Part shown: one piece after another, positions 1 through 64,000 of the stretch
Numbering within the stretch: position 1 is the first letter of the stretch
Layout of the letters: each line of letters opens with the position of its first letter
Assembly (NCBI GenBank): GCA_963712745.1
Contig: CAVQJC010000020.1
Span: forward strand, 96,001 to 160,000
Length of the DNA: 64,000 bases
Direction: 5' to 3'
Origin: an uncultured Chloroflexia bacterium
Lineage (GTDB): Bacteria > Chloroflexota > Limnocylindria > Limnocylindrales > CSP1-4
Made by a program: the position numbers and the translations under genes
The notes under the pieces: generated by a model
The model's input: the letters and a program-made list of their open reading frames with translations, nothing else
Told to the model about the DNA's origin: nothing
Database searches by the model: none

Positions 1-717
1 CAGTTGCTGCTTGAGCTCCCTCACCTTCTCCCAGGTCTCGAGCGTCTCGCGCCGCAGCTGGTCGGTGCGCAGGCGCGTGGATGTGGTCAGCAGTCGCAGC
101 GAGTCCAGCGCCTGCTGGTCCTGGGTGATCTGCTGCGCGAGCTGCGCGTCCTGCTCGCCGTAGGCCAGGTAGGCCGAGGTGTCGGTGAGCACATCGGAGA
201 ACGACTCGGCTGTGAAGACCTGCTCGATGAGGGTGGTGTTCTCCGCCCGATAGGCTTCGGCCAGCCGCAGCCCCAGCGCTTCGCGGCGGGCCTTCAGGTC
301 GGCCTCACCGTTGGCCAGCTCCTGCTCCAGGAGCCCCAGCGTGTAGTCGGTCTGCCGCTGCTCCTCGACGAGCTCGGTGTGGCGGTCCTTGATCCGGTCG
401 AGCCGGGCGCGCACCTTCTTGATCCGAGCCCGCACCGCGTCCTGGTCGGCACGGATGTCTTTGAGCTTGTCGATCGTCTGGGCCAGGTCCGTGCGAGTGT
501 CCTGCTCGTCCGCCTTGAGCTGCTCGACCAGCTTCTGGGACTTGCTGATGGAACGGGTAAGAGACGCCTGTCGCTTCTTGGCGGCGGCGATCTGGTCCTT
601 GAGGCTGGCAGCCTCGGTTGCGGGTGCTGGCATGGCCGGCACCGCGAGGACAACGGCGAAGAGGAGCACGAACAGGCGAAGCCAAGGCACGGCGGCTCCG
701 TGTGCTCGCGCATTCAC
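1..717 (-). CDS. Secreted coiled-coil protein, probable N-terminal part of an EnvC/M23-type murein hydrolase (3' end outside window)
   Basis: Manual translation, not in the ORF track: GTG at 717, signal peptide (WLRLFVLLFAVVLAVPAMPAPATEAA), then a long heptad-rich helix (SLKDQIAAAKKRQASLTRSISKSQKLVEQLK...IEQVFTAESFSDVL) open to position 1. The catalytic domain is not visible. Confidence 0.7.
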   Translation of the reverse strand, partial: MNARAHGAAVPWLRLFVLLFAVVLAVPAMPAPATEAASLKDQIAAAKKRQASLTRSISKSQKLVEQLKADEQDTRTDLAQTIDKLKDIRADQDAVRARIKKVRARLDRIKDRHTELVEEQRQTDYTLGLLEQELANGEADLKARREALGLRLAEAYRAENTTLIEQVFTAESFSDVLTDTSAYLAYGEQDAQLAQQITQDQQALDSLRLLTTSTRLRTDQLRRETLETWEKVRELKQQL

Positions 718-970
718 GCTAGACACGTCTGGCTATGTAACTCCCACTGCTGCCGTACGCAGCACCCCGGGCACGGGGGATGACCGAACACGGCACTCGG
801 TCGCTGTGACCCATGCTACTCCTCCATGACAGGCCCCGCAAACGCTTGCCGCGCTCGTTCGCGGCTAGTACGTTCGAGCCGGTGCGCCCGGACACCACGC
901 CGGGCACCATCGATGGCATGCATATCGGTGAGCCGCGTGGCTGCCTGCACTCGGCCCGACGGGTTCGACC

Positions 971-1624
971 ATGACGGCCATCGTCATGGTCGCCGCCGTC
1001 ATCGGCGGCCTATTCGGGCTGGGCGCCGATCGCCTAGCCGCCCGCTGGCCGGTGCACGTCGATGGCGCCGTGCGCGGCGTCGACTGGCGCACTCCGGCGG
1101 TCGTGCTCGGAGGCGCGGCCTCCTTCGGGCTGCTCCTCGCGCGCTGGTCCGATCCGATCGACATCGTCGTGCTGGGCCTGTACATCGCCGCGCTCATCGT
1201 GCTCCTCGCGACCGACCTCGATCAGCGGCTGCTGCCCGACCTCATCACGCTGCCGCTCATCGTGTACGGCGCGGTGGTCATGCTGCTCGGGCTTAACCCG
1301 GTCCTGGCCGGCAAATCGCAGATACTCATCGCCGACGGCGACCTCACCGCGCTTGCGGCGGCGCTGCTGGCTCCCGCCCTGCTGGCACTGACCGACCGCA
1401 TCTTCAAGGGCGCCCTGGGCATGGGCGACCTCAAGCTGGCCGTGAGCCTGGGCCTGATGTACGGCCTCTCCCAGCTATTCGTGGGCTTCCTCTTCGGCAC
1501 GGTCGCTTTCGCGGCCATCGTGCTCGTGCTGGTCCTGACACGCAGGCTGACGATGAAGACAGCCATCCCCTTCGGACCCGCCCTCATCGCGGCCGGCGTC
1601 TTCGCTTCCGTCGTCGGGGTCTGA
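971..1624 (+). CDS. Prepilin peptidase (A24 family)
   Basis: Polytopic membrane protein with TDLDQRLLPD, GMGDLKL and C-terminal IPFGPAL motifs. Confidence 0.9.
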   Translation: MTAIVMVAAVIGGLFGLGADRLAARWPVHVDGAVRGVDWRTPAVVLGGAASFGLLLARWSDPIDIVVLGLYIAALIVLLATDLDQRLLPDLITLPLIVYGAVVMLLGLNPVLAGKSQILIADGDLTALAAALLAPALLALTDRIFKGALGMGDLKLAVSLGLMYGLSQLFVGFLFGTVAFAAIVLVLVLTRRLTMKTAIPFGPALIAAGVFASVVGV

Positions 1625-1692
1625 CGCACACGACAGACGGTTGCGGTCCCTCCTGGCCCCCGGGCCGAGGGCAGATCCGCGGGGCCGAGTGC

Positions 1693-3219
1693 CTATCCAC
1701 CTTGGGAGGGCGGCGCCGCGGTGTCCGCCACCGCGAGTTCGACGAGCGTCGCGTGCATGACGCCGGTGGAGCCCTTGGTGGAGAACGCGTCCGTCTTGCT
1801 CAGGTAGGCCGTGCCCGCTATGTCGAGATGCGCCCAGGGCAGGGTCACGAACTCCCTCAGGAACAGCGCCGCGGTGATGGCACCGCCCTCCGCCGATCCG
1901 ACGTTGGACATGTCGGCGAACGGTGAGTCGAGGTCCTTGCGCAGATCATCGATGAGGGGCATGCGCCACAGGGGCTCACCCTGGCGCGCGGCGGCGGCGG
2001 CCACTTCCGACCACCACCCGTCGTCGCTGCCGAAACCGCCGGTCACGTATCGGCCGAGCGCGCGGGACATGGCGCCCGTAAGCGTGGCCACGTCGACGAT
2101 GTGAGTGGCGCCCTGGCGCTCGGCCCAGGTCAGCGCATCACCCAGGATCAGGCGGCCCTCGGCATCGGTGTTGTTGATCTCGACGGTCTTGCCGTTCATG
2201 GCGCGCACGACGTCGCCGGGACGCGTCGAGTGCGGGCCGGGCATGTTCTCGACAGCCGGCGCCACCGCCAGCATGGGCACGTCAGGTGCCAGCTGGACGG
2301 CCGTGGCGATGGCGTTCAGGACCGTGCAGGCGCCGGTCTTGTCCGTCTTCATCTCGCCCATGTGGGGCGACGGCTTGAGGCTGATGCCGCCGGTGTCGAA
2401 GGTGACGCCTTTGCCTACCATGGCCAGCAGGCGTCCGCGCCCGTCGCGCTCGAGCTCCGGCTTGCTGCGCAGGGCGATGAATCTGGGAGGGTTGTCCGAG
2501 CCGCGCCCCACGGCCAGGAACATGCCCATGCCCAAGCGCTCGGCCTCCTCGGGCCCGAAGACCGTCAGTTCGAGGCCGTACGCCTTGGCCAGGTCGGCGG
2601 CCTCATCGGCCAGGACCGCGGGCGAGACGTCGTTGGCAGCCCGTTGCGCCAGGCGGCGAGTGCGGTTGCCGCCCTCACCGATGATGCGACCGCGCTCGGC
2701 GCCGGCCAGCAGGACCGCGGGCTGGCCCGACTCCACCACCAATGTGACATCGTCGAGTTCGGGCACCAGGTCGTCGGCCCGCTCGTTGTAGATGGCGGAC
2801 GGCTCGGCCGCACCTTCGACCAGCCCGCGGGTGGCCAGCTCGACCACGACCTCGAGCGTGTCGCTGCCCGAGACCAGCTGGTCGGGCAGGTGCAGCGCCA
2901 GCGTGGAGACCTGGAGGCCGGCCAGGCGGCGCACGATGACCGACCCCAGGCGACGGGCCCCGAGCCGGTCGATGGCGCGGCCGTCGCCGATGCCCACCGT
3001 GAGCACGAAGCGCACTCCGAGCTCGCGGGCCGGCAGCAGCCTCGCTTCCCAGAGCTTGCCCTTCATGGCCCCGACGGCCCGCAGCTCGGTGATGGCGCCG
3101 CCGAGCCGGCGATCGACCTCGGCGAGGTACTCGGGCAGCTCGTCGGTGGCAGGCACCGTCACGGCCAGGACGTCGGCTTCGACATCCCAGGGCTGGCGGC
3201 GTTCGACGTTCAGGCGCAT
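1693..3219 (-). CDS. pepA: Leucyl aminopeptidase (M17)
   Basis: GKGVTFDTGGISLK, MKTDKTGA, NTDAEGRL, DVATLTGA and HLDIAG motifs; start MRLNVE after a GAGGA RBS. Confidence 0.95.
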   Translation of the reverse strand: MRLNVERRQPWDVEADVLAVTVPATDELPEYLAEVDRRLGGAITELRAVGAMKGKLWEARLLPARELGVRFVLTVGIGDGRAIDRLGARRLGSVIVRRLAGLQVSTLALHLPDQLVSGSDTLEVVVELATRGLVEGAAEPSAIYNERADDLVPELDDVTLVVESGQPAVLLAGAERGRIIGEGGNRTRRLAQRAANDVSPAVLADEAADLAKAYGLELTVFGPEEAERLGMGMFLAVGRGSDNPPRFIALRSKPELERDGRGRLLAMVGKGVTFDTGGISLKPSPHMGEMKTDKTGACTVLNAIATAVQLAPDVPMLAVAPAVENMPGPHSTRPGDVVRAMNGKTVEINNTDAEGRLILGDALTWAERQGATHIVDVATLTGAMSRALGRYVTGGFGSDDGWWSEVAAAAARQGEPLWRMPLIDDLRKDLDSPFADMSNVGSAEGGAITAALFLREFVTLPWAHLDIAGTAYLSKTDAFSTKGSTGVMHATLVELAVADTAAPPSQGG

Positions 3220-3410
3220 CGCGTGGTCGTCCTCTTTCGTGCGTTCACTGGCCGCTGAAGGCCAATGGTCGGTCGGCGTCGGGGGCAGTCCTCCGAGTCT
3301 ATCGCGTCGCCCGGCCCGGACCATCCGCCACACCTCCCACCTGCCTCGGGCCGGCGGTCACCTTCTGGCGAGGGCGTTCCTGTCGGTCCGCGGGTGGCTA
3401 GCATGGGGGG

Positions 3411-4490
3411 ATGGCGACCCGATCGATGGACCTGCATGCCTGGTTGACGTCGATGCCCAAGGCAGAGCTGCATCTCCACCTGGATGGATCGCTCCGGCCC
3501 GCCTCGGCGCTGGAGCTGGCCGGACAGCGCGACCACGGCCTGCCGGACATGCCGCTCGACGTGGACGCCATGCGAGACCGCCTGGTGGCTCCCGAGCGCT
3601 GCGCCGACCAGGCGGAGCTGCTGCGTGCCTTCGACCTGCCCATCGCGCTGCTGCAGGACGCGCAGGCACTCGAACGCGTGGCTGCCGAGCTGGTCGAGGA
3701 CGTGGCCGGGGAGGGCACGGCCTATGCCGAGATCCGCTGGGCTCCGTCGCTACACCTCGAGCGCGGGATGAGCCTGGCCGACGGCATCGCGGCGGTCGTT
3801 CGTGGCGCTCGGAGCGCGGCCCAGCGGGCCGCCATCGAGGTGCGCCTCATCACGGTGGCCCTGCGCACGCACGATGCAGACACCGCGCGGCGCGTGGCGG
3901 AGGCCTCGCTCGACTTCCTGGGTGAGGGCCTGACCGGCTTCGACATCGCCGGCATCGAGCGGGACGCGCCCGACCCGCGGGTCTTCAGCGAGGCCATCGC
4001 GGTGGCGCGGCAGGGAGGCCTGGGCATCACTTGCCACGCCGGCGAGTGGGGCGGTGCGGCTCAGGTGTGGCGAGCCCTCGAGGTCGATCCCTGGCGCATC
4101 GCCCACGGCGCCCCGGCGGCCGACGACCGAGCGCTGATGACCGAGCTGACCGAACGGGGCGTCACGCTGGACATCTGCCCCACCAGCAACCGCCAGGCCG
4201 GCATCGGCACCGATGACCGGCACGCTCCCCTGCCCCGGCTCATCCGCGCCGGCGTGCCGGTCACCATCAACACCGACGACCGCACCGTCTCCGACTTGTC
4301 GCTCGTCCGCGAGCTCGAGGGAGCCGTGCTCCAGCTGGGCGTGACACCCGGCGAGGTCGTGCGCACCATGCGACAGGCCTACGCTTCCGCGTTCCTGCAC
4401 CATGACGAGGAACTGCGGGCCCAGCTGCAACAGGCCCTCGACGCCTGGCTGGCAGCGCACCCGGCCCCGGCCGCGCCAGCCGCGCCATAG
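3411..4490 (+). CDS. add: Adenosine/adenine deaminase family protein
   Basis: PKAELHLHLDGS, HAGE, RIAHG, CPTSN, NTDD; TAGCAT -10 six nt before the ATG. Confidence 0.9.
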   Translation: MATRSMDLHAWLTSMPKAELHLHLDGSLRPASALELAGQRDHGLPDMPLDVDAMRDRLVAPERCADQAELLRAFDLPIALLQDAQALERVAAELVEDVAGEGTAYAEIRWAPSLHLERGMSLADGIAAVVRGARSAAQRAAIEVRLITVALRTHDADTARRVAEASLDFLGEGLTGFDIAGIERDAPDPRVFSEAIAVARQGGLGITCHAGEWGGAAQVWRALEVDPWRIAHGAPAADDRALMTELTERGVTLDICPTSNRQAGIGTDDRHAPLPRLIRAGVPVTINTDDRTVSDLSLVRELEGAVLQLGVTPGEVVRTMRQAYASAFLHHDEELRAQLQQALDAWLAAHPAPAAPAAP

Positions 4491-4506
4491 GTGACACGTC
4501 GTGCGC

Positions 4507-5322
4507 TCAGCCCTGGGTGGCCGCCAGCTGGTCGAGTACATGCCCAAGATCCTGTGGGCCAGTGGCGATCGCCGTCGGGCGTCCGTCGGGGGGCAGCGCC
4601 TCAGCCTGCTCGGCCGTAGTCACGCCCGTGAGCACGAGCACGCTGCGGGCACCCACTGCCCGGGCTGCAGCGATGTCGGTGACCAGCCCATCGCCGATGA
4701 CCACCGCCTCCTCCACGCGCATACCCACCACCGCGGCCGCCTCACGCATGAGCCCGGGCTCGGGTTTGCCGATGACCAGGTCCGGCTCCCGCCCACTGGC
4801 CGTCACTATGGCCTGGATCATCGAGCCTGCGCCGGCCTTGAGACCGTCGGGCATGGGGAAGACGGGATCGAGGTTGGTGGCGGCGAAGAACGCGCCTTCG
4901 CGAACGGCTGCAGCCGCGGCCGAGAGCCGATCGAACGAGAGGTCGAAGTCGACCCCGCAGGCGACTGCATCGGGCTGCCGTGCCAGGCCGGTGTACGAGC
5001 ACTCGACGGTGGCCAGCCCGACGTCGTCGAGCTCGCGCTGGAGCCCGCGGCCACCGAAGACCATCGTCAGCCGCGGTGGGCTGGCCATGGCGGCCAGGGC
5101 CAGGGCGGTGCCGCGGGCCGAGGTCAGGATGCGCTCCGGGGCGGCCGGGGCGCCCATGTCCGCGAGCCGGGCCTGGTACTCGCTGCGGTGCCAGCGCGAG
5201 TTGTTGGTGACATAGACGATGATGTCGCCGTCTGCCTCGCGCTGCGACAGCAGCTCGGGCATGCCGGGGATCTTCTCCGTACCCCGGTACACGACACCGT
5301 CAAGATCGACAAGAAGGAGCAT
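4507..5322 (-). CDS. HAD-IIA (NagD-like) hydrolase
   Basis: DLDGVVY, VTNNS, GKPEP, IGDGLVTDI, VLTG motifs. Confidence 0.93.
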   Translation of the reverse strand: MLLLVDLDGVVYRGTEKIPGMPELLSQREADGDIIVYVTNNSRWHRSEYQARLADMGAPAAPERILTSARGTALALAAMASPPRLTMVFGGRGLQRELDDVGLATVECSYTGLARQPDAVACGVDFDLSFDRLSAAAAAVREGAFFAATNLDPVFPMPDGLKAGAGSMIQAIVTASGREPDLVIGKPEPGLMREAAAVVGMRVEEAVVIGDGLVTDIAAARAVGARSVLVLTGVTTAEQAEALPPDGRPTAIATGPQDLGHVLDQLAATQG

Positions 5323-5368
5323 GCCCCGATGGTAGCCGCCGGGACCGGCCGCGGTTGAAGGAGCTCAA

Positions 5369-5971
5369 GTGACCCGACCCGATGGCGTCGAGGAGTTCGA
5401 CCTGCTCCTCATCGACGGCGACAATCTGCTCCACGACGTGCGTGGCAGCCGCGATGAGGGCGGCGTGGCCTGGCTGCTCCCGCGCCTCTCGGGCTGGCGC
5501 CCGAAGCATCTGCGCATCATCGTCGGTCTCGATGGTCACGCGGCACCGGGCGAAGCCAGCCGCAACCGGGCCACGCGCGGCATCGAGTTCCACCACTCGG
5601 GCTCGCGCAGCGCCGACGACCTGCTCGTCAGCATCCTGCGGTCACAGCCCTATGCCGGTCGCAGCCGGACCATCGTCGTCACCCGCGACCGCGGCCTGCA
5701 GGCCCGCGCCAACCGCACCGGGGGCGTGACGCGCTCGGTCGATTGGCTCATGGCCCAGGTGGCCGGGACCGGGCGACGGTCGGTCCACCGCGGCAGGGGC
5801 GGCAGCGGAACCAAGCCCATCGGCATCGGCCAGGGCAAGCCACCGCCAAAACGCCATTTCGACGCGCCCGACCCCGCAGAAGCGGAACAGGAGGGCTGGG
5901 GGCCGGGACGCGGAGCGACGAAGAAGAAGGGCAACCCCAAGCGCGCCCCGAAACAATCACGCCGGCGCTAG
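5369..5971 (+). CDS. NYN/YacP-like PIN-fold protein with basic tail
   Basis: LLIDGDNLL, SADDLL, VVTRDRGL motifs. Confidence 0.75.
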   Translation: MTRPDGVEEFDLLLIDGDNLLHDVRGSRDEGGVAWLLPRLSGWRPKHLRIIVGLDGHAAPGEASRNRATRGIEFHHSGSRSADDLLVSILRSQPYAGRSRTIVVTRDRGLQARANRTGGVTRSVDWLMAQVAGTGRRSVHRGRGGSGTKPIGIGQGKPPPKRHFDAPDPAEAEQEGWGPGRGATKKKGNPKRAPKQSRRR

Positions 5972-5980
5972 TATCTCGCC

Positions 5981-6457
5981 ATGGCGACCGACCCCTGGAC
6001 CTCGTTCCTGGACTGGCTTACCACCGTGCTCGTGCCCGCCTGGGGCGAGCTCATCGGCCTGCTGCCCTACGTGCTGACCGCCACCATCGCGGGCCCCATC
6101 GTGACCATCATCGTGCTCATGTGGGGCTGGTATCTGCTCAAACGCCGGCGCGGCAAGGTGCGGCGGGGCGAAGCACAGGCCGTGCCCGCGCCGGTGGACG
6201 CTGAGGGCAGCCCGGTCTTCCCACCGAATGTGCCCTACTGCGAGGACCACGCGCTCATCTATCCCCCGCGCGCCAAGGCCTGCGCCATGAACGGCGACCC
6301 GTTGAGCGTGGCCTGCCCCGTCGACGGCACGGTGCGCAGTGCGGAGATCGACACCTGCTCCGCCTGCGGCACGAAGTACAAGCTGGGAGCCAAGACGAGC
6401 TCATCGGTCATCCTCTCGTCGGACGGACCGCCGGAGGGTGGCGCCGCCATCGCCTAG
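5981..6457 (+). CDS. Hypothetical membrane protein with Cys-rich (Zn-ribbon-like) C-terminus
   Basis: N-terminal hydrophobic helices, then CEDH, CAMN, CPVD and CSAC; leaderless-type TAGTAT upstream. Confidence 0.7.
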   Translation: MATDPWTSFLDWLTTVLVPAWGELIGLLPYVLTATIAGPIVTIIVLMWGWYLLKRRRGKVRRGEAQAVPAPVDAEGSPVFPPNVPYCEDHALIYPPRAKACAMNGDPLSVACPVDGTVRSAEIDTCSACGTKYKLGAKTSSSVILSSDGPPEGGAAIA

Positions 6458-6502
6458 GCGGCTCTACCCGGCGCTGGACATGGATCATCGGTAACGGCTG
6501 AC

Positions 6503-7432
6503 GTGGCGACCCTGTCCCAGTACCTGTTCGTGGTCGGCGCCTTGCTGCTCTCGTTCGCCTTCGTGGGCAGCGTGGCCTACACCACGCTCCTGGCGGTCGG
6601 CCGCAGGACGGCCGGCCTCACGGTCACCGCAGCCGTCGGTCCGCGCCTGGCGACCGCCGGCCCTGTGGACCTCGCTCCCCCGCTGGGACCCGCGGAGACA
6701 TCGCCGCGTGGCTCGGCCACCGTGGCGGCCATCGCGTTGGGGCTCACTGGGGCTGCCTTCCTGGTGCTGGCGGGCTCGCTGCTGACGCGCGCCGTCGTGG
6801 TCGAGCGCGGTCCCTGGGGCAACATGTACGAGTTCTCCATCGCCTTCGCGGTGGGCATCCTGGGCGGCTACCTCTTCCTTTCCCGGCGCTACCCGATCCG
6901 CTCGATCGCCTTTCTGCCGTTGGGCGTGGCACTCTTCCTCGCGGGCTACGCGGCCACGCTTCCGGCCGCCATCGAGCCGCTGGTGCCAGCCCTGGACAAC
7001 CCGCCGCTGCTGACCATCCACGTGGCCATGGCCATGATCGCCTACGGGGTGCTGGCGGTCTCCTTCGGCGCCGCCGTCGGCTATCTCGCACAGGGCGAAG
7101 AGGACCGCTTCTCGTGGCTGCCCAGCCACGAGGTACTGGACGAGGTCGCCTATCGCTCGGTCGTCATCGGCTTCCCCATCTTCGCCACCATGATCATCCT
7201 GGGTTCCTACTGGGCCTCGATCGCCTGGGGCCGCTACTGGGGCTGGGATCCCAAGGAGACCTCGGCCCTGGTTACCTGGCTCATCTATGCGGTCTACCTG
7301 CACGCGCGCAGCCAGGCATCATGGCGAGGCCGGCCGGCAGCGCTGATCCTGGTCCTCGGCTTCGCGGCTGTGCTCTTCACCTACTTCGGCAACCTCTTCT
7401 TCAGCGGCCTGCACTCCTACTCCGGCCTCTAG
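6503..7432 (+). CDS. ccsA: Cytochrome c biogenesis protein CcsA/ResC (system II)
   Basis: PWGNMYE, LTIHV, WGRYWGWDPKET, GLHSY motifs. Confidence 0.95.
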   Translation: MATLSQYLFVVGALLLSFAFVGSVAYTTLLAVGRRTAGLTVTAAVGPRLATAGPVDLAPPLGPAETSPRGSATVAAIALGLTGAAFLVLAGSLLTRAVVVERGPWGNMYEFSIAFAVGILGGYLFLSRRYPIRSIAFLPLGVALFLAGYAATLPAAIEPLVPALDNPPLLTIHVAMAMIAYGVLAVSFGAAVGYLAQGEEDRFSWLPSHEVLDEVAYRSVVIGFPIFATMIILGSYWASIAWGRYWGWDPKETSALVTWLIYAVYLHARSQASWRGRPAALILVLGFAAVLFTYFGNLFFSGLHSYSGL

Positions 7433-7555
7433 CGGCAGCCGGTTCATGACGGTCCTTCAGCCGCCCATCCAGCCGCCGTCGCGAAACCAGCGCTGGCCCT
7501 GGGCCTGACGGCCCTGCTGCCCGCGGCGGTGCCGTCGGGGATCAGGAACGCCCGT

Positions 7556-8574
<1,019 letters not shown>

Positions 8575-8578
<4 letters not shown>

Positions 8579-10185
8579 GCCGCCACCCCCGAGGCCCCAC
8601 CCACGCGCGCGGACGCTGCGGCCGGATCAAGGTAGTTCTTGTAGGCCAGCTCGAGCACGGCCTTCTCGCTGAACTCGTCACGCTGCAGCTCGCCCACGAC
8701 CGCGCCCTTGCTGAAGACCATGATGCGATGGCAGATGCCCAGCAGCTCGAGCAGGTCGGACGACACCACGATGAGCCCCTTGCCCTCCTCGGCGAGGTCC
8801 CAGATCAGGTTGTAGATCTCGAACTTGGCTCCGACGTCGATGCCGCGCGTGGGCTCGTCGAAGATCAGGACGTCCGACTCGGCGAAGAGCCACTTGGCGA
8901 CGACGACCTTCTGCTGGTTGCCGCCCGACAAGAAGCGGACGACCTGCGTGGGCGACTGGGCCTTGATGCTGAGGGCATCGATCAGTCGCTGCGTCTCGGA
9001 GTCCTCCTTGCCGGTCTGCATCAGGCCTCGTCGCACCACCGCGTCGAGCCTGGTGATCGTGGTGTTCTGCGCTAGCGTCATGTCGAGGATGAGGCCCTGG
9101 GACTTGCGGTCCTCGGTGAGCAGGCAGATACCCGCTTTCACCGCGTCCTTGGGCCCGCCCACGTGGATCTCCTCCCCACGGACGCGGATGGTGCCCGCGG
9201 TCGCCTTGTCGGCGCCGAAGATGGCGCGCATCGCCTCGGTCCGTCCCGAGCCGACGAGGCCGGCCACCCCGACGATCTCGCCCTCGCGCACACTCAAGGA
9301 GACGGGCTCGACGTTCCCGCGATAGGTCAGGCCCTCGACCGAGAGCAGCTCATCGCCGCGCTCGACCGCCGCACGGAAGGGGAAGCCCTCGGTCATGGCT
9401 CGCCCGACCATGAGCTCGATGACCTCGGACACGGTGACGTCGGCGACGTCTTCGGTGGCCACCCACTGGCCGTTGCGAAGCACCGTGACACGGTCGCCGA
9501 TCTCCTTCATCTCGTCGAGATGATGGGAGATGAAGAGCACGCCGATGCCCTGCCCCGTGAGCTTGCGGATGATCGAGAAGAGCTGGTCGACTTCGCGAGG
9601 CGTCAACGTCGCGGTGGGCTCGTCGAGGATCAGGACTCGCGCGTCGGTGAGGAGCGCGCGGCCGATCTCGACCAACTGCATCTGGGCGATGCCCAGGTCC
9701 TCGACCGGCGTGTCGGGCGAGGCGTCGAGGCCCACTTCCTTCAGCAGGCGTTCGGCCCGTCGCCGCAGCTCGCCGCGATCGACGAGGCCGCGACGCGACG
9801 GCAACGACTCGAAGGAGAGGTTCTCCTCGATCGTGAGGTAGGTGAGCAGATTCAGTTCCTGGTAGACGACGCGGATGCCGGCCTCGATGGCCTCCTGCGG
9901 GTCGTGGGCCAGGTACGGCGAGCCATCGAGGAACATCTCGCCGCCGTCCGGCTGCTCGACGCCGGAGAGCACCTTCACGAGGGTGGACTTGCCGGCGCCG
10001 TTCTCGCCCACCAAGGCGTGCACCTCGCCCCGCAGGATGGTCAGGCTGACGCTGTCGAGCGCTCGCACACCCGGGAACTCCTTGGTCAGGGAGCGCACCT
10101 CGACGATCGGCTCCCGGTCAGGTGACGCGGCGGTCGCGGTCGCGGATGCGGCCGTGTTCGTGGCGTCGCTTGACGGCAAGGTCAT
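8575..10185 (-). CDS. rbsA: Sugar ABC transporter ATP-binding protein (two NBDs)
   Basis: GENGAGKST, LDEPT, LSGGNQQK, DEPTRGIDVGAK. Confidence 0.93.
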
Positions 10186-10273
10186 CGAGTCCTCGCTCAG
10201 AGCTCCTGGGCAGATGATACAGAAGGTCGGCCGCCGGGGGAGGCCAACGACCGACCCTTCTCGCTACTGCTGG

Positions 10274-11305
10274 TTACTCGACGACGACGTTCTCCGCCGT
10301 GACGAGCTCGATGGGGGTCGTCTGCCAGCCGCAGAAGGACTCGCCGGCCATCTCGCGCAGGCCGAACTCGATGCCGAAGACGGCCATGTTGGCGCCGAAC
10401 TGCTCGATCGTGGCCAGCATGCTGCCGTCAGCGACGAGCGGGCGGACGCCGGGGATGTTGTCGAAGCCCACGACCGCGATCTCGCCGACCTTGCCGGCGG
10501 CCTCGAGCGCGGACACGACGCCGAGGGCCATGGAGTCGTTGGCTGCCATGACGCCCTGGACGTCCGGGTACTTGGTGAGGAAGTCCGTCATCACGCCGTT
10601 GGCGAGCTCCTGCTCCCAGTTGGCGGTGCGTGATTCGAGCAGGTCGAGGCCGTACTCGGCCACCGAGTCATCGAACCCGAGCTTGCGCTGGACGGCGTTG
10701 TCGGCCTCGGGGTTGCCCTCGAGGATGACGACCTTGCCACCCTCGCCGAGGAGCTTGCCGAGCTCGTCGCCGGCCAGCTTGGCTCCGGCGCGGTTGTCGG
10801 GACCGAAGAAGGCCAGATTGACACCAGCTTCTTCCTTGGCGGTTTCGTCAAGGGCGACGTCGATGTTGACGACGACGATGCCAGCATCGATGGCCTGGGC
10901 CAGCGGCTCGACCATGGCCCTGGAGTCGGCCGGGGCGACGACGATGACGTCGAACTGGCTGGTGATGTAGTTCTCGATGGCCTCGAACTGGGCGTTGAAG
11001 TCTCGCTCGTCCTGCATGCCCACGGTCTCGAAGTCGAAGAGGTCAGCGTTCTCGGCAGCGAACGCCTTGGCACCGGCGTCCATCTGCATGAAGAACTCGT
11101 TGGCCAGCGACTTCATGACCAGACCGACCTTGGGCTTGCGGCCAAGCTCCCCGGTGAGGTCTGGGATCTCGCCGGTGACTACTGCCACCGGGCATTCCTC
11201 TTCATCCTGGGCGAAGGCGACCGCGCCCGATCCGACGACCAGCCCGGCCGCCATGAGCGTGCTGAGGCCGGTGGCGAGCCAGCGGCTCTTGGTGATTCCA
11301 ACCAT
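10274..11305 (-). CDS. rbsB: Sugar (ribose-like) ABC substrate-binding protein
   Basis: Signal peptide ending AFA|QD; VMKSLANEFF, GPDNRAGA, ANDSMALG, VVGFD. Confidence 0.88.
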   Translation of the reverse strand: MVGITKSRWLATGLSTLMAAGLVVGSGAVAFAQDEEECPVAVVTGEIPDLTGELGRKPKVGLVMKSLANEFFMQMDAGAKAFAAENADLFDFETVGMQDERDFNAQFEAIENYITSQFDVIVVAPADSRAMVEPLAQAIDAGIVVVNIDVALDETAKEEAGVNLAFFGPDNRAGAKLAGDELGKLLGEGGKVVILEGNPEADNAVQRKLGFDDSVAEYGLDLLESRTANWEQELANGVMTDFLTKYPDVQGVMAANDSMALGVVSALEAAGKVGEIAVVGFDNIPGVRPLVADGSMLATIEQFGANMAVFGIEFGLREMAGESFCGWQTTPIELVTAENVVVE

Positions 11306-11387
11306 TTCGGTGGATCCTCCTTGTGGCCCCCTCGGGGCCTGTCCTCTGCCGCGGCGAGCCGACCCATGTCAGCCCCCACGCTCGGTG

Positions 11388-11411
11388 CGCAACCGTTTGC
11401 GCAACCGTTTA
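11388..11411. promoter_or_regulatory. Tandem LacI-family operators (2 x 12 bp)
   Basis: cgcaaccgtttg-cgcaaccgttta upstream of the binding-protein gene; resembles RbsR/PurR-type operators. Confidence 0.75.
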
Positions 11412-11553
11412 CGTCGCGAGTCTACGGTGCCCGTCTGTCGACGTCAAGCAGATTCCTGGGAATCGCGACGTGACAGAGGGTTGCCGACCTCGGACGCCGG
11501 CCGCCCTCTGTCGATCGATGCCCCCGCGGTCGGGGCCTAGGGTCTGCCTGCTG

Positions 11554-12798
11554 CTACTTCTCGGGGTCCATCGAGAGCGGCACTACCAATTCGTTCCAGA
11601 ACTTGTCTTCGTCGATGAAGTTCTGGATGGCAGCCTTCTGCGTCCCGACCGGGCCGACCTCCTCGCGGAAGGCGAGGCTGCGCCCGTAGTCGAGACCGTC
11701 GTTGGTGTCGACGTCGACATGCACGCCGTAGATGGGCTGTGCCACGTCATCCTCGGGACGTGGATCGTCGTTCCAGGACAGGACGATCGAGGGATCGATC
11801 ACGTAGCCTGCAGCAAAGAGATCCCAGATGTTACCGATGGTGACGGGTCGGCCCTGGGCCTCGCGGGCTTCCTCGCGCGCGAGGAACAACTCCTGGATCC
11901 CGGGGAACGTGCCCTCGACCATCTGGTGGTAGAGGTCCTCGGGCATAGCGCCGGTGTTGGCGTTGGCCTCCAGCCCGGCGATCATCTGGTTGCCATACGA
12001 CGCATAGGACTCCGACATGGGATCGCCCCATTGCTGCCGCACAGCGACCTTGGCCGCCTCTGGATCGGCCCACCAGTTGAACTCCGCCGATGCCGACGAG
12101 TTGCCCGGCAGGTAGAACGAGCCGCCCATGTAGGCGATCTCCTTCACCTTCGACGGGAAGGTCGGATCCTTCATGATCGCGCGGGCGATGTTGGTGACCG
12201 GGCCGATGACCACCAGCGTCACCTCACCGGGATACTTGTTGACCGAATCCACCAGGAAGTCGACAGCCTCGTCGTTGCCGTCAGCGTCCGGCTTGCCCTG
12301 CTCGTAGACGTTCTCGTAGGACGGCGCCTCGCCGTACTTGCTCTGGTAGACCTCGACCCAATCGGCCATGGGGTCCCCGCCGATGGTGTCGTCGTAGTGG
12401 CCCAGGTAGCCAGGCCAGGAGACGACCGGGCTGATCACTTGCTCGGCCGCGAGGATCTCCGGGTCGAAGCGCCAGTTACGGATGCCGTAGCGGCTACCCG
12501 CGTAGATGGGTGTGTCCGAGCGCAGCGCTTCGAGCTGGCGGACACCGGTGGCCATGCCGGCCGGCATGGGCGTGTTGCCCGACACGACGGTCACACCGAG
12601 CAGGTCGATATTCTCGGCCCGGTCGAGCATGAGCATGGCCATGCCGTCATCGAACAGTTCCACCATGTCGGTGTCCAGGATGACCTTCTTGGCATCCATC
12701 CCCGGGTCGTCCTGGGCCGTGGCGACACCTGCCATCACGAGCACCATGGCGGCGCCCATGCCGATAGCAACCGCGCGGCCCATTCGTGAGCGTTTCAT
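11554..12798 (-). CDS. Secreted nucleoside hydrolase (IU-NH family)
   Basis: Signal peptide ending ATA|QD; ILDTDMVELFDDG, GVTVVSGN, IGPVTNIA, MGGS, AEFNWWADPEAA, WD. Confidence 0.88.
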   Translation of the reverse strand: MKRSRMGRAVAIGMGAAMVLVMAGVATAQDDPGMDAKKVILDTDMVELFDDGMAMLMLDRAENIDLLGVTVVSGNTPMPAGMATGVRQLEALRSDTPIYAGSRYGIRNWRFDPEILAAEQVISPVVSWPGYLGHYDDTIGGDPMADWVEVYQSKYGEAPSYENVYEQGKPDADGNDEAVDFLVDSVNKYPGEVTLVVIGPVTNIARAIMKDPTFPSKVKEIAYMGGSFYLPGNSSASAEFNWWADPEAAKVAVRQQWGDPMSESYASYGNQMIAGLEANANTGAMPEDLYHQMVEGTFPGIQELFLAREEAREAQGRPVTIGNIWDLFAAGYVIDPSIVLSWNDDPRPEDDVAQPIYGVHVDVDTNDGLDYGRSLAFREEVGPVGTQKAAIQNFIDEDKFWNELVVPLSMDPEK

Positions 12799-12876
12799 CG
12801 ATCCAAACCTCCCGTAGCTCTCCCGGACTCCCTGACTTGGCCGCGCGGCCGTGCTTGCGGCGTCTTCCAAGGGACA

Positions 12877-12900
12877 TGCAATCGGTTGCGCAACCGTTTA
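12877..12900. promoter_or_regulatory. Tandem LacI-family operators (2 x 12 bp)
   Basis: tgcaatcggttg-cgcaaccgttta upstream of the nucleoside hydrolase. Confidence 0.75.
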
Positions 12901-12932
12901 CGTGGGCATGCTAGGCCGACGCTGGCATCCAT

Positions 12933-13020
12933 GTCAACGACGTACCGTCAACGACGTACCGAACCGACAGCCATGGTGTCAGCCACGTGTCACAAGTCAT
13001 GGTGTCCGCCACCTGTCACA
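12933..13020. repeat. Two pairs of short direct repeats
   Basis: gtcaacgacgtacc x2 (12933-12960); catggtgtc(a/c)gccac(g/c)tgtcaca x2 (12972-12994 and 12998-13020). Confidence 0.8.
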
Positions 13021-13237
13021 GCGCCCTACGACCCGGCGTGGTCACACCGCGAAACCTGAGCCGTGGTGCCGCGCGAACGACGCCGGACGGGCCTCGCTTG
13101 CACGGCACGCCCCCCCGGCATGGCTTGAACGTGAACACCTACGGCCTCGTGCCCGCGAACGGGCCTGCCGACGTGAGGCCGCTCGCTCGGATCGTCTCCT
13201 CGCGCCACGCGACCATGAGCAGTGAGCGAATCGGAAG

Positions 13238-13756
13238 CTACTCGCCGCTTGCGGCTGCCTTCCAGCCCAGCGTGCCCCGGTATAGGCCGGGCCACGAGCC
13301 CGGGATGACGATGCCCCCGATGAAGCGCTGGTAGAACTCGATGGGGCCGGCCGCGCCGATGATGGCGTAGGCGTAGCCCTGCTCACGCATGGCGTGGAGC
13401 GTGGCCAGGAGCAGCGCTGACCCTACGCCCTGGCCGCGGGCCGACTCGGACACGCCGGTGGGGCCCCAGATCCCCAGTGCGGGGGCGTCCCAACAGGCGA
13501 ATCCCAGCACCTCCCGGCCCTGCGTGGCGATGAACAGGCTGAGGGGCTGGTTGGCGAAGCAGCGCTCGGCCTCGCTCTGCCAGGCCGGCTCGAAGTGCTC
13601 GCCGATCCAGTCGATGACGACATGCTTCTCGGGCGCGATCGGCCGGCGGATGTCGACGCCCGCAGCATCGGTACGCGAGAGGTCCAGCGGTGGCAGATCG
13701 TAGAGCTTGACCAGGATGTCCGAGGGCTCGCGATCGCCGGCACCTGGCACGGGCAT
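13238..13756 (-). CDS. GNAT family N-acetyltransferase
   Basis: GPTGVSESARGQGVG acetyl-CoA motif; GYAYAIIG. Confidence 0.88.
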   Translation of the reverse strand: MPVPGAGDREPSDILVKLYDLPPLDLSRTDAAGVDIRRPIAPEKHVVIDWIGEHFEPAWQSEAERCFANQPLSLFIATQGREVLGFACWDAPALGIWGPTGVSESARGQGVGSALLLATLHAMREQGYAYAIIGAAGPIEFYQRFIGGIVIPGSWPGLYRGTLGWKAAASGE

Positions 13757-13779
13757 GTGGGTCTCTCCTCCAGCTGGGC

Positions 13780-14706
13780 TCAGGCCAGGTGTCGGGCGAT
13801 GTCCTCCCGGGTGGGCAGGCCCGCCTGCGCGCCGGCCTTCGTCGTCTTCAGTGCCGCTCCCACCATGGCCCAGCGCAGGGCCTCACGCAACTCCGCCCCA
13901 CGAGCGAGCTCGGCAGCGAGGATGCCGTTGAGCGCATCTCCAGCACCGGTGGTGTCGACCGGCTCGACCGGCAGCGCGGGAAGTCGTTCGAGCCCGGTCT
14001 CGTCGAGCAGCAGCGCACCTTCTGCTCCGAGGGTGACGATGACCGGAGCTCCGCTGCGTGCCGACAGCGCCCTCGCCGCAGCTTCAGGGTCGGCCTCGCC
14101 GGTCAGCATCTCCGCCTCGGTCTGGTTGGGCGTGAGGATGGGATGGAAGTCCAGGAGTTCTTCGAGGATAGGACGGGCCGGGGCCGGGTTGAGCACGATA
14201 CGCAAGGCGCGGGCGGCGGCCCAGCGCGCAGCGGCCAGGACGGCCTCGTCGTAGACCTCGAACCCGAGCAGGCAGACCGTCCCGACTTCCGGCCACAACT
14301 GGGCGACCTCCGCCTCGATCATGGGTCCGTCGAGCCGGCCGTTGGCGCCGGAGGCGACGGCGATCTGGTTCTCGCCGGCATCGTCGACGACGATGAGCGC
14401 GAGGCCGGTATAGGTGTCCTCTACCACCCGGCAGGCCCTGACGTCGACGCCGGCTTCGGCCAGGCCAGCCAGGGCGCTTCGTCCAAGATCGTCCCCGCCG
14501 ACGGCCCCCAGCATCGTGACCGCCGCCCCGACGCGGGCCGCGGCGACCGCCTGGTTGGCACTCTTGCCGCCGTTCTGCTGGATGAAGCGGCTGCCGAGCA
14601 CCGTCTCCCCCGCCCCCGGCAGGACTGGCACCCCCACGATGAGGTCAACGTTGATGGAGCCCGCGACGATCACCGCGGCGTTGGTATCGCTCATGGACAT
14701 GAGCAT
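13780..14706 (-). CDS. rbsK: Ribokinase
   Basis: GSINVD, GGKSANQAVAAAR, NPAPA, VTLGAEG, DTTGAGD. Confidence 0.93.
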   Translation of the reverse strand: MLMSMSDTNAAVIVAGSINVDLIVGVPVLPGAGETVLGSRFIQQNGGKSANQAVAAARVGAAVTMLGAVGGDDLGRSALAGLAEAGVDVRACRVVEDTYTGLALIVVDDAGENQIAVASGANGRLDGPMIEAEVAQLWPEVGTVCLLGFEVYDEAVLAAARWAAARALRIVLNPAPARPILEELLDFHPILTPNQTEAEMLTGEADPEAAARALSARSGAPVIVTLGAEGALLLDETGLERLPALPVEPVDTTGAGDALNGILAAELARGAELREALRWAMVGAALKTTKAGAQAGLPTREDIARHLA

Positions 14707-14760
14707 GGCGCACCCCTTGGGTCGGACGGACCGTCTTGGTTCGAGCGGTCAGCGGACAGG

Positions 14761-14796
14761 CAAAACCGATTGCGAAACCGATTGCGCAACCGTTTG
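14761..14796. promoter_or_regulatory. Tandem LacI-family operators (3 x 12 bp) in the divergent rbsK/lacI promoter
   Basis: caaaaccgattg-cgaaaccgattg-cgcaaccgtttg. Confidence 0.78.
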
Positions 14797-14864
14797 CGTG
14801 AGCGTATAGTGCGCGCGATGGTCATGTCAATGCCGCACCAGTCGCCTACCCTCGGGGGCCGACC

Positions 14865-15872
14865 ATGACCACCATCCGAGATGTGGCCGAGCGCGCCGGT
14901 GTCTCCACCACGACCGTCTCGCACGTCATCAACCACACGCGCAGGGTGGATCCGGGCACCGCAGCCCGGGTCGAAGCGGCCGTCGATGAGCTGGGCTATC
15001 GGCCCAATGCGCTGGCTCGCAGCATGCGCCGGGGCCGCACCCACACCGTGGGCGTGGTCGTCCCGGATATCGCCAACCCCTTCTTCGGCGACCTCGCCCG
15101 CAGCCTCGAAGACCATATGTTCGAGCGCGGCTACAGCGCCATCATCTGCAACTCCGACGGTGATCCGGCCAAGGAAGCGCGCTACCTCGACGTGCTGTTG
15201 TCGAAGAAGGTCGACGGGCTCGTACTCATCGCCGCCAGCCAGCCCTCGGAGGGCTTCGTGCATCTGATCGAGCGCGGACCACCGACCATCCTGGTCGATC
15301 GCGAACTCGGGGATGTACCGGTGTCCCAGGTCATGGTCGAGAACCGGCGCGGTGGCTATCTGGCCGGGCGCCACCTGATCGAGCTGGGCCACCGGGACAT
15401 CGCCGTCATCGCCGGCCCTGGCGGGCTGGGCACCAGCGCCCGGCGCCTTCAGGGGTTCCAGGCCGCCCTCGATGAGGCCGGCATCGACCTGCCGGAGAGC
15501 CGCATCTATCGGGGGGACTTCCGGGCCGCCAGTGGCCGGGTGGCCATGGAGGCCTGGCTCGCGGCCGTCGACCCGCCCACGGCGGTCTTCGCTGAGAACG
15601 ACCTCATGGCCGTAGGCGCGCTCAGCGCGGCCCACGCTGCCGACGTCGACGTGCCCGGCCAGCTGTCCGTGGTCGGCTTCGATGGCATCGCCTTCGGGGC
15701 CGATGTGACGCCGCCGTTGACCACTGTCGCCCAGTCCATCAACGACGTCGCGGCGGCCGCCATCGAGCTGCTCTTCGAACGGCTGCGCGACCAGGACGCC
15801 GCGCCGCGACTGGTGGAGCTGCCAGTGATGCTGCAGGTCCGGGGCACCTCCGGCCCGCCACCGGCGCGCTGA
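14865..15872 (+). CDS. LacI family regulator (RbsR/PurR-like)
   Basis: TIRDVAERAGVSTTTVSHVIN HTH, YRPNALARS, VVGFDG, PPLTTV. Confidence 0.95.
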   Translation: MTTIRDVAERAGVSTTTVSHVINHTRRVDPGTAARVEAAVDELGYRPNALARSMRRGRTHTVGVVVPDIANPFFGDLARSLEDHMFERGYSAIICNSDGDPAKEARYLDVLLSKKVDGLVLIAASQPSEGFVHLIERGPPTILVDRELGDVPVSQVMVENRRGGYLAGRHLIELGHRDIAVIAGPGGLGTSARRLQGFQAALDEAGIDLPESRIYRGDFRAASGRVAMEAWLAAVDPPTAVFAENDLMAVGALSAAHAADVDVPGQLSVVGFDGIAFGADVTPPLTTVAQSINDVAAAAIELLFERLRDQDAAPRLVELPVMLQVRGTSGPPPAR

Positions 15873-15951
15873 TCCGGACCGCGGCCGCCCGCCGCTTGGC
15901 GCTGGCTCGCCCCCGCCGGCGTCAGCGCCGAGTGCGCCACCTCCCTGCCAC

Positions 15952-15980
15952 TGGACGAGAGCGAACGTCTGTTCTATCCT
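15952..15980 (+). promoter_or_regulatory. Sigma70 promoter with LexA (GAAC-N4-GTTC) box
   Basis: TGGACG-N17-TATCCT with GAACgtctGTTC at 15963-15974 directly before the -10. Confidence 0.6.
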
Positions 15981-16055
15981 AGTCATCCTGTCCGCAGGCT
16001 ATCCACGCAGGCCGTTCACAGTCCTTCCACAACGTCCGCACGCTCGGAGGCAGGA

Positions 16056-16104
16056 CCGCAACATGTTGTGTATGCATGGTGACTCGAACCCCAACATGTA
16101 GTGG
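16056..16104 (+). promoter_or_regulatory. Two NrdR boxes
   Basis: ccgcaacatgttgtgt (16056-16071) and ccccaacatgtagtgg (16089-16104) resemble acaCwAtATaTwGtg; followed by TTGACA-N18-CACAAT (16113-16142). Confidence 0.8.
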
Positions 16105-16327
16105 TTTCGGTCTTGACAGCGACGGTGGCCACGGTCCACAATCTGCCGACCGCCGCTGGGTTCGGGGAGTGCCCTCCCGAGCGATCCCAGGGAGGGGAAC
16201 AAGGGTCGGTGCCCACCCACAGAGCCGACCGCCCGGCGACGGGTCCGAGCCGCGCGAGCGGCCCGTCACGCAAGTATCCGAGCGCGCCGATGTCGTCGTT
16301 GGCGCCACACGTTCGAGAGGAGAGGTC

Positions 16328-19300
16328 ATGGCTGAGGCTGTCGCCAAGGTCCGCAGTGCTAGCCGAGGCAGGGAGGCGACAGCACGTCCAGGGACACGCA
16401 ACGGTCGGAGCAAGCGCTCCAGCAGCCGAGCTGCCATGGACGAGGACTTTCGCTTCACCGGCGCCACCTCTTCGGGCCTGACCTTCGAACGCCGCTGGAC
16501 CACTCCCGGCGTGCACCCCTACGACGAGGTCAAGTGGGAGCGGCGCGACGCGAGCATCGCCAACGAATCGGGCAAGTCTGTCTTCGAGCAGAAGGACGTC
16601 GAGGTCCCAGACTTCTGGAGCCAGCTTGCTACCAACGTCGTCGTCAGCAAGTACTTTCGCGGCCACATCGGCACGCCCGGTCGCGAGTACAGCGTGAAGC
16701 AGCTCATCGATCGTGTCGTCAACACCATCACCAGCTGGGCCGCCACCCAGCGCTACTTCGCCACCGACGAGGACCTGGCCACGTTCAAGGCGGAGCTGAC
16801 CCACCTGCTGCTGCACCAGAAGATGGCCTTCAACAGCCCGGTCTGGTTCAACGTCGGTGTGGAGCCCCGGCCTCAGTGCTCGGCCTGCTTCATCAACTCG
16901 GTACAGGACTCGATGTCCTCGATCATGGACCTGGCCAAGACCGAAGCCATGCTCTTCAAGTACGGCTCGGGCGCGGGCGTCAACCTCTCCCCCATCCGCG
17001 GCTCCAAAGAGAAGATGTCAGGCGGTGGTATCGCCTCGGGTCCGGTCAGCTTCATGAAGGGCTTCGACGCCTTCGCGGGCGTGGTCAAGTCCGGCGGCAA
17101 GACCCGCCGCGCGGCCAAGATGGTCATCCTCAACTCGGGACATCCCGACATCCTCGACTTCGTCGATTCCAAGGCCAGTGAGGAGCGGAAGGCCTGGGCC
17201 TTGATCGAGGCGGGCTATGACCCCTCCTTCACGGGCGAGGCCTACGGCTCGGTCTTCTTCCAGAACGCCAACCACAGCGTGCGCGCGTCCGACCAGTTCA
17301 TGACTGCGGTCGAGAACGACGAGGACTGGACCACCTACGAGGTCACCACCGGCGAACCGGCCGGCACGCACAAGGCGCGCACCATCTTTCGCCACATGGC
17401 CGAGGCGGCCTGGGTCTGCGGGGACCCCGGCATCCAGTACGACACCACCATCAATGACTGGAATCCGGTCGCCAACACCGACCGGCAGCACGCCACCAAC
17501 CCCTGCTCGGAGTTCTCGTTCCTCAACGACACCTCCTGCAACCTGGCCTCGCTGAACCTCATGAAGTTCGTGGACGGCAGCGGGGAGTTCGATATCGAGG
17601 CCTTCCGCTATGCCTCGCGCCTGACCATCACGGCGCAGGAGATCCTCGTCGACAACGCCTCCTATCCGACCGACCAGATCGAAGAGAACTCCCACCGCTT
17701 CCGTCCGCTGGGCCTGGGCTACGCCAACCTCGGCGCCCTGCTCATGAGCCGCGGCCTGGCCTACGACTCCGATGAGGGTCGCACCTACGCCGGCGCCATC
17801 ACCGCCATCATGACCGGCGAGGCCTACCGGCAGTCGGCCATCATCGCTCGCGATCACGGTGGTCCCTTCAACGACTACGCCGTCAACGAGGGCCCGTTCC
17901 TGCGCGTCATCGCCAAGCACCGTGACGCGGCCCATGAGCTGGCCCAGGAGCGGGCCCCCGGGCAGCTGGTGGCCGAGGCGCGCAATACCTGGGATGAGGC
18001 CCTGGAGCTGGGCCGGGAGCACGGCTATCGCAATGCCCAGGTGAGCGTGCTCGCGCCCACCGGCACCATCGCTTTCATGATGGACTGCGACACCACCGGC
18101 ATCGAGCCTGACATCGCCCTCATCAAGTACAAGAAGCTGGTGGGCGAGGGCTTCCTCAAGATCGTCAACCAGACGGTGCCACTGGCCCTCCAGCGGCTTG
18201 GCTACTCGCCCGACGAGGTCGAGTCCATCATCGAATACATCGATGATTTCGAGACCATCGAAGGGGCCTCCGAGCTGAAGCCCGAGCACCTGTCGGTCTT
18301 CGACTGCGCCTTCAAGCCGGTCAACGGCGAGCGCTCCATCCACCACCTGGGTCACCTGCGCATGATGAGCGCTGCGCAGCCGTTCCTCTCCGGCGCCATC
18401 AGCAAGACCGTGAACATGCCCGAGAGCGCCACGGCGGAGGACATCGAGGACGTCTACCTCCAGGGCTGGAAGCTGGGCCTGAAAGCCATCGCCATCTACC
18501 GCGACGGCTCCAAGCGCAGCCAACCGCTCTCGACGGGCAAGAAGAAGGAAACAGCCGCTGAAGCGACTTCTCCCACGGCAGGCGAGGCGACGGGGCTTGA
18601 GCTCACTGGGGAGCCCAAGCCATACCGTCGCCGCCTGCCGGACGAAAGGCGTGCGATCACGCACAAGTACCAGGTCGCCGGACACGAGGGCTACATCACC
18701 GTGGGCCTCTATCCCGACGGCCAGCCGGGAGAGATCTTCCTGAAGATGGCCAAGGAAGGCTCCACGGTCAGCGGCCTCATGGACACGCTGGCCACGATGA
18801 CCTCGCTGGCCCTCCAGTACGGCGTGCCGCTGCGCGACCTCGTGGGCAAGTTCACGCACGTCCGCTTCGAACCGTCGGGCTTCACCGGCAATCCGGAGGT
18901 CCCGATCGCCAAGTCCATCGTCGACTACATCTTCCGCTGGATGGGTTCCCGCTTCCTTTCCAAGGACGACCGCGACGCCCTCGGCATCATCGGGGGCGAG
19001 GTCGTGGCCGAGCCGCCTGGCGACCCATCCCCGCAGCTGGGCGCGTTCGACCCGGCTGATGGTCCGGCCGACTCCACCTCGGCCGAGACCCCGCCCGCCC
19101 CGTCGTCCTCCTCCGATGGCGCGGGCGGGGCCCGGCCGCTCGGCCTGGGGGTGGGATCCGAGCCCGGCTCCGCCAAGGCCAGCGCGTCCCGCGGTACCAG
19201 CTCGAATGGACACGTGGCTTCGCTCGGCGCCGGCCAGCGCATCGCCTTCTCGGTCAGCGCCGACTCGCCGTCGTGCATGGACTGCGGCAGCATCATGGTC

Positions 19301-19357
19301 CGCAACGGCAGTTGCTACAAGTGCCTCAACTGCGGCGCTACCAGCGGTTGCAGCTGA
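16328..19357 (+). CDS. nrdJ: Vitamin B12-dependent ribonucleotide reductase (class II) with TSCPD and Zn-ribbon C-terminus
   Basis: FNSPVWFN, QCSACFI, GGKTRRAAKM, TNPCSEF, APTGT, YRDGSK, CMDC...CLNC; GAGAGG RBS. Confidence 0.96.
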   Translation: MAEAVAKVRSASRGREATARPGTRNGRSKRSSSRAAMDEDFRFTGATSSGLTFERRWTTPGVHPYDEVKWERRDASIANESGKSVFEQKDVEVPDFWSQLATNVVVSKYFRGHIGTPGREYSVKQLIDRVVNTITSWAATQRYFATDEDLATFKAELTHLLLHQKMAFNSPVWFNVGVEPRPQCSACFINSVQDSMSSIMDLAKTEAMLFKYGSGAGVNLSPIRGSKEKMSGGGIASGPVSFMKGFDAFAGVVKSGGKTRRAAKMVILNSGHPDILDFVDSKASEERKAWALIEAGYDPSFTGEAYGSVFFQNANHSVRASDQFMTAVENDEDWTTYEVTTGEPAGTHKARTIFRHMAEAAWVCGDPGIQYDTTINDWNPVANTDRQHATNPCSEFSFLNDTSCNLASLNLMKFVDGSGEFDIEAFRYASRLTITAQEILVDNASYPTDQIEENSHRFRPLGLGYANLGALLMSRGLAYDSDEGRTYAGAITAIMTGEAYRQSAIIARDHGGPFNDYAVNEGPFLRVIAKHRDAAHELAQERAPGQLVAEARNTWDEALELGREHGYRNAQVSVLAPTGTIAFMMDCDTTGIEPDIALIKYKKLVGEGFLKIVNQTVPLALQRLGYSPDEVESIIEYIDDFETIEGASELKPEHLSVFDCAFKPVNGERSIHHLGHLRMMSAAQPFLSGAISKTVNMPESATAEDIEDVYLQGWKLGLKAIAIYRDGSKRSQPLSTGKKKETAAEATSPTAGEATGLELTGEPKPYRRRLPDERRAITHKYQVAGHEGYITVGLYPDGQPGEIFLKMAKEGSTVSGLMDTLATMTSLALQYGVPLRDLVGKFTHVRFEPSGFTGNPEVPIAKSIVDYIFRWMGSRFLSKDDRDALGIIGGEVVAEPPGDPSPQLGAFDPADGPADSTSAETPPAPSSSSDGAGGARPLGLGVGSEPGSAKASASRGTSSNGHVASLGAGQRIAFSVSADSPSCMDCGSIMVRNGSCYKCLNCGATSGCS

Positions 19358-19468
19358 CAGCCGCTGCGCCGCGTCGGCTCGCTGATGACCAGGGCCGCTC
19401 GGCCATCGAGCGGCCCTGTCGTGTAGCCGATACTCGCCGGCGCCGGTGACCGGCTACCCTGCTCTTCG

Positions 19469-20362
19469 ATGCGCATCGCCACCTGGAACGTCAACTCGCT
19501 CAAGGCCCGGCTGGAGGCTGTCGAGCAGTGGCTGGAACGCGCCGCACCGGACATCCTGCTGCTGCAGGAAACCAAGCTCGCGGATGACGACGTGCCGGAG
19601 ATGCCCTTCCGCATGGCCGGCTACGAGCTGCTGCACCACGGCGAGGGACGCTGGAACGGCGTGGCCATCGCCAGCAAGGTCGGCATCGACGCCCCGGTCA
19701 CCAACTTCGGCGACGGGCCCGTGCGCGAGAGCCGCAGCACGAAGGACGCGCCCAGCGCGGACGACTTCGACCCGCTCACGGAAGCCCGCATGGTCAGCGC
19801 TGTGTGTGGCGGCATCCGCGTGGCCAGCCTCTATGCCCCCAACGGCCGCGAACTGGGGTCTCCCTGGTACGCGGGCAAGCTGCACTGGTTCGATCGGCTC
19901 ACACAGTGGCTCGGGGAGACCGCCGACCCGTCCCAGCCGGTGCTCCTCGGTGGCGACCTCAACGTGACCCCTACCGACGACGACGTCTGGGATGCCGCCG
20001 CGGCACATGGCGCCACCCACGTCTCGGGGCCGGAGCGGGCCAAGCTGTCCGCCCTGCGCGAATGGGGCCTGGTCGACACCTACCGCGCCTATCAGCCCGC
20101 CACCGACCGCTTCAGCTGGTACGACTATCGCGCGGGCATGTTCCACAAGAACATGGGCATGCGCATCGACCTGCTCTACGGCACCCAGCCGGTGGCCGAC
20201 CGCGTCATCTGGGCGGAGATCGACCGCGAGGCACGCAAGGGCCCACCAACACCGTCGGATCACGCCCCGGTCCTCATCGACCTCGACGAACCTGGTAGCC
20301 CGCTCGATGCCGGCTGGGAGGAGGCGCTGGCGCGGGTGCGGAAGCGCAGCAAGCCCGGCTAG
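19469..20362 (+). CDS. xth: Exodeoxyribonuclease III
   Basis: ATWNVNS, LQETK, YAPNG, GDLN, RIDLL, SDHAP. Confidence 0.95.
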   Translation: MRIATWNVNSLKARLEAVEQWLERAAPDILLLQETKLADDDVPEMPFRMAGYELLHHGEGRWNGVAIASKVGIDAPVTNFGDGPVRESRSTKDAPSADDFDPLTEARMVSAVCGGIRVASLYAPNGRELGSPWYAGKLHWFDRLTQWLGETADPSQPVLLGGDLNVTPTDDDVWDAAAAHGATHVSGPERAKLSALREWGLVDTYRAYQPATDRFSWYDYRAGMFHKNMGMRIDLLYGTQPVADRVIWAEIDREARKGPPTPSDHAPVLIDLDEPGSPLDAGWEEALARVRKRSKPG

Positions 20363-20395
20363 GGATGAGACCCCGTTAGGGAGGCCACAGACCCC

Positions 20396-20482
20396 ATGCG
20401 CCGGGCACTCCCCACCTGCCTGGTGACGCTCCTCTTCACCGACATCGGAGGCGAGCCGCATCCGGCTCCGGCGCTGGGCTGA
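20396..20482 (+). pseudogene. Remnant of the N-terminus of an adenylate/guanylate cyclase-domain gene
   Basis: MRRALPTCLVTLLFTDIGG resembles the LPTGTVTLLFTDIEGS start of class III cyclases; stop after 28 codons. Confidence 0.6.
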
Positions 20483-20511
20483 CCGACCGATGGGACCTGC
20501 ACCGCATCGGC

Positions 20512-21291
20512 CTAACCGATGGCCAGTGCGTGAGCCACCCCGATGGGCACGGCCGCGCGATGGCGCTGATAGGCCAGGCAGGCGACGAGTCCCACACCCG
20601 ATTGGAAGATGACCGCATTCGCCGCCGCCGCCAGCAGGTCACCCTCGTTGGACTCGACCAGCAGCGGTACATGAACGGCGGCGAACACGAGTGCGGCCAG
20701 GACCGCGGCCAGCGCCGGCCGCCGGCTCAGGGCCTCGAGCGGTGCGTACAGTCCAAGCAGGTACAACGACTGCTGGCCGACCCCGCTGGGCAGCGCCAGC
20801 ACGGCACCCACCAGGTACGGCGGCCCGCCCGCGATCAGCCGTGGCAGGCCGATGAGGAGCAGCAGCGGAACGAAGGGCCGAGGGTCGCGCGTGAGGCGCG
20901 CGACCAGGCCTTCGAACCCGCCGGCCCGCCAGGCAGCCCACAGCCATCCGCCGAGCGCGCATGCGACGAGCACGAAGCCGATCTCCGCGTCCAGGCCGAA
21001 GCCCAACAGCGTCATCCCCAGAGCACCCAGGAGCGCGAAGGCGGCGCGCGGTCCGGCGGCGGGGACTCGGTCTGGCTGGGGATGTGCCAGGCGGTGGCGA
21101 CCGGCCCACCAGGCTACGAAGGCGAGTACCAGCAAACCCAGCCAGATGAGCAGCACCATCGAGAGCGTAGGGGTGCCGCGCCGCCACACGAAGACGGCTC
21201 CGGCCACCAACTGCAGCAGCAGGTAGAGGCGGATGGGCCACGATTCCCACGCTCGTGCAGCATCGGCGAGGAGCGCGCGGTCCAGTCGCAT
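20512..21291 (-). CDS. CPBP (Abi/CAAX) family intramembrane protease-like protein
   Basis: Multi-TM; FAAVH and IGVAHA motifs. The usual EE motif reads QQ (GQQSLY). Confidence 0.65.
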   Translation of the reverse strand: MRLDRALLADAARAWESWPIRLYLLLQLVAGAVFVWRRGTPTLSMVLLIWLGLLVLAFVAWWAGRHRLAHPQPDRVPAAGPRAAFALLGALGMTLLGFGLDAEIGFVLVACALGGWLWAAWRAGGFEGLVARLTRDPRPFVPLLLLIGLPRLIAGGPPYLVGAVLALPSGVGQQSLYLLGLYAPLEALSRRPALAAVLAALVFAAVHVPLLVESNEGDLLAAAANAVIFQSGVGLVACLAYQRHRAAVPIGVAHALAIG

Positions 21292-21358
21292 CGGGCGGAG
21301 TCTACGCCTGCGGACCGGCGGTGCTGCCCATATGCTGGGCTGCCCATATGCTGTAGCG

Positions 21359-22213
21359 GTGACGCTCTACCGATTGCTCGACCACCCGGCGCTCGACGAC
21401 CCGCTCATGATCGTCGCCTTCGACGCCTGGGTCGATGCCGGCTCCGCCGCAACCTCCGCCGCCGCCATGCTGGCCGAGGACGGCCAGGTCGTGGCCGACA
21501 TCGACGCCGACGGCCTGTATGACTACCGTGCGCGGCGCCCCACGCTCCATATAGATGACGGACGACTGCGCGCAGCTGACTGGCCACAGCTGACCATCAG
21601 GCACAAGCGCTATGCCGGTCGCGATGTGCTGGTGCTGGCCGGGCCCGAGCCCGACTACCGATGGCAGGAGCTCTCGCGGGAGCTGGTGCGGCTGGCCCAT
21701 GAGCTGTCCGTCAGCGAGTGGATGACTCTGGGCTCGATCCCGGCCGCGGTGCCCCATACGCGACCGGTCACCATCCTGGGCGTCTCCTCGATGGACGGTC
21801 TGCTGCGGGGTGGCGTCGAGGCGGGCCCGATCGGCTCGATGCAGGTGCCGTCAGCGGCCGTCTCGGTCATCGACCTCGCCGTGGCGGAAGCCGGCATCCC
21901 TACGCTCGGCTACTTCGCGCAGGTCCCCCACTACGTCAGCGGCGATTACCCGGCTGCCGCAGTGGCCCTGGTCCGCGCGGTGGAGCATCACCTCGGGGAC
22001 ACGGTCCCGACATCGGTACTCGAGCTCGCGGCGACCACGATGGCCGCCAAGCTGGACACCGCCGCGGCCTCCGACGACTCCACCAGCTCCTACGTGGCAC
22101 GCCTGGAGGAGATGTCCGACGAAGCTCGGCTGCCATCGGGCGACGAGCTGATCGGAGAGATCGAGCGGTTCCTGCGCGATAACGACCCCGGCGACGGCGA
22201 CCTGCCGCGCTGA
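21359..22213 (+). CDS. PAC2 family protein
   Basis: AFDAWVDAG, YDYRARRP, GPEPDYRW, VPHTRP, QVPHY; TATGCT-N6-GTG. Confidence 0.88.
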   Translation: MTLYRLLDHPALDDPLMIVAFDAWVDAGSAATSAAAMLAEDGQVVADIDADGLYDYRARRPTLHIDDGRLRAADWPQLTIRHKRYAGRDVLVLAGPEPDYRWQELSRELVRLAHELSVSEWMTLGSIPAAVPHTRPVTILGVSSMDGLLRGGVEAGPIGSMQVPSAAVSVIDLAVAEAGIPTLGYFAQVPHYVSGDYPAAAVALVRAVEHHLGDTVPTSVLELAATTMAAKLDTAAASDDSTSSYVARLEEMSDEARLPSGDELIGEIERFLRDNDPGDGDLPR

Positions 22214-22397
22214 CCGACCGCCATCCCGGGCCGTAGCCGCTACCCTCGCCCGATGCGGCTCTCGTGACGCCGGCTCAACCGCGCCACGCCATCGTTCATC
22301 GCCGAGCGGGAACCCCGAGGTCTACCGCCGGTACCGCCATACCCGCCGGCGCGACTGACCCGCTCGGAACCCGCTCGCGTCGGTAGACTCGGGCTCC

Positions 22398-23705
22398 GTG
22401 GAGTCCCAGCCTAGCCCCGAGATCGCGTTCGGCCTCATCGCCCTGGCCGTCGCCGCATATGCCCTGGTCGCGGCGCGCCTCGCCAAGTCGTCGGTCTCGG
22501 CCGCCTTTTCCTTCCTCGTCATCGGCACGCTCATCGGGGGCGCCGGCCTGGGTGTCCTGGCCACCGACCTGCCGGACGCGGACACCCTCGGCCAGCTCGC
22601 GGAGCTGACGCTGGCGCTGGTCCTCTTCAGTGCGGCGTCGACCGTGCGGCTCAAGCGGCTCGAGGTCGACTCGGTCATCGTGTTCAGGCTGCTGGCCATC
22701 GGGTTGCCGCTGACCATCACCTTCGGCACGCTCCTTGCCCTGGGCCTGTTCCCCGGCGTCTCGATCGGCCTGGCCCTGCTCATCGCTACCGTGCTCGCGC
22801 CCACCGATGCCGATCTCGGCCAGCAGGTCATCACCGACACCTCCGTGCCGGCACGGATCCGCCGTGTGCTCAACGTCGAGAGCGGGCTGAACGACGGCAT
22901 CGCGGCGCCGGTGGTGACCATCGCCATCGCCCTGGCCACCGTCGGCGACGTCAGCGGCATGAACCCCGTCCTCGATGCAGTGCTGGAGCTGGGAACGGCG
23001 ATCGTCGTGGGCGTGGTCATCGGCGGGGCCGGCCGCTGGCTGCTCGTCCGGGCCGACCAGCGCAAGACGGCTACCCCCAGCTCGCGCCAGCTGGCCACCC
23101 TGGCCCTGGCCGTGGCTGCATACGCCGTCGCCACCGGGCTCGACGGCAGCGGCTTCATCGCAGCCTTCGCCGCGGGCCTCGCCTTCGGCAGGGGGCAGAA
23201 GGAACGGGTGGAGTCTGCGGTGGCCTTCACCGAGGCGCAGTCCTTGCTGCTCTCGATCATCGTATGGCTGGTCTTCGGCCTGATCATCGTGGGGGACCAT
23301 GTGCTCGACATGACCGACCCGGCGGTGGTGCTCTATGCCGTGCTCGCGCTGACCGCTCTGCGCATGATCCCGGTGGGCCTGGCCCTGCTCGGCACCGGCT
23401 TCGCCCGCAGGACGGTCGCATTCATGGGCTGGTTCGGTCCCCGCGGCCTGGCCTCGATCGTGTTCGCCCTGCTGGGCCTCGAAGCCCTCGAGCAGGCGGG
23501 CGTGCCGACCGACCCCCTGGGGCCGGTGGTGGCCTGGACGGTGATCCTCTCGGTCATCTTCCACGGCTTCAGCGCGTCTCCCCTGGCGGCTCGTTATGGC
23601 CGCTTCGCGGCCGGCCTGCCCGAGGATGCGCCCGAACACGTCGGCGAGGGCGAACCGCGCCGGGCAGCCTGGCGGTTCCACGACCACCACGACCCGCGGA
23701 CCTGA
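22398..23705 (+). CDS. Cation:proton antiporter (CPA1/NhaP-like)
   Basis: LAPTDA, ESGLNDG, GWFGPRGLASI; about 12 TM helices. Confidence 0.92.
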   Translation: MESQPSPEIAFGLIALAVAAYALVAARLAKSSVSAAFSFLVIGTLIGGAGLGVLATDLPDADTLGQLAELTLALVLFSAASTVRLKRLEVDSVIVFRLLAIGLPLTITFGTLLALGLFPGVSIGLALLIATVLAPTDADLGQQVITDTSVPARIRRVLNVESGLNDGIAAPVVTIAIALATVGDVSGMNPVLDAVLELGTAIVVGVVIGGAGRWLLVRADQRKTATPSSRQLATLALAVAAYAVATGLDGSGFIAAFAAGLAFGRGQKERVESAVAFTEAQSLLLSIIVWLVFGLIIVGDHVLDMTDPAVVLYAVLALTALRMIPVGLALLGTGFARRTVAFMGWFGPRGLASIVFALLGLEALEQAGVPTDPLGPVVAWTVILSVIFHGFSASPLAARYGRFAAGLPEDAPEHVGEGEPRRAAWRFHDHHDPRT

Positions 23706-23745
23706 GCATCTGACGAACGGGCCGAGCACGACTATCCTCGGCCCC

Positions 23746-24330
23746 ATGAAACGAACTCGCTCTGCGGCTACGCCGCTCCTCGTGCTGCTCATGCTCCTCT
23801 CGCTCGGCGCCGCGGCCCATGCACAGGTGGCCACGCTGCGGACGCCCGACCCGCAAGCTGCCGCCAGCGAAGCCCCGGCTGACGAGGTCGACGGCGAGGA
23901 GGCCATCCTCGGGTTCGTGGCCTGCCTGCGCGACAACGGGCTGGACCTGCCCGATCCACAGTTCGGTCCCGAAGGAGTGCGTTTCGCCGATCCATCGGTG
24001 ATGGCCAGCATCGACTTCCGAAGCCCCGAGTTCCTCGACGCCATGGAGGCCTGCGGGGACCTGCTTGCGGCACTGCAGCCCGAGATCGACCCGGCCCAGC
24101 AGGCGGAGCAGACCGAGCAGCTGCTCTCGTTCGCGGAGTGCATGCGGGGCGAGGGCATCGACTTCCCCGACCCTGACCCGGTGCGTGGGCTCACCATCAG
24201 CTCCATGCGTGGACCCGACGGCGAGCTCGTCGTCGACCCGTTCTCGCCCGAATTCCAGCGAGCCTCGACGGCCTGCGCGGCGGAGCTCGACCTGGAGATT
24301 CCCGGCGCTCCTGGCGCCGACGCGTCCTGA
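23746..24330 (+). CDS. Secreted Cys-repeat protein, paralog 1
   Basis: Signal peptide AHA|QVATL; two repeats, ACLRDNGLDLPDP and ECMRGEGIDFPDP, each closed by a further Cys. Confidence 0.82.
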   Translation: MKRTRSAATPLLVLLMLLSLGAAAHAQVATLRTPDPQAAASEAPADEVDGEEAILGFVACLRDNGLDLPDPQFGPEGVRFADPSVMASIDFRSPEFLDAMEACGDLLAALQPEIDPAQQAEQTEQLLSFAECMRGEGIDFPDPDPVRGLTISSMRGPDGELVVDPFSPEFQRASTACAAELDLEIPGAPGADAS

Positions 24331-24344
24331 CCCGGGCCCGGCCA

Positions 24345-24360
24345 TTACACCAGCCTTACA
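24345..24360 (+). promoter_or_regulatory. Possible OmpR-family direct-repeat site
   Basis: TTACA-N6-TTACA (11-bp period), AT-rich in a GC-rich intergenic region upstream of paralog 2. Confidence 0.4.
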
Positions 24361-24438
24361 GGGAGCCGTCGCGAGACTGACCACCGGCGCTCACGCTACG
24401 TGACCGAAGAGCACGCATACCCGCGTCACGGAGGTCCC

Positions 24439-25029
24439 ATGAGACTCATCGTTCCGCACACCGGCATCGCCTCTCTGGCAGGCGCGACACTCCTCACCGT
24501 CTCGGCCTGGAGTGGCGCCATAGCGCAGGTCGCCACCCTGGCCGAGCCTGGCACCGAGGCTGAAGCCACGCCGCCCGCCATCGCCCAGGAAGTCGATGCT
24601 GAGGAGGCCCTGCTCGAGTTCGCGGCCTGCATGCGCGAGAACGGCGTGGACATGGACGACCCCGGGTTCGGCGTGGACGGCGGCCGTTTGGGCTTTGGCC
24701 GTGGAGATGGAGAGACGACGTTCGATCAGCAAAGCAGCGAGTTCGTGTCGGCCATGGAGGCCTGTGGCGACATGCTCGAGTCGCTGCGTCCCGAGCTCGA
24801 CCCGGCGGAGCAGGCGGAGCGCGCCGAGCAGCGACTCGAGATGGCGCGATGCCTGCGCGAATCGGGCTGGGACGTGGCCGACCCTGATCCCGACCAGGGC
24901 GCGGGTGGGCCGCTGCGTGGCGGCGGCCTTGACGTCAGCGACCCCCGGTTGCGTGAGGACGTCAGCGCCTGCCAGGCCGACCTGGGCATCGAACTCCCCG
25001 CTGGGCCCGGTGGTGCCCCGCCCGCTTGA
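24439..25029 (+). CDS. Secreted Cys-repeat protein, paralog 2
   Basis: GGAGG RBS; AIA|QVATL; ACMRENGVDMDDP and RCLRESGWDVADP. Confidence 0.82.
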   Translation: MRLIVPHTGIASLAGATLLTVSAWSGAIAQVATLAEPGTEAEATPPAIAQEVDAEEALLEFAACMRENGVDMDDPGFGVDGGRLGFGRGDGETTFDQQSSEFVSAMEACGDMLESLRPELDPAEQAERAEQRLEMARCLRESGWDVADPDPDQGAGGPLRGGGLDVSDPRLREDVSACQADLGIELPAGPGGAPPA

Positions 25030-25078
25030 CCCACTCCCGGCGATATCCCAGCGTGTGCTGTACCAAGGAGACTGACGC

Positions 25079-25714
25079 ATGAACCTCATCCCCAGATCCG
25101 TGCTCACCGCGACCCCCGTCGCAGCCGTGCTCACGCTGGCCGTCGCCGTCGGCGCCAGCGCCCAAGTGGCCTCGCTCGCGGGTCCCGACGAGACGCCTGT
25201 GCCTGAGGCAGAGACCTCAGAGACTGTCCTTGAGTTCGAGGATCGCGAAGAGGCCCTACTGGCCTACGCGCAGTGCATGCGTGACAACGGAGTCGAAATG
25301 GACGACCCGGATACGGGCGCCGGAGGCGGGCGCTTCCTGCGCCTGGGCGGCGGCGACGGGCGGCGCCAGATCGATCGCTTCGGCGAGGGATTCCTGGTGG
25401 CCCAGGCAGCCTGTGGCTCGATCCTCGAGGCGGCCCGCCCGGAGGTCGATCCCGCGGCCGAGCAGGAACGCCTCGAGGAGCAGTTGCTGCTGGCCCAGTG
25501 CATCCGCGACGCTGGCTACCCCGAGTACCCTGACCCCACCATCGGCGAGGACGGACGGCTCCAGCGCAGCGGCGGTCGGAGCATGAACGAACTCGGTATC
25601 GACCCCCGCTCGGAGGAGTTCCGTGGCCTGATGCAGACATGCCGCGATGAGATCGGACTGGAGCAACCGCCCGGTGGCCCCGGCGGCTTCGGCGGCGGCC
25701 GAGGAGGCGGCTGA
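25079..25714 (+). CDS. Secreted Cys-repeat protein, paralog 3
   Basis: AAGGAG RBS; ASA|QVASL; QCMRDNGVEMDDP and QCIRDAGYPEYPDP. Confidence 0.85.
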   Translation: MNLIPRSVLTATPVAAVLTLAVAVGASAQVASLAGPDETPVPEAETSETVLEFEDREEALLAYAQCMRDNGVEMDDPDTGAGGGRFLRLGGGDGRRQIDRFGEGFLVAQAACGSILEAARPEVDPAAEQERLEEQLLLAQCIRDAGYPEYPDPTIGEDGRLQRSGGRSMNELGIDPRSEEFRGLMQTCRDEIGLEQPPGGPGGFGGGRGGG

Positions 25715-26775
25715 TGATGAGGCTTCTGGCATTCGCAACGCTCGTCGTCCTGGTGGTTGGAGCGGTCTTCGTCGGCGCCAACCTGCCCGTGCTGACCTCC
25801 GAAGACCAGGCTACCGCGGCCACCCCCATCGTGCCCGTCTCCACGGCCACCATCACGCAACGCACGATGGAATCGACCGAGGAGTTCGACGGCACGCTTG
25901 GCTACGCGGGCGAGGGAGTCATCCTCTCGGGCATGAACGGGACCTTCACCAAGCTCCCCGAGGCGGGCGACATCATCGAACTTGGCGACAAGGTCTACGA
26001 AGTCGACGGCACCAAGGCGTCCTACCTGATGTACGGCAGCCGGCCGGCCTATCGCCCGCTCAACACCGACAGCGACAACGGGCCTGACGTCAAACAGCTC
26101 GAGGCCAGCCTCAAGGAGCTGGGCTATCTGGGCAAGAACGTCAACCCGCGCTGGAACTTCCGTGCCCGCACCGAGTCGGCCGTCAAGAAGTGGCAGAAGA
26201 AGACGAGCCAGGAGAAGGACGGGCGCGTGGAGATGGGCGAAGTCACGTTCATGCCCGATGACGTCCGCATCACCGAGGTCATCCCGGAGCTGGGCTCGCG
26301 CGCGCAGGTCGGCCAACCGGTGGCCTACACCAGCGGCACCGACCTGGTCGTGAGCCTTGACCTCGAGGCCGACCGACGCGACATCCTCAAGGCTGGTGAC
26401 GCGCTCACCGTCGAGCTCCCGGACGGCATCCAGGCCGCCGGAACGGTCAGCCAGATCTCGAGCGTGGCCCAGACGTTGCAGGGCGCCAGCGAGCCAACGG
26501 TCGAGGTGACCATCGAGCTCGAGGACACCGCCGTGGTCGGCGACCTCGACGGCGCCGAGGTGACGGTCAGCATCGTGCGGGAGACGCGCCCGGACGTGCT
26601 CACGGTCCCGGTCGACGCGCTGCTCGCGCTACGCGAGGGTGGCTACGCCCTGGAGATGGTGGCCGACGACGGCAGCACCTACCTGGTAGCCGCTGACGTT
26701 GGGCTCTTCGATGACGCAGGGGTCGAGGTCAGCGGCAGCTTCGGCGCGGGCGACACGGTCGTGGTGCCGGCATGA
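25714..26775 (+). CDS. Efflux periplasmic adaptor with peptidoglycan-binding domain
   Basis: N-terminal TM; GPDVKQLEASLKELGY...TESAVKKWQ PG-binding domain; VLTVPVDAL, VEVSG...GDTVVVP. Confidence 0.88.
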   Translation: MMRLLAFATLVVLVVGAVFVGANLPVLTSEDQATAATPIVPVSTATITQRTMESTEEFDGTLGYAGEGVILSGMNGTFTKLPEAGDIIELGDKVYEVDGTKASYLMYGSRPAYRPLNTDSDNGPDVKQLEASLKELGYLGKNVNPRWNFRARTESAVKKWQKKTSQEKDGRVEMGEVTFMPDDVRITEVIPELGSRAQVGQPVAYTSGTDLVVSLDLEADRRDILKAGDALTVELPDGIQAAGTVSQISSVAQTLQGASEPTVEVTIELEDTAVVGDLDGAEVTVSIVRETRPDVLTVPVDALLALREGGYALEMVADDGSTYLVAADVGLFDDAGVEVSGSFGAGDTVVVPA

Positions 26776-27836
26776 CGGACGCTCAGCGCCCTGCGCCCGG
26801 GCCGGGTAGCCCGTTGCCGGCCCGGCCCGGCAACGACTTCGGCAGCGAGTGGCTGACCGACAACGTGGAGACGCCCGCCGTCGAGGTTCCCTCGGTCCGC
26901 CGGCCCGGCGCGATGCCCCAGCCGCCCTCGAGGCCGGCCGCGCCGGCACGACCGCCGGGACCCCCAGGTCCTCCCATCTTCGCCCCGCTGCCTGCTCGGC
27001 CTCGATCCGCTCCACGGCCAGCATTCATGATGGGACCGGCTTCCCAAGGACCACGACCAGCGCCACCGCCCATGCCCCAGCGACCTCCGATGGCCCAGGT
27101 CACGGTGACACCGGCTCCGACCGCTCCGCGACCGCCTCTGGGCCCGGTCGTGCTGGACCTGCAGGACGCCGTCCGCACCTACCCTGGTGATCCGCCCGTC
27201 GAGGCGCTGCGTGGCGTGAACCTGCGTGTTCGCCAGGGCGAGCTGGTGGCCATCGTGGGTCCGTCAGGGTCGGGCAAGTCGACCCTGCTCCACGTGCTGG
27301 GCACACTGGACAAGCCCACCAGCGGGATCGTGAAGGTCGCCGGCTTCGACATCGGCAAGCTGTCGGACAAGGACCTCTCGGGCCTGCGCAGCCAGCACGT
27401 CGGCTTCATCTTCCAGCAGTTCTTCCTGCTCGAGGGCATGACCGCCCAGGACAACGTGGGCAACGGCCTGCTCTACCGCGGTGTGAGCCCGGCGGAGCGA
27501 CGCAAGCTGGCGGGCGAAGCGCTCGAGCGAGTGGGCCTCACGCATCGCGCCGGCCATCGCCCGAGCAAGCTCTCCGGCGGTGAGCGCCAGCGCGTGGCCA
27601 TCGCCAGGGCCATCGTGGGCCGGCCCAGCGTGGTCCTCGCCGACGAGCCCACCGGCAACCTCGACAGCAAGACCGGCAAGGTCATCCTCGACCTGCTCGA
27701 CGAACTCAACCGCCGCGACGGCACGACCATCGTGGTCATCACCCACGACCATTCGGTCGCGACACGCATGCCGCGCCAGCTCGAGATCCTCGATGGACGC
27801 ATGGTCCGCGACAGCGCCATGCGGGTGGCTGCATGA
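26772..27836 (+). CDS. ABC transporter ATP-binding protein (MacB/LolD type) with Pro-rich N-terminal extension
   Basis: GPSGSGKST, LSGGERQRVAIAR, LADEPTGNLD; ATG overlaps the upstream stop. Confidence 0.92.
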   Translation: MTDAQRPAPGPGSPLPARPGNDFGSEWLTDNVETPAVEVPSVRRPGAMPQPPSRPAAPARPPGPPGPPIFAPLPARPRSAPRPAFMMGPASQGPRPAPPPMPQRPPMAQVTVTPAPTAPRPPLGPVVLDLQDAVRTYPGDPPVEALRGVNLRVRQGELVAIVGPSGSGKSTLLHVLGTLDKPTSGIVKVAGFDIGKLSDKDLSGLRSQHVGFIFQQFFLLEGMTAQDNVGNGLLYRGVSPAERRKLAGEALERVGLTHRAGHRPSKLSGGERQRVAIARAIVGRPSVVLADEPTGNLDSKTGKVILDLLDELNRRDGTTIVVITHDHSVATRMPRQLEILDGRMVRDSAMRVAA

Positions 27837-29086
27837 GCACCGTGGCCAAGCCCATCGAGGGCAAGGCACCGCCGCCCGTGGCGCAGACCAGGCCGAAGAA
27901 GCCCGACTCCAGCAAGCTCCACCCCACCGACCTGGTCAGTCTCGGGGCCATCGGCCTGCGGGCCAGCCGCGTCCGGGCCGCGCTGACCATGATCGGCATC
28001 GCCATCGGTATCGCGGCCATGGTCGGCGTACTCGTCATCAGCGAGTCCAGTCGCTCCGACCTGCTCTCGCAGCTGGACCGCCTGGGCACGAACATGCTGC
28101 GCGTCACGGCCGGCCAGACGCTGTTCGGTGGCGAGGCTGAGCTGGCTCCGGAAGCACGCGCGATGATCCAACGCGTGGGCCCGGTCGAGGGCGCCTCGAG
28201 CGTGGCCACGGTCGAGGCCACGGTGCGCCGCACCGACTACATCGACGAGGGCCGCACCGGCGGCATCAGCGTGACGGCCGCGGACCTCGATCTGCTCGAC
28301 ACGCTGCGTGCCGAGATCGCGGCTGGCGTTTGGCTGGACGAGGCCTCATCGACCCTGCCCACGACCGTGCTCGGGAACACCGCCGCGCGTCGCCTGGGCA
28401 TCGACGAGACCGGCGTGCGCGTGTGGATGGACGATCGCTGGTTCACGGTCATCGGCATCCTCGCTCCGGTCGAGCTCGCGTCAGAACTCGATTCGTCCGC
28501 GTTCGTGGGCATCCCCCTCGCCGAGGACCTCTATGAACACGACGGCAGCCCCTCCACCATCTACGTGCGCAGCGACGTCGACTACATCGAGGACGTCCGC
28601 GCGGTCATGGGCCGTACCGCCAATCCGGAGGATCCCAGCGAGGTCGAGGTCACCCGGCCCTCTGACGTGCTCGAGGCCAAGGCTGCTGCCGCGGTCGCCT
28701 TCACCGACCTGTTCCTCGGCCTTGGCGCCGTGGCTCTTATCGTGGGTGGCTTCGGTATCGCCAACGTCATGCTCATGTCGGTCATGGAGCGCCGCGGCGA
28801 GATCGGCCTGCGTCGTGCCCTCGGCGCGACGCGGCGCCACATCGCCCTGCAGTTCGTGAGCGAAGCGCTGGCATTGGCGGTCGTGGGTGGCGTGCTGGGC
28901 GTCCTGCTCGGCGCCGGCCTGGCGGTGACCTACGCGTTGTCGCAGGAGTGGATGCCCATCATCCCGGCCGTGGCCGTGGTCGGTGGCATCGCGGCGGCCG
29001 TGGCTATCGGTGCCGTGGCCGGCTTCTACCCGGCCATGCGGGCGGCTCGGCTATCGCCGACCGATGCGCTACGCGGAGCCGAATGA
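27833..29086 (+). CDS. ABC transporter permease (MacB/FtsX type)
   Basis: RAALTMIGIAIG, GIANVMLMSVMERRGEIGLRRALGA, YPAMRAARLSP. Confidence 0.93.
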   Translation: MSTVAKPIEGKAPPPVAQTRPKKPDSSKLHPTDLVSLGAIGLRASRVRAALTMIGIAIGIAAMVGVLVISESSRSDLLSQLDRLGTNMLRVTAGQTLFGGEAELAPEARAMIQRVGPVEGASSVATVEATVRRTDYIDEGRTGGISVTAADLDLLDTLRAEIAAGVWLDEASSTLPTTVLGNTAARRLGIDETGVRVWMDDRWFTVIGILAPVELASELDSSAFVGIPLAEDLYEHDGSPSTIYVRSDVDYIEDVRAVMGRTANPEDPSEVEVTRPSDVLEAKAAAAVAFTDLFLGLGAVALIVGGFGIANVMLMSVMERRGEIGLRRALGATRRHIALQFVSEALALAVVGGVLGVLLGAGLAVTYALSQEWMPIIPAVAVVGGIAAAVAIGAVAGFYPAMRAARLSPTDALRGAE

Positions 29087-29185
29087 GCCGACCCTGAACG
29101 AGCCAGCCACGTCTCGTTCGCACAGCAGGCCGCGCACGTGGCACGCCACCGTCAGGCGGTCAGCGCCGGACGCGCCGGAGCCACC

Positions 29186-29848
29186 TCAGTCACGGACGCG
29201 GACGAGCGAGATCCCGTCACGCACCGTGAGCATCACGGTATCGACCCGCGGGTCGGCCGCCGCCCTGTCGTTGAAGGCGCGCATGCCGCTGATACTGGGG
29301 TCGGGCGACTCGGCGTCCAGGATCCGCCCATGGCGCAGCACGTTGTCGGCCACGATCAGCCCGCCGCGGCGCATCAGCGGCAGGATGCGGTCGTAATAGT
29401 CGGGATAGGCGGACTTGTCAGCGTCGATGAAGGCCATGTCATAGGGGCCCTTCAGGCGGTCGAGTGCATCGAGCGCGATGCCGGTGTGGATGGTGATGCG
29501 GGCGCCCTCCCCGGCGGCCTCGATGTGCTCGGCCGCCTTGGCTGCGTGCTCTGGGCTGAGTTCGAGCGTGTCGATGTGTCCATCGGGGGGCAGGGCCTCA
29601 GCCAGGGCCAGCGCGGAGTACCCACTGAAGGTGCCGACCTCGAGGATGCGCCGGGCGCCCAGCAGGCCAGCCAGCATCTTCAACAGCTGGCCCTCCGACG
29701 AGTCGATCATCATGGCCCCGGCCGCCTCGCTCCAGGCGCGCGTGGAGGCAGCGACCGCGTCAAGCCGCTGGGATGAGGGAGTCGAGTGCCGCGCCGCGTA
29801 GGCGTTCAGTTCCTGGTCGACGATGGGGCGCGGCGAGCGGCCGCTCAC
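29186..29848 (-). CDS. O-methyltransferase (COMT/CCoAOMT family)
   Basis: LEVGTFSGYS, FIDADK, ADNVL; GTG start overlaps the upstream stop. Confidence 0.92.
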   Translation of the reverse strand: MSGRSPRPIVDQELNAYAARHSTPSSQRLDAVAASTRAWSEAAGAMMIDSSEGQLLKMLAGLLGARRILEVGTFSGYSALALAEALPPDGHIDTLELSPEHAAKAAEHIEAAGEGARITIHTGIALDALDRLKGPYDMAFIDADKSAYPDYYDRILPLMRRGGLIVADNVLRHGRILDAESPDPSISGMRAFNDRAAADPRVDTVMLTVRDGISLVRVRD

Positions 29849-30249
29849 GAGGCGCGCAGTCTGGTCGGCTGGATGTGGATGCGTACGGGATAGTCGGCAG
29901 AGAATGTCAGGGGCGTCATGCCCAGGTCTGACATGGGCACTTCGTACTTGGCCGCGTAGCGCGCGTCCTCCAAGGCCGGTCTGCCGTCCTCGACGATCTC
30001 GGCAAGGCCCTCGATGATCACCACCTCGCCACCCGACGGCGTGCTGTTGAGGTTGAGGCAGACGCGCGGATTGGCCGCGATGTTGCGCGTGCGTGGCGTG
30101 CGCGCCAGCGAGTAGACCACGATGACCTCGTCCTGTACCAGGAACCACACCGGCGAGGTCTGGGGCTGACCGGCGGCATCGACCGTGGTCATCCAGGCAA
30201 CGAGCTCGCCGTCCAATCGCTCCTGGATGTCGGGACGTTCCTCGAACAT
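29845..30249 (-). CDS. PPOX-class putative F420-dependent oxidoreductase
   Basis: AWMTTV, GQPQTSPVWF, RNIAANPRV; TATGCT-N6-ATG. Confidence 0.85.
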   Translation of the reverse strand: MFEERPDIQERLDGELVAWMTTVDAAGQPQTSPVWFLVQDEVIVVYSLARTPRTRNIAANPRVCLNLNSTPSGGEVVIIEGLAEIVEDGRPALEDARYAAKYEVPMSDLGMTPLTFSADYPVRIHIQPTRLRAS

Positions 30250-30348
30250 GGCTCCAGCATAATCGGCTGGACGCTGCTCGTGGCGCGAGCGTCCGCACGG
30301 GCCACCCCGACCCGACCGCGCGGGCGCGCTTGGGCCTACCATGGGCCG

Positions 30349-30633
30349 ATGCTGCAGCAGGATGGATCGATACGTATCGCCTGGCAGGCCGACGGCTTCG
30401 AGGCCATCTTCGTGCGTGCACGCTTCCGGCCGGCGCCCGAGCTGGCGGACTTCGCCAGGGGCGTGGCCGACGTGGCCTTGCTGGAACGCTCGTTGCCGGA
30501 CCTGCGCACCGCCCTGCGCAAGCGATACCCGGGCGCATTCGATCTCCTCACCGACGAACCGGCCTCGGCCCCATGGCGCGTGATCGTCAGCTTCCATCCA
30601 CCACGCGGGGAGCCCAACCCGGACCCATGGTGA
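30349..30633 (+). CDS. Hypothetical protein (94 aa)
   Basis: TACCAT-N6-ATG, typical codon use, overlaps the next start. Confidence 0.65.
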   Translation: MLQQDGSIRIAWQADGFEAIFVRARFRPAPELADFARGVADVALLERSLPDLRTALRKRYPGAFDLLTDEPASAPWRVIVSFHPPRGEPNPDPW

Positions 30634-31724
30634 GCACGCCAAGGATGCTTGAGATCACCGAGCCGACAGGCGCCTTCGAGCGCATCGAGTCCTACCTGCG
30701 CGAGGCCGGCTTCTTCGTGACCGGCACCGCTGGTCTGCCCGCGGGCCGCGACGCTCGCTGGGCCGATGTCTACCTCGGTTATGCCCTGTCCGAGCCCATG
30801 CGGCGGTCCGGGCGAGCCCGACGGCCGGAGCCAGCCGAGCTGCCGGTGGCGGCCGTGCAGCTGTACGAGGCTGGGGAAGCGCCCGCGACAGTGGGCCCGT
30901 TCGAAGTGGGCGCCTGGGAACCGACCTGGCCGGCTGCCGACTACGCGCGGGCGGTGTCTGCCGCACGCGAGGCCATCGCCGCCGGCGAGGTCTACCAGGT
31001 CAATCTGGTGCAGCATCTCTCGGCTCCGTTCGGCGGTGATGCGGCGGGCCTCGCGGTCGCCCTGGCGCCCCTCGCTCCGCTCCACCCACGGATGCTGTCC
31101 GGCGACGGCTGGTCGATCGTGTCAGCCTCCCCGGAGCTCTTCCTGGCACGCCGTGGCGATCGTCTCCGCACGATGCCCATCAAGGGCACCCGGCCCAGCG
31201 GTGACGCAGCGGGCCTGCGCGACTCGGTCAAGGACGCCGCGGAGCACGTCATGATCGTCGACCTCGAGCGCAACGACCTGGGGCGCATCTGCCTGCCCGG
31301 TAGCGTCGCCTGGCCGGAGCTGATGCAGGCGCGGCAGATGGCCGGCGTCGAGCACCTCGTCTCGTGCGTCGAGGGCACCATCCGCCACGGGATCGGCTGG
31401 GCCGACGCCATGGCCGCCCTGTTCCCCGGTGGCTCGGTCACCGGCGCTCCCAAGATCGCCGCGCTCGACCACATCAACGCGCTCGAACCGGTCGGCCGCG
31501 GGGCGTCCATGGGCGCGCTCGGCAGGGTCTGGCCGAACGGCGACTTCGAGCTGGCCTTGACCATCCGCACCTTCGCGGTCGCGGGCGACCGTATCCACCT
31601 CTGGGTCGGTGGCGGCGTGGTCTGGGACTCGGACCCCGGCGCCGAGGTCGAGGAGTCGTGGGTCAAGGCTCGCCCGCTGCTGGAGGCCATCCGCACGGCC
31701 TCGCCCGCCCCTCTCGCCGCATGA
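30627..31724 (+). CDS. pabB: Chorismate-binding protein (PabB/TrpE-like)
   Basis: GEVYQVNL, ASPELF, PIKGT, EHVMIVDLERNDL, FPGGSVTGAPK. Confidence 0.85.
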   Translation: MVSTPRMLEITEPTGAFERIESYLREAGFFVTGTAGLPAGRDARWADVYLGYALSEPMRRSGRARRPEPAELPVAAVQLYEAGEAPATVGPFEVGAWEPTWPAADYARAVSAAREAIAAGEVYQVNLVQHLSAPFGGDAAGLAVALAPLAPLHPRMLSGDGWSIVSASPELFLARRGDRLRTMPIKGTRPSGDAAGLRDSVKDAAEHVMIVDLERNDLGRICLPGSVAWPELMQARQMAGVEHLVSCVEGTIRHGIGWADAMAALFPGGSVTGAPKIAALDHINALEPVGRGASMGALGRVWPNGDFELALTIRTFAVAGDRIHLWVGGGVVWDSDPGAEVEESWVKARPLLEAIRTASPAPLAA

Positions 31725-32584
31725 AACCCGACCTGACGCCGCTCGCGGTCGGCGTGCTCGGACGCGGCGTGGTGGACCCCGAGGTTCCGGTCATCCACGC
31801 CGACGATGCCGGTCTCCTGCGAGGGCTGGCGGCCTTCGAGACCGTGCGCGTCTACGGCGGTCGACCGTTCGCCATGTCGGAGCACCTCGATCGACTCCGC
31901 CAGTCGGCCCTGCGGATGCAGCTCGAGGCACCCGACACCGCCGGTCTCGAACGGCTTGCCGGCGAGGTCATCGAGGCCGCGGGTGCCACCGACTGCGCCA
32001 TCCGGCTGACCGTCACCGGCGGTCGTCCCGGCGCAGGACCCGTGTCGATGGTCGTGGTCCTGCCCGTCGCGCTGGACCTCGAGGACGTGCGCGCCGCAGG
32101 TATCGCCGCAGTCTCGCTGCAGCTGGGGACCGATCCGCGGCTGCGCAGGGACGCGCCCTGGCTGCTCGACGGAGTGAAGTCGACCTCGTACGCGGTGAAC
32201 ATGGCCGCTTTCGACGAGGCTCGCCGTCGGGGTGCGCAGGACGCTGTCTTCATCGCCGCTGATGGCTCCGTGCTCGAGGGGCCGGTCACCAACGTGTGGT
32301 GGCGGCGCGGGAGCTCGCTCTTCACCCCCGCGATCGACCTCGGCATCCTGGCCGGCGTGACCCGGGCCTATGTCATCCGCATCGCCGACGAGCTCGGCTA
32401 TGGCGTGTCCGAAGGCTGGTTCCCACTGGCCGAGATGGCCGCCGCCGACGAGGCCTTCAGCTCGTCATCGGTGCGCGAGATCATGCCTATCGTGCGGCTG
32501 GACGGCGAGCCCGTCGGCGACGGCAGGCCGGGCGAGGCTGCGCGGGCACTGCAGCAGGGTCTGCGGCGGGCTGCCCACGCGTAG
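31721..32584 (+). CDS. Class IV aminotransferase (PabC/ADC lyase-like)
   Basis: FETVR, HLDRL, VKSTSY, EGPVTN, GILAGVTR. Confidence 0.88.
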   Translation: MKPDLTPLAVGVLGRGVVDPEVPVIHADDAGLLRGLAAFETVRVYGGRPFAMSEHLDRLRQSALRMQLEAPDTAGLERLAGEVIEAAGATDCAIRLTVTGGRPGAGPVSMVVVLPVALDLEDVRAAGIAAVSLQLGTDPRLRRDAPWLLDGVKSTSYAVNMAAFDEARRRGAQDAVFIAADGSVLEGPVTNVWWRRGSSLFTPAIDLGILAGVTRAYVIRIADELGYGVSEGWFPLAEMAAADEAFSSSSVREIMPIVRLDGEPVGDGRPGEAARALQQGLRRAAHA

Positions 32585-32591
32585 CGGGGAA

Positions 32592-32862
32592 TCACAAGAC
32601 CCACACTCCGTGCGTGGGTCCTAGGTCATCCGGTTCGCGCATCACAGGGCCCGCGCAGTCGCACACGACCCCAGTCGCGCGGATCAGCCGGCGCGAGTAT
32701 CAGATGAGATGTTGCCCGCTCGGGGCCTGGTCAGAAGGTTGCTCATCCCGCGCGATCCATCCGCTGTCTGCGGCAGCGCCCACGACCTCTCCGAGGCCTT
32801 GGGGCTCCGATTATTCCGGACCTGCCGGTTGCGGAGATCGACCATTCGATCCGAGTACCTCC
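32592..32862 (-). ncRNA. Candidate structured ncRNA (about 270 nt), family unassigned
   Basis: TTCCCT-N17-TACAGT promoter (32897-32869), nested long-range helices and a terminal hairpin, in an otherwise gene-free interval between convergent genes. Confidence 0.5.
32598..32620. terminator. Hairpin terminator
   Basis: GACCCAC...GTGGGTC stem, followed on the minus strand by TTGTGATT. Confidence 0.55.
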
Positions 32863-32919
32863 AGCCCGACTGTACTCCTTGGCGGCGGCGGAGGGAAGCC
32901 CCTTTGGTGAGACGCGGTC

Positions 32920-33531
32920 TCAGGCCCTCGGCGGCTCCTCGGTGTCGCCCGGCTGGAAGCTGCCGCCCTCGGCCTTGAGCTTGGCCTTGTAGGCCCGCTT
33001 CTTGTCCTGATAGGCCGCGAGCGCCTCTGCCGAGTCGACATCGGCCAGCGTGGGGTAGCCCGGCATGACCTCGGCAAGTCCGTCGAGCTGCAATCCGAAC
33101 CGTCGGCCCAGGATGGCCAACAGCGCCTTGGCCTTCATCTCGCCGATACCGGGCAGGGCCAGCAGGCGCCGCTCGAGGTCCGGCCCGTCGACCGCCTCGG
33201 TCCAGATGCGGGCGGCATCGCCTGCATAGGTCTCGGCGATCGCCGCGCAGAACGCCTGGGTCCGCTTGGCCATATTGCCCGGAAAGCGATGCAGGGCTGG
33301 CCGCTCGCGAAAGGCCGCTTCGAGGTCGCCCGGGTCCATGGCCGCGATGTCGCCGGCGGTCAGCGTGCCGATCCGTCGGCGCAGCTCGAGCGGACCGGCA
33401 AAGGCCTTCTGGACACTCACCTGCTGGTCGAGCACGAAGCCGATGAGCAAGGCCATCGGGTCGCTGGCGAGGAGGGCATCGGCCTCGGGGTCGCCGGTGA
33501 AGGGCAGCATGTCGGGTGGCATGGCATTCAT
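32920..33531 (-). CDS. HhH-GPD-type base excision repair protein
   Basis: LLIGFVLDQQV, PALHRFPGNMA, LPGIGEMKA, TLADVDS; TACCCT-N6-ATG. Confidence 0.88.
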   Translation of the reverse strand: MNAMPPDMLPFTGDPEADALLASDPMALLIGFVLDQQVSVQKAFAGPLELRRRIGTLTAGDIAAMDPGDLEAAFRERPALHRFPGNMAKRTQAFCAAIAETYAGDAARIWTEAVDGPDLERRLLALPGIGEMKAKALLAILGRRFGLQLDGLAEVMPGYPTLADVDSAEALAAYQDKKRAYKAKLKAEGGSFQPGDTEEPPRA

Positions 33532-33770
33532 GGCGGCAGGGTACCCTGACCATCGTTCGAGGGCACATTCGAACAGATGCGCTACACTGCCTGTACATCC
33601 CGAAAGCCGCGCGCGGTCGAGCACCGGAGAACCCGGCCTGCTCCCGCTGACGCGAGCCGACCAACGATCATCCGCTCCCCGCGACGGGATGCGTCGAGCG
33701 GAACACACCACTCAGGCCTGGCCCGAGCGCACCTGCGAGGTCGCGCCGCCGGCCGAAAGGGATACCCACC

Positions 33771-33995
33771 ATGCTTTCACGAGCACCTCACACATCACTC
33801 CACATCAGTCGGCGGAGCCACGCTCAGCGGCGCCTCCGCCGGGCCGCGACCCATCGCCTCTTCTGCAGCACCAACGGCTGCACCACGTTCATGGTCACTG
33901 CCGACGATGGACGCAGCGCCACCTGCCCGGTCTGCGGCCTCGAGCGCAAGCTGCGCCCGCAGGGGGAAGGTGCGGTCGCCGCACGCGCCCACTGA
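33771..33995 (+). CDS. Small basic Zn-ribbon-like protein
   Basis: CSTNGC and CPVC; AAAGGGA RBS. Confidence 0.6.
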   Translation: MLSRAPHTSLHISRRSHAQRRLRRAATHRLFCSTNGCTTFMVTADDGRSATCPVCGLERKLRPQGEGAVAARAH

Positions 33996-34048
33996 CCCCA
34001 GGCCGCCGGTATGTGACAGGCCCGGGCCCAGCGTGCGAGCATCCGCGC

Positions 34049-34546
34049 GTGGAACGCTCGCGTGAACCGACCAGGGAGTCGCTCGTCCGGAGGGACGCCG
34101 AGGGTGCGATGCGAACAGCTCCGTCCTGGGAGACGTTGACCGAGCGCCTCATCCGCGAGGCCCAGGCTGACGGGCACTTCGACGACCTGCCTGGCCACGG
34201 CCGACCGCTCAAGCTCGACGACGTCCACTTCGCGGGGGAAATGGCCCTGGCGCACCATTTGCTGCACAACGCCGGTGTCGCACCCCCTTGGATCGAGACG
34301 GACAAGGAAGCCAGGGGCGCACTCGCCGCCATCGAAGCGTTGTTGGTGCGCGCACGGGGATCTGGGCCAGCCTCGGCCGCTCGCCTCGGCGCGGAGCTGG
34401 AGGCGTTCGCCGACGCTCACGACGAGGCCGCCGACCGCCTGGAGCGACTGGCTCCGACCATCCGGCAGCACCGCACCCAGCTCGATCGCCCTCGCCTGCG
34501 GCGCCGGCTCGAGATGGCCCTGGCCACTGAGCGCGGCCCGTCTTGA
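34049..34546 (+). CDS. DUF1992 / DnaJ-related domain protein
   Basis: ERLIREAQADGHFDDLPGHGRPL and GVAPPWI; start uncertain (34049 or 34109). Confidence 0.8.
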   Translation: MERSREPTRESLVRRDAEGAMRTAPSWETLTERLIREAQADGHFDDLPGHGRPLKLDDVHFAGEMALAHHLLHNAGVAPPWIETDKEARGALAAIEALLVRARGSGPASAARLGAELEAFADAHDEAADRLERLAPTIRQHRTQLDRPRLRRRLEMALATERGPS

Positions 34547-34926
34547 CCGAGAACGTGAGGCGGCCGGAGTCGCAGATGGAAGACGACCTCGTCGCCTGGG
34601 GCAAGGTCATCCGACTCGAGACTATCGGCCGTCGCACTGGGTCGACTCGCTCGGTCACGGTCGGATTCGTCCAGGAGCCGGCTGGTTCGCTCCTGCTGGC
34701 CGCCGGTTCGAAGGACGCGAGCTGGTCGGCCAACCTGCGCGCCGAGCCCCGCTGCCAGGCCACCCTCGCAGGACGGCGCCGGTCCTACGTGGCCGTCCCG
34801 CTCTCCGGAGCCGAGCGCCAGGCGGCGGTGGCAGCCCTCATCCTGAAGTACGGCACGCCGGCCGAGCGCCTGGGGAACGGCCCGGTGTTTCGCCTGCAAA
34901 CTTCGGACATCGACACCGACAGCTGA
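34543..34926 (+). CDS. Deazaflavin (F420)-dependent nitroreductase family protein
   Basis: LETIGRRTG and WSANLRAEP; PVFRL. Confidence 0.8.
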   Translation: MTENVRRPESQMEDDLVAWGKVIRLETIGRRTGSTRSVTVGFVQEPAGSLLLAAGSKDASWSANLRAEPRCQATLAGRRRSYVAVPLSGAERQAAVAALILKYGTPAERLGNGPVFRLQTSDIDTDS

Positions 34927-35113
34927 TCGGCCACGTGGCTAAGTACCGATCGCGGTCGCAACGTCTACACTGGCACCATCGCAAGAACGCGCTCTCGTTG
35001 ATTCCTGTCGCGGCACCTCCGGGTCGGTGCCCTGCGCGATACGCGCTGATACGAATGTGACCGCCCTGGACCTGGCCCTGAGGGTGGGCGGCACGACGAC
35101 AGCAAGGATCCGC

Positions 35114-36367
<1,254 letters not shown>

Positions 36368-36376
36368 GGTCCAACG

Positions 36377-38947
36377 CTAGCCGACGGCTAGCAGCTCCCC
36401 GCGGGCGAAGGCGCGGACGCGGATGTCGCGCGCCACGTCGTCGGCGACTTCGATGAGGTGGCGTCGGAGCAGGTCGCGGTCAGCGGCCAGCCCGGCGGCG
36501 AAGACGCGGATGCGCTCCAGCTCTGAGGGCTCCGCCCACAGATCCGGCACGAGCCAGCGCAGGTAGGCCTCCGCGTACGCATGGTCCCGGGTGGCATAGA
36601 CGTCCTCGACCGACTCGTAGAACCGTTCGCGGTACGGCAGCAGCAGCTCCCGCTGGTGGTGCCACTGGAAGCCGCTGATGGCTGCTCGCGTGAGGTAGTC
36701 GGAACCGTATCCCGCGCCGTTGATCCGCTCCCAGGCGTCGAGCTTGACACCAGCCTCGGGACGGCTGACCTGGGCCCGGATAGCCGCGCGCTGCCCGCGG
36801 TCGGAGCGGTCGCGGCCTCGCTCTGCGACGATCCGTTCGGCGGCGCCATCGAGGGCGAACGCCATCGCCTTTGTGGCCAGCGTCCAGCGGAGCTGCTGAT
36901 CAGCTGCGAACCCCTCGACCGACCAACGTCCGTCGACCAGGCCCAACAGCTCGGTGATATCGTCGGGTGCCGTCGCGAGCGCAGCGGCAGTGCGAGCCCA
37001 CACCAGGCGCAGATCGGGGTCGTCCGCCGCGCGCAAGGCGCCCATCGCCGCCCGCGTCAGGGACGCCGCGCTGGACTCGCGCAGCTCCTCGGGCACGTAG
37101 CGTCGCTGGGCCACCCTGGCGCGGTCGACGATGGCCTCGACCAGGGCCCGGTCTGTCTCGCGTGGCGCGAACTGGCGCACCGCCTCGAGGTACTCGGTCG
37201 AGCGCAGCCCCTCGGCCCGCACCATCTCCCATAGCGTCGACCACACCTGCTGGCGCAGCATGGCATCGGGCAAGTCCGGCAGGCGTTCGAGCGCGAAGTC
37301 CAACGAGCGCTCATCGAGCGCCACGAGCGCGTAGTCGTGGTCGCCGTGGTTGGGATAGACGAATGCGGGCGCGGAAAGGCCGCTCGCCTCAGGCACGGCC
37401 TGGCGCTCGCCTTCGATGCTCACGGGGATGGCTTCGATGGACAGGGCCCCATCCTCGTCTGCACTGACCAGCGCGATGACCGTGGCGTGCGGACGCAGCG
37501 TGGCGTTCGACTCCTCCGCGGACTGGACCACCTCCAGGGACTCGATGGCTCCGCCGTCGGCGAGCCATTCCACGCCGATGGTGTTCAGCGAGGGCGTCTG
37601 GAGCCACAGCCGGGCCCACTCGTCAAGCGGCTCTCCGGCGGCCTCACCGAGGGCACCGAGGAAGTCGGCCAGGGTGGCGTTGCCCCAGGCATGGCGGTCG
37701 ACGTAACGATGCAGGCCGCGGCGGAAGGCATCGTCACCCAGCCGGGCCACCAGCTGCTTGAGGACGGCCGCGCCTTTCTCGTAGGTGATGGCGTCGAAGT
37801 TGCCGATGGCCTGGTCGGTGTGCTCGACACGCGTGGCTACCGGATGGGTGGTGGCCAGCTGATCCTGTCGGTAGGCGGCCGGTCGCATCTGGCCGTTGAA
37901 GACCTGCCAGGCGTCCTCGAAACGCGTCGCTTCCGCCAGGCAGCGATAGGAGAGGTAGGTCGCGAAGGTCTCATTGAGCCACAGATCGTCCCACCAGCGC
38001 ATGGTCACGAGATCACCGAACCACATGTGTGCCAGCTCATGGAGGATGACCTCAGCGCGCATCAGGCGCTGGCTGTAGCTGGGCGGATCGCGGAACAGGA
38101 AGCTGTCGTGGAACGCGACCGCCCCCACGTTCTCCATGGCGCCCGCGTTGAACTCGGGCACGAAGAGCTGGTCGTACTTGCCGAAGGGAAACGGTCGTCC
38201 GAAGAGGTCGGCGAAGTAGTCCAGGCCCTGGGCGGTGACCTCGAAGATCTCGTCGGCGCTCCGTTCGAGCTCCGTCACCATGGAGGCTCGACCGTAGACG
38301 CCCAACGGGATGCCGTCATGCCCCGACTCGACACGCACGAAGGGGCCGGCGAGGAGCGCGAAGACGTACGTCGAGAAGCGCGAGGTGCGCGGGAATTCGT
38401 GCAGCCGGCGGCTGCCGGCCAGGGGGCTGATGTCGACCGCGGCATCCGAGCTGACCACCTGCCACTCGCGCGGAACAGTGACCATCGGGCGGTATGTGGC
38501 CTTGATATCCGGCTGGTCGAAGCTGGGGAAGAGCCGGTGCGCCGAGAACGGTTCGAGGTTGCTGTAGACGTAGCTCTCCCCGTCCTCGGGGTCGATGAAG
38601 TGGTGGAGTCCGTCGCCGGTGTCGTCGTAGTGGTTCTCGTACTCGATGATGACCCGGTTGTGGGTCCGCAGGCAGTCCGGCCGCAGCCACAGCCGGCTGT
38701 CGCGGTGGTCGGGCTCTTCCTCGGTGCCGTTCACGGTCAACCGCCGGACCAGGCCGCTGAAGTCCAGGAAGAGAGGCTGATCGCGTGATTCGAGGTGGAA
38801 GGTGATGATGACGTGGCCGGTGTAGGTCTCGCGGCCCTCGGTCAACTCGAGACTCAGCTCGTAGTCGACCGTATGGACGCGCACCGCTCGCTCGGCCGCC
38901 TCGTGGCGGAAGAGGACATCGCGTCCGTGGCCGCCATGCGCTGTCAT
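36377..38947 (-). CDS. pepN: Aminopeptidase N (M1)
   Basis: GAMEN, HELAHMWFGDLVT, WLNE, ITYEKGA. Confidence 0.95.
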   Translation of the reverse strand: MTAHGGHGRDVLFRHEAAERAVRVHTVDYELSLELTEGRETYTGHVIITFHLESRDQPLFLDFSGLVRRLTVNGTEEEPDHRDSRLWLRPDCLRTHNRVIIEYENHYDDTGDGLHHFIDPEDGESYVYSNLEPFSAHRLFPSFDQPDIKATYRPMVTVPREWQVVSSDAAVDISPLAGSRRLHEFPRTSRFSTYVFALLAGPFVRVESGHDGIPLGVYGRASMVTELERSADEIFEVTAQGLDYFADLFGRPFPFGKYDQLFVPEFNAGAMENVGAVAFHDSFLFRDPPSYSQRLMRAEVILHELAHMWFGDLVTMRWWDDLWLNETFATYLSYRCLAEATRFEDAWQVFNGQMRPAAYRQDQLATTHPVATRVEHTDQAIGNFDAITYEKGAAVLKQLVARLGDDAFRRGLHRYVDRHAWGNATLADFLGALGEAAGEPLDEWARLWLQTPSLNTIGVEWLADGGAIESLEVVQSAEESNATLRPHATVIALVSADEDGALSIEAIPVSIEGERQAVPEASGLSAPAFVYPNHGDHDYALVALDERSLDFALERLPDLPDAMLRQQVWSTLWEMVRAEGLRSTEYLEAVRQFAPRETDRALVEAIVDRARVAQRRYVPEELRESSAASLTRAAMGALRAADDPDLRLVWARTAAALATAPDDITELLGLVDGRWSVEGFAADQQLRWTLATKAMAFALDGAAERIVAERGRDRSDRGQRAAIRAQVSRPEAGVKLDAWERINGAGYGSDYLTRAAISGFQWHHQRELLLPYRERFYESVEDVYATRDHAYAEAYLRWLVPDLWAEPSELERIRVFAAGLAADRDLLRRHLIEVADDVARDIRVRAFARGELLAVG

Positions 38948-39113
38948 CGTGGGCAGACGTTCCTCGTGGCGACGGAGACTCTAGGAAGTCTAGCGTGCAG
39001 CCCCTTATCTGCCACTTATCTGGGGAGGGTGGGCCATTCCGTCAGGACAGCCAAGCCCAAGACCAAGCCCAAGCCCCGAGAGGCTCGATGCCTCTTTGTG
39101 TCACTCTCTAGGT

Positions 39114-40325
39114 ATGTCCTCTGTACCCCCCTCCACTTCCGCGGCTGACCTGCTGCGATCCATCGGCCTGGAAGTCGACGGGCCCGCACGCTGGGGCTCC
39201 AAGCCGACCAGCCGCTCTCCAGGGATCTTCGTGGTGGAGACCCCTGCCGCTTCCGATTCCGCACCCATCGACATCGACGAGGTCCGACGCTGGCTCGAGC
39301 GGGTGCCCGACCTGCGCCTGGACGGCGAACGGCCCACGCAGACGACGTTGGCCGAGCGATTGCGTTCGTTCTGGGTCCCCGGTCAGTCGCTGCTCTACGT
39401 CGGACGGACGTCCAAGAGTCTGAGTGCGCGAGTGGCCTCGCTCTACGCCACCGAACTCGGCCATGCGCGACCGCATCCGGGCGGCTACTGGCTCAAGACC
39501 CTGCGGGATCAGAGCCGGTTGAGACTGTGGTGGGCGGAGACCGATGCTCCCGAGGAGTACGAGGACGAGCTCATCGAGATCTTCGCCAGCGCCATCCCCG
39601 AGGACATCCGGCGGCAGCTGCCGGAAGGCGCGCCCCTGCTCCCGTGGGCGAACCTAGACTCACCCACCGGTCCTACCCGGGAGACCGGTGTCCAGTCTGC
39701 GCTCCTGTCGGTCGAGGTGACTCCGACCAAGACGTCGAACGTCAAGCGGTCCGACCGATCGGGTCGCAAGCGCAGTGCCCCCGCGGCTTCGGGCGCCGCC
39801 CGAAGCCCCCGCCGCACTGCGGCCAAGGCCGCCTCTGGCAACGGCGCCGCGGCTGCCTCGCCGCCCAGGGAAGCTCCCACCCACGTGACGGCCCAGGGCC
39901 TGGTGGCCATGCAGGCAGAACTCGGACGGCTCAAGACCGAGGAGCGGCCGCAGGTGGTCGACCGCGTCAAGAACGCGCGTGAGCTGGGTGACCTGCGCGA
40001 GAACGCCGATTACGAGGCCGCGCGCAACGAGCAGTCATTCCTCGAGGGCCGCATCCTCGAGCTGGAGCGCCGGGTGCGGACCGCCGAGGTCATCGAAGCC
40101 GGAACCAGCGGCTCCATCTCGATGGGCTCGACCGTGGTCTACGAGGTCGACGGCGAGCAGGACGAGCTGACGATCGTGGGCTCCACTGAGTCGGACCCGG
40201 CCAACGGCAAGATCAGCGCCGCCTCGCCGGTGGGCAAGGCACTGCTGGGGCATCGCGGCGGGGATGACGTGGTCGTGACCACGCCGGCGGCGTCGATCCG
40301 CTACCGCATCGTAGAGGTCAAGTAG
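39114..40325 (+). CDS. greA: GIY-YIG-like domain fused to transcription elongation factor GreA
   Basis: C-terminal GDLRENADYEAAR...ISAASPVGKALLG (GreA); N-terminal PGIFVV...LLYVGRTSKSLSARV...EDELI...LPWANL; single open frame. Confidence 0.85.
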   Translation: MSSVPPSTSAADLLRSIGLEVDGPARWGSKPTSRSPGIFVVETPAASDSAPIDIDEVRRWLERVPDLRLDGERPTQTTLAERLRSFWVPGQSLLYVGRTSKSLSARVASLYATELGHARPHPGGYWLKTLRDQSRLRLWWAETDAPEEYEDELIEIFASAIPEDIRRQLPEGAPLLPWANLDSPTGPTRETGVQSALLSVEVTPTKTSNVKRSDRSGRKRSAPAASGAARSPRRTAAKAASGNGAAAASPPREAPTHVTAQGLVAMQAELGRLKTEERPQVVDRVKNARELGDLRENADYEAARNEQSFLEGRILELERRVRTAEVIEAGTSGSISMGSTVVYEVDGEQDELTIVGSTESDPANGKISAASPVGKALLGHRGGDDVVVTTPAASIRYRIVEVK

Positions 40326-40374
40326 TCCCGGTCCGTACCGGGACTTCGGCGCTGGCTGTTCGTCAGTCCGATGG

Positions 40375-41199
40375 CTAGCGGGGTCGCGGTCGCGCGAGCT
40401 TGCGGTCACGGCGTGCACCCGCTTCGCCCGTGTCGCCGACATCGCGCCAGCGCTTGGGTGACTTCGGCGCGTGGGCCGGCACGGTCCGGACCTGCCTGAG
40501 CCAGCCGGCACGGCCGTCGGCTGTGACCACCCCGAGCCAGCGCTCCCCGCGTGTGGTGGTCTTGGCGGCTTGCACCCGCAGCACCTGACCGTCCCGAAGC
40601 TGTCCACGCTCGGGCCAGAGACGTCCGCCGACCGACAGCCTCAGCCGCTGCTCGCTGCCCGAGCGACGCCAGTCGCCCTTGCGCGCGCGAGAGCTGGTCC
40701 GCGCGGGCATCGGTGCGCCACCCTCGGGTGCCCGTCTGCGAAGGCGCATGATGTTGGTCACGTAGCCCCTGGCGTAGGCCGACCAGTACATCTCCGGGTC
40801 GGTCTTGCCGGTGAGCCACCAGTAGGCCACGCGCTTCCACGAACCGAGCCAGCCGAAGAGGTCGCGCAGCTTGCCGTAGGCCACTCGTTCCTGGTTGTAG
40901 GGCGTCTGGTCGGCCCGGCGGTCGCCGAGGTACTTCCCGGCCCACGAGGGCCAGTTGAAGGGCATGATCTGGTACTTGCCGAAAGCACCTGAGCTGCGGT
41001 TGCGCGCGTAGTAGTCCCAGCCCGACTCCTGGCCGGCCATGGCCCACATGAAACGGGTGATGTCGTCTCGGCCGGGGCTGCCGGCCATGGCGCTCCCACC
41101 CGCGGCCAGGCCCAGGCCACCAGCCACGATGACGGCCGCGAGGACGAGCACGGCAAGGCGGCCGAACCGCGGCAGGGACAGGCTTGCGGGCTGGGGCAT
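40375..41199 (-). CDS. Secreted lytic transglycosylase-like protein with C-terminal SH3-like domain
   Basis: Signal/TM; QESGWDY, SGAFGKYQIMP, YVTNIM; WLGVVTADGRAGWL. Confidence 0.78.
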   Translation of the reverse strand: MPQPASLSLPRFGRLAVLVLAAVIVAGGLGLAAGGSAMAGSPGRDDITRFMWAMAGQESGWDYYARNRSSGAFGKYQIMPFNWPSWAGKYLGDRRADQTPYNQERVAYGKLRDLFGWLGSWKRVAYWWLTGKTDPEMYWSAYARGYVTNIMRLRRRAPEGGAPMPARTSSRARKGDWRRSGSEQRLRLSVGGRLWPERGQLRDGQVLRVQAAKTTTRGERWLGVVTADGRAGWLRQVRTVPAHAPKSPKRWRDVGDTGEAGARRDRKLARPRPR

Positions 41200-41376
41200 G
41201 GACGACGGTTCCTCCACCGGACACGGACGGTCGGACTGACGCACAGCCTCGCCATCGCCGGGGCCGTCGGCAAGGGGACGATGGTCGGGTTCGGGGGTGG
41301 TCCTGTGGGGCCTGGTGCGGGCAGGAGCGGTTGGCCAGCGCAGCGTCGACAGAGCGGGACTGGGCGCTGCCGCCGG

Positions 41377-42600
41377 TCAGGGCCGGCGGCCAGCTTCGGC
41401 CAGCCGGATGGCATGGCGCAGCGGGACATCGTCGCTGTCCTCGAACTCGACCGCCGTCAGACCGACCAGATCGCCCGGCCCGAGCCGCGCCGCGCCCAGG
41501 GGCAGCGCGACCTCCTCGTCGGGGGCGAGACCGACCCGGAAGATCTCCTCGCCATCGGGCGTCAGCCACTCGCGCACGCCCAGGCGCAGCGCTGAGCCGT
41601 CACTGAGGCGCAGCGTGTTGAGGATGGTGCCGGTACCGAAGGTCTGTTGACCTACCACCAGCGCGCGTTCGTTATCGCGGAGCGCTGCCGCCAGGATCTC
41701 GCCACTGCTGGCCGTGCCATAGTCCACGAGCACGATCACCGGCAGGTCGGCTGTGATCGCCTGGCCGGGGTCGACGCGGATCTCGACTGCTTCCTCGTCA
41801 CGGCCCCGCTCGAGATAGGCCACGCCCTCGTCGAGAAAGGCGCTGGCTGCGTCGAGCGCCTCGGTCACCAGGCCCCCTGGATTGCCGCGCAGATCGAGCA
41901 CCATCCCGGTCGCTCCCAGGTCCAGGGCATCCTGGACCGCCTCGCGGACCTGGCGCCCAGCGCCGCCCGAGAACTGCACCACCCGGATGACCGCGGCGTC
42001 CGAGCCCGGCGCCATAGCCCACGCCACCGGATCCACCTCGACGTCCTGGCGGCGGATGCTGATGGTGTCCCGGGCCCCCGACCCGGGGCGCTCGACGCCC
42101 AGGCGAACCACCGAGCCGGGCGCCCCGCGTACGCGGTCGGCCAGTTCCCCCAGGGGCAAGCGAGCCGTCTCCTGGTCGTCGACCGCGGCGATGACGTCGC
42201 CGGCCCGCAATCCCGCCAGGTCGGCCGGCGAGCCGTCGATGACGGCCACGATCAACGGCGCGGCCGAGCGCTGGTCGAGCACAACACCGATGCCGGCGAT
42301 CCGGCCATCCAGGACGTCCAGCTCGATCTCGTATTCCTCCGCGGTGAGGTAGCGAGTGTGGCCGTCGTCGCCAAGTGCATCGATCATGCCGCGGATGGCC
42401 CCTACGCTGAGCTTCTCGGTCGTCAGCACGTCGTCGTCGACGTACCGCTCCTGCAGCACCTCGATGACCTCGGCGATGAGCTCCTCGTCGAGCACGGTTG
42501 CCGCAGGCTCCTCGGCCGCGACGGCCCAGGCCGGTGCCAAGCCGAGTCCGAGTGCCAGCGCGAGGCCGCTGAGGGCGACTGATGAGGGCGGTCCGATCAT
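41377..42600 (-). CDS. Carboxyl-terminal processing protease (S41) with PDZ domain
   Basis: GSPADLAGLRAGD, LDLRGNPGG, TASSGE, TFGTG. Confidence 0.92.
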   Translation of the reverse strand: MIGPPSSVALSGLALALGLGLAPAWAVAAEEPAATVLDEELIAEVIEVLQERYVDDDVLTTEKLSVGAIRGMIDALGDDGHTRYLTAEEYEIELDVLDGRIAGIGVVLDQRSAAPLIVAVIDGSPADLAGLRAGDVIAAVDDQETARLPLGELADRVRGAPGSVVRLGVERPGSGARDTISIRRQDVEVDPVAWAMAPGSDAAVIRVVQFSGGAGRQVREAVQDALDLGATGMVLDLRGNPGGLVTEALDAASAFLDEGVAYLERGRDEEAVEIRVDPGQAITADLPVIVLVDYGTASSGEILAAALRDNERALVVGQQTFGTGTILNTLRLSDGSALRLGVREWLTPDGEEIFRVGLAPDEEVALPLGAARLGPGDLVGLTAVEFEDSDDVPLRHAIRLAEAGRRP

Positions 42601-42890
42601 GGCCGCATCATCGGCCAGATGGCGCGAGTGTGCAGCAGGCCCCGCATGCTGGACCACCTCGTTGACCGATCGTGGACAGGCATTGTGGATCGATCGTGGA
42701 CGGAGCTGCACCGGATCCTCGAATCTCGTGGAGAACCCTATTGCCCCACCACGGCCGCTTGCCTATCGTAGGTATCAGCCCGGAGGGGTCATCGAAACGG
42801 AGCCGGAGAGGCTGGTCCGCCAGTCACTCAGGCATCGGGACGGAGATCTCGCCGGGCTCTTTCGTGGCCGCGGAATCCTGCAGGCTAGGT

Positions 42891-42925
42891 GTGACACGGT
42901 AGCTGGCACGGCCGTCGCGCAACGT
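42891..42925 (+). promoter_or_regulatory. Conserved promoter motif, copy 1
   Basis: gtgacacggtagctggcacgg; CTGGCAC-N10-CAACGT. Confidence 0.6.
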
Positions 42926-42977
42926 GTGTCCCAGGCCGGTGCTTGCCGGCCGTCGAAAGAGCCCGGAGGACACACAG

Positions 42978-43130
42978 ATGGTCACGCTCACCTGCCCCTG
43001 GTGCGACGAGACATCCCTCCTCGCCTTCACGGAGCTGACAGAGTGCGAGGCGTCCTTCACCTGCGCCGAGTGCGGGACCTCGGTCGCCTTCGTAGACGAG
43101 CCGGAGATCGACCTCGAGCTGGCCGCCTGA
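42978..43130 (+). CDS. Small acidic Zn-ribbon protein (50 aa)
   Basis: GGAGG RBS; CPWC and CAEC; C-terminal ELAA. Confidence 0.78.
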   Translation: MVTLTCPWCDETSLLAFTELTECEASFTCAECGTSVAFVDEPEIDLELAA

Positions 43131-44240
43131 TCAGACCAGTCGCGGCGAGCGAGCCTGGATCTCTGCCTTGATGCGCTCGTAGCCGGGCTTGATGACGCCG
43201 TTGATGAGACGGAGTCGTTCATCGAAGGCTAGGAACGACGACTTCATGGCGTTGGTCGTGAGCCACTGCATCTCGTCGAGGCCGATGTCGAAGGCATCCA
43301 TCAGCACCATGAACTCATCAGTCAGGGTGACGCCGCTCATCAGCCGGTTGTCGGTGTTGACCGTCACGCGGTAGCGCAGGCGTCGCAGCAGATCGATGGG
43401 ATGCTGCTCGATCGACGGCACCGCCCCGGTGTGCACGTTGGAGGTAGGACACATCTCCAGGGGCACGCGGTTGTCGCGCACGAACTGCGCTAGGCGGCCC
43501 ATCCGGACATCGCCCTCCGCTCCCACGCTGATGTCATCTACGATCCGAACGCCGTGGCCAAGTCGTTCCGCCCCGCACCACTGCAGCGCCTCCCAGATCG
43601 AGGGCAGGCCAAAGGCCTCGCCAGCGTGGATCGTGATGTGGAAGTTCTCCCGATGGATGAGCTGGAAGGCGTCGAGATGGCGGCTCGGCGGGAAGCCATC
43701 CTCAGGCCCAGCGATGTCGAACCCGACCGTGCCCCGATCGCGGTAACGAACGGACAGCTCGGCGATCTCGACCGAGCGGGCGAACTGCCGCATGGCCGTG
43801 ACGATGGCGCGGATGACGATGGGATGCCCAGCCCCTGCGGCTGCCTGCGCCCCCTGCTCGAAGCCATCGAGCCAGGCCTCCATGACCTCGTCGAGCGAGA
43901 GGCCCCCCTGTGTCGAAAGCTCCGGCGCGTAGCGGACCTCCGCATAGACGATGCCGTCCGCGGCCAGATCCTGGGCGCACTCCGAGGCCACGCGGGCGAT
44001 GGCGGCGGGCGTCTGCATCACGCCGACGGTGTGCGTGAAGCCTTGGAGATACAGCTCCAGCGAACCGCGGTCGGCGCCCGAACGGAACCAGCTGCCGAGC
44101 TCATCGGGGTCCTCGGTGGGCAGGCCGGCATAGCCGCCATCCCGGGCCAGATCGATGACCGTGGTGGGCCGCAGCCCGCCGTCGAGGTGATCATGAAGCA
44201 GCACCTTGGGCGCGCTGCGGACAGTCTCCCTAGCGAACAT
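43131..44240 (-). CDS. add: Adenosine deaminase (actinobacterial type)
   Basis: PKVLLHDHLDGG, GFDIAGPE, HAGEAFG, CPTSN, NTDNRLMS. Confidence 0.93.
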   Translation of the reverse strand: MFARETVRSAPKVLLHDHLDGGLRPTTVIDLARDGGYAGLPTEDPDELGSWFRSGADRGSLELYLQGFTHTVGVMQTPAAIARVASECAQDLAADGIVYAEVRYAPELSTQGGLSLDEVMEAWLDGFEQGAQAAAGAGHPIVIRAIVTAMRQFARSVEIAELSVRYRDRGTVGFDIAGPEDGFPPSRHLDAFQLIHRENFHITIHAGEAFGLPSIWEALQWCGAERLGHGVRIVDDISVGAEGDVRMGRLAQFVRDNRVPLEMCPTSNVHTGAVPSIEQHPIDLLRRLRYRVTVNTDNRLMSGVTLTDEFMVLMDAFDIGLDEMQWLTTNAMKSSFLAFDERLRLINGVIKPGYERIKAEIQARSPRLV

Positions 44241-44310
44241 GCCTGCGATGGTACCGCCGATGACGTCCGCTCCGTTCGGTGATACTTCCGGGGTGAGCGA
44301 TGCCGGCCTG

Positions 44311-45096
44311 ATGCGCGTGACCTTCCTCGGCCACGCCACGATCCTGATCGAGATGGACGGGGTGCGTGTGCTGACCGACCCGCTGCTGCGGCAGCGCGTG
44401 GGGCCGCTCACGCGCAGATCCGGGCCGCCCGCACGCGAGCTGTGGTCGGACATCGACGCGGTGCTCATCTCCCACTCCCACTGGGACCACCTCGACTACG
44501 GCTCGCTCAAGCTGCTCGGCCTCGACGTCACCATCCTGGCCCGCACCGGCATGGCCGGGGAGCTGCGGCGGCGGGGCTTCACGCAGATCATCGAGCTCGG
44601 AGTCGGCGACGAGCATGCCGTCGGGGCCGTGCGCGTCGAGGCCGTCCATGCCGAACACAAGGGTTTCGGGCCACCGGTCGGCGGCACCGAGCTCTGCCTC
44701 GGTTTCATCGTGCACGGCAGCCAACACGTCTATTTCGCCGGTGACACTGCCTTCTTCGACGGCATGGCCGACTTCGACACCGGACTCGACGTGGCCCTGC
44801 TGCCGGTGTGGGGCTGGGGACCGACGGCCAAGCCCAGCGAGCACCTCGACCCCATGGGTGCGGCCCGGGCGGCGGCCGTCATCAAGCCGCGCATCGCGGT
44901 GCCCATCCACTGGGGCACGTTGCATCCCCTGGGTCTGAGCTGGATGCGGCCATCGACCCGTATCGACCCACCACACCAGTTCGCTCAGCTGGTGCGTCGG
45001 TTGTCGCCCGACACCATCGTGCGGGTCCTGCCCAACGGAGGTTCGCTGGAGGTGCCGCCCGCCTCACATCGCTCGGTCGGGCGGAGTACCAGCTAA
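44311..45096 (+). CDS. MBL-fold metallo-hydrolase
   Basis: LGHAT, LTDP, SHSHWDHLD, FAGDT, PIHWGT. Confidence 0.9.
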   Translation: MRVTFLGHATILIEMDGVRVLTDPLLRQRVGPLTRRSGPPARELWSDIDAVLISHSHWDHLDYGSLKLLGLDVTILARTGMAGELRRRGFTQIIELGVGDEHAVGAVRVEAVHAEHKGFGPPVGGTELCLGFIVHGSQHVYFAGDTAFFDGMADFDTGLDVALLPVWGWGPTAKPSEHLDPMGAARAAAVIKPRIAVPIHWGTLHPLGLSWMRPSTRIDPPHQFAQLVRRLSPDTIVRVLPNGGSLEVPPASHRSVGRSTS

Positions 45097-45111
45097 TGGG
45101 TCCCGACCAGG

Positions 45112-46222
45112 ACTGAGTGATCAGACTGGTCACCGAGCCGGGCCACCGGGTGAGCACTGAGTACAGCCGGACCCTCCGAGTCCCAGGGCTAGAGCGTGCC
45201 CCCGGTGGTCGGCGAGGACGGTCGAGATGGCTGCTGGGGTGGCGTGCCGATCGAGCACTGGTCCATCAGCTCGCCGCGACCCTCCTCCTGCGGCTCCGCA
45301 CGAGCGAAGGGAGGACGGGACGATGATCTTCGTCGGCATCGACTGGGCCGAGGCGCACCACGACGTGTGCGTGCTCGACGACCGCGGGGAGGTGCTGGCC
45401 ACGCGGCGGGTCTCCGAAGGCCTCGAGGGCGTGGCCCGGATGCACGCCCTCTTCGGCGAGCATGCCGACGAGCCCGAGGCGGTGATCGTCGGCATCGAGA
45501 CCGACCGGGGCCTGCTCGTCACCGCCCTGCTCGCGGCCGGCTATACGGTCCACGCGGTCAACCCCCTCGCCGCTTCCCGCTACCGGGAGCGCCACACGGC
45601 GAGTCGGGCCAAGCCCGACCGCGGCGATGCTCATGTCCTCGCCGATCTCGTGCGCACGGACCGTCACCACCATCGGGTCGTCGCTCCCGACAGCGAGCTG
45701 CACGGCGCCATCAAGGTCCTCGCCCGCAGCCATCAGAACCTCGTCTGGACCCGGCAGCGCCAGACCAGCGCGCTGCGCAGCGCCTTGCGCGAGTACTACC
45801 CCGGAGCCCTCGCCGCCTTCGAGGAGCTCGCCCATCCTGATGCGCTCGCGGTGCTGAGGGTGGCGCCCGACCCCGAACGAGGACGACGGCTCAGCGAAGC
45901 CCGCATCGTCTCGCTCCTGCGGCGGGCTGGCCGGCAGCGCAACCTCGAGCGACGGGCTCGCGAGATCCGTTCGGCGCTGCAGGTCCCGCAGCTGGCGGCG
46001 CCAGCGCTGGTGGTTGAGGCCCAGGCGGCCAACGCGGTCGCGCTCGTGGCGGTCATCGCCACGCTGAACGAGCAGATAACCCGGCTCGAGGCCGAGCTCG
46101 TCGACGCCTTCGGTCGACACCCGGACGCCGAGATCCTACGAGGTCTGCCCGGACTGGGCGACTTCCTCGGCGCCCGGGTGCTCGCGGAGTTCGGGGATGC
46201 CCCCGACCGCTATGCCGATGCT
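45112..46222 (+). mobile_element. IS110-family element, 3'-truncated
   Basis: About 210-nt non-coding left end followed by a DEDD transposase; similarity to the family ends near 46220. Ends are approximate. Confidence 0.8.
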
Positions 46223-46327
46223 AGCCCGCCGTCGCTTCGCTGCCCCTCGAGCTCGCGCACGAAGGCCGCGACATGGTCGAGCGCGTCGTTGAGCACCGGC
46301 TTGAGGCTATGGCCGACCTTGGGGTAG
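45323..46327 (+). pseudogene. IS110 transposase lacking most of the C-terminal Tnp domain
   Basis: FVGIDWAEAHHDV, GIETDRG, KPDRGDA, LPGLG...ARVLAEFGD...RYAD, then runs into the antisense strand of the neighbouring gene. Confidence 0.8.
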
Positions 46328-46770
46328 GTCACCAGCCGCGCCGAAGGCAGTCGCTCCTCCAGGGCGCGTCGGAGCAGGTCCAACCTGGCGAACGGGTCGG
46401 ACTCTCCTGAGAACAGCAGGACCGGCAGCCCCTCCAGGCGGCCCCAATGTGCGCTCCGAACCTCCCAGTCCGGCTGTCCGGGTCGATGCAGGGGGTAGCT
46501 GAAGCAGACCAGGCCCGCGCAGATACCTTCGGACTCGGCGGCCAGCAGGCTGGCCACGCGTCCGCCGTATGACTGGCCACCGATGACCAGCCGCGATGGT
46601 GACTCCGTCTGGGCCTCGACCTGGGCGCGATAGGCCGGCACCGCTCGCTCGGCCTTGCGCAGAGGCAGGTCGATGGCGCTCGCCGGCACGCCTCTGGCCT
46701 CGAGTCCGTCGACGTGCGCCTGCATCGAGGCGGCCTTGCCGGAGGCGCCGTGGGCGATGAGGATGCGCAT
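46210..46770 (-). CDS. Alpha/beta hydrolase
   Basis: AHGA, GGQSYGG, FSYPLH, GESDPF, GH; TACCCT-N6-ATG. Confidence 0.88.
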   Translation of the reverse strand: MRILIAHGASGKAASMQAHVDGLEARGVPASAIDLPLRKAERAVPAYRAQVEAQTESPSRLVIGGQSYGGRVASLLAAESEGICAGLVCFSYPLHRPGQPDWEVRSAHWGRLEGLPVLLFSGESDPFARLDLLRRALEERLPSARLVTYPKVGHSLKPVLNDALDHVAAFVRELEGQRSDGGLASA

Positions 46771-46791
46771 GGCTGGAGGGTAGCCCACCGC

Positions 46792-46826
46792 GTGACACGC
46801 TAGCTGGCACGGGCCTGGGCCATGGT
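46792..46826 (+). promoter_or_regulatory. Conserved promoter motif, copy 2
   Basis: gtgacacgctagctggcacgg; CTGGCAC-N10-CATGGT-N6-ATG. Confidence 0.6.
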
Positions 46827-46832
46827 GGAGCC

Positions 46833-48116
46833 ATGGAAACCGCCACCATCGTCGCGCTGCCGGACCACGCGAGCGAACCGGGGCACGTACGCCTCGACGG
46901 AAACCGGGTGGTCATCGAGGACCTCGCAGTCATCGACCCCGGTCTCGCCGCCTTCCTCGCCGTGCGGCCGCCCGCAGACCGCCCGGCCTTGGTGTCGCGT
47001 GCTCTGCGTATCGGCCTGCTGGCACTGCAGGATGCTGGCGCGTCACTAGATGTCGATGCGGTCCGACGCGAGTTCGAGGCGATGCTGCGGCAGACCGAGT
47101 CACTCAACGAGCGCGTGACTGCGCAGGTCGACGAGGTCATGCGCCAGAACTTCGCCGATGGCGACGGTCGTCTGCCCCGCACCCTGGAGACGTTCCTCGG
47201 CGACCGGGGCCAGTTGCGGACGTTCACTCGCGAGCTCTTCGACGAGGAGCGCCGCGACTCGGCTATCGGGCGGATGCGCGTCCTACTCGGCAGCTATTTC
47301 GAGGGCGACGCGTCCCGCCTGGCCCAGCTGCTCGACCCCACGCGCATGGGCTCCCCGCTTCACCAGTTCCGCAGCGAAGTGAGCAAGGGTTTCGAGGCAC
47401 TGAACGACCGCCTCACGGCCATCGAGGCGGCGTCGGCCGCGCGCGCCGGTGAACGAGCCCGCTCCGCGGCCAAGGGGGCCGACTTCGAGGACCTCCTTGA
47501 AGCCATGCTGGCCGAGGCCATGCGCGGCACCGACCACCTCGTCGAGCGGACGACGGACGCGGCCGGCAACGTCCTCCGCTCCAAGAAAGGCGACTTCGTG
47601 GTCACCATCGACCCGACCACGACACGTGGGGCCAGCGTGCGCGTGGTGGTCGAGTGCAAGGACCGCGCCATCTCGGGGCGAGCCATGCGGGACGAGCTGG
47701 GAGAGGCCAAGCGCAACCGCGACGCCGCGGTCGGCCTGGTCGTCTTCAGTGCGGCACACGCACCGGCCGGGATCGCTCCATTCGACGTGCGCCTGGGTGA
47801 CGTCTACTGCGCCATCGACCCGGAGGACCCCGAGCCGGCTGATCTCCACGCTGCGCTGCGCCTCGCACGCCTGTTGGCCCTGGCCTCGACCCGGGACGCA
47901 GACATCGAGGTGGACTCAGGGGCCGTCCAGGCAGCGCTCGAGCGCGTCCGGGCGGAGCTCGACGCGGTGCGCGGACTCAAGACCAAGCTGACGACCATCG
48001 GCACCGCGGCCAAAGCGGTAAGCGCCGGGCTGGATCAGCTGCGCGACGGCATACTCGCGCGCATCGGAGAGGCTGAAGCCGAACTGCGGGTGGGAGACGG
48101 ACCACCAGCGGCGTGA
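46833..48116 (+). CDS. Coiled-coil protein with PD-(D/E)XK nuclease-like domain (RmuC/DUF2130-like)
   Basis: KGADFED...KGDFVV...VVECKD...KRNRDA flanked by coiled coils. Confidence 0.72.
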   Translation: METATIVALPDHASEPGHVRLDGNRVVIEDLAVIDPGLAAFLAVRPPADRPALVSRALRIGLLALQDAGASLDVDAVRREFEAMLRQTESLNERVTAQVDEVMRQNFADGDGRLPRTLETFLGDRGQLRTFTRELFDEERRDSAIGRMRVLLGSYFEGDASRLAQLLDPTRMGSPLHQFRSEVSKGFEALNDRLTAIEAASAARAGERARSAAKGADFEDLLEAMLAEAMRGTDHLVERTTDAAGNVLRSKKGDFVVTIDPTTTRGASVRVVVECKDRAISGRAMRDELGEAKRNRDAAVGLVVFSAAHAPAGIAPFDVRLGDVYCAIDPEDPEPADLHAALRLARLLALASTRDADIEVDSGAVQAALERVRAELDAVRGLKTKLTTIGTAAKAVSAGLDQLRDGILARIGEAEAELRVGDGPPAA

Positions 48117-48126
48117 CGTCAGGCCC

Positions 48127-49018
48127 TCAGCCGCCGACCGGCCGCCAGGGTGTCACCGAAGTGATGGCCGCCCGCAGCTCGTCGCTGCCGATGACCCCGG
48201 TGAACTTGGCGTGCACCCTGCCTTCGCGGTCGATGACGAATACCCACGGCGGCTCGGCGATGCCCCAGGCCTCGGCGTAGTCGGTGAGCACGGCCGGACC
48301 TTCCGGCGGGTCCAGCTCGAGCATGTCGCCATCGGTTCCCATGGCCATGTGCCATGGCTCAGCGTGGATGATGGTCAGCCCGGGGTAGTCGATGAAGACC
48401 TCGTGGAGGATGCCCAGAGCGCCGCCGCAGGCCGCGTTGGGCCTGAAAGCGTAGGAGTCCATGACGAAGACCGTCGGCTGGCGCTGGCTGATGGCGTCAT
48501 CGAGGGACCAGGTGTAGAACGCGGTCAGCGGCTCGGGATCGGAGCTGATGTGGTGCATCAGGCTGTGGGCGTCACGCATGGTGGGCGTGTCCCCGCCGGG
48601 TGCCTGGGACCCGAGAGGCGGCGTGCCCATGTCGGGCGAGACATCAAGTGACGCACGGCCCTCGTGCCCGACAGCAGCGACATCGGCCTGAACGTCGACG
48701 GCCCACCGGCCCGTCACGCCCAGCGGTACCCGCGCCCGATAGAGGCGCCGGCCGTAGGTCGCGAAACGTTCGATGGCCGGCGTGGCATGCACTCGTGAAC
48801 CGTCCGGGCCGGTCAGCACCAGGTCCAACGTCACCCCGTCGTCAGCCAGGGACTCACCTGTGGATGTGTCGTACACGCTGAGCAGGACGTCGTTGGTGCC
48901 GACCCAGTGCTGTGTCGAATTCGAGCACCACATCCAGGCGCCCATCGGGTTCCTCGACAGCGGCCACGGACGCGCTCACGAGCAGGAGAAGCAGGACCAC
49001 GGTCAGAGATGCACGCAC
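48127..49018 (-). pseudogene. Secreted thioredoxin-like-fold protein with a frameshift near 48915
   Basis: Signal peptide (MRASLTVVLLLLLVSASVAA) is in one frame; the body (QHWVGTND...EPPWVFVIDREG) is in another. Confidence 0.6.
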
Positions 49019-49075
49019 ACCGGACACGCTAACTCGTCATCGGTGACATCGCTGCTGGCGAGTACCGTCTCGAGT

Positions 49076-49570
49076 CTATGGATCGTCGCCAGGCCGCGCG
49101 GACGGCCGTACGACGAGGACCGGGCACTCCGCGTGCCGGACCACATGATCGGAGACCGATCCGAGCAGCATGCGCTCTGCGCCGCTGCGGCCGCGCGTGC
49201 CCACGACGACGAGGTCGGCGTCCTCGGCTTCGGCGGCCGCCGCGATGGAGTCCCCCGGATCCCCCTCCCACACCAGGAACTCCGCGGTCACACCGGCATC
49301 GCGCGCGCCACGCACGGTCTTGACCAACAGCGTCTCCCGCTCCGCACGTGCTTGGTCCACGCGCTCATGGGAACCGCCACCCGAGAGCCGGCGCTTCTCG
49401 AGGACGTTCACGATGAGCAGGCGCGCCTCGAGGCGGCTGGCCAGGTCGATGGCACGTTCGGTCGCCTCACGCGAGGCCGTGGTGAGGTCGGTGGCCAGCA
49501 GGATCGTTCGAATGGGACGCACGTTCACCCCAGCGTCGGGGGCAGAGTACGGCTCGGCGTAGGGACTCAT
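49076..49570 (-). CDS. Universal stress protein
   Basis: ILLATD, GDPG, DLVVVGTRG, LLGSVS, CPVLVVR. Confidence 0.93.
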   Translation of the reverse strand: MSPYAEPYSAPDAGVNVRPIRTILLATDLTTASREATERAIDLASRLEARLLIVNVLEKRRLSGGGSHERVDQARAERETLLVKTVRGARDAGVTAEFLVWEGDPGDSIAAAAEAEDADLVVVGTRGRSGAERMLLGSVSDHVVRHAECPVLVVRPSARPGDDP

Positions 49571-49628
49571 GGACCCTTTCTGCGGTCACACAGGCCTGCA
49601 AGGCCCGAGCCGCCTGCCTCATAGACGC

Positions 49629-50957
49629 CTACTCCTGGACGACGAGAGCTGTGACCATGCCGAACATGCCGTCGAGGCCCTCGACGTGCGGCAGGATGTG
49701 GCAGTGGAACGCCCATACGCCCACCCGATCGCACTCGACGATGGCGTCGAATTGTTCACCGGGGTTGACGCCAAGGGTGTCGCAGTAGAACGACGCGCTC
49801 TCGAGTTGGGCACCGTCGCGAGCCACCACGTGCTGGCGGAACCCGTGGGTATGCCAGGGATGCATCATCACGCCCTCGTTCTGGTAGCGGATGAGCACGC
49901 GCTCGCCCTTCTTGGCGATGATCGGGATGGTCGCCGGGAAGCCCTTGCCGTTGATGGTGAAGCCGCCCAGTGAGTCGTTGTGGATGAAGATGTACTCCTG
50001 CGTCACCCCGTACTTGGTGGCATAGCTCTCCGCAGGATCGGCCGGATCCACGATGAGCGCACCGAGCAGGCCGCGCCCGACCTGGTCGGTGGCGTTGTGG
50101 TGCGAGTGGTACATGTGCGAGCCGTGGGGGGTGGCCGTGAACTCATACGTGAACGTCTCGCCGGGGATGATCGGCGGCTGCGTCACGAAGGGGATGCCGT
50201 CCATGTGGAAGTCGTCGAACTCGATGCCGTGCATATGCACGCCGGTCGTCTCGTCGAGGTTGTTGGTCACGTTGATGCGGACCTTGTCGCCCTCGGTGAC
50301 CCGCAGCGCCGGACCTGGCCACATCTTGTTGTAGCCCAGTGCCTTGACCGGCTCCTTCATGGCATCGATCTGCCAGTCCATCTGGTCCACGGTCAGGTCG
50401 AAGACCTTCCAGTCGCCGTCGACGGTCGGTGTGAGCGGATGATTGCCGTGCTCGACCAGCGTGAACTCGGGGTCCTGCACGGGCTCACCGAGGTACTCGG
50501 ACATGTTCAGAGGGCCGGCCAGGTTGCCCACGAACCGGCGTACCTTCTCGCGGGCAGCCATGTCGTGTTCGGTCCAGCCCTCAGGCAGGGGCTCGGTGGG
50601 ACCCTGCTCCTCGGTCAGGGGCTCGGTCGTGGCGACGGCCTCTCCGTCCGTCCCTTCCGCGGCCGCAGTCTCAGGCGTGGCGGCCGCCGCCGTCAGGGTG
50701 CGCAGGGGTGCGTAGGACCAGGCGCTTCCGCTCGCCGGAGCGCAGGCCGCGATGAGCCCGGCTGCGGCGGTCCCGCCAGCGACCGCCAATGCGCCACGCA
50801 GGAAACCGCGCCGGCTGGTGGTACCCAGCGCGACCGGCACCATGCGGTCGAGATCTGCCGGCTCCTCCTCACCGGAGACTGATGCGATGGCCTCGTCGAT
50901 CGCATCGTTCCTGGGGTTCGCTCCGTCGGACATGGGGGGTGATGCCTTCGCGTGCAT
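49629..50957 (-). CDS. Two-domain multicopper oxidase with Tat signal
   Basis: SRRGFL; VHMHG, YHSH, HPWHTHG, HCHILPH...M. Confidence 0.9.
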   Translation of the reverse strand: MHAKASPPMSDGANPRNDAIDEAIASVSGEEEPADLDRMVPVALGTTSRRGFLRGALAVAGGTAAAGLIAACAPASGSAWSYAPLRTLTAAAATPETAAAEGTDGEAVATTEPLTEEQGPTEPLPEGWTEHDMAAREKVRRFVGNLAGPLNMSEYLGEPVQDPEFTLVEHGNHPLTPTVDGDWKVFDLTVDQMDWQIDAMKEPVKALGYNKMWPGPALRVTEGDKVRINVTNNLDETTGVHMHGIEFDDFHMDGIPFVTQPPIIPGETFTYEFTATPHGSHMYHSHHNATDQVGRGLLGALIVDPADPAESYATKYGVTQEYIFIHNDSLGGFTINGKGFPATIPIIAKKGERVLIRYQNEGVMMHPWHTHGFRQHVVARDGAQLESASFYCDTLGVNPGEQFDAIVECDRVGVWAFHCHILPHVEGLDGMFGMVTALVVQE

Positions 50958-51042
50958 GGCGGAAGATTAACCATGTCGCTGCCCGATTTCAGGGCCGTCA
51001 GGACGCCTGACACGGGCCATTGGTCACGTCAGGACTGGTAGA

Positions 51043-52302
51043 TTGACCCTGATGGACCGGATCGATACGACCAGCCGCACCGTTGGGCCGCCCACAGATG
51101 CCGAACAGTCCGAAGCGGCCATCCGTGAGGCCGAGGCCTGGGCCGCCGCAGCCCAGGACGCGCGCCGCCGCCTGGAAGCACTGGATGCCGCCACCGTGGC
51201 CATCTCCCAGGAACTTTCGCTCGAGCGCGTGCTGCAGATCATCGTCGACAGCGTGCGGCCGCTCGTCGGCGCGCGCTACGCCGCCCTCGGCATCCCCGAC
51301 GACCAGGGTTCGATGGAGCGATTCATCACCAGCGGCATGAGCGCGCGGCAGCGGTCGGAGGTGGGCGCCCCTCCCCGCGGCCGAGGTCTGCTGGGCGAAT
51401 CGGTGCGCAAGGACGTGAGCGTGCGCATCTCTGACATACCGGCTGACCCCCGCAGCGTCGGCTTCCCCACGGGGCACCCACAGATGACCTCGTTCCTGAG
51501 CGTTCCGGTCAAGGTCGAGGGCCGCGCCATCGGCAACCTCTATCTCACCGACCGGGAGGACGGGCATCCATTCAGCGAGGATGACGAACGGCTGGTGGAA
51601 TCATTCGCCCGCCACGCCGGCCTGGGCATCCACAACGCGCGCATGCACGAGGAACTGCGTCAGCTGGCAGTGCTGCAGGAGCGGGAGCGCATCGCCCAGG
51701 ATCTCCACGATGGGTCCATCCAATCGCTGTATGCGGTCAGTCTGGCCCTCGAGGATACCGAGGAACTGATGGAGGCCGACCCGCAGGCGGCGGTGGAACG
51801 TATCGATCACGCCATCGAATCGATCCACGGCACCATCCAGGAGATCCGCGACTTCATCATGGGGCTCGACCCCGACGCCCGAACGGCCGTGGACCTGCTG
51901 GCCGGACTGACCACGCTGACCGACGAGTTCGAGCGCAGCACGCTCATCGAGGTCGAGTTGGCGAGCGACCCCGAGGTACCGCTCGACCCCGACGAGACCC
52001 TCCAACTCATCCAGCTCACCCGCGAGGCCATGAGCAACGTGGCGCGGCATGCGCAGGCCTCGAAGGTCACCGTCAACGTCGAGGACCGTCGCGAAGTCCT
52101 GAGGCTGTCTATCATCGACGACGGCAGAGGCTTCGACACCAGCGAGGCACAGCGGCCTGGTCATCACGGCCTCACCAACATGCATGCACGCGCTGACTCG
52201 CTCGGCGGGTCGCTCGCGATAACAAGTGGCTACGACGGCACGCAGGTCGTCTTCGAGATGCCGCGGGGAGAGCTCGGCAGAACCAAGGAGTCCAGTCAAT
52301 GA
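51043..52302 (+). CDS. GAF-domain sensor histidine kinase (DosS/DevS-like)
   Basis: ARYAALG, GFPTGHPQMTSFL, ERIAQDLHD, NVARHA, DDGRG. Confidence 0.92.
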   Translation: MTLMDRIDTTSRTVGPPTDAEQSEAAIREAEAWAAAAQDARRRLEALDAATVAISQELSLERVLQIIVDSVRPLVGARYAALGIPDDQGSMERFITSGMSARQRSEVGAPPRGRGLLGESVRKDVSVRISDIPADPRSVGFPTGHPQMTSFLSVPVKVEGRAIGNLYLTDREDGHPFSEDDERLVESFARHAGLGIHNARMHEELRQLAVLQERERIAQDLHDGSIQSLYAVSLALEDTEELMEADPQAAVERIDHAIESIHGTIQEIRDFIMGLDPDARTAVDLLAGLTTLTDEFERSTLIEVELASDPEVPLDPDETLQLIQLTREAMSNVARHAQASKVTVNVEDRREVLRLSIIDDGRGFDTSEAQRPGHHGLTNMHARADSLGGSLAITSGYDGTQVVFEMPRGELGRTKESSQ

Positions 52303-53018
52303 CAGACCCGGACGAGGCCCAGGGCATCCCCAAGAGCCCGTCCGCGACGGACAAGTCAGCGCCGGCCAAGAAGCTACGTCTGCTCGTGGTCGATGATCAC
52401 GAGGTCGTACGCCAGGGCCTCGCGGCGCTGCTGAATCGCCGCGAGGCGTTCCAGGTGGTGGCCGAGGCCGGCACCGTCGAAGAAGCCCTGAGCGCGGTCG
52501 AGAGATTCGCGCCGGACCTGGTGATCATGGACGTGCGCCTGCCCGACGGCTCCGGCATCGAGGCCTGTCGTGACATCCGCGCCGAGCATCCCGACGTGCG
52601 CGTGGTCATGCTCACCAGCTACCCCGACGAAGAGGCTGTGCTCTCAGCCATCGTGGCGGGCGCGAGCGGCTACCTGCTCAAGCAGGTCCGGGCTCGCGAT
52701 CTCGTCAACGCCCTCGAAGCCGTGGGGCGTGGCGAATCGCTGCTCGACCCAGCGGTGACCGAGAAGGTCCTCGAGCGCGTCCGCCGCATCGCCACCAGCG
52801 CCTACACCGACGAGTTCGCACAGCTCACCGCCCAGGAGCAGAAGATCCTGCTGCTGGTGGCTGAGGGCAAGACCAACAAGGAGATCGCGGCGGAGGTCTA
52901 CCTTTCGGACAAGACCGTCAAGAACTACGTCTCCTCGATCCTCTCGAAGCTGAACCTGCAGCGCCGAGCCCAGGCCGCGGCGTACGTGGCCAAGCACAAG
53001 CCAGGCTCGAGTTTCTGA
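52299..53018 (+). CDS. NarL/LuxR response regulator (DosR/DevR-like)
   Basis: VDDHEVVR, DVRLPDG, EGKTNKEIA, KTVKNYVSSILSKL. Confidence 0.93.
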   Translation: MTDPDEAQGIPKSPSATDKSAPAKKLRLLVVDDHEVVRQGLAALLNRREAFQVVAEAGTVEEALSAVERFAPDLVIMDVRLPDGSGIEACRDIRAEHPDVRVVMLTSYPDEEAVLSAIVAGASGYLLKQVRARDLVNALEAVGRGESLLDPAVTEKVLERVRRIATSAYTDEFAQLTAQEQKILLLVAEGKTNKEIAAEVYLSDKTVKNYVSSILSKLNLQRRAQAAAYVAKHKPGSSF

Positions 53019-53039
53019 CGCTGAGTTCGGGCTACGGCC

Positions 53040-53078
53040 GCCAGGGCGTCAGTCGGCGGCCAGGGCGTCAGTCGGCGC
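53040..53078. repeat. 19-bp direct repeat duplicating the rrf2 stop region
   Basis: gccagggcgtcagtcggcg x2. Confidence 0.75.
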
Positions 53079-53520
53079 CGTCCTGCCTGGGCCCGTCGGT
53101 GGGTGGCGGCGCGGAGCCAGACACGACCGCGGCCACCGACACATCGTCGAGTCGCGCCAGGATGGCTTCCTGCGCTTCGTAGAACATGTCGTGCACATCG
53201 CATGGCTCGCCGATGCCGCAGGGCTGCCCGCTGAGGACGCACTTCTGGCGGCGGGCGTCTCCCTCTGCCGCCTCGATGATGTCAAGGAGGCTGATATCCG
53301 AGGCCGGCCGCGACAGACGATAACCGCCGGCTCGGCCCAGGCGTGCCTCCACGATGCCGGCACGGCTGAGGTCGCCGAGCACCTGGGGCAGGAAGCGCAC
53401 CGGGATATCCATGTCCTTGGCGATGCGTCGGGCGGGCACGACCTCGTCGCCCTCCGCCCGAGCCAGAGTCAGCACCGCTCGAATGGCGTACGAACCTCGG
53501 TGCGTCAATTCCAACCTCAC
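53068..53520 (-). CDS. Rrf2 family regulator (3-Cys, Fe-S type)
   Basis: YAIRAVL, GRAGGYRL, CVLSGQPCGIGEPC; AGGAG RBS before GTG. Confidence 0.92.
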   Translation of the reverse strand: MRLELTHRGSYAIRAVLTLARAEGDEVVPARRIAKDMDIPVRFLPQVLGDLSRAGIVEARLGRAGGYRLSRPASDISLLDIIEAAEGDARRQKCVLSGQPCGIGEPCDVHDMFYEAQEAILARLDDVSVAAVVSGSAPPPTDGPRQDGAD

Positions 53521-53555
53521 GACTCCTAGTTTCGCACGTCCGGGCATATCCTTGC

Positions 53556-53879
53556 CGGTCCGAACGGCCCAGTCATCGGGGGCCCGATGCACCTAAGACG
53601 CAGCAGCCTGGTATGAGATCCGCGTGGGGCCGATCGGCCCCCGGATGTGTGCCATCCGGCCATCGTCAGGCTTGGCGGTGAATTGGGACGATCGTCATGT
53701 TCGCTCACGGATGGCTCCTTGACCGGCCGTCCGCGATCGGAAGGTGCTCGCCCGCGATGGGGCAACCCATCGGGGGGAGCGGGCGAGCGCCGCCTCTCTT
53801 CGCTGCTCAACGCGGCGTCTCGGCCGGGCCGGGACGCCGTGATCTTCTTCTCTGGTCCGCTTTGAGGACATTCGGCCCG
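53556..53879. promoter_or_regulatory. Cluster of DosR-like boxes (GGGAC-N4-GTCCC type)
   Basis: GGTCCgaacGGCCC (53557), GGGGCCgatcGGCCCC (53626), GGGACgatcGTCAT (53685), AGGACattcGGCCC (53865). Confidence 0.6.
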
Positions 53880-53992
53880 AGCCACGTGACGGTTCGGACT
53901 GGGCGCGCCATCCACACGGCAGCACCATGACGGACAGGACGCGGGTGCCTCCGAACCAGCAGGGGCCCATGTGCGCCCGGAGGGACGGCCGG

Positions 53993-54427
53993 ATGAAGAA
54001 GATCCTCGTGGCCTATGACGGACAAGAAGCCGGACAGCGCGCGCTGGAGATGGCCGCTCGCCTGGCCCTCGCCTTCGACGGGCGTGTCGATGTCGTGAGT
54101 GTCGTACCCGAGGGCTTCGGCCATGTCGAAGGCCAGTCGCCGGAACCTGCCGTCGAGCACGCTCGCGAACTGGTGGAGGCGCGCGGCGTCCTTCGTCGGC
54201 ATGGTATCGAGGCCGGGCTCATCGAACCGGCCGGCGACCCCGCGGAGACGATCGAGCGCCTGGCCAGCGAACGCGGGTACGACACCATCGTGGTGGGCGG
54301 CAATCGCGCAGGCCGCAGTAGCCACCCCTGGATGGAGACCGTGACCGCCCACGTGGCCGCCAATGCCAAGGCCGACGTGGTGGTGGCCCGGCGAGCTCTC
54401 GCGCCTCCGCCGCGCGCCAACGACTAG
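53993..54427 (+). CDS. Universal stress protein
   Basis: MKKILVAYDG, GDPA, DTIVVG. Confidence 0.88.
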   Translation: MKKILVAYDGQEAGQRALEMAARLALAFDGRVDVVSVVPEGFGHVEGQSPEPAVEHARELVEARGVLRRHGIEAGLIEPAGDPAETIERLASERGYDTIVVGGNRAGRSSHPWMETVTAHVAANAKADVVVARRALAPPPRAND

Positions 54428-54509
54428 GCTCGGCCTCGACGCCTGCGCTATCTGCGGCTCGGCCGTATCCTGTCCCGGCCAAGGCATTCCCACGTACGGT
54501 GATCCCCTG

Positions 54510-55328
54510 ATGAGTTCGAACGACCCCAAGCCCTCCTCGAGCGGCAGCATGAGCCGCAAGGAACGGCGCGCCGCTGCACGCGCTGCACGCAAGAGCGGTG
54601 ACGGCAAGCCTGCCGCTAGCAGCGGATCGAGCGGCGGATCGGGACCGTCGATGCTGGTCATCAGCATCGCCGCGGTGGCCATCGGCCTGGTGGCCGTGGT
54701 GGCCCTCGTCCTCGTCAGCGGTGGCCTCGGCAGCGACGAGGCCACCGATACCGTCAGCCAGCCCGAGGCAAAGGGCCCGGCCCAGGAGCTGCGGCAGGGT
54801 CGCACGCTGGTCCAGCCGGACACCATACCGCCGGTGGTGGTCGAGGCCTATGAGGACCCGCAGTGCGGGCACTGCGGCACGTTCACCGAGCGCATCGAGC
54901 CCCTGCTCATCGCCGAGCACGTGACCGACGGGACGGCCAGCTTCACCTACAAGGACTTCATCATCTTCAGCGAGGAGTCGCTCGACGCCGCCATCGCCAT
55001 GCGCGTGGCCGAGGACATGGACGGCAAGTTCTGGGACCTTCACCAGATCATCTTCCACAACCAGCAGGGCGTGGAGGACGGCTCCTTCTCGCGATCCCGA
55101 CTCGCGGATATGGCCGAGCTCGTCGGACTCGACCGCGACGAGTTCCTCAGCCGCATGGACGAGTCGGAGTTCCGTGAGGCGGTCCTGGCTGAGCGAGCCG
55201 AGGGCGAGGCCCTCGGCATCGCCAGCACTCCCACCGTCATCGTGAACGGTGAGCTACTGGTGGGTGTGCCGACCTGGGAGGATCTCGACGCGGCCATCAC
55301 CGAAGCCGCGCAGGCGGCACAAGCCTGA
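54510..55328 (+). CDS. DsbA family thioredoxin-domain membrane protein
   Basis: TM helix, EDPQCGHC, STPTVIVNG. Confidence 0.9.
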   Translation: MSSNDPKPSSSGSMSRKERRAAARAARKSGDGKPAASSGSSGGSGPSMLVISIAAVAIGLVAVVALVLVSGGLGSDEATDTVSQPEAKGPAQELRQGRTLVQPDTIPPVVVEAYEDPQCGHCGTFTERIEPLLIAEHVTDGTASFTYKDFIIFSEESLDAAIAMRVAEDMDGKFWDLHQIIFHNQQGVEDGSFSRSRLADMAELVGLDRDEFLSRMDESEFREAVLAERAEGEALGIASTPTVIVNGELLVGVPTWEDLDAAITEAAQAAQA

Positions 55329-55348
55329 CCCCACGCGCATCGGCGCCG

Positions 55349-55795
55349 GTGGTGGCGGTCGGGGGGCGCCGCGGCAGCCTCGGCTGGCTGCTGGCACTGC
55401 TCGCGCTGGGCGCGCTCGGGGTGGCCCTCTATCTGGGGCTCACCAAGCTCTCGGGAGGGAGCCCGGCCTGTGGCGTGCTCCACGGCTGCGACACCGTCAA
55501 CGAGAGTGAGTACGCGGCGGTCTTCGGCCTCCCCACCGGCCTCCTCGGGGCCGCCGCCTCAGCGGCGACGCTCATCGGCGCCCTCGTGTGGTGGCTTCTC
55601 GCCGACCGCCGGGCAGTACTGGTCTCGTACGTGGTGGGCCTGCTCAGCCTGCCCTTCCTGGCCTGGCTCACCTACCTTGAGATCTTCGTCATCGAAGCCA
55701 TCTGCATCTGGTGCGTCTCGTACGCGCTGCTGGTCATCGCCGGCTGGGCCGTGGCGACCCGGGTGCTGTGGCGCAGTAGAGGAGAGTCCGCGTGA
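55349..55795 (+). CDS. Vitamin K epoxide reductase (VKOR) family protein
   Basis: CGVLHGCDTVNESEY, AICIWC. Confidence 0.9.
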   Translation: MVAVGGRRGSLGWLLALLALGALGVALYLGLTKLSGGSPACGVLHGCDTVNESEYAAVFGLPTGLLGAAASAATLIGALVWWLLADRRAVLVSYVVGLLSLPFLAWLTYLEIFVIEAICIWCVSYALLVIAGWAVATRVLWRSRGESA

Positions 55796-56548
55796 AGAGA
55801 CTTTGGCTCCTGGCCACGATCGCGGCCACCATGCTCGCCCTGCCGGCCGGTGTCGCGGCGCAGGAGGCGTCGAGCGACCCCCTGCCCGAACAAGGCACGC
55901 CCCTCGACGCCGGACGCTACTCGAGCGCACTCGTGGGTCCGACCATCGACTTCCGTGTCGAGGAAGGTTGGATCGTGGGCCCCTCCGGCGGCGGGCCGAT
56001 CTTCACGCTCGAGCACACCAGCGCGCCGGGCACCGTGCTCAGTGTCACCCGCTTCGACGGCGAGGCGTACCTCGACTCCTGTGACCCCACCTCCATGACC
56101 ATCGTCGAGCCCGGCGTCCAACGGCTGGCCGAGATCGATCGCCGGGAATCCCTACCTCAACCCTGGGCCACCCGAGTTCATCGAGGTCGACGGTCATGCC
56201 GGGCTTCGGCTGGATGTGGGCGTACCGACCTACAACGAGTGCGCACTGCTCGAACTGCTCATCTGGGCACTGCCCATCGGTGAAGGCGGCGTCCCTTTCG
56301 TGCAGTATGCCAACCAGCAGTCGCGCTTCGTCATCCTCGACGTCGAAGGGGACGTCATCGTGGTCGCCATCGAATCGCTCCCGGGCGTGCCCTTCGGAGG
56401 CCTCCTGGAGACCTCGATGGAGATCCTCGAGACGATGCGCATCGAGCCGGGCGAGTACGTCCCGCCCGAACCGACTCCCGCGCCGCCTCCGGCAGCGACC
56501 GCGGACCCCTCCCCCAGTCCTGGCACGGCGGAGAGCACCTCGGCCTAA
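55792..56548 (+). pseudogene. Secreted hypothetical protein with a frameshift near 56137
   Basis: Signal peptide VAA|QE; ...RLAEI continues as IAGNPYLNPGPPEFIEVDGHAGLRLDVGVPTY if one base of gagatcgatc is removed. Confidence 0.65.
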
Positions 56549-56599
56549 CGGCCCGGACCTAGGCCGAAGCTCCGCCCCTGGTGCCCGTGGCCGCTTCGA

Positions 56600-56818
56600 T
56601 GAGACCGACCGCGTCGGCCAACAGGAACACCGGGATGCCGCGAGCCTCGGCGATGTGAGGACCGACCAGCGTCTTGGGCTGACACACGACGGCGACGGCG
56701 CCACTGGCTGCGGAGCGGCGAGACGCACGGCGTGAACCGCGCTCGTCAGCCCCTTGGCCAGGGCCAGGAACGGAACGACATCGCCGTGAGAGCCCACGGT
56801 GATCAAGGCGACGTCCAT
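56600..56818 (-). pseudogene. Glycosyltransferase (GT1/GT28 N-terminal) remnant
   Basis: MDVALITVGSHGDVVPFLALAKGL, plus QPKTLVGPHIAEARGIP in another frame. Confidence 0.6.
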
Positions 56819-56871
56819 GCTGCTGAGCACAGGCACCGCCGCGTCGCGTCATCAGCTCGGCCTGACCGCGA

Positions 56872-56887
56872 CGGGCCGATGGCCCTA
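56872..56887. promoter_or_regulatory. DosR-like box upstream of the arsR-sulfur operon
   Basis: cGGGCCgatgGCCCTa. Confidence 0.45.
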
Positions 56888-56937
56888 TGCCGATGTGACG
56901 TTTAGCACTCATGCGCACGTGGGCATATGGGGATGAT

Positions 56938-57291
56938 ATGCGCATGGACCCGATCCACGAGCTCCAGGCGGAGATCTGCCGAACCCTCTCGCATCCTGCG
57001 CGCATCGCTATCCTGCATCTGCTTGCGGAAGAGCCGCGGGAGGTGGGACGGCTGGCCAGCGCGCTCGATATCACCCAGCCGAATGTCTCCAAGCACCTCG
57101 CGGTCATGCGCCAGGCCGGTCTCGTCGAGGCCGCGCGTGACGGCCGTGGTGCGGTCTACCGGCTGACCGACCAGAGCGTCATCGGCGCCTGCGACCTCAT
57201 GGCCCAGGTGATGCGCCGCCGGCTCGCCCGCATGGCCGAGCTCTCCGCAGCCATCGAATCGACCGACAACGGCTCGGTCTCCAGCAAGTAA
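56938..57291 (+). CDS. ArsR/SmtB family regulator
   Basis: LSHPARIAIL, QPNVSKHLAVMRQAGLV; two Cys. Confidence 0.92.
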   Translation: MRMDPIHELQAEICRTLSHPARIAILHLLAEEPREVGRLASALDITQPNVSKHLAVMRQAGLVEAARDGRGAVYRLTDQSVIGACDLMAQVMRRRLARMAELSAAIESTDNGSVSSK

Positions 57292-57302
57292 GGAAGACGA
57301 CT

Positions 57303-57719
57303 ATGGATGACAAGCCCCTGGCCATCGTGCTCTTCAGCGGCACCGACGACAAGCTCAACGCCGCGGCCGTGATGGCCTCCGGCGCGGCCGCGCTGGGCCG
57401 GAACGTGCACATCTTCCTACAGTACTGGGGTCTGGACGCCTTCCGCGCCGATCGCATCAAGAACGACCATGGCCTCGCCGCTGAAGCCGGCGCTGAGGGG
57501 AAGGCCGCGGTCGATGCCTTGCGCGCGGAGGGCCAGGCCCCCTGGTACGAGACGCTGGCCATGGCCAAGGAGCTCGGCGGAGTCGAGATCCAGGCCTGCT
57601 CGCTGTCGATGGACCTGCTCAAGATCACTGAGGACGACCTCGACCCGCTCGTCGACGGCACCGAAGGCGTGACCGCCTTCTACATCGCGGCCGGCGACGC
57701 CCAGCTGCTCTTCATCTAG
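57303..57719 (+). CDS. DsrE/DsrF-like sulfur carrier
   Basis: IVLFSG, FLQYWG, IQACSLSM, LFI C-terminus. Confidence 0.88.
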   Translation: MDDKPLAIVLFSGTDDKLNAAAVMASGAAALGRNVHIFLQYWGLDAFRADRIKNDHGLAAEAGAEGKAAVDALRAEGQAPWYETLAMAKELGGVEIQACSLSMDLLKITEDDLDPLVDGTEGVTAFYIAAGDAQLLFI

Positions 57720-57750
57720 CCAACCCGTACAAGCTCGGAAGGAGTCCTCC

Positions 57751-57984
57751 ATGAGCGATGCCATCCACACCACAGTCGACGCCAAGGGCCTGTCCTGCCC
57801 GATGCCCATCGTCAAGACCGCCCAGGCCGCGAAGGCCGTGCCGGCCGGAGAGCTCATCGAGGTCCTGGCCACCGATCCCGGTTCGGTCAAGGACTTCGCC
57901 GCCTGGACCCGCTCCACCGGCAACGCCATCGTCGAGCAGACCGAAGACGGCGGCGTCTACCGCTTCGTCATCAAGCGCGCCTAG
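57751..57984 (+). CDS. tusA: Sulfurtransferase TusA family protein
   Basis: DAKGLSCPMP, ATDPGSVKD. Confidence 0.93.
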   Translation: MSDAIHTTVDAKGLSCPMPIVKTAQAAKAVPAGELIEVLATDPGSVKDFAAWTRSTGNAIVEQTEDGGVYRFVIKRA

Positions 57985-58014
57985 TCCGGCGCACGAGCAC
58001 AGAAAGGGAGGCTC

Positions 58015-58596
58015 ATGGCTACCGAGACCGCGGCTCCTGAGGCCGCCACCGACCAGGCCGCCGAGGCCAAGCTGACCGAGGCCATCGCGGCCGCGGCCGG
58101 AGACGCTGAAGCACCCGCCCAGCGCCAGCTGGTGATCATCAACTGGAGCGGCGAGTACGACAAGGTCATGCCCACGCTCATCCTGGCCAGTGTCGCCGCC
58201 GCCAGCGGCTACAAGACGTCGATCTTCATGACCTTCTGGGGCCTGCTGCCCTTCGTCAAGGACGAGAAGCGCATCACCGGCGAGAACACCATGCAGAAGA
58301 TGCTCTCGTTCATGCAGCGCCCCGGCATCAGCCACATGAAGATGTCGAAGATGAACTTCATGGGCATGGGCCCGTGGATGATCGGCAAGCTCAGCAAGCA
58401 GTACAACGTGGCCTCGCCCAAGGAGCTGCTCGAAGCCTGCCAGCTGATGGGTGTGGAGCTGCTGCCCTGCCAGATGACCATGGACATGTACGGCCTCAAG
58501 CGCGAGGACATGATCGACGGCCTGGGCGACCCCGTCGGCGCCGCCACCGTCCTCGAGATGATGACCGAGGAGCACACCGGCTCCCTCTTCATCTAG
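58015..58596 (+). CDS. DsrE2-like sulfur carrier
   Basis: SGEYDK, FMTFWGL, SKMNFMGMG, PCQMTMD. Confidence 0.9.
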   Translation: MATETAAPEAATDQAAEAKLTEAIAAAAGDAEAPAQRQLVIINWSGEYDKVMPTLILASVAAASGYKTSIFMTFWGLLPFVKDEKRITGENTMQKMLSFMQRPGISHMKMSKMNFMGMGPWMIGKLSKQYNVASPKELLEACQLMGVELLPCQMTMDMYGLKREDMIDGLGDPVGAATVLEMMTEEHTGSLFI

Positions 58597-58629
58597 ATCC
58601 TCCCCACTACCGCCCCCGAAAGGAGAACC

Positions 58630-58881
58630 ATGACCACGCTCGAGCTCGAGAGCACCCCCACCACCACCATCGACGCCCGCGGCAGCTTCTGCCCCGGTCC
58701 GCTGATGGAGCTCATCCGGGCCATCCGGGAGGGCAATGTCGGGGACGTCCTGGCTGTCATCTCCAGCGACAACGGCTCCAAGACCGATATCCCGGCCTGG
58801 GTCGACAAGGCCGGCCACAAGCTGATCGGCGTCTTCCCGCACGAGGGCTACGACGAGATCGTCATCGAGAAGCTCAAGTAG
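58630..58881 (+). CDS. tusA: Sulfurtransferase TusA family protein
   Basis: DARGSFCPGP, DIPAW. Confidence 0.92.
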   Translation: MTTLELESTPTTTIDARGSFCPGPLMELIRAIREGNVGDVLAVISSDNGSKTDIPAWVDKAGHKLIGVFPHEGYDEIVIEKLK

Positions 58882-58910
58882 CTGTTCGAGAAACACCAGG
58901 AGTCCCACTC

Positions 58911-60089
58911 ATGCAGAACGTTCTCATCCTCGGCGGTGGCGTCGGCGGCACGCTCGTAGCCAACCTCATCAGTCGCAAGATCAAGAAGCAGATCGACGCC
59001 GGTGAGGCCAAGGTCACCGTCGTAGATGAGAAGGGCGAGCACGTCTACCAGCCCGGCTTCATGTACATCGCCATGGGCAACGAGGATCCCAAGTCTCTAC
59101 GCAAGCCGGAACGACGCCTGCTCGATGACCGCGTGGACCTGGTCATCGGTGAGATCACCGCGATCGACGAGGAGGCCAAGACGGTCTCCGTGGCGGATGG
59201 CAGCACCCTCGAATATGACCACCTGGTCATCGCTACCGGGTCGCGCATCCTGCCCGAGTCGATCGAGCACTTCGAGCAGGAGGCACACCATTTCTACAGC
59301 GAGGAGGCAGCACTGAAGCTGCGCCACGCGCTCGACACCTTCACCGGCGGGAAGGTCGTGGTCGGCATCGCGAGCATGCCCTACAAGTGCCCGCCGGCGC
59401 CGCTCGAGGTGGCCCTGCTCATCGAGGCCGAGCTGCGCGAGCGGGACCTTCGCGACAAGAGCGAGGTCCACTTCTGCTCACCCATCGCCCGGGCCTTCAC
59501 CATCGAAAGCGTGAGTGAGATGGTCACGCCCGAGCTCGAGAAGAAGGATATCGAGCTGCACACCTTCTTCAACGTCGAGACCATCGATGCCGAGCGCAAG
59601 GTCGTGGAGAGCCTCGAGGGCGAGGAGCTCGAATACGACCTGCTGGTGCTGGTGCCGCCGCACAAGGGCGCCCAGGTGCTGATGGACAGCGGCATCGCGC
59701 CCGCCCCCGGCGGCTGGCTGCCGACCGACCCCAAGACCCTCAACGTGGGCGACCGCCCCAACGTGTGGGCCCTCGGCGACGCCACCAACCTGCCCCTCTC
59801 GAAGGCCGGCTCCACGGCGCACTTCGAGGCACCGGTGGTGGCCGAACGAGTCTCGGCCATGGTGCAGCAGCGCAAACCGCACGCCAAGGAATCGATCTAC
59901 ACGGGCAAGGTCATGTGCTTCTTCGAGGTCGGCGACGGCAAGGGCACGCTGCTCCGCTTCGACTACGAGAACCCGCCCAAGCCGCCCAAGCCGAGCCGAC
60001 TGTGGCACGTGGGCAAGCTGGTCTTCAACAAGACCTACTACCGCATCGTGCCCAAGGGCCGAGGCGGCTCCATCGAGAAGCGCCTTTAG
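58911..60089 (+). CDS. sqr: Sulfide:quinone oxidoreductase-like FAD oxidoreductase
   Basis: GGGVGG, YQPG, YKCPPAPLE, LGDAT, SKAG, VMCF. Confidence 0.85.
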   Translation: MQNVLILGGGVGGTLVANLISRKIKKQIDAGEAKVTVVDEKGEHVYQPGFMYIAMGNEDPKSLRKPERRLLDDRVDLVIGEITAIDEEAKTVSVADGSTLEYDHLVIATGSRILPESIEHFEQEAHHFYSEEAALKLRHALDTFTGGKVVVGIASMPYKCPPAPLEVALLIEAELRERDLRDKSEVHFCSPIARAFTIESVSEMVTPELEKKDIELHTFFNVETIDAERKVVESLEGEELEYDLLVLVPPHKGAQVLMDSGIAPAPGGWLPTDPKTLNVGDRPNVWALGDATNLPLSKAGSTAHFEAPVVAERVSAMVQQRKPHAKESIYTGKVMCFFEVGDGKGTLLRFDYENPPKPPKPSRLWHVGKLVFNKTYYRIVPKGRGGSIEKRL

Positions 60090-60189
60090 GACCGACCCCC
60101 TCGGTCATCGCTCCAGCGGACCCCGCCCTCTGACCGGGCGGGCTCCGCTCGTGTTCGGTACGGGTTCCGCTCGACGCTGACCGAGTGGC

Positions 60190-60256
60190 ACCGTCGGCCC
60201 GAGGCGCCGGGAAAGACCGTCGGCCCGAGGCGCCGGGAAAGACCGTCGACCCGGGG
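60190..60256. repeat. 26-bp tandem repeat (2 copies plus a partial)
   Basis: accgtcggcccgaggcgccgggaaag x2, then accgtcgacccgggg. Confidence 0.85.
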
Positions 60257-60300
60257 CCCATCGCCCCTGAGCCCACTGCCACGAAGAACCAGGTGTCGGA

Positions 60301-61383
60301 TCAACGGGGCGACGGAGCCCGGGTCCCGGGAGCGGTGGGGCCCTCGGTCAGCTGACCCTCGGCTCGTTCGTCAGCCGCTGGCGGCCGCGCGGGTGCGCGT
60401 GTCTCGGCCACGATGACGGCCAGGATCTCACGCCAGCGCCCGTAGACGAAGTGGTGGCCCTCGTTGCGGTAGTACGTCGCCACCGCGTCCGGGAGCATCC
60501 GCTCGAGGTATTTGCCCATGCCCACGGGCACGACCTTGTCCTGGGCCCCGTGCCAGATGCGCACCGGCACCGTGACACCCCCTATGGGGAAGCCGAACGG
60601 GCGGGCCAGGCAGATGGCCTCGTCGTAGATCCCACGGTTACCCTGGCGGTACATCTCGTTGGCGTTGGCGATCATCACCGCGCGCAGCGCCGGATCGCCC
60701 AGGATCTGGCGATCGGCCTCGATCATGCCGCTGATGGCCTCGTCCAACTGCTTGTGCGGGTCCGACTTCTGCTGGCGCGACCACTGCCACATGGCCAGCG
60801 CGATGACCCAGGGTGCGTGGTCCGCGGTCCGCGACATGGCACGGTGGCGCCGCCAGGTGTAGCCGACCGAGCCGGGCGCGCCCGACAGAGGAGCGGGGGC
60901 GCTGATAAGCCCGACCACCGAGAAGCGCTCCGGCATCTGCCAGGCGCAGGCCAGCGCGTACGGGCCGCCGCCGGACCAGGCCACGATCGCACAGCGGTCG
61001 AGGCCGAGGATGTCGAGCAGCTCCGCGATGTCGCGCGGGTGATCGGTGACACGCCGGTTGGGCTGGCGCGTGGAGATGCCGATGCCGGGGCGGTCGACGG
61101 CGATGACGCGGGCGCCCAGCTCGGTGGCGATCTCGTCGTCGGGGTGGCGGACCACGCGGGATGAGCCGAACCCGTGGAAGAAGAGCACCGGCGTGCCGTC
61201 AGGGTCGCCGAAGTCGTCGAAGCCGAGAGCACGGCCGTCCGAGAGCGTGATCTGCCGCGACTTGGGGCCAAGCTCAACGAGCGACTCACGGAAACGGGCC
61301 CGGCGTCGGGCACGCCGCAACACACGCACACTACGGGGGCCGCGGCCGGGAAGTCGACGGCGCTGTCGCGAGCCTTCGTCCAT
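60301..61383 (-). CDS. Alpha/beta hydrolase
   Basis: FHGFGSSR, DRPGIG, AWSGGG, WHGAQD, EGH; start uncertain. Confidence 0.88.
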   Translation of the reverse strand: MDEGSRQRRRLPGRGPRSVRVLRRARRRARFRESLVELGPKSRQITLSDGRALGFDDFGDPDGTPVLFFHGFGSSRVVRHPDDEIATELGARVIAVDRPGIGISTRQPNRRVTDHPRDIAELLDILGLDRCAIVAWSGGGPYALACAWQMPERFSVVGLISAPAPLSGAPGSVGYTWRRHRAMSRTADHAPWVIALAMWQWSRQQKSDPHKQLDEAISGMIEADRQILGDPALRAVMIANANEMYRQGNRGIYDEAICLARPFGFPIGGVTVPVRIWHGAQDKVVPVGMGKYLERMLPDAVATYYRNEGHHFVYGRWREILAVIVAETRAPARPPAADERAEGQLTEGPTAPGTRAPSPR

Positions 61384-61455
61384 CGCGACCATCATGCCAC
61401 GGGGCAGCACAAGATTCCGCGTGGCGAACCCATGTGCGACGGGCGCGGCGAGGCG

Positions 61456-62106
61456 CTACCCCTCGTCGCCGCCCAGTTGCAGGTAGCGGAACAGCCCGGC
61501 CGCAGCGGCACCGCCGGCGAGCGTCGCCAGCAGGTAGATCCAGATGTCACCCCACGCGAAGACGCTCATGATCATGCCGCCGAGCATCACGGCCGGGTTG
61601 AACGCACCGCCCGAGATGCCGCCGACCGCATAGGCACCGGCGAGCACCGTGAAGCCGATGGCGAAGCCGAAGTAGTGGTTGCCCTCGGTGCCCTTGGCCG
61701 TGGCCACGTTGAGCACGACATAGACGAGCGCGAAGGTGAAGAGGAACTCCGCGAGCAATGCGGGGACGGCGTCGAGGTCACTGTTCAGCACCTCCGCCGG
61801 CATGGCGGGCTTCATGACCGTGACCGCGATGGCCGCCACCACGGCCGCCACCAGCTGCACCACCCAGTAGGCGATGGCGTCGTTGAGCTTGGTCGCACCG
61901 CGCAGCCACAGGCCCAACGTGATGGCCGGGTTGTAGTGCGCCCCGGAGATGTGGGCCCCCGCGTAGACCATCACGGCCAGGACCGTGCCGATGGCCAGAC
62001 CGCCCAGGTCGCCGGCCCCCGGGTCGATGACGACCATCCCCACGGTGAACACCAGGAAGAAGGTGCCGATGAACTCGACGACGAGTGCCTTTGGGTCGAT
62101 GGTCAT
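61456..62106 (-). CDS. Aquaporin / MIP channel
   Basis: ISGAHYNPA and GGAFNPA. Confidence 0.95.
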   Translation of the reverse strand: MTIDPKALVVEFIGTFFLVFTVGMVVIDPGAGDLGGLAIGTVLAVMVYAGAHISGAHYNPAITLGLWLRGATKLNDAIAYWVVQLVAAVVAAIAVTVMKPAMPAEVLNSDLDAVPALLAEFLFTFALVYVVLNVATAKGTEGNHYFGFAIGFTVLAGAYAVGGISGGAFNPAVMLGGMIMSVFAWGDIWIYLLATLAGGAAAAGLFRYLQLGGDEG

Positions 62107-62230
62107 GACAGTCTCCCTCGCTCGGACGGCCGCGGGCTATCGGTCGCGCGCCCGGACACCGCGCTGGGGCGATGATATCCGCGTCGACGCCCGCCGTCCC
62201 GCCGCGCGGGTGCGTTTCGTCGATGTGTTG

Positions 62231-62788
62231 TCAGGCTCCTCGCGCAGCGCGCATGGCCTGGATGGCCGCGAGCTGGTCGCGGAACTCGTTGCGAACGTTG
62301 TCGACCTCGTCGGCGCGGAACCCGAGTTCCTTGCCGATCTCGTTGAGCTCAGCGACCTCGGCGGCGGTGATGGTGTCGTCGGCAGCACCGACCGCGAAAG
62401 CCGTGCGCAACAGGTCCTCACGCTGCTCCCGGGTGGAGTTGTTGGCGAACTCACGGGTGACCACGAAGTCGTCGGTCGCACCATAGAGCTCGGCCATGTT
62501 GCGGGCCATCTCCACCACCAGCACGGCCTGCGGCTCGCTGAGGTGGCCGACCTCCACCACCGCCTGCTCCATCGAACGCACCTCGGCCTCGCTGATGTCG
62601 AGGTCGGCATGGGCAGCGCGAGCGAGGACGTAGGCGAAGCCGGCGATGAAGCGCCGCTGGTCGATGGGCAGGGCATCGATCTGGCCGGCGATGCGACGGA
62701 TGGATTGGGTCTCACCGGCATTCGAGACCTCCGGGCCCTCCGAGTGCTCGGGTTCGCTTGGGCCACCGAAGAGGCTGCGCAGGACCAT
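62231..62788 (-). CDS. TerB family protein
   Basis: AHADLDISEAE and AADDTITAAE repeats. Confidence 0.85.
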   Translation of the reverse strand: MVLRSLFGGPSEPEHSEGPEVSNAGETQSIRRIAGQIDALPIDQRRFIAGFAYVLARAAHADLDISEAEVRSMEQAVVEVGHLSEPQAVLVVEMARNMAELYGATDDFVVTREFANNSTREQREDLLRTAFAVGAADDTITAAEVAELNEIGKELGFRADEVDNVRNEFRDQLAAIQAMRAARGA

Positions 62789-62904
62789 GGGTTACCTCGT
62801 TGTGTTCTGGGGATGCCTCGGCACCAAGGACGCTAGCACGGACGGGCGAGCGGCGGGGAACCGCTGCCCCTCGGTTGCAGCTGCCCCTCGGTTACACTCG
62901 CCCG

Positions 62905-63768
62905 GTGACCGACTCCCCCAGCCCGCGCGAAGCCCGTCCTCCAAGCGCTATGCCGCGTAGCCCGGCGACCCGTGAGCTGGGCATGCGTGCGACGCTGCTC
63001 TTCCCCACACGTGAGATCGTCGAGCAGTACTACGTACCGCTGATCTACACGGCCTGCCGTACCTGCTACAGCGAGCTCGAGCCACAGGACATCTTCGAAC
63101 GCGCTACCGGCGGCCGCGTCGCAGCCGAGAAGCAGCAGGATCTGGTCCGCCGGGTCATCGATTCGGGCCACGGTTCGACCATCGAGCACATCGTCTTCAC
63201 GTTCGCCGTGTCGGGTGTGACACGTACGCTCTCGCACCAGCTCGTCCGCCATCGGGCTGGCCTGGCTTTCGACCAGCAGTCACAGCGTTACGTCAAGTAC
63301 AAGGAGCCCAGCTACATGGTTCCGGGCTCGGTCAGCGACGCTGACGATGAGGTTCGACAGAGCTTCGAGGACCAGCTCTCGGGCTCGCTCCAGGTCTACG
63401 AGGACATGCTGCAGGCGGGCATCCCCGGGGAGGACGCGCGTTTCGTCATGCCCAACGCCACGCGCACCAATCTCGTCATGACCACCAACCTGCGGGCGCT
63501 CATCCACATGTCCGGATTGCGCCTGTGCACCATGGCTCAGTGGGAGATCCGGCGGCTGTTCCAGCTCATCCGCCACGAGATCTTCACCGTCAGCCCGTTC
63601 CTGGGCTCGTTCCTCGCGCCCAAGTGCGTGCCGCTCGGCTACTGCGACGAGGACCGCAATCGCGACGAGCACTGCCCCATCCGGCCGCACAAGGACAACG
63701 TGCTCGGAGCGTGGGCCGAGAAGAAGGCCGCGGCCAAAGCGGCTGGGCGCGACCTGCCGACGCTGTAA
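62905..63768 (+). CDS. thyX: FAD-dependent thymidylate synthase
   Basis: GHGSTIEH, HQLVRHR...QQSQRY, RLCTMAQWEIR; TACACT-N6-GTG. Confidence 0.95.
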   Translation: MTDSPSPREARPPSAMPRSPATRELGMRATLLFPTREIVEQYYVPLIYTACRTCYSELEPQDIFERATGGRVAAEKQQDLVRRVIDSGHGSTIEHIVFTFAVSGVTRTLSHQLVRHRAGLAFDQQSQRYVKYKEPSYMVPGSVSDADDEVRQSFEDQLSGSLQVYEDMLQAGIPGEDARFVMPNATRTNLVMTTNLRALIHMSGLRLCTMAQWEIRRLFQLIRHEIFTVSPFLGSFLAPKCVPLGYCDEDRNRDEHCPIRPHKDNVLGAWAEKKAAAKAAGRDLPTL

Positions 63769-63795
63769 CGCCCACGCAGGACGGGGCGGCCTGCG

Positions 63796-64000
63796 CTAGG
63801 CCTCCAACTCCTCCACGAAGCGACCGATGACGCGGGCCAGCCGAGGGCCGGCCGCATCCGCGGCCTCGACCACCTCGGCGTGGGTCAGTGGCGTGGGCGA
63901 GAGTCCGGCGCCGGCGTTGGTCACCAGTGAGACGCCGCAGACGCGCATGCCCGCCCAGTGCGCCGCCACAGCTTCCATCACCGTGGACATGCCCACGGCG
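63796..64000 (-). CDS. Purine nucleoside phosphorylase, C-terminal part (5' end outside window)
   Basis: [18 protein letters not shown]. Confidence 0.85.

Follow-up and report, generated by a model that had tools for sequence, protein, structure and literature searches.

A candidate small-protein gene of Limnocylindria with a conserved RNA fold in its first codons

Does the gap between two genes of an uncultured Limnocylindria bacterium hold a regulatory RNA or a small protein? In the stretch of DNA analysed here (the window, 64,000 nucleotides), a class-IV aminotransferase gene, nearest to aminodeoxychorismate lyase, ends at 32584 on the plus strand. On the other side of the gap, an HhH-GPD gene (TIGR03252 match, 186.9 bits; ATG at 33531 as its likely start) ends at 32920 on the minus strand. 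A sequence-only reading had assigned the gap to a structured, rod-shaped RNA of the 6S/Ms1 type, with a 53-codon open reading frame (ORF) as the alternative. All the motifs it listed are found where it placed them: TTCCCT and TACAGT separated by 17 nt on the minus strand, four pairs of complementary blocks, a hairpin and the 53-codon ORF.

The signals that delimit the transcript and its ORF are the following:
32892..32897, minus strand: -35-like hexamer TTCCCT, with 3/6 identity to TTGACA
32869..32874, minus strand: -10 hexamer TACAGT (TANNNT), its T, A and last T invariant in 18/18 genus-level relatives
32857..32862, minus strand: Shine-Dalgarno (SD) sequence GGAGGT, also the 5' strand of RNA helix P1
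32684..32845, minus strand: ORF of 53 codons plus TGA (ATG 32845-32843, stop 32686-32684)
32595..32623, minus strand: terminator hairpin, dG -19.2 kcal/mol, z -2.97, followed by UGAUUCC

At the -35 position, relatives carry TTCCAT, TTCACA, TTGCCA or TTGACT when the alignment is read by eye. The pattern TANNNT recurs in 55/55 family-level matches of the RNA model introduced below, in 50 of them 7-13 nt upstream of GAGG, and GAGGT is itself invariant in 18/18 genus-level relatives. From the -10 spacing, the SD is predicted to lie at, or about 1 nt from, the 5' end of the RNA. Because this spacing to GAGG puts the end at or just before the SD, P1 would take in the very 5' end of the transcript. 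The start AUG sits 11 nt past the SD, and the 3' untranslated region (UTR) measures about 60 nt.

None of 200 shuffled sequences is as stable as the terminator hairpin, and its stem is preserved in 18/18 genus-level relatives. The same stem motif occurs in 33/80 family loci; the remaining ones have other GC-rich stems followed by a U-rich tail (by eye), so that terminator hairpins stand 3' of the ORF in all clades. A simple consensus scan flagged neither promoter nor terminator at the locus. The proposal of an unannotated minus-strand transcription unit holds, with -10 box and terminator stem both conserved in 18/18 relatives: the minus strand carries an independent gene, about 270 nt long, between the aminodeoxychorismate-lyase-like and HhH-GPD genes.

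As a rod, this RNA is unremarkable. Over 279 nt of the minus strand, the minimum free energy (MFE) is -121.7 versus -121.1±5.6 kcal/mol for shuffled sequences (z -0.10; 82/200 shuffles as good), and the plus strand folds with z +0.59. Among 18 genus-level relatives, the 24 pairs of the proposed rod are 64.0% paired versus 61.0±1.1 after shuffling (nominally 2/500), with a covariation score of 0.096 versus 0.072 shuffled; the control slid by +2 scores higher, at 0.104. In 78 ungapped, codon-aligned relatives, the GATGAG/CTCATC helix is 46.4% paired versus 32.5-47.6% in slid controls, and the GGATC/GATCC helix 52.8% versus 27.2-45.4%. The rod is not supported: in the 78 relatives its two inner helices stay at control level, and its proposed helices do not covary.

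Rfam, searched at gathering score over the whole window, has no match at the locus. With E up to 10, the region 32400-33100 gives nothing beyond noise, in two rows: P37 (E 5.1) and WT1-AS_2 (E 9.9). The 6S, Ms1 and SRP families, which had been suggested for comparison, do not match here; the SRP RNA of the genome (RF00169) is absent from the locus, and its matches, of 76.3 and 75.2 bits, are located elsewhere, on different contigs. ARAGORN predicts neither tRNA nor tmRNA in 31000-35000. The 6S model (RF00013) finds nothing in the source genome (84.6% complete) or in any of the 31 family genomes that include it, so 6S RNA is simply unrecognised in this lineage, with a search whose sensitivity is low (6S detected in only 5/14 control genomes).

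We rejected the 6S-type rod on its ordinary fold energy, its helices at control level, the lack of an Rfam match and the coding signature described below. Membership in Ms1 was rejected on taxonomy: by definition Ms1 is an actinobacterial (mycobacterial) RNA, and the relatives of our locus are Chloroflexota of the class Limnocylindria.

Conservation instead tracks the codons of the ORF. The frame is open in 17/18 genus-level relatives; in the exception, L003, two single-base insertions break it, and this may reflect a pseudogene or an assembly error. Across the second half of the ORF in the genus set, entropy is 0.38, 0.43 and 0.67 at codon positions 1, 2 and 3, and nine codons have positions 1-2 fixed with position 3 variable. 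The N-terminal half shows no period-3 pattern in the same set.

More distant loci came from a back-translated peptide scan of species genomes (106 stretches), from which we used the best 80 of 103 confirmed loci. A strict peptide pattern kept 71/80 of them (9 dropped); together with 18 genus loci these gave 78 unique cores. Selection by that pattern forces the invariance of PRAGN and D.RAG in the 78 cores, which is by construction, and leaves Ser47, Thr27, Asp29 and Gly33 free. Ser47 is invariant through six codons (AGC 48, TCA 17, TCG 9, TCC 2, AGT 1, TCT 1); each of the four CGN codons occurs at Arg42, and four codons occur at Thr27. Synonymous variant codons number 63 in sense frame 0, versus 10 and 16 in the other sense frames and 15-53 in the antisense frames. 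A stop is present in 1/77 sequences in frame 0, versus 11-53/77 in the other frames.

Two results are free of the bias of the peptide pattern, namely the genus-set entropy and the loci found with an RNA model only. This model ends at the Asn-Leu codons, so the peptide downstream plays no part in the selection of loci. Used by itself on whole genomes, it found 20 loci, and 20/20 encode PR[AST]GN[IVY]S[STC]D[TM]RAG in frame. In all 55 matches of the RNA model, the first ATG, GTG or TTG located 5-12 nt past GAGGU is in frame with the core; the same 55 have no in-frame stop, with 34-40 codons preceding the Asn. Altogether, these counts clearly indicate coding constraint on the 53-codon ORF. The sequence-only reading had itself named conservation along these codons as an argument against an RNA gene; conservation does track them, and what was the alternative reading therefore becomes the main one.

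The predicted product is a basic protein of 53 amino acids, with an Arg-rich, variable N-terminal half and the following core:
32687..32776, minus strand: conserved core, residues 24-53, LPxTADxSxGxSNLxTxPRAGNISSDTRAG, with 14 invariant columns in 44 proteins

The C-terminal 27-30 residues (TADxSxGxSNLxTxPRAGNISSDTRAG) are under strong purifying selection, with the N-terminal half free to vary. The stop directly follows RAG in only 22/78 cores, and the others continue by a few residues; the C-terminus is hence not fixed.

No match to the small protein was found in Pfam, NCBIfam, PADLOC or PHROGs, nor in a profile search of PDB sequences, and the ESM Atlas gave no usable one. AlphaFold2, run on 44 sequences, reached pLDDT 56.1 and pTM 0.15; with no confident fold, there is none that could be used for a structure search. 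A complex prediction with the neighbouring HhH-GPD protein gave no answer (score 0.00), which speaks neither for nor against binding. Our best guess is that the protein binds a conserved nucleic-acid machine, for instance the ribosome, and it may also control its own mRNA.

Among public gene calls there are 43 small homologues, none of which has a Pfam domain or a name beyond 'hypothetical'. When 1.84 billion protein representatives were searched with a profile, 51 matched, 48 of them 29-110 amino acids long; the three longer proteins match over short stretches only, some of them repeated. The protein profile is found in 31/60 sampled genomes of the window's Limnocylindria family, in one copy per genome, and in 0/140 genomes from four other families of the class. 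With stricter filters, the RNA model detects the element in 23/101 family genomes including the source and the unpublished G282, or 22/100 without G282. The best 80 loci of the peptide scan are nearly all from Chloroflexota, Limnocylindria or Limnocylindrales.

At the DNA level, the region is present in 18/41 related genomes including the source: 17/24 other genomes of the same genus have it, and 0/16 small genomes of another family. In the six most distant of these relatives, 32682-32767 alone aligns and the flanking genes do not; the locus is more conserved than its flanks. A literature search outside supplementary files returned nothing relevant in print on this gene.

The suggestion that the transcript carries a conserved RNA structure proved right in part: a covarying domain is present at the 5' end, and its shape is branched, not a rod with a central bubble. 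It comprises these elements:
32732..32863, minus strand: 5' RNA domain P1-P5, covering the ribosome-binding site and codons 1-37
32735..32739, minus strand: 3' strand of P1, ACCUU, inside the Asn36-Leu37 codons and complementary to GAGGU
32831..32835, minus strand: 5' strand of P2, UCCGC, pairing with GCGGA at 32760-32764 (Ala28-Asp29 codons)
32816..32828, minus strand: P3 hairpin CCGG-CAGGU-CCGG, 3/4 pairs changed on both sides, 71.4% of cells paired
32772..32808, minus strand: P4/P5 arm, an irregular hairpin within codons 13-25

The fold was obtained with RNAalifold and inspection, and it was drawn from the very sequences that were then scored, a bias in its favour. In a MAFFT alignment unfitted to the structure, P1-P5 is 86.4% paired versus 80.6±0.8 in shuffled alignments (0/500) and 36-47% in slid ones, with 32 double-change cells versus 12.7±2.7 shuffled. 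A covariance model built from this fold, R1, which is the RNA model used above, gives full-length matches in 55/81 sources, that is the window and 54/80 loci (26/80 missed). In the fitted alignment of these 55 sequences, pairing is 82.9% versus 69.7±0.7 shuffled and 32-47% slid, and double-change cells number 200 versus 72.5±7.2, a count reached in 0/500 shuffles. The covariation score is 0.339 versus 0.141 shuffled and at most 0.104 slid.

These values point clearly to covariation in helices P2-P5. Changes on both sides affect 8/9 pairs of P4 and 6/6 pairs of P5 in the fitted alignment. In P2, 80% of cells are paired, and the one covarying pair (CG 45/GC 5) ties the wobble position of Ala28 to its partner. 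At the site of P3, other clades show different stems, e.g. CCCC..GGGG (by eye). The MFE fold of the isolated domain recovers P1 and P4/P5, and it is only modestly more stable than shuffled sequences (z -1.61, 12/200 shuffles as good). Further downstream, a hairpin GCCC-CGNGC-GGGC in the PRAG codons is 94% paired, with one compensation between two wobble positions (GC 66/CG 5).

Helix P1 is of another kind. It is 98.2% paired in 55 sequences, and it changes only from G-C to G-U or from A-U to G-U, with no double changes. At the wobble position of Leu37, the 77 Leu codons carry C (64) or U (13) and no purine; in three flanking genes the CTY share of Leu codons is 0.49, and other Leu positions of the ORF take CTG and TTG. 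By our estimate, a 5-nt complement of the SD can be expected by chance at some place in a GC-rich RNA of 270 nt. P1 may form and have a regulatory role.

The ORF region is present in RNA libraries. Six RNA-labelled runs contain part of the 1.8-kb stretch around the locus, and contigs over 32664-32850 occur in 4/4 RNA libraries examined, from four studies; the runs were picked for containing this stretch, and the contigs inform on presence, not on strand, ends or level. Three runs have one contig each with 0 differences across 147-180 nt. The individual contigs measure 180 nt with 0 differences in X16, 147 nt with 0 in X15 and 144 nt with 13 in X17. In X18, two variants are assembled at depths of 51 and 47; one contig runs into a sequencing adapter at 32844, and another into unrelated sequence that we take to resemble 23S rRNA.

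The rest of the stretch is uncovered in X16 and X18, and some flank is seen at similarly low depth in X15 and X17. In some runs, coverage is missing from the flanks, the 3' UTR and the 12-19 nt next to the promoter; since strain variants interrupt Logan contigs, such gaps show nothing by themselves. That contigs end at 32843-32850 in the four studies hints weakly, at most, at a 5' end nearby.

We now propose that the locus forms a gene of its own, which encodes a small protein restricted to this lineage and whose mRNA folds within its own first 37 codons and thereby gates its translation; we regard this explanation, taken as a whole, as likely. A sigma-70-type promoter with the -10 box TACAGT would start the transcript near 32862, nearly at the SD GGAGGT. 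The AUG found 11 nt on would open the 53-codon ORF, and the 3' UTR of about 60 nt with the hairpin terminator would close the transcript. The first 37 codons double as RNA, with P2 enclosing the P3 hairpin and the long P4/P5 arm; P2-P5 are preserved through compensatory changes, partly at wobble positions.

Closure of the domain would come from the SD, at the RNA 5' end, pairing with the Asn36-Leu37 codons. Most likely, ribosomes have restricted access to the closed form and the 5' end is protected in it; a ribosome that passes would unwind the anti-SD strand. The outcome would be a stable, abundant mRNA with gated translation. The locus is thus read as a small-protein gene with a conserved mRNA fold, not as a 6S-type regulatory RNA.

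Other explanations were weighed against this one. A non-coding RNA of the 6S/Ms1 type would sequester RNA polymerase (the holoenzyme for 6S, the core for Ms1), and the ORF would be an accident of high G+C. The size of about 270 nt, the transcript's own promoter and terminator and the lack of any other detected 6S in the genome or in 30 relatives would suit it. Against this, neither 6S nor another Rfam family matches the locus even at E up to 10, the rod helices fail both covariation and slid controls, the coding signature is clear, so that the RNA is not non-coding, in the supported fold the 5' end has its partner near position 125 and not at the 3' end, and there is no central bubble, and the host is one of the Chloroflexota, not an actinobacterium; we hold this explanation to be extremely improbable. 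It is very unlikely, too, that the locus belongs to the upstream HhH-GPD gene as its long, structured 3' UTR or terminator region, or serves a neighbour as leader peptide or attenuator. In the window's genus, the locus does lie directly downstream of HhH-GPD on the same strand, and HhH-GPD is adjacent in 29/80 loci by blastp of called ORFs or 33/80 by tblastn. However, a conserved -10 box stands between the HhH-GPD stop and the SD, and among the 29 loci the HhH-GPD gene is upstream or overlapping on the same strand in only 8, upstream or overlapping on the opposite strand in 19 and downstream in 2; in 51/80 there is none within 2.5 kb (blastp, called ORFs). ORF calling is noisy in these high-G+C loci, and the neighbour figures rest on blastp of called ORFs. 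Past the terminator, the window has no co-oriented gene; the next one is convergent. Other clades have Peptidase_M14/SIS, AFOR or DUF2089/SHOCT/DUF4097 as neighbours, and we found no neighbour common to all 80 loci; since the locus is kept where its neighbours differ, we count this as support for an independent unit.

The mRNA of a type I toxin, in which fold-back prevents translation of a toxic peptide before the RNA has been processed, would also combine a small ORF, an SD possibly sequestered by a distant complement in the transcript and a transcript that is compact and stands alone. Most of the known type I toxins are membrane peptides, whereas this peptide is hydrophilic, Arg-rich and devoid of a hydrophobic stretch; it occurs in one copy per genome, has no PADLOC match, and the promoter scan found no antisense partner. 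We give this possibility hardly any credence. A bifunctional RNA deserves more, although we still think it unlikely: an abundant transcript would encode the microprotein and also act in trans through its 5' domain, by base-pairing or protein binding. The covarying fold sits in the part of the ORF without peptide conservation; the region is assembled at a depth of about 50 in one metatranscriptome with its flanks unassembled there (contigs only), and a 6S recognisable by Rfam is found in 0/31 family genomes. Yet such an RNA has no known target or partner, control in cis or mRNA stabilisation explains the structure equally well, and only 31/60 sampled family genomes, about half, have the element, so it is not a core regulator. 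In a fuller version, which seems to us doubtful to a similar degree, the branched 5' domain would bind a cellular machine or the encoded peptide, the lineage-specific microprotein would be associated with the ribosome or the polymerase, and fold and peptide would co-evolve in the same codons.

The small-protein gene that we favour would be new, as an unannotated, family-wide gene in Limnocylindria, a widespread uncultured lineage of soil and sediment. As a clear example, one stretch of RNA answers to two constraints simultaneously, with compensatory changes of base pairs made through the wobble positions of translated codons. Should closure between SD and anti-SD prove functional, the coding sequence would contain a compact gate for its own translation. 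The locus also carries a caution for the search of RNA genes in high-G+C genomes: promoter, terminator and complementary blocks mimicked a 6S RNA, and the conserved signal is that of a peptide.

Like 6S (RF00013) and Ms1, the locus has its own promoter and terminator and gives a small, stand-alone RNA, a few hundred nucleotides long and apparently abundant. It differs from them in lacking a covariance-model match and a rod with a central bubble, in a 5' end that would pair internally and not with the 3' end, in encoding a peptide under purifying selection, and in its restriction to part of one family of Chloroflexota. SgrS/SgrT, RNAIII/hld (delta-haemolysin) and SR1/SR1P are dual-function small RNAs that resemble it as short transcripts with a conserved small ORF and a conserved RNA structure. 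These mostly keep ORF and regulatory segment apart and have known targets, whereas the fold described here lies within the first 37 codons of the ORF.

Sequestered ribosome-binding sites are found in autoregulated ribosomal-protein leaders, RNA thermometers and hok-type fold-back mRNAs. As in these, the SD of our locus would face a complementary strand that closes a structured domain, and its small, basic product recalls many ribosomal proteins. In contrast to them, the anti-SD strand is placed within conserved codons, 120 nt further downstream, the transcript has almost no 5' UTR, and the SD helix does not covary. Finally, the product resembles other uncharacterised bacterial proteins of less than 60 amino acids encoded by small ORFs: it has 53 residues, has been missed or called 'hypothetical', is lineage-restricted and has no predicted fold. 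It has no relative in Pfam, NCBIfam, PHROG, PADLOC or PDB, and what sets it apart from such products is its unusual conservation, confined to a C-terminal core of 27-30 residues.

The small gene, a 53-codon ORF, lies between the PabC-like and HhH-GPD genes of the window, its immediate surroundings being as follows.

30330-32584, plus strand: longest ORFs of the PabB-like (to 31724) and PabC-like (from 31364) genes.
32621-32683, minus strand: further GC-rich hairpin directly 3' of the small ORF, recognized by eye.
32920-33531, minus strand: HhH-GPD gene of the TIGR03252 type, adjoining the small gene.

The longest PabB-like and PabC-like ORFs overlap by 361 nt. Matches to Pfam and NCBIfam begin only near residue 131-157 of the latter, so the true PabC-like start is probably well downstream of the longest-ORF start, which would leave the two genes adjacent. 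On the other side, the small gene has a TIGR03252-type HhH-GPD gene as its neighbour at 29 of the 80 loci when scored by blastp and at 33 when scored by tblastn. This adjacency spans three arrangements (tandem, divergent and downstream), hinting at a link or at old synteny. As judged by eye, each clade has a GC-rich hairpin directly after the ORF, with a clade-specific sequence; this hairpin either sits within the 3' UTR or overlaps the variable tail of the ORF.

Some loci among the relatives are unusual. In the genus-level relative L003 (G022:C9), two 1-nt insertions fall within the small ORF and one ahead of its start; the reading frame is broken, with the RNA helices still intact. The locus is either a pseudogene or a product of assembly indel errors. 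Five of the best 80 of 103 confirmed stretches (L045, L047, L054, L064 and L090) come from records labelled with other phyla or genera, namely Polarisedimenticolia, Cellulomonas, Binatia, Deferrimicrobiaceae and Dormiibacterota. In the open frame running through the small ORF, L047 differs from L046 at 3 of 70 residues. L046 belongs to a Chloroflexota MAG, and the two share an isolate-name prefix. Mis-binning of contigs is likely.

The 6S RNA model of Rfam (RF00013), corresponding to the RNA type that the sequence-only reading had favoured for the small-gene locus, found no match in any of the 31 family genomes searched, 30 of which are at least 90% complete. If a 6S RNA exists in Limnocylindria, it is missed by the current model. 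SRP RNA gave two full-length matches in the genome carrying the window, at C1:344032-344131 (L101, 76.3 bits) and C2:6709-6808 (L102, 75.2 bits). Either haplotype duplication or the presence of another organism in the bin may account for the pair, the estimated contamination of this MAG being 5%.

At gathering score, the whole window holds a single Rfam match, Ms_AS-4, located within a transposase ORF and antisense to it.

45227-46327, plus strand: IS110-family transposase ORF (DEDD_Tnp_IS110, E 1.8e-37).
46144-46225, minus strand: Ms_AS-4 match (64.5 bits).

Here, this "actinobacterial sRNA" model probably picks up a conserved segment of the transposase.

Follow-up and report, generated by a model that had tools for sequence, protein, structure and literature searches.

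A family-wide fusion of a divergent GIY-YIG-like domain to a GreA paralogue in Limnocylindrales-labelled Chloroflexota

Gre-type domains in longer proteins and the GIY-YIG nucleases

Gre factors are usually minimal two-domain proteins that, to our knowledge, rarely bear accessory domains, none of them characterised. Far longer proteins with a C-terminal GreA, and with no function assigned to the N-terminal part, are described by two protein family models: NF004969 of 718 positions ('transcript cleavage factor/unknown domain fusion protein') and NF011309 of 906 positions, both of which presumably derive from chlamydiae and spirochaetes. A different use of a Gre-type domain is found in predicted conflict systems that combine a variable effector with TPR, GreA/B-C and PIN domains (Kaur et al., 2021, eLife, PMC8195603). 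As described there, the RNA polymerase (RNAP)-docking domain brings an enzymatic domain, including DNases of the REase and HNH types, to the polymerase; these sporadic, rapidly evolving defence genes contain the C-terminal domain of GreA/B alone together with TPR and PIN. Among the GIY-YIG nucleases, T4 endonuclease II (2wsh), the UvrC N-terminal domain (1ycz/1yd6), I-TevI (1ln0) and R.Eco29kI (3mx4) were compared with the protein described here. The GIY tyrosine is the proposed general base (PMC3045582); its replacement in Eco29kI (Y49A) brings cleavage to 0% but leaves binding intact (PMC1952068, Table 1), and the GIY-YIG site of Hpy188I tolerates a natural substitution of the other tyrosine, that of YIG (PMC2630997). 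Within the literature searched, no paper named both GIY-YIG and GreA, which agrees with the preliminary description of this locus, made from the sequence, in that it knew of no characterised example.

Here, a stretch of 64,000 nucleotides from an uncultured Chloroflexia bacterium (hereafter the window) was analysed, and a fusion gene at positions 39114..40325 (+ strand) was followed up. Residues 256-403 of its product match canonical GreA/GreB (E. coli GreA, 1grj) end to end and share its coiled coil, its acidic tip (D293/E296) and its globular C-terminal domain, but the protein carries ~255 extra N-terminal residues (a folded domain and a linker) and is a second paralogue beside the ordinary 156-aa GreA of the genome. 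It scores 46.1 bits against a cut-off of 697 for NF004969 and 86.7 against 714 for NF011309, in both cases through its GreA part only, and the N-terminal regions are therefore unrelated. In contrast to the predicted conflict systems (PMC8195603), the window fusion keeps the whole GreA with its catalytic tip, has a degenerate GIY-YIG-like N-terminal domain and is family-wide (44/44) in a conserved neighbourhood. Pfam detected neither a TPR nor a PIN domain in the protein, and PADLOC gave no match among eight family members.

The fusion gene and its distribution

The gene encodes 403 aa plus a stop when read from the ATG at 39114, and the same frame (39096..40325, + strand) encodes 409 aa from a TTG at 39096; the start codon is ambiguous between the two, no clear Shine-Dalgarno sequence was found, and a promoter/terminator scan gave no sigma-70-like promoter. 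The frame consists of an N-terminal domain of ~200 aa, a disordered basic linker of ~50 aa and a complete GreA, and homologues of ~400 aa have the same architecture. All of the motifs quoted in the preliminary description, which had reported one 403-aa frame, were located in the translation, namely PGIFVV (G37-I38-F39), LLYVGRTSKSLSARV (Y95-V96-G97, R106), GHARPHPGG, EDELIEIF (E150) and LPWANL (N180).

The GreA part begins with the N-terminal coiled coil (residues 258-326, 39885..40091, + strand; PF03449, E 1e-24; helices 260-290 and 298-322) and ends with the C-terminal globular domain (residues 332-403, 40107..40322, + strand; PF01272, E 1.2e-22; PDB profile match to 1grj, 3.6e-35). Both Pfam models score above their cut-offs (GreA_GreB_N, PF03449, 86.9 bits against 24.5; GreA_GreB, PF01272, 80.1 against 26.9), as do NF001263 'GreA' of NCBIfam (155.3 bits against 145) and TIGR01462 (150.8 against 139), matches that lie far above the chance level. 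Between the two helices lies the acidic tip GDLRENADY (residues 292-300, 39987-40013, + strand), nearly invariant in the window clade and kept in 136/139 fusion proteins and at 33/33 genome loci; D293 and E296 within it are the equivalents of E. coli GreA D41 and E44. An intact GreA with its catalytic acidic pair, as first described, is thus present, and so is the basic Ala/Ser/Arg linker noted upstream of it (14 A, 9 S and 8 R in 57 residues). This linker (residues ~203-250, 39720..39863, + strand) is predicted to be disordered, with a pLDDT of 33-45 in the full-length model. Across 134 fusions its length varies from 48 to 130 aa (median 56) with the frame kept in all, and pairwise identity in the window clade is 33.0% for the linker compared to 64.8% for the N-terminal domain and 70.8% for GreA.

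The preliminary description had left room for an assembly artefact and had raised the question of a stand-alone greA. All genomes sampled from the same family have the N-terminal domain (44/44), it is adjacent to GreA in one frame in 9/10 other genomes common to both surveys, and the same fusion is present at 33/80 public genome loci; the fusion is real and conserved, not an artefact. Ordinary stand-alone GreA genes of 156 aa are present in the same genome (44% identical to the fused GreA part), and at least two GreA matches occur in 32/41 family genomes, the fusion gene being an extra GreA paralogue. Searching with the N-terminal 200 aa alone gave 800 protein matches at E<=1e-3; among the 120 listed, 114 have GreA domains in Pfam. 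The other six (227-318 aa) are without one, and five of these six sit on contigs of <=5.1 kb.

Relatives of the N-terminal domain also exist as stand-alone proteins of ~200 aa, for example in records from Syntrophomonas zehnderi, Bacteroides neonati and Mycolicibacterium pulveris, with a patchy distribution across phyla and archaeal MAGs. These are full-length homologues of the N-terminal domain (phmmer E down to 1e-35, 31-42% identity) that differ from it in being without GreA and, at 5/34 loci, in lying between genes for the terminase large subunit and for portal, protease and capsid of a prophage. The family containing the N-terminal domain comprises 881 clusters at 50% identity, of which the best 150 were listed, 98 of those being full length; this defines a widespread GIY-YIG family whose members no Pfam model recognises above threshold. 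In a quick tree, 22/22 rows with GreA fell within one 37-row clade (SH-aLRT 98), and the fusion appears to have arisen once, in a Chloroflexota (Limnocylindrales-labelled) family. The family that carries it is abundant in soils and sediments.

The N-terminal domain and its eroded active site

Residues ~1-200 (39114..39713, + strand; folded core ~9-198) were assigned to the GIY-YIG fold by AF2 modelling, structural alignment and hhalign. The AF2 model of the domain reached a pLDDT of 84.7 and a pTM of 0.82, and in a VIA-align fold search with this model the top seven matches were all GIY-YIG nucleases, at modest Z-scores (6.5-3.6). A profile of the stand-alone relatives, to which phmmer ties the window domain at E<=1e-27, aligned with UvrC GIY-YIG domains by hhalign with 95.6% probability (E 1.2e-8, 84 columns); the profile of the window clade itself reached just 35.4% (E 3.9e-4) in the same register, and comparisons with small URI-type GIY-YIG domains were not significant (8.4% and 0.4%). 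Pfam returned 0 families at E<=1 for the window domain. Among 40 relatives, the sole recurrent Pfam matches were the GIY-YIG families PF20815 and PF01541, each found in 9/40 members and never reaching the cut-off, with best E-values of 0.003 and 0.0055, respectively. Foldseek of the domain against the PDB gave nothing at E<=1e-3 (best match Eco29kI, E 0.5), the fusion-clade profile searched against PDB sequences matched GreA/Gfh1/Rnk only and nothing over the N-terminal domain, and PHROGs gave weak matches to the 'endonuclease' phrog_1111 for 2/6 proteins (E 0.0016 and 0.0074). On the fold search and the hhalign comparison with UvrC, the N-terminal domain is a divergent GIY-YIG-fold domain and a homologue of the GIY-YIG nucleases, as the preliminary description had proposed. 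In an atlas search, used as a lead only, the nearest named clusters to the domain were GIY-YIG (scores 0.93 and 0.92).

The motif order is also that of a GIY-YIG nuclease, with the first tyrosine replaced by phenylalanine as originally read. F39 (codon 39228..39230, + strand; PGIFVV) occupies the GIY tyrosine position and is a nearly invariant Phe in the window clade. The structural alignment with I-TevI begins at model residue 35, paired with chain residue 2, and would place F39 opposite I-TevI Y6 if the first aligned residues are ungapped. The YIG half-motif Y95-V96-G97 with R106 of the Arg helix (39396..39431, + strand) is invariant in the window clade; hhalign pairs it with YVGKA..R of UvrC, and hmmsearch with the stand-alone profile pairs it with YIGKT..RKR of T4 EndoII. 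E150 (39561..39563, + strand), the candidate metal-binding Glu, is nearly invariant in the window clade and is paired with the Glu of the 'LE..LIK' helix of UvrC in the hhalign alignment of the stand-alone relatives. N180 (LPWAN, 39651..39653, + strand) is a candidate for the GIY-YIG Asn by motif order only, in a region where the model is poor (pLDDT <50 at 179-185). Compared with the known GIY-YIG nucleases, the window protein differs in its Phe for the GIY Tyr and its fusion to GreA, as well as in giving no Pfam match in this domain at any threshold and in carrying family-specific blocks, an N-terminal LLRSxGL..DGP.RWG and PHxGGHWLK.

The retention of these residues differs between stand-alone and fused proteins. 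Of the stand-alone lineages, 40/42 have the complete set of seven motif residues, compared to 1/21 GreA-fused lineages, and in the quick tree YYRHEN is intact in 3/37 rows inside the fusion-containing clade and in 60/62 outside it. For single positions, the GIY Tyr is kept in 42/42 stand-alone and 8/21 fused lineages, E150 in 42/42 and 15/21 and N180 in 41/42 and 14/21, and H121 is kept in 6/21 fused lineages. Two proteins, P0138 and L006, are fused to GreA and yet keep the full motif. This pattern argues against full activity and weakens the reading of the N-terminal domain as a nuclease.

Possible roles of the fused protein

The explanation to which we give about an even chance is that of a specialised Gre paralogue with a domesticated nucleic-acid-binding module that has little or no catalytic activity. 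Going by family membership, the fused GreA would behave like ordinary GreA, docking in the secondary channel of RNAP and promoting the cleavage of backtracked RNA. The ~50-aa disordered basic linker would tether it to a domain that has a stand-alone GIY-YIG nuclease as its ancestor, a type that phages carry in some lineages. After a single fusion event, the nuclease active site would have come under relaxed constraint with the whole domain remaining under purifying selection, and for this reason the N-terminal domain most likely binds or recognises nucleic acid rather than cleaving it. Since it is without a key catalytic residue, it is more likely to grip nucleic acid at RNA polymerase than to cut it. 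A module of this type, binding nucleic acid or recognising its structure and cleaving very weakly or not at all, could recruit the Gre factor to certain DNA or RNA structures close to the polymerase, target it to them or hold it there, possibly together with an RhlE-like RNA helicase that is often adjacent. The architecture, the homology, the conservation and the erosion of the motif are observed, whereas RNAP binding, the loss of catalysis and the ligand of the domain are what we infer, and a sensor role, one of the two options first suggested, remains a plausible candidate. Under this explanation the locus would represent a clean natural case of nuclease domestication, in which a single fusion joined to GreA an enzyme that phages carry in some lineages, and progressive disarming of the active site left what is probably a targeting module for the transcription machinery. 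The locus also offers concrete constructs with which to ask what further information a factor of the secondary channel is able to exploit.

A nuclease that is still active is unlikely, though the likeliest of the alternatives. The N-terminal domain would then cut or nick DNA, nascent RNA or R-loops, perhaps with another general base, and GreA would deliver it to backtracked polymerases. Six of the seven motif residues, including R106, E150 and N180, are kept in the window clade and invariant there or nearly so, the domain is under purifying selection, the exchange of Tyr for Phe is structurally conservative, the tolerated YIG substitution in Hpy188I provides a precedent (PMC2630997), P0138 and L006 are fused with the full motif, and the linked RhlE-like helicase could expose substrates. 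However, the residue that was lost is the proposed general base (PMC3045582), Eco29kI is inactive as Y49A (PMC1952068, Table 1), and the title of PDB entry 3nic names an 'inactive variant Y49F'. Moreover, the fused lineages lose further residues (H121, E150 and N180, at the counts given above), a pattern that is unexpected if catalysis is the selected function. A fuller form of this idea pictures a working, RNAP-riding endonuclease that docks through GreA at backtracked or stalled polymerases, uses a substitute general base and nicks DNA, the nascent transcript or R-loop RNA, acting with the co-located RhlE-like helicase, as a transcription-coupled clearance distinct from Mfd/UvrABC; this form is unlikely too. 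With respect to repair, uvrC was not found in this genome (84.55% complete). Of the other family genomes, however, 39/40 have the gene, the same genus among them, which counts against the active nuclease in that there is no repair gap to fill, and this genome also has a homologue of mfd. The fusion as a substitute for a missing NER incision was accordingly rejected. From the preliminary description, the GIY-YIG fold and the intact GreA hold, and of the points it had wished to see checked, the fusion proved conserved and a stand-alone greA present. The proposed delivery of an active nuclease finds no support in that form, given F39 in place of the GIY Tyr and the full motif in 1/21 fused lineages, and the suggested Mfd-independent repair link gains nothing from the uvrC and mfd findings.

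A further alternative, rather improbable in our judgement, is a protein-interaction or regulatory module, in which the N-terminal domain binds a partner (the RNAP surface, the RhlE-like helicase or another factor) or gates GreA, rather than binding nucleic acid. The erosion of a nucleic-acid-processing site in a domain that stays conserved is consistent with this, as are the conserved blocks outside the GIY-YIG core, LLRSxGLxVDGPxRWG and PHxGGHWLK. The same blocks are, however, equally conserved in stand-alone relatives without GreA or a linked helicase, and therefore predate the fusion. The helicase gene itself (35027..36367, + strand; Pfam DEAD and Helicase_C) encodes an RhlE-like DEAD-box RNA helicase; RhlE is the NCBIfam model that it matches best, with 534 bits, below the cut-off of that model. 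When the genes of the window were compared with fusion and stand-alone loci by tblastn, a helicase homologue lay within ~4 kb of the fusion in 26/33 loci, and in 12 of the 33 it was the immediate upstream neighbour in the same orientation. The 34 stand-alone loci had none nearby, with the exception of one weak match of 32%. This conserved neighbourhood is an association only and speaks for a partner, but gene linkage among related genomes is weak evidence.

RNA-library contigs from three runs match the 5' end, the N-terminal domain and the GreA part of the fusion gene exactly, with none of the matching contigs bridging the linker; contigs cannot show transcript ends, however, and these may stem from DNA carry-over. 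That no functional fusion exists, be it through an assembly or annotation artefact or through GreA being made mainly from an internal start with the upstream part dispensable, is very improbable: an in-frame GTG at V258 (39885) with AGGGA ~14 nt upstream, the unbridged linker and the six listed close homologues without a GreA domain would fit, but the frame stays open through a 48-130-aa linker in 134 fusion proteins from many assemblies and at 33 genome loci, the N-terminal domain has stayed conserved (65% identity), a normal greA is already there in the genome, and V/L/M at 258 is the usual hydrophobic GreA-start residue ('YLSAEGL' in the stand-alone copy).

The fusion gene and its product

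A single open frame on the + strand (39096/39114..40325) encodes a protein of 403 aa, counted from the ATG at 39114, which carries Pfam GreA domain 1 (residues 258-326, 1e-24) and domain 2 (residues 332-403, 1.2e-22) and passes the NCBIfam GreA equivalog NF001263 (155.3 bits; cut-off 145). The acidic tip GDLRENADY is located at residues 292-300, and residues 1-255 have no match in Pfam or NCBIfam. The preliminary description had proposed a GIY-YIG nuclease-like domain fused to GreA; as its frame and every motif that it quoted were found where it placed them, this observation is confirmed. A model of the full-length protein shows two confident domains (pTM 0.52) and a linker (residues 203-250, pLDDT 33-45) that is predicted to be a flexible tether. 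The N-terminus of GreA sits outside the secondary channel of RNA polymerase (RNAP), from where a tether of ~50 residues would bring nucleic acid around the polymerase within reach of the N-domain. In the window clade the linker, variable elsewhere, opens with a conserved [VI][KR]RSD, VKRSD in the window protein (39738-39752, residues 209-213), which may be a short linear motif.

The fusion is real, family-wide and undescribed in the literature searched, and combines a complete GreA paralogue with a domesticated GIY-YIG-fold domain. Used as a lone query, the N-terminal 200 aa match 800 proteins at E<=1e-3, and 114 of 120 among the matches listed contain GreA Pfam domains at a length of ~400 aa. 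When 151 genomes from this class were searched in six frames, the N-domain was detected in every sampled member of the window's own family (44/44), against 0/6, 0/49, 1/50 and 0/1 genomes in the other families. In nine of ten other genomes covered by both this survey and that for GreA, the N-domain and a GreA match adjoin in one open frame; the exception, G005, shows together with locus L009 of its genus that one genus joins the N-domain to a different, unassigned C-terminal region. GreA fusions account for 33/80 loci retrieved from public species genomes, all 33 bearing submitter labels of Chloroflexota, Limnocylindrales or similar. Conservation in relatives, a check proposed in the preliminary description, is thereby established, and an assembly artefact is ruled out because in 134 fusion proteins the frame stays open throughout a linker of variable length (48-130 aa, median 56).

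The source genome also encodes a normal 156-aa GreA (tip GDVTENAEY), so that the fusion exists beside a stand-alone greA, as the preliminary description had asked; the fused GreA part shares 44% identity with it. This gene is present in two near-identical copies (C1:433976-434416, L001, and C2:116659-117099, L002). Both share similar flanks on separate contigs, the source genome measures 4.2 Mb with 5.03% contamination (relatives, 2.4-3.8 Mb), and the copies may stem from duplication of a region or from a bin that mixes two strains. A GreA match was obtained in 40/41 family genomes, with two or more in 32/41. As 136/139 fusion proteins and 33/33 fusion loci retain an intact acidic tip, the fused GreA looks like a working cleavage factor, and a Gfh1-like inhibitor is disfavoured.

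Metagenomes of 14 studies, from estuary, sediment, soil and wetland, contain the window or parts of it, and three metatranscriptome runs each yielded one contig that matches a section of the fusion gene exactly (39000-39165 in run X18, 39357-39507 in X19 and 39968-40118 in X20). None of the three bridges the linker, and such contigs cannot show transcript ends. Separate GreA could in principle be translated from an in-frame GTG at 39885 (V258), but V, L or M at this site is the normal hydrophobic residue where GreA begins, and the conserved open frame of the linker argues for a full-length product.

Identity and relatives of the N-domain

An exhaustive phmmer search assigned N-domain homologues to 881 clusters at 50% identity (E<=1e-3), many of which are stand-alone proteins of ~200 aa. 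Aligned with these relatives, the family consensus (PGVYVV ... ILYIGKT..L..RV..Y ... PHxGGHWLK ... E..LL..F ... PFANLE) reads as the canonical GIY / YIG / Arg / Glu / Asn order. In local hhalign comparisons with a profile built on bona fide UvrC GIY-YIG domains, taken from 15 genomes in the phylum, the stand-alone family aligned over 84 columns (95.6% probability, E 1.2e-8), with YIG, Arg and E150 opposite their UvrC counterparts, and the window-clade profile followed weakly in the same register (35.4%, E 3.9e-4). The GIY-YIG affinity originally proposed for the N-domain is thus upheld by both motif order and profile. Searched against PDB sequences, the stand-alone profile found T4 EndoII best (E 0.077, over YIGK..RKR) and UvrC third. 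Only two Pfam families, PF20815 and PF01541, were matched by >3 of 40 aligned members (9 each, never above threshold), no Pfam model matched the stand-alone family above its threshold, and PADLOC holds no model for it. In a protein atlas, the nearest named neighbours are GIY-YIG clusters (scores 0.93 and 0.92), which serve as a lead only. For the fold search that the preliminary description advised, AlphaFold2 gave a confident model from a 33-row alignment (pLDDT 84.7, pTM 0.82); Foldseek returned no PDB match at E<=1e-3, and its top two rows are R.Eco29kI (E 0.5).

Stand-alone homologues are scattered among Bacillota, Bacteroidota, Proteobacteria, Acidobacteriota, Planctomycetota, a Mycolicibacterium and archaeal MAGs. 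The one setting that recurs around them is a prophage head module (5/34 loci: L013, L014, L016, L017, L018), with the terminase large subunit on one side and portal, ClpP-type protease and major capsid on the other; Pfam bears out the head genes at the Syntrophomonas zehnderi locus (L014:5920-6609). A position between terminase and portal is typical of phage accessory or homing-type nucleases. Together with the patchy distribution, this location suggests that the prophage-borne lineages have a phage-associated nuclease.

Catalytic residues and possible function

Conservation of seven motif residues was assessed for the best 150 of the 881 clusters, of which 98 cover the whole N-domain (classed with local HMMs as 42 stand-alone, 21 GreA-fused and 35 other/extended) and 52 partial ones were left out. 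Stand-alone proteins keep Y39, G97, R106, H121 and E150 in 42/42 and Y95 and N180 in 41/42 cases; the GreA-fused proteins keep Y39 in 8/21 (F 11, L 1, V 1), Y95 in 13/21, G97 and R106 in 19/21 each, H121 in 6/21, E150 in 15/21 and N180 in 14/21. All seven are kept in 40/42 stand-alone, 1/21 GreA-fused and 22/35 other members. A maximum-likelihood tree built from 99 N-domains with a quick search (midpoint root, many forks open) places 22/22 GreA rows inside a single 37-row clade (SH-aLRT 98); the other 15 rows of this clade belong to the 'other' class or are short, and several resemble truncated fusions. The six-residue pattern YYRHEN is intact in 3/37 rows within this clade versus 60/62 outside, and the data fit a single fusion after which catalytic residues were lost repeatedly.

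As the preliminary description noted, the window protein has Phe (F39) in place of the GIY tyrosine. This tyrosine is the proposed general base, and both tyrosines are needed according to mutagenesis (PMC3045582). For Eco29kI, Y49A abolishes cleavage (0%) while DNA binding is retained (Kd 49 vs 16 nM; PMC1952068, Table 1), and the title of PDB entry 3nic reads 'inactive variant Y49F'. There is about an even chance that the N-domain is a nucleic-acid-binding module, carried by a Gre factor, that is barely catalytic or not catalytic at all. An active RNAP-tethered nuclease is unlikely, but residual activity stays a live reading because the first Tyr is the only motif residue lost in the window clade, the others being invariant or nearly so. 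Of the nuclease originally envisaged, the GIY-YIG-fold homology stands, and activity is doubtful given F39 and the eroded motif in fusions. A protein-interaction or regulatory role has a slim chance. The 28 full-length rows of the window clade share on average 64.8% pairwise identity over the N-domain and 70.8% over GreA, as opposed to 33.0% over the linker. The N-domain is not decaying, and a non-functional fusion is highly improbable.

The literature searched contained no paper combining 'GIY-YIG' and 'GreA', nor any combining 'Gre factor', 'domain architecture' and 'fused', supplementary files being outside its scope. The nearest published idea concerns predicted conflict systems of effector-TPR-GreA/B-C-PIN layout, where a Gre C-terminal domain is linked to DNase effectors (PMC8195603); they differ from the fusion in architecture and distribution, and that paper's supplementary architecture tables might list related fusions.

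Repair genes and genomic neighbourhood

Neither uvrC nor a true uvrB was found in the source genome (84.55% complete), nor any PF01541 GIY-YIG domain, most likely reflecting a gap in the assembly. In the other family genomes, uvrC is present in 39/40, same genus included. An mfd homologue is located on the fusion's own contig outside the window (C20:233751-236665; L090, L091), split over several frames with one in-frame TAG, as either a pseudogene or the result of assembly indel errors. Thus, there is no sign of the fusion filling an excision-repair gap.

Upstream, the fusion gene borders on an M1 aminopeptidase gene (36377-38947, -); its other neighbour is a convergent SLT-like gene (40375-41244, -), which adjoins the fusion in 9/33 loci and whose 289-aa product has weak matches to SLT transglycosylases (E 4.7e-4) and to 'aggregation-promoting factor C-terminal-like' (30.4 bits; cut-off 40). 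Further upstream lies an RhlE-like DEAD-box helicase gene (35027-36367, +). Homologues of this helicase occur within ~4 kb of the fusion in 26/33 loci, upstream sequence of at least 3 kb being present at only 27/33; they are directly upstream on the same strand in 12 of 33, with the aminopeptidase between helicase and fusion gene in only 9. Near stand-alone genes the helicase was found at 0/34 loci, save one weak 32% match, and at 2/13 other loci, both resembling truncated or frame-split fusions. This linkage hints at a functional pair and is not proof, because the genomes are related. Other N-domain members (L009 of genome G125, L028, L033, L043, L045, P0165, P0223, P0234, P0238, P0243 and P0252) bear C-terminal extensions of ~100-350 aa that have no Pfam match; no helicase adjoins them, and the full catalytic motif is kept. 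Finally, a 68-aa ORF at 42924-43130 (+) contains two CxxC pairs, matches DUF7836 weakly (E 1.5e-4, below cut-off) and may encode a small zinc-ribbon protein.
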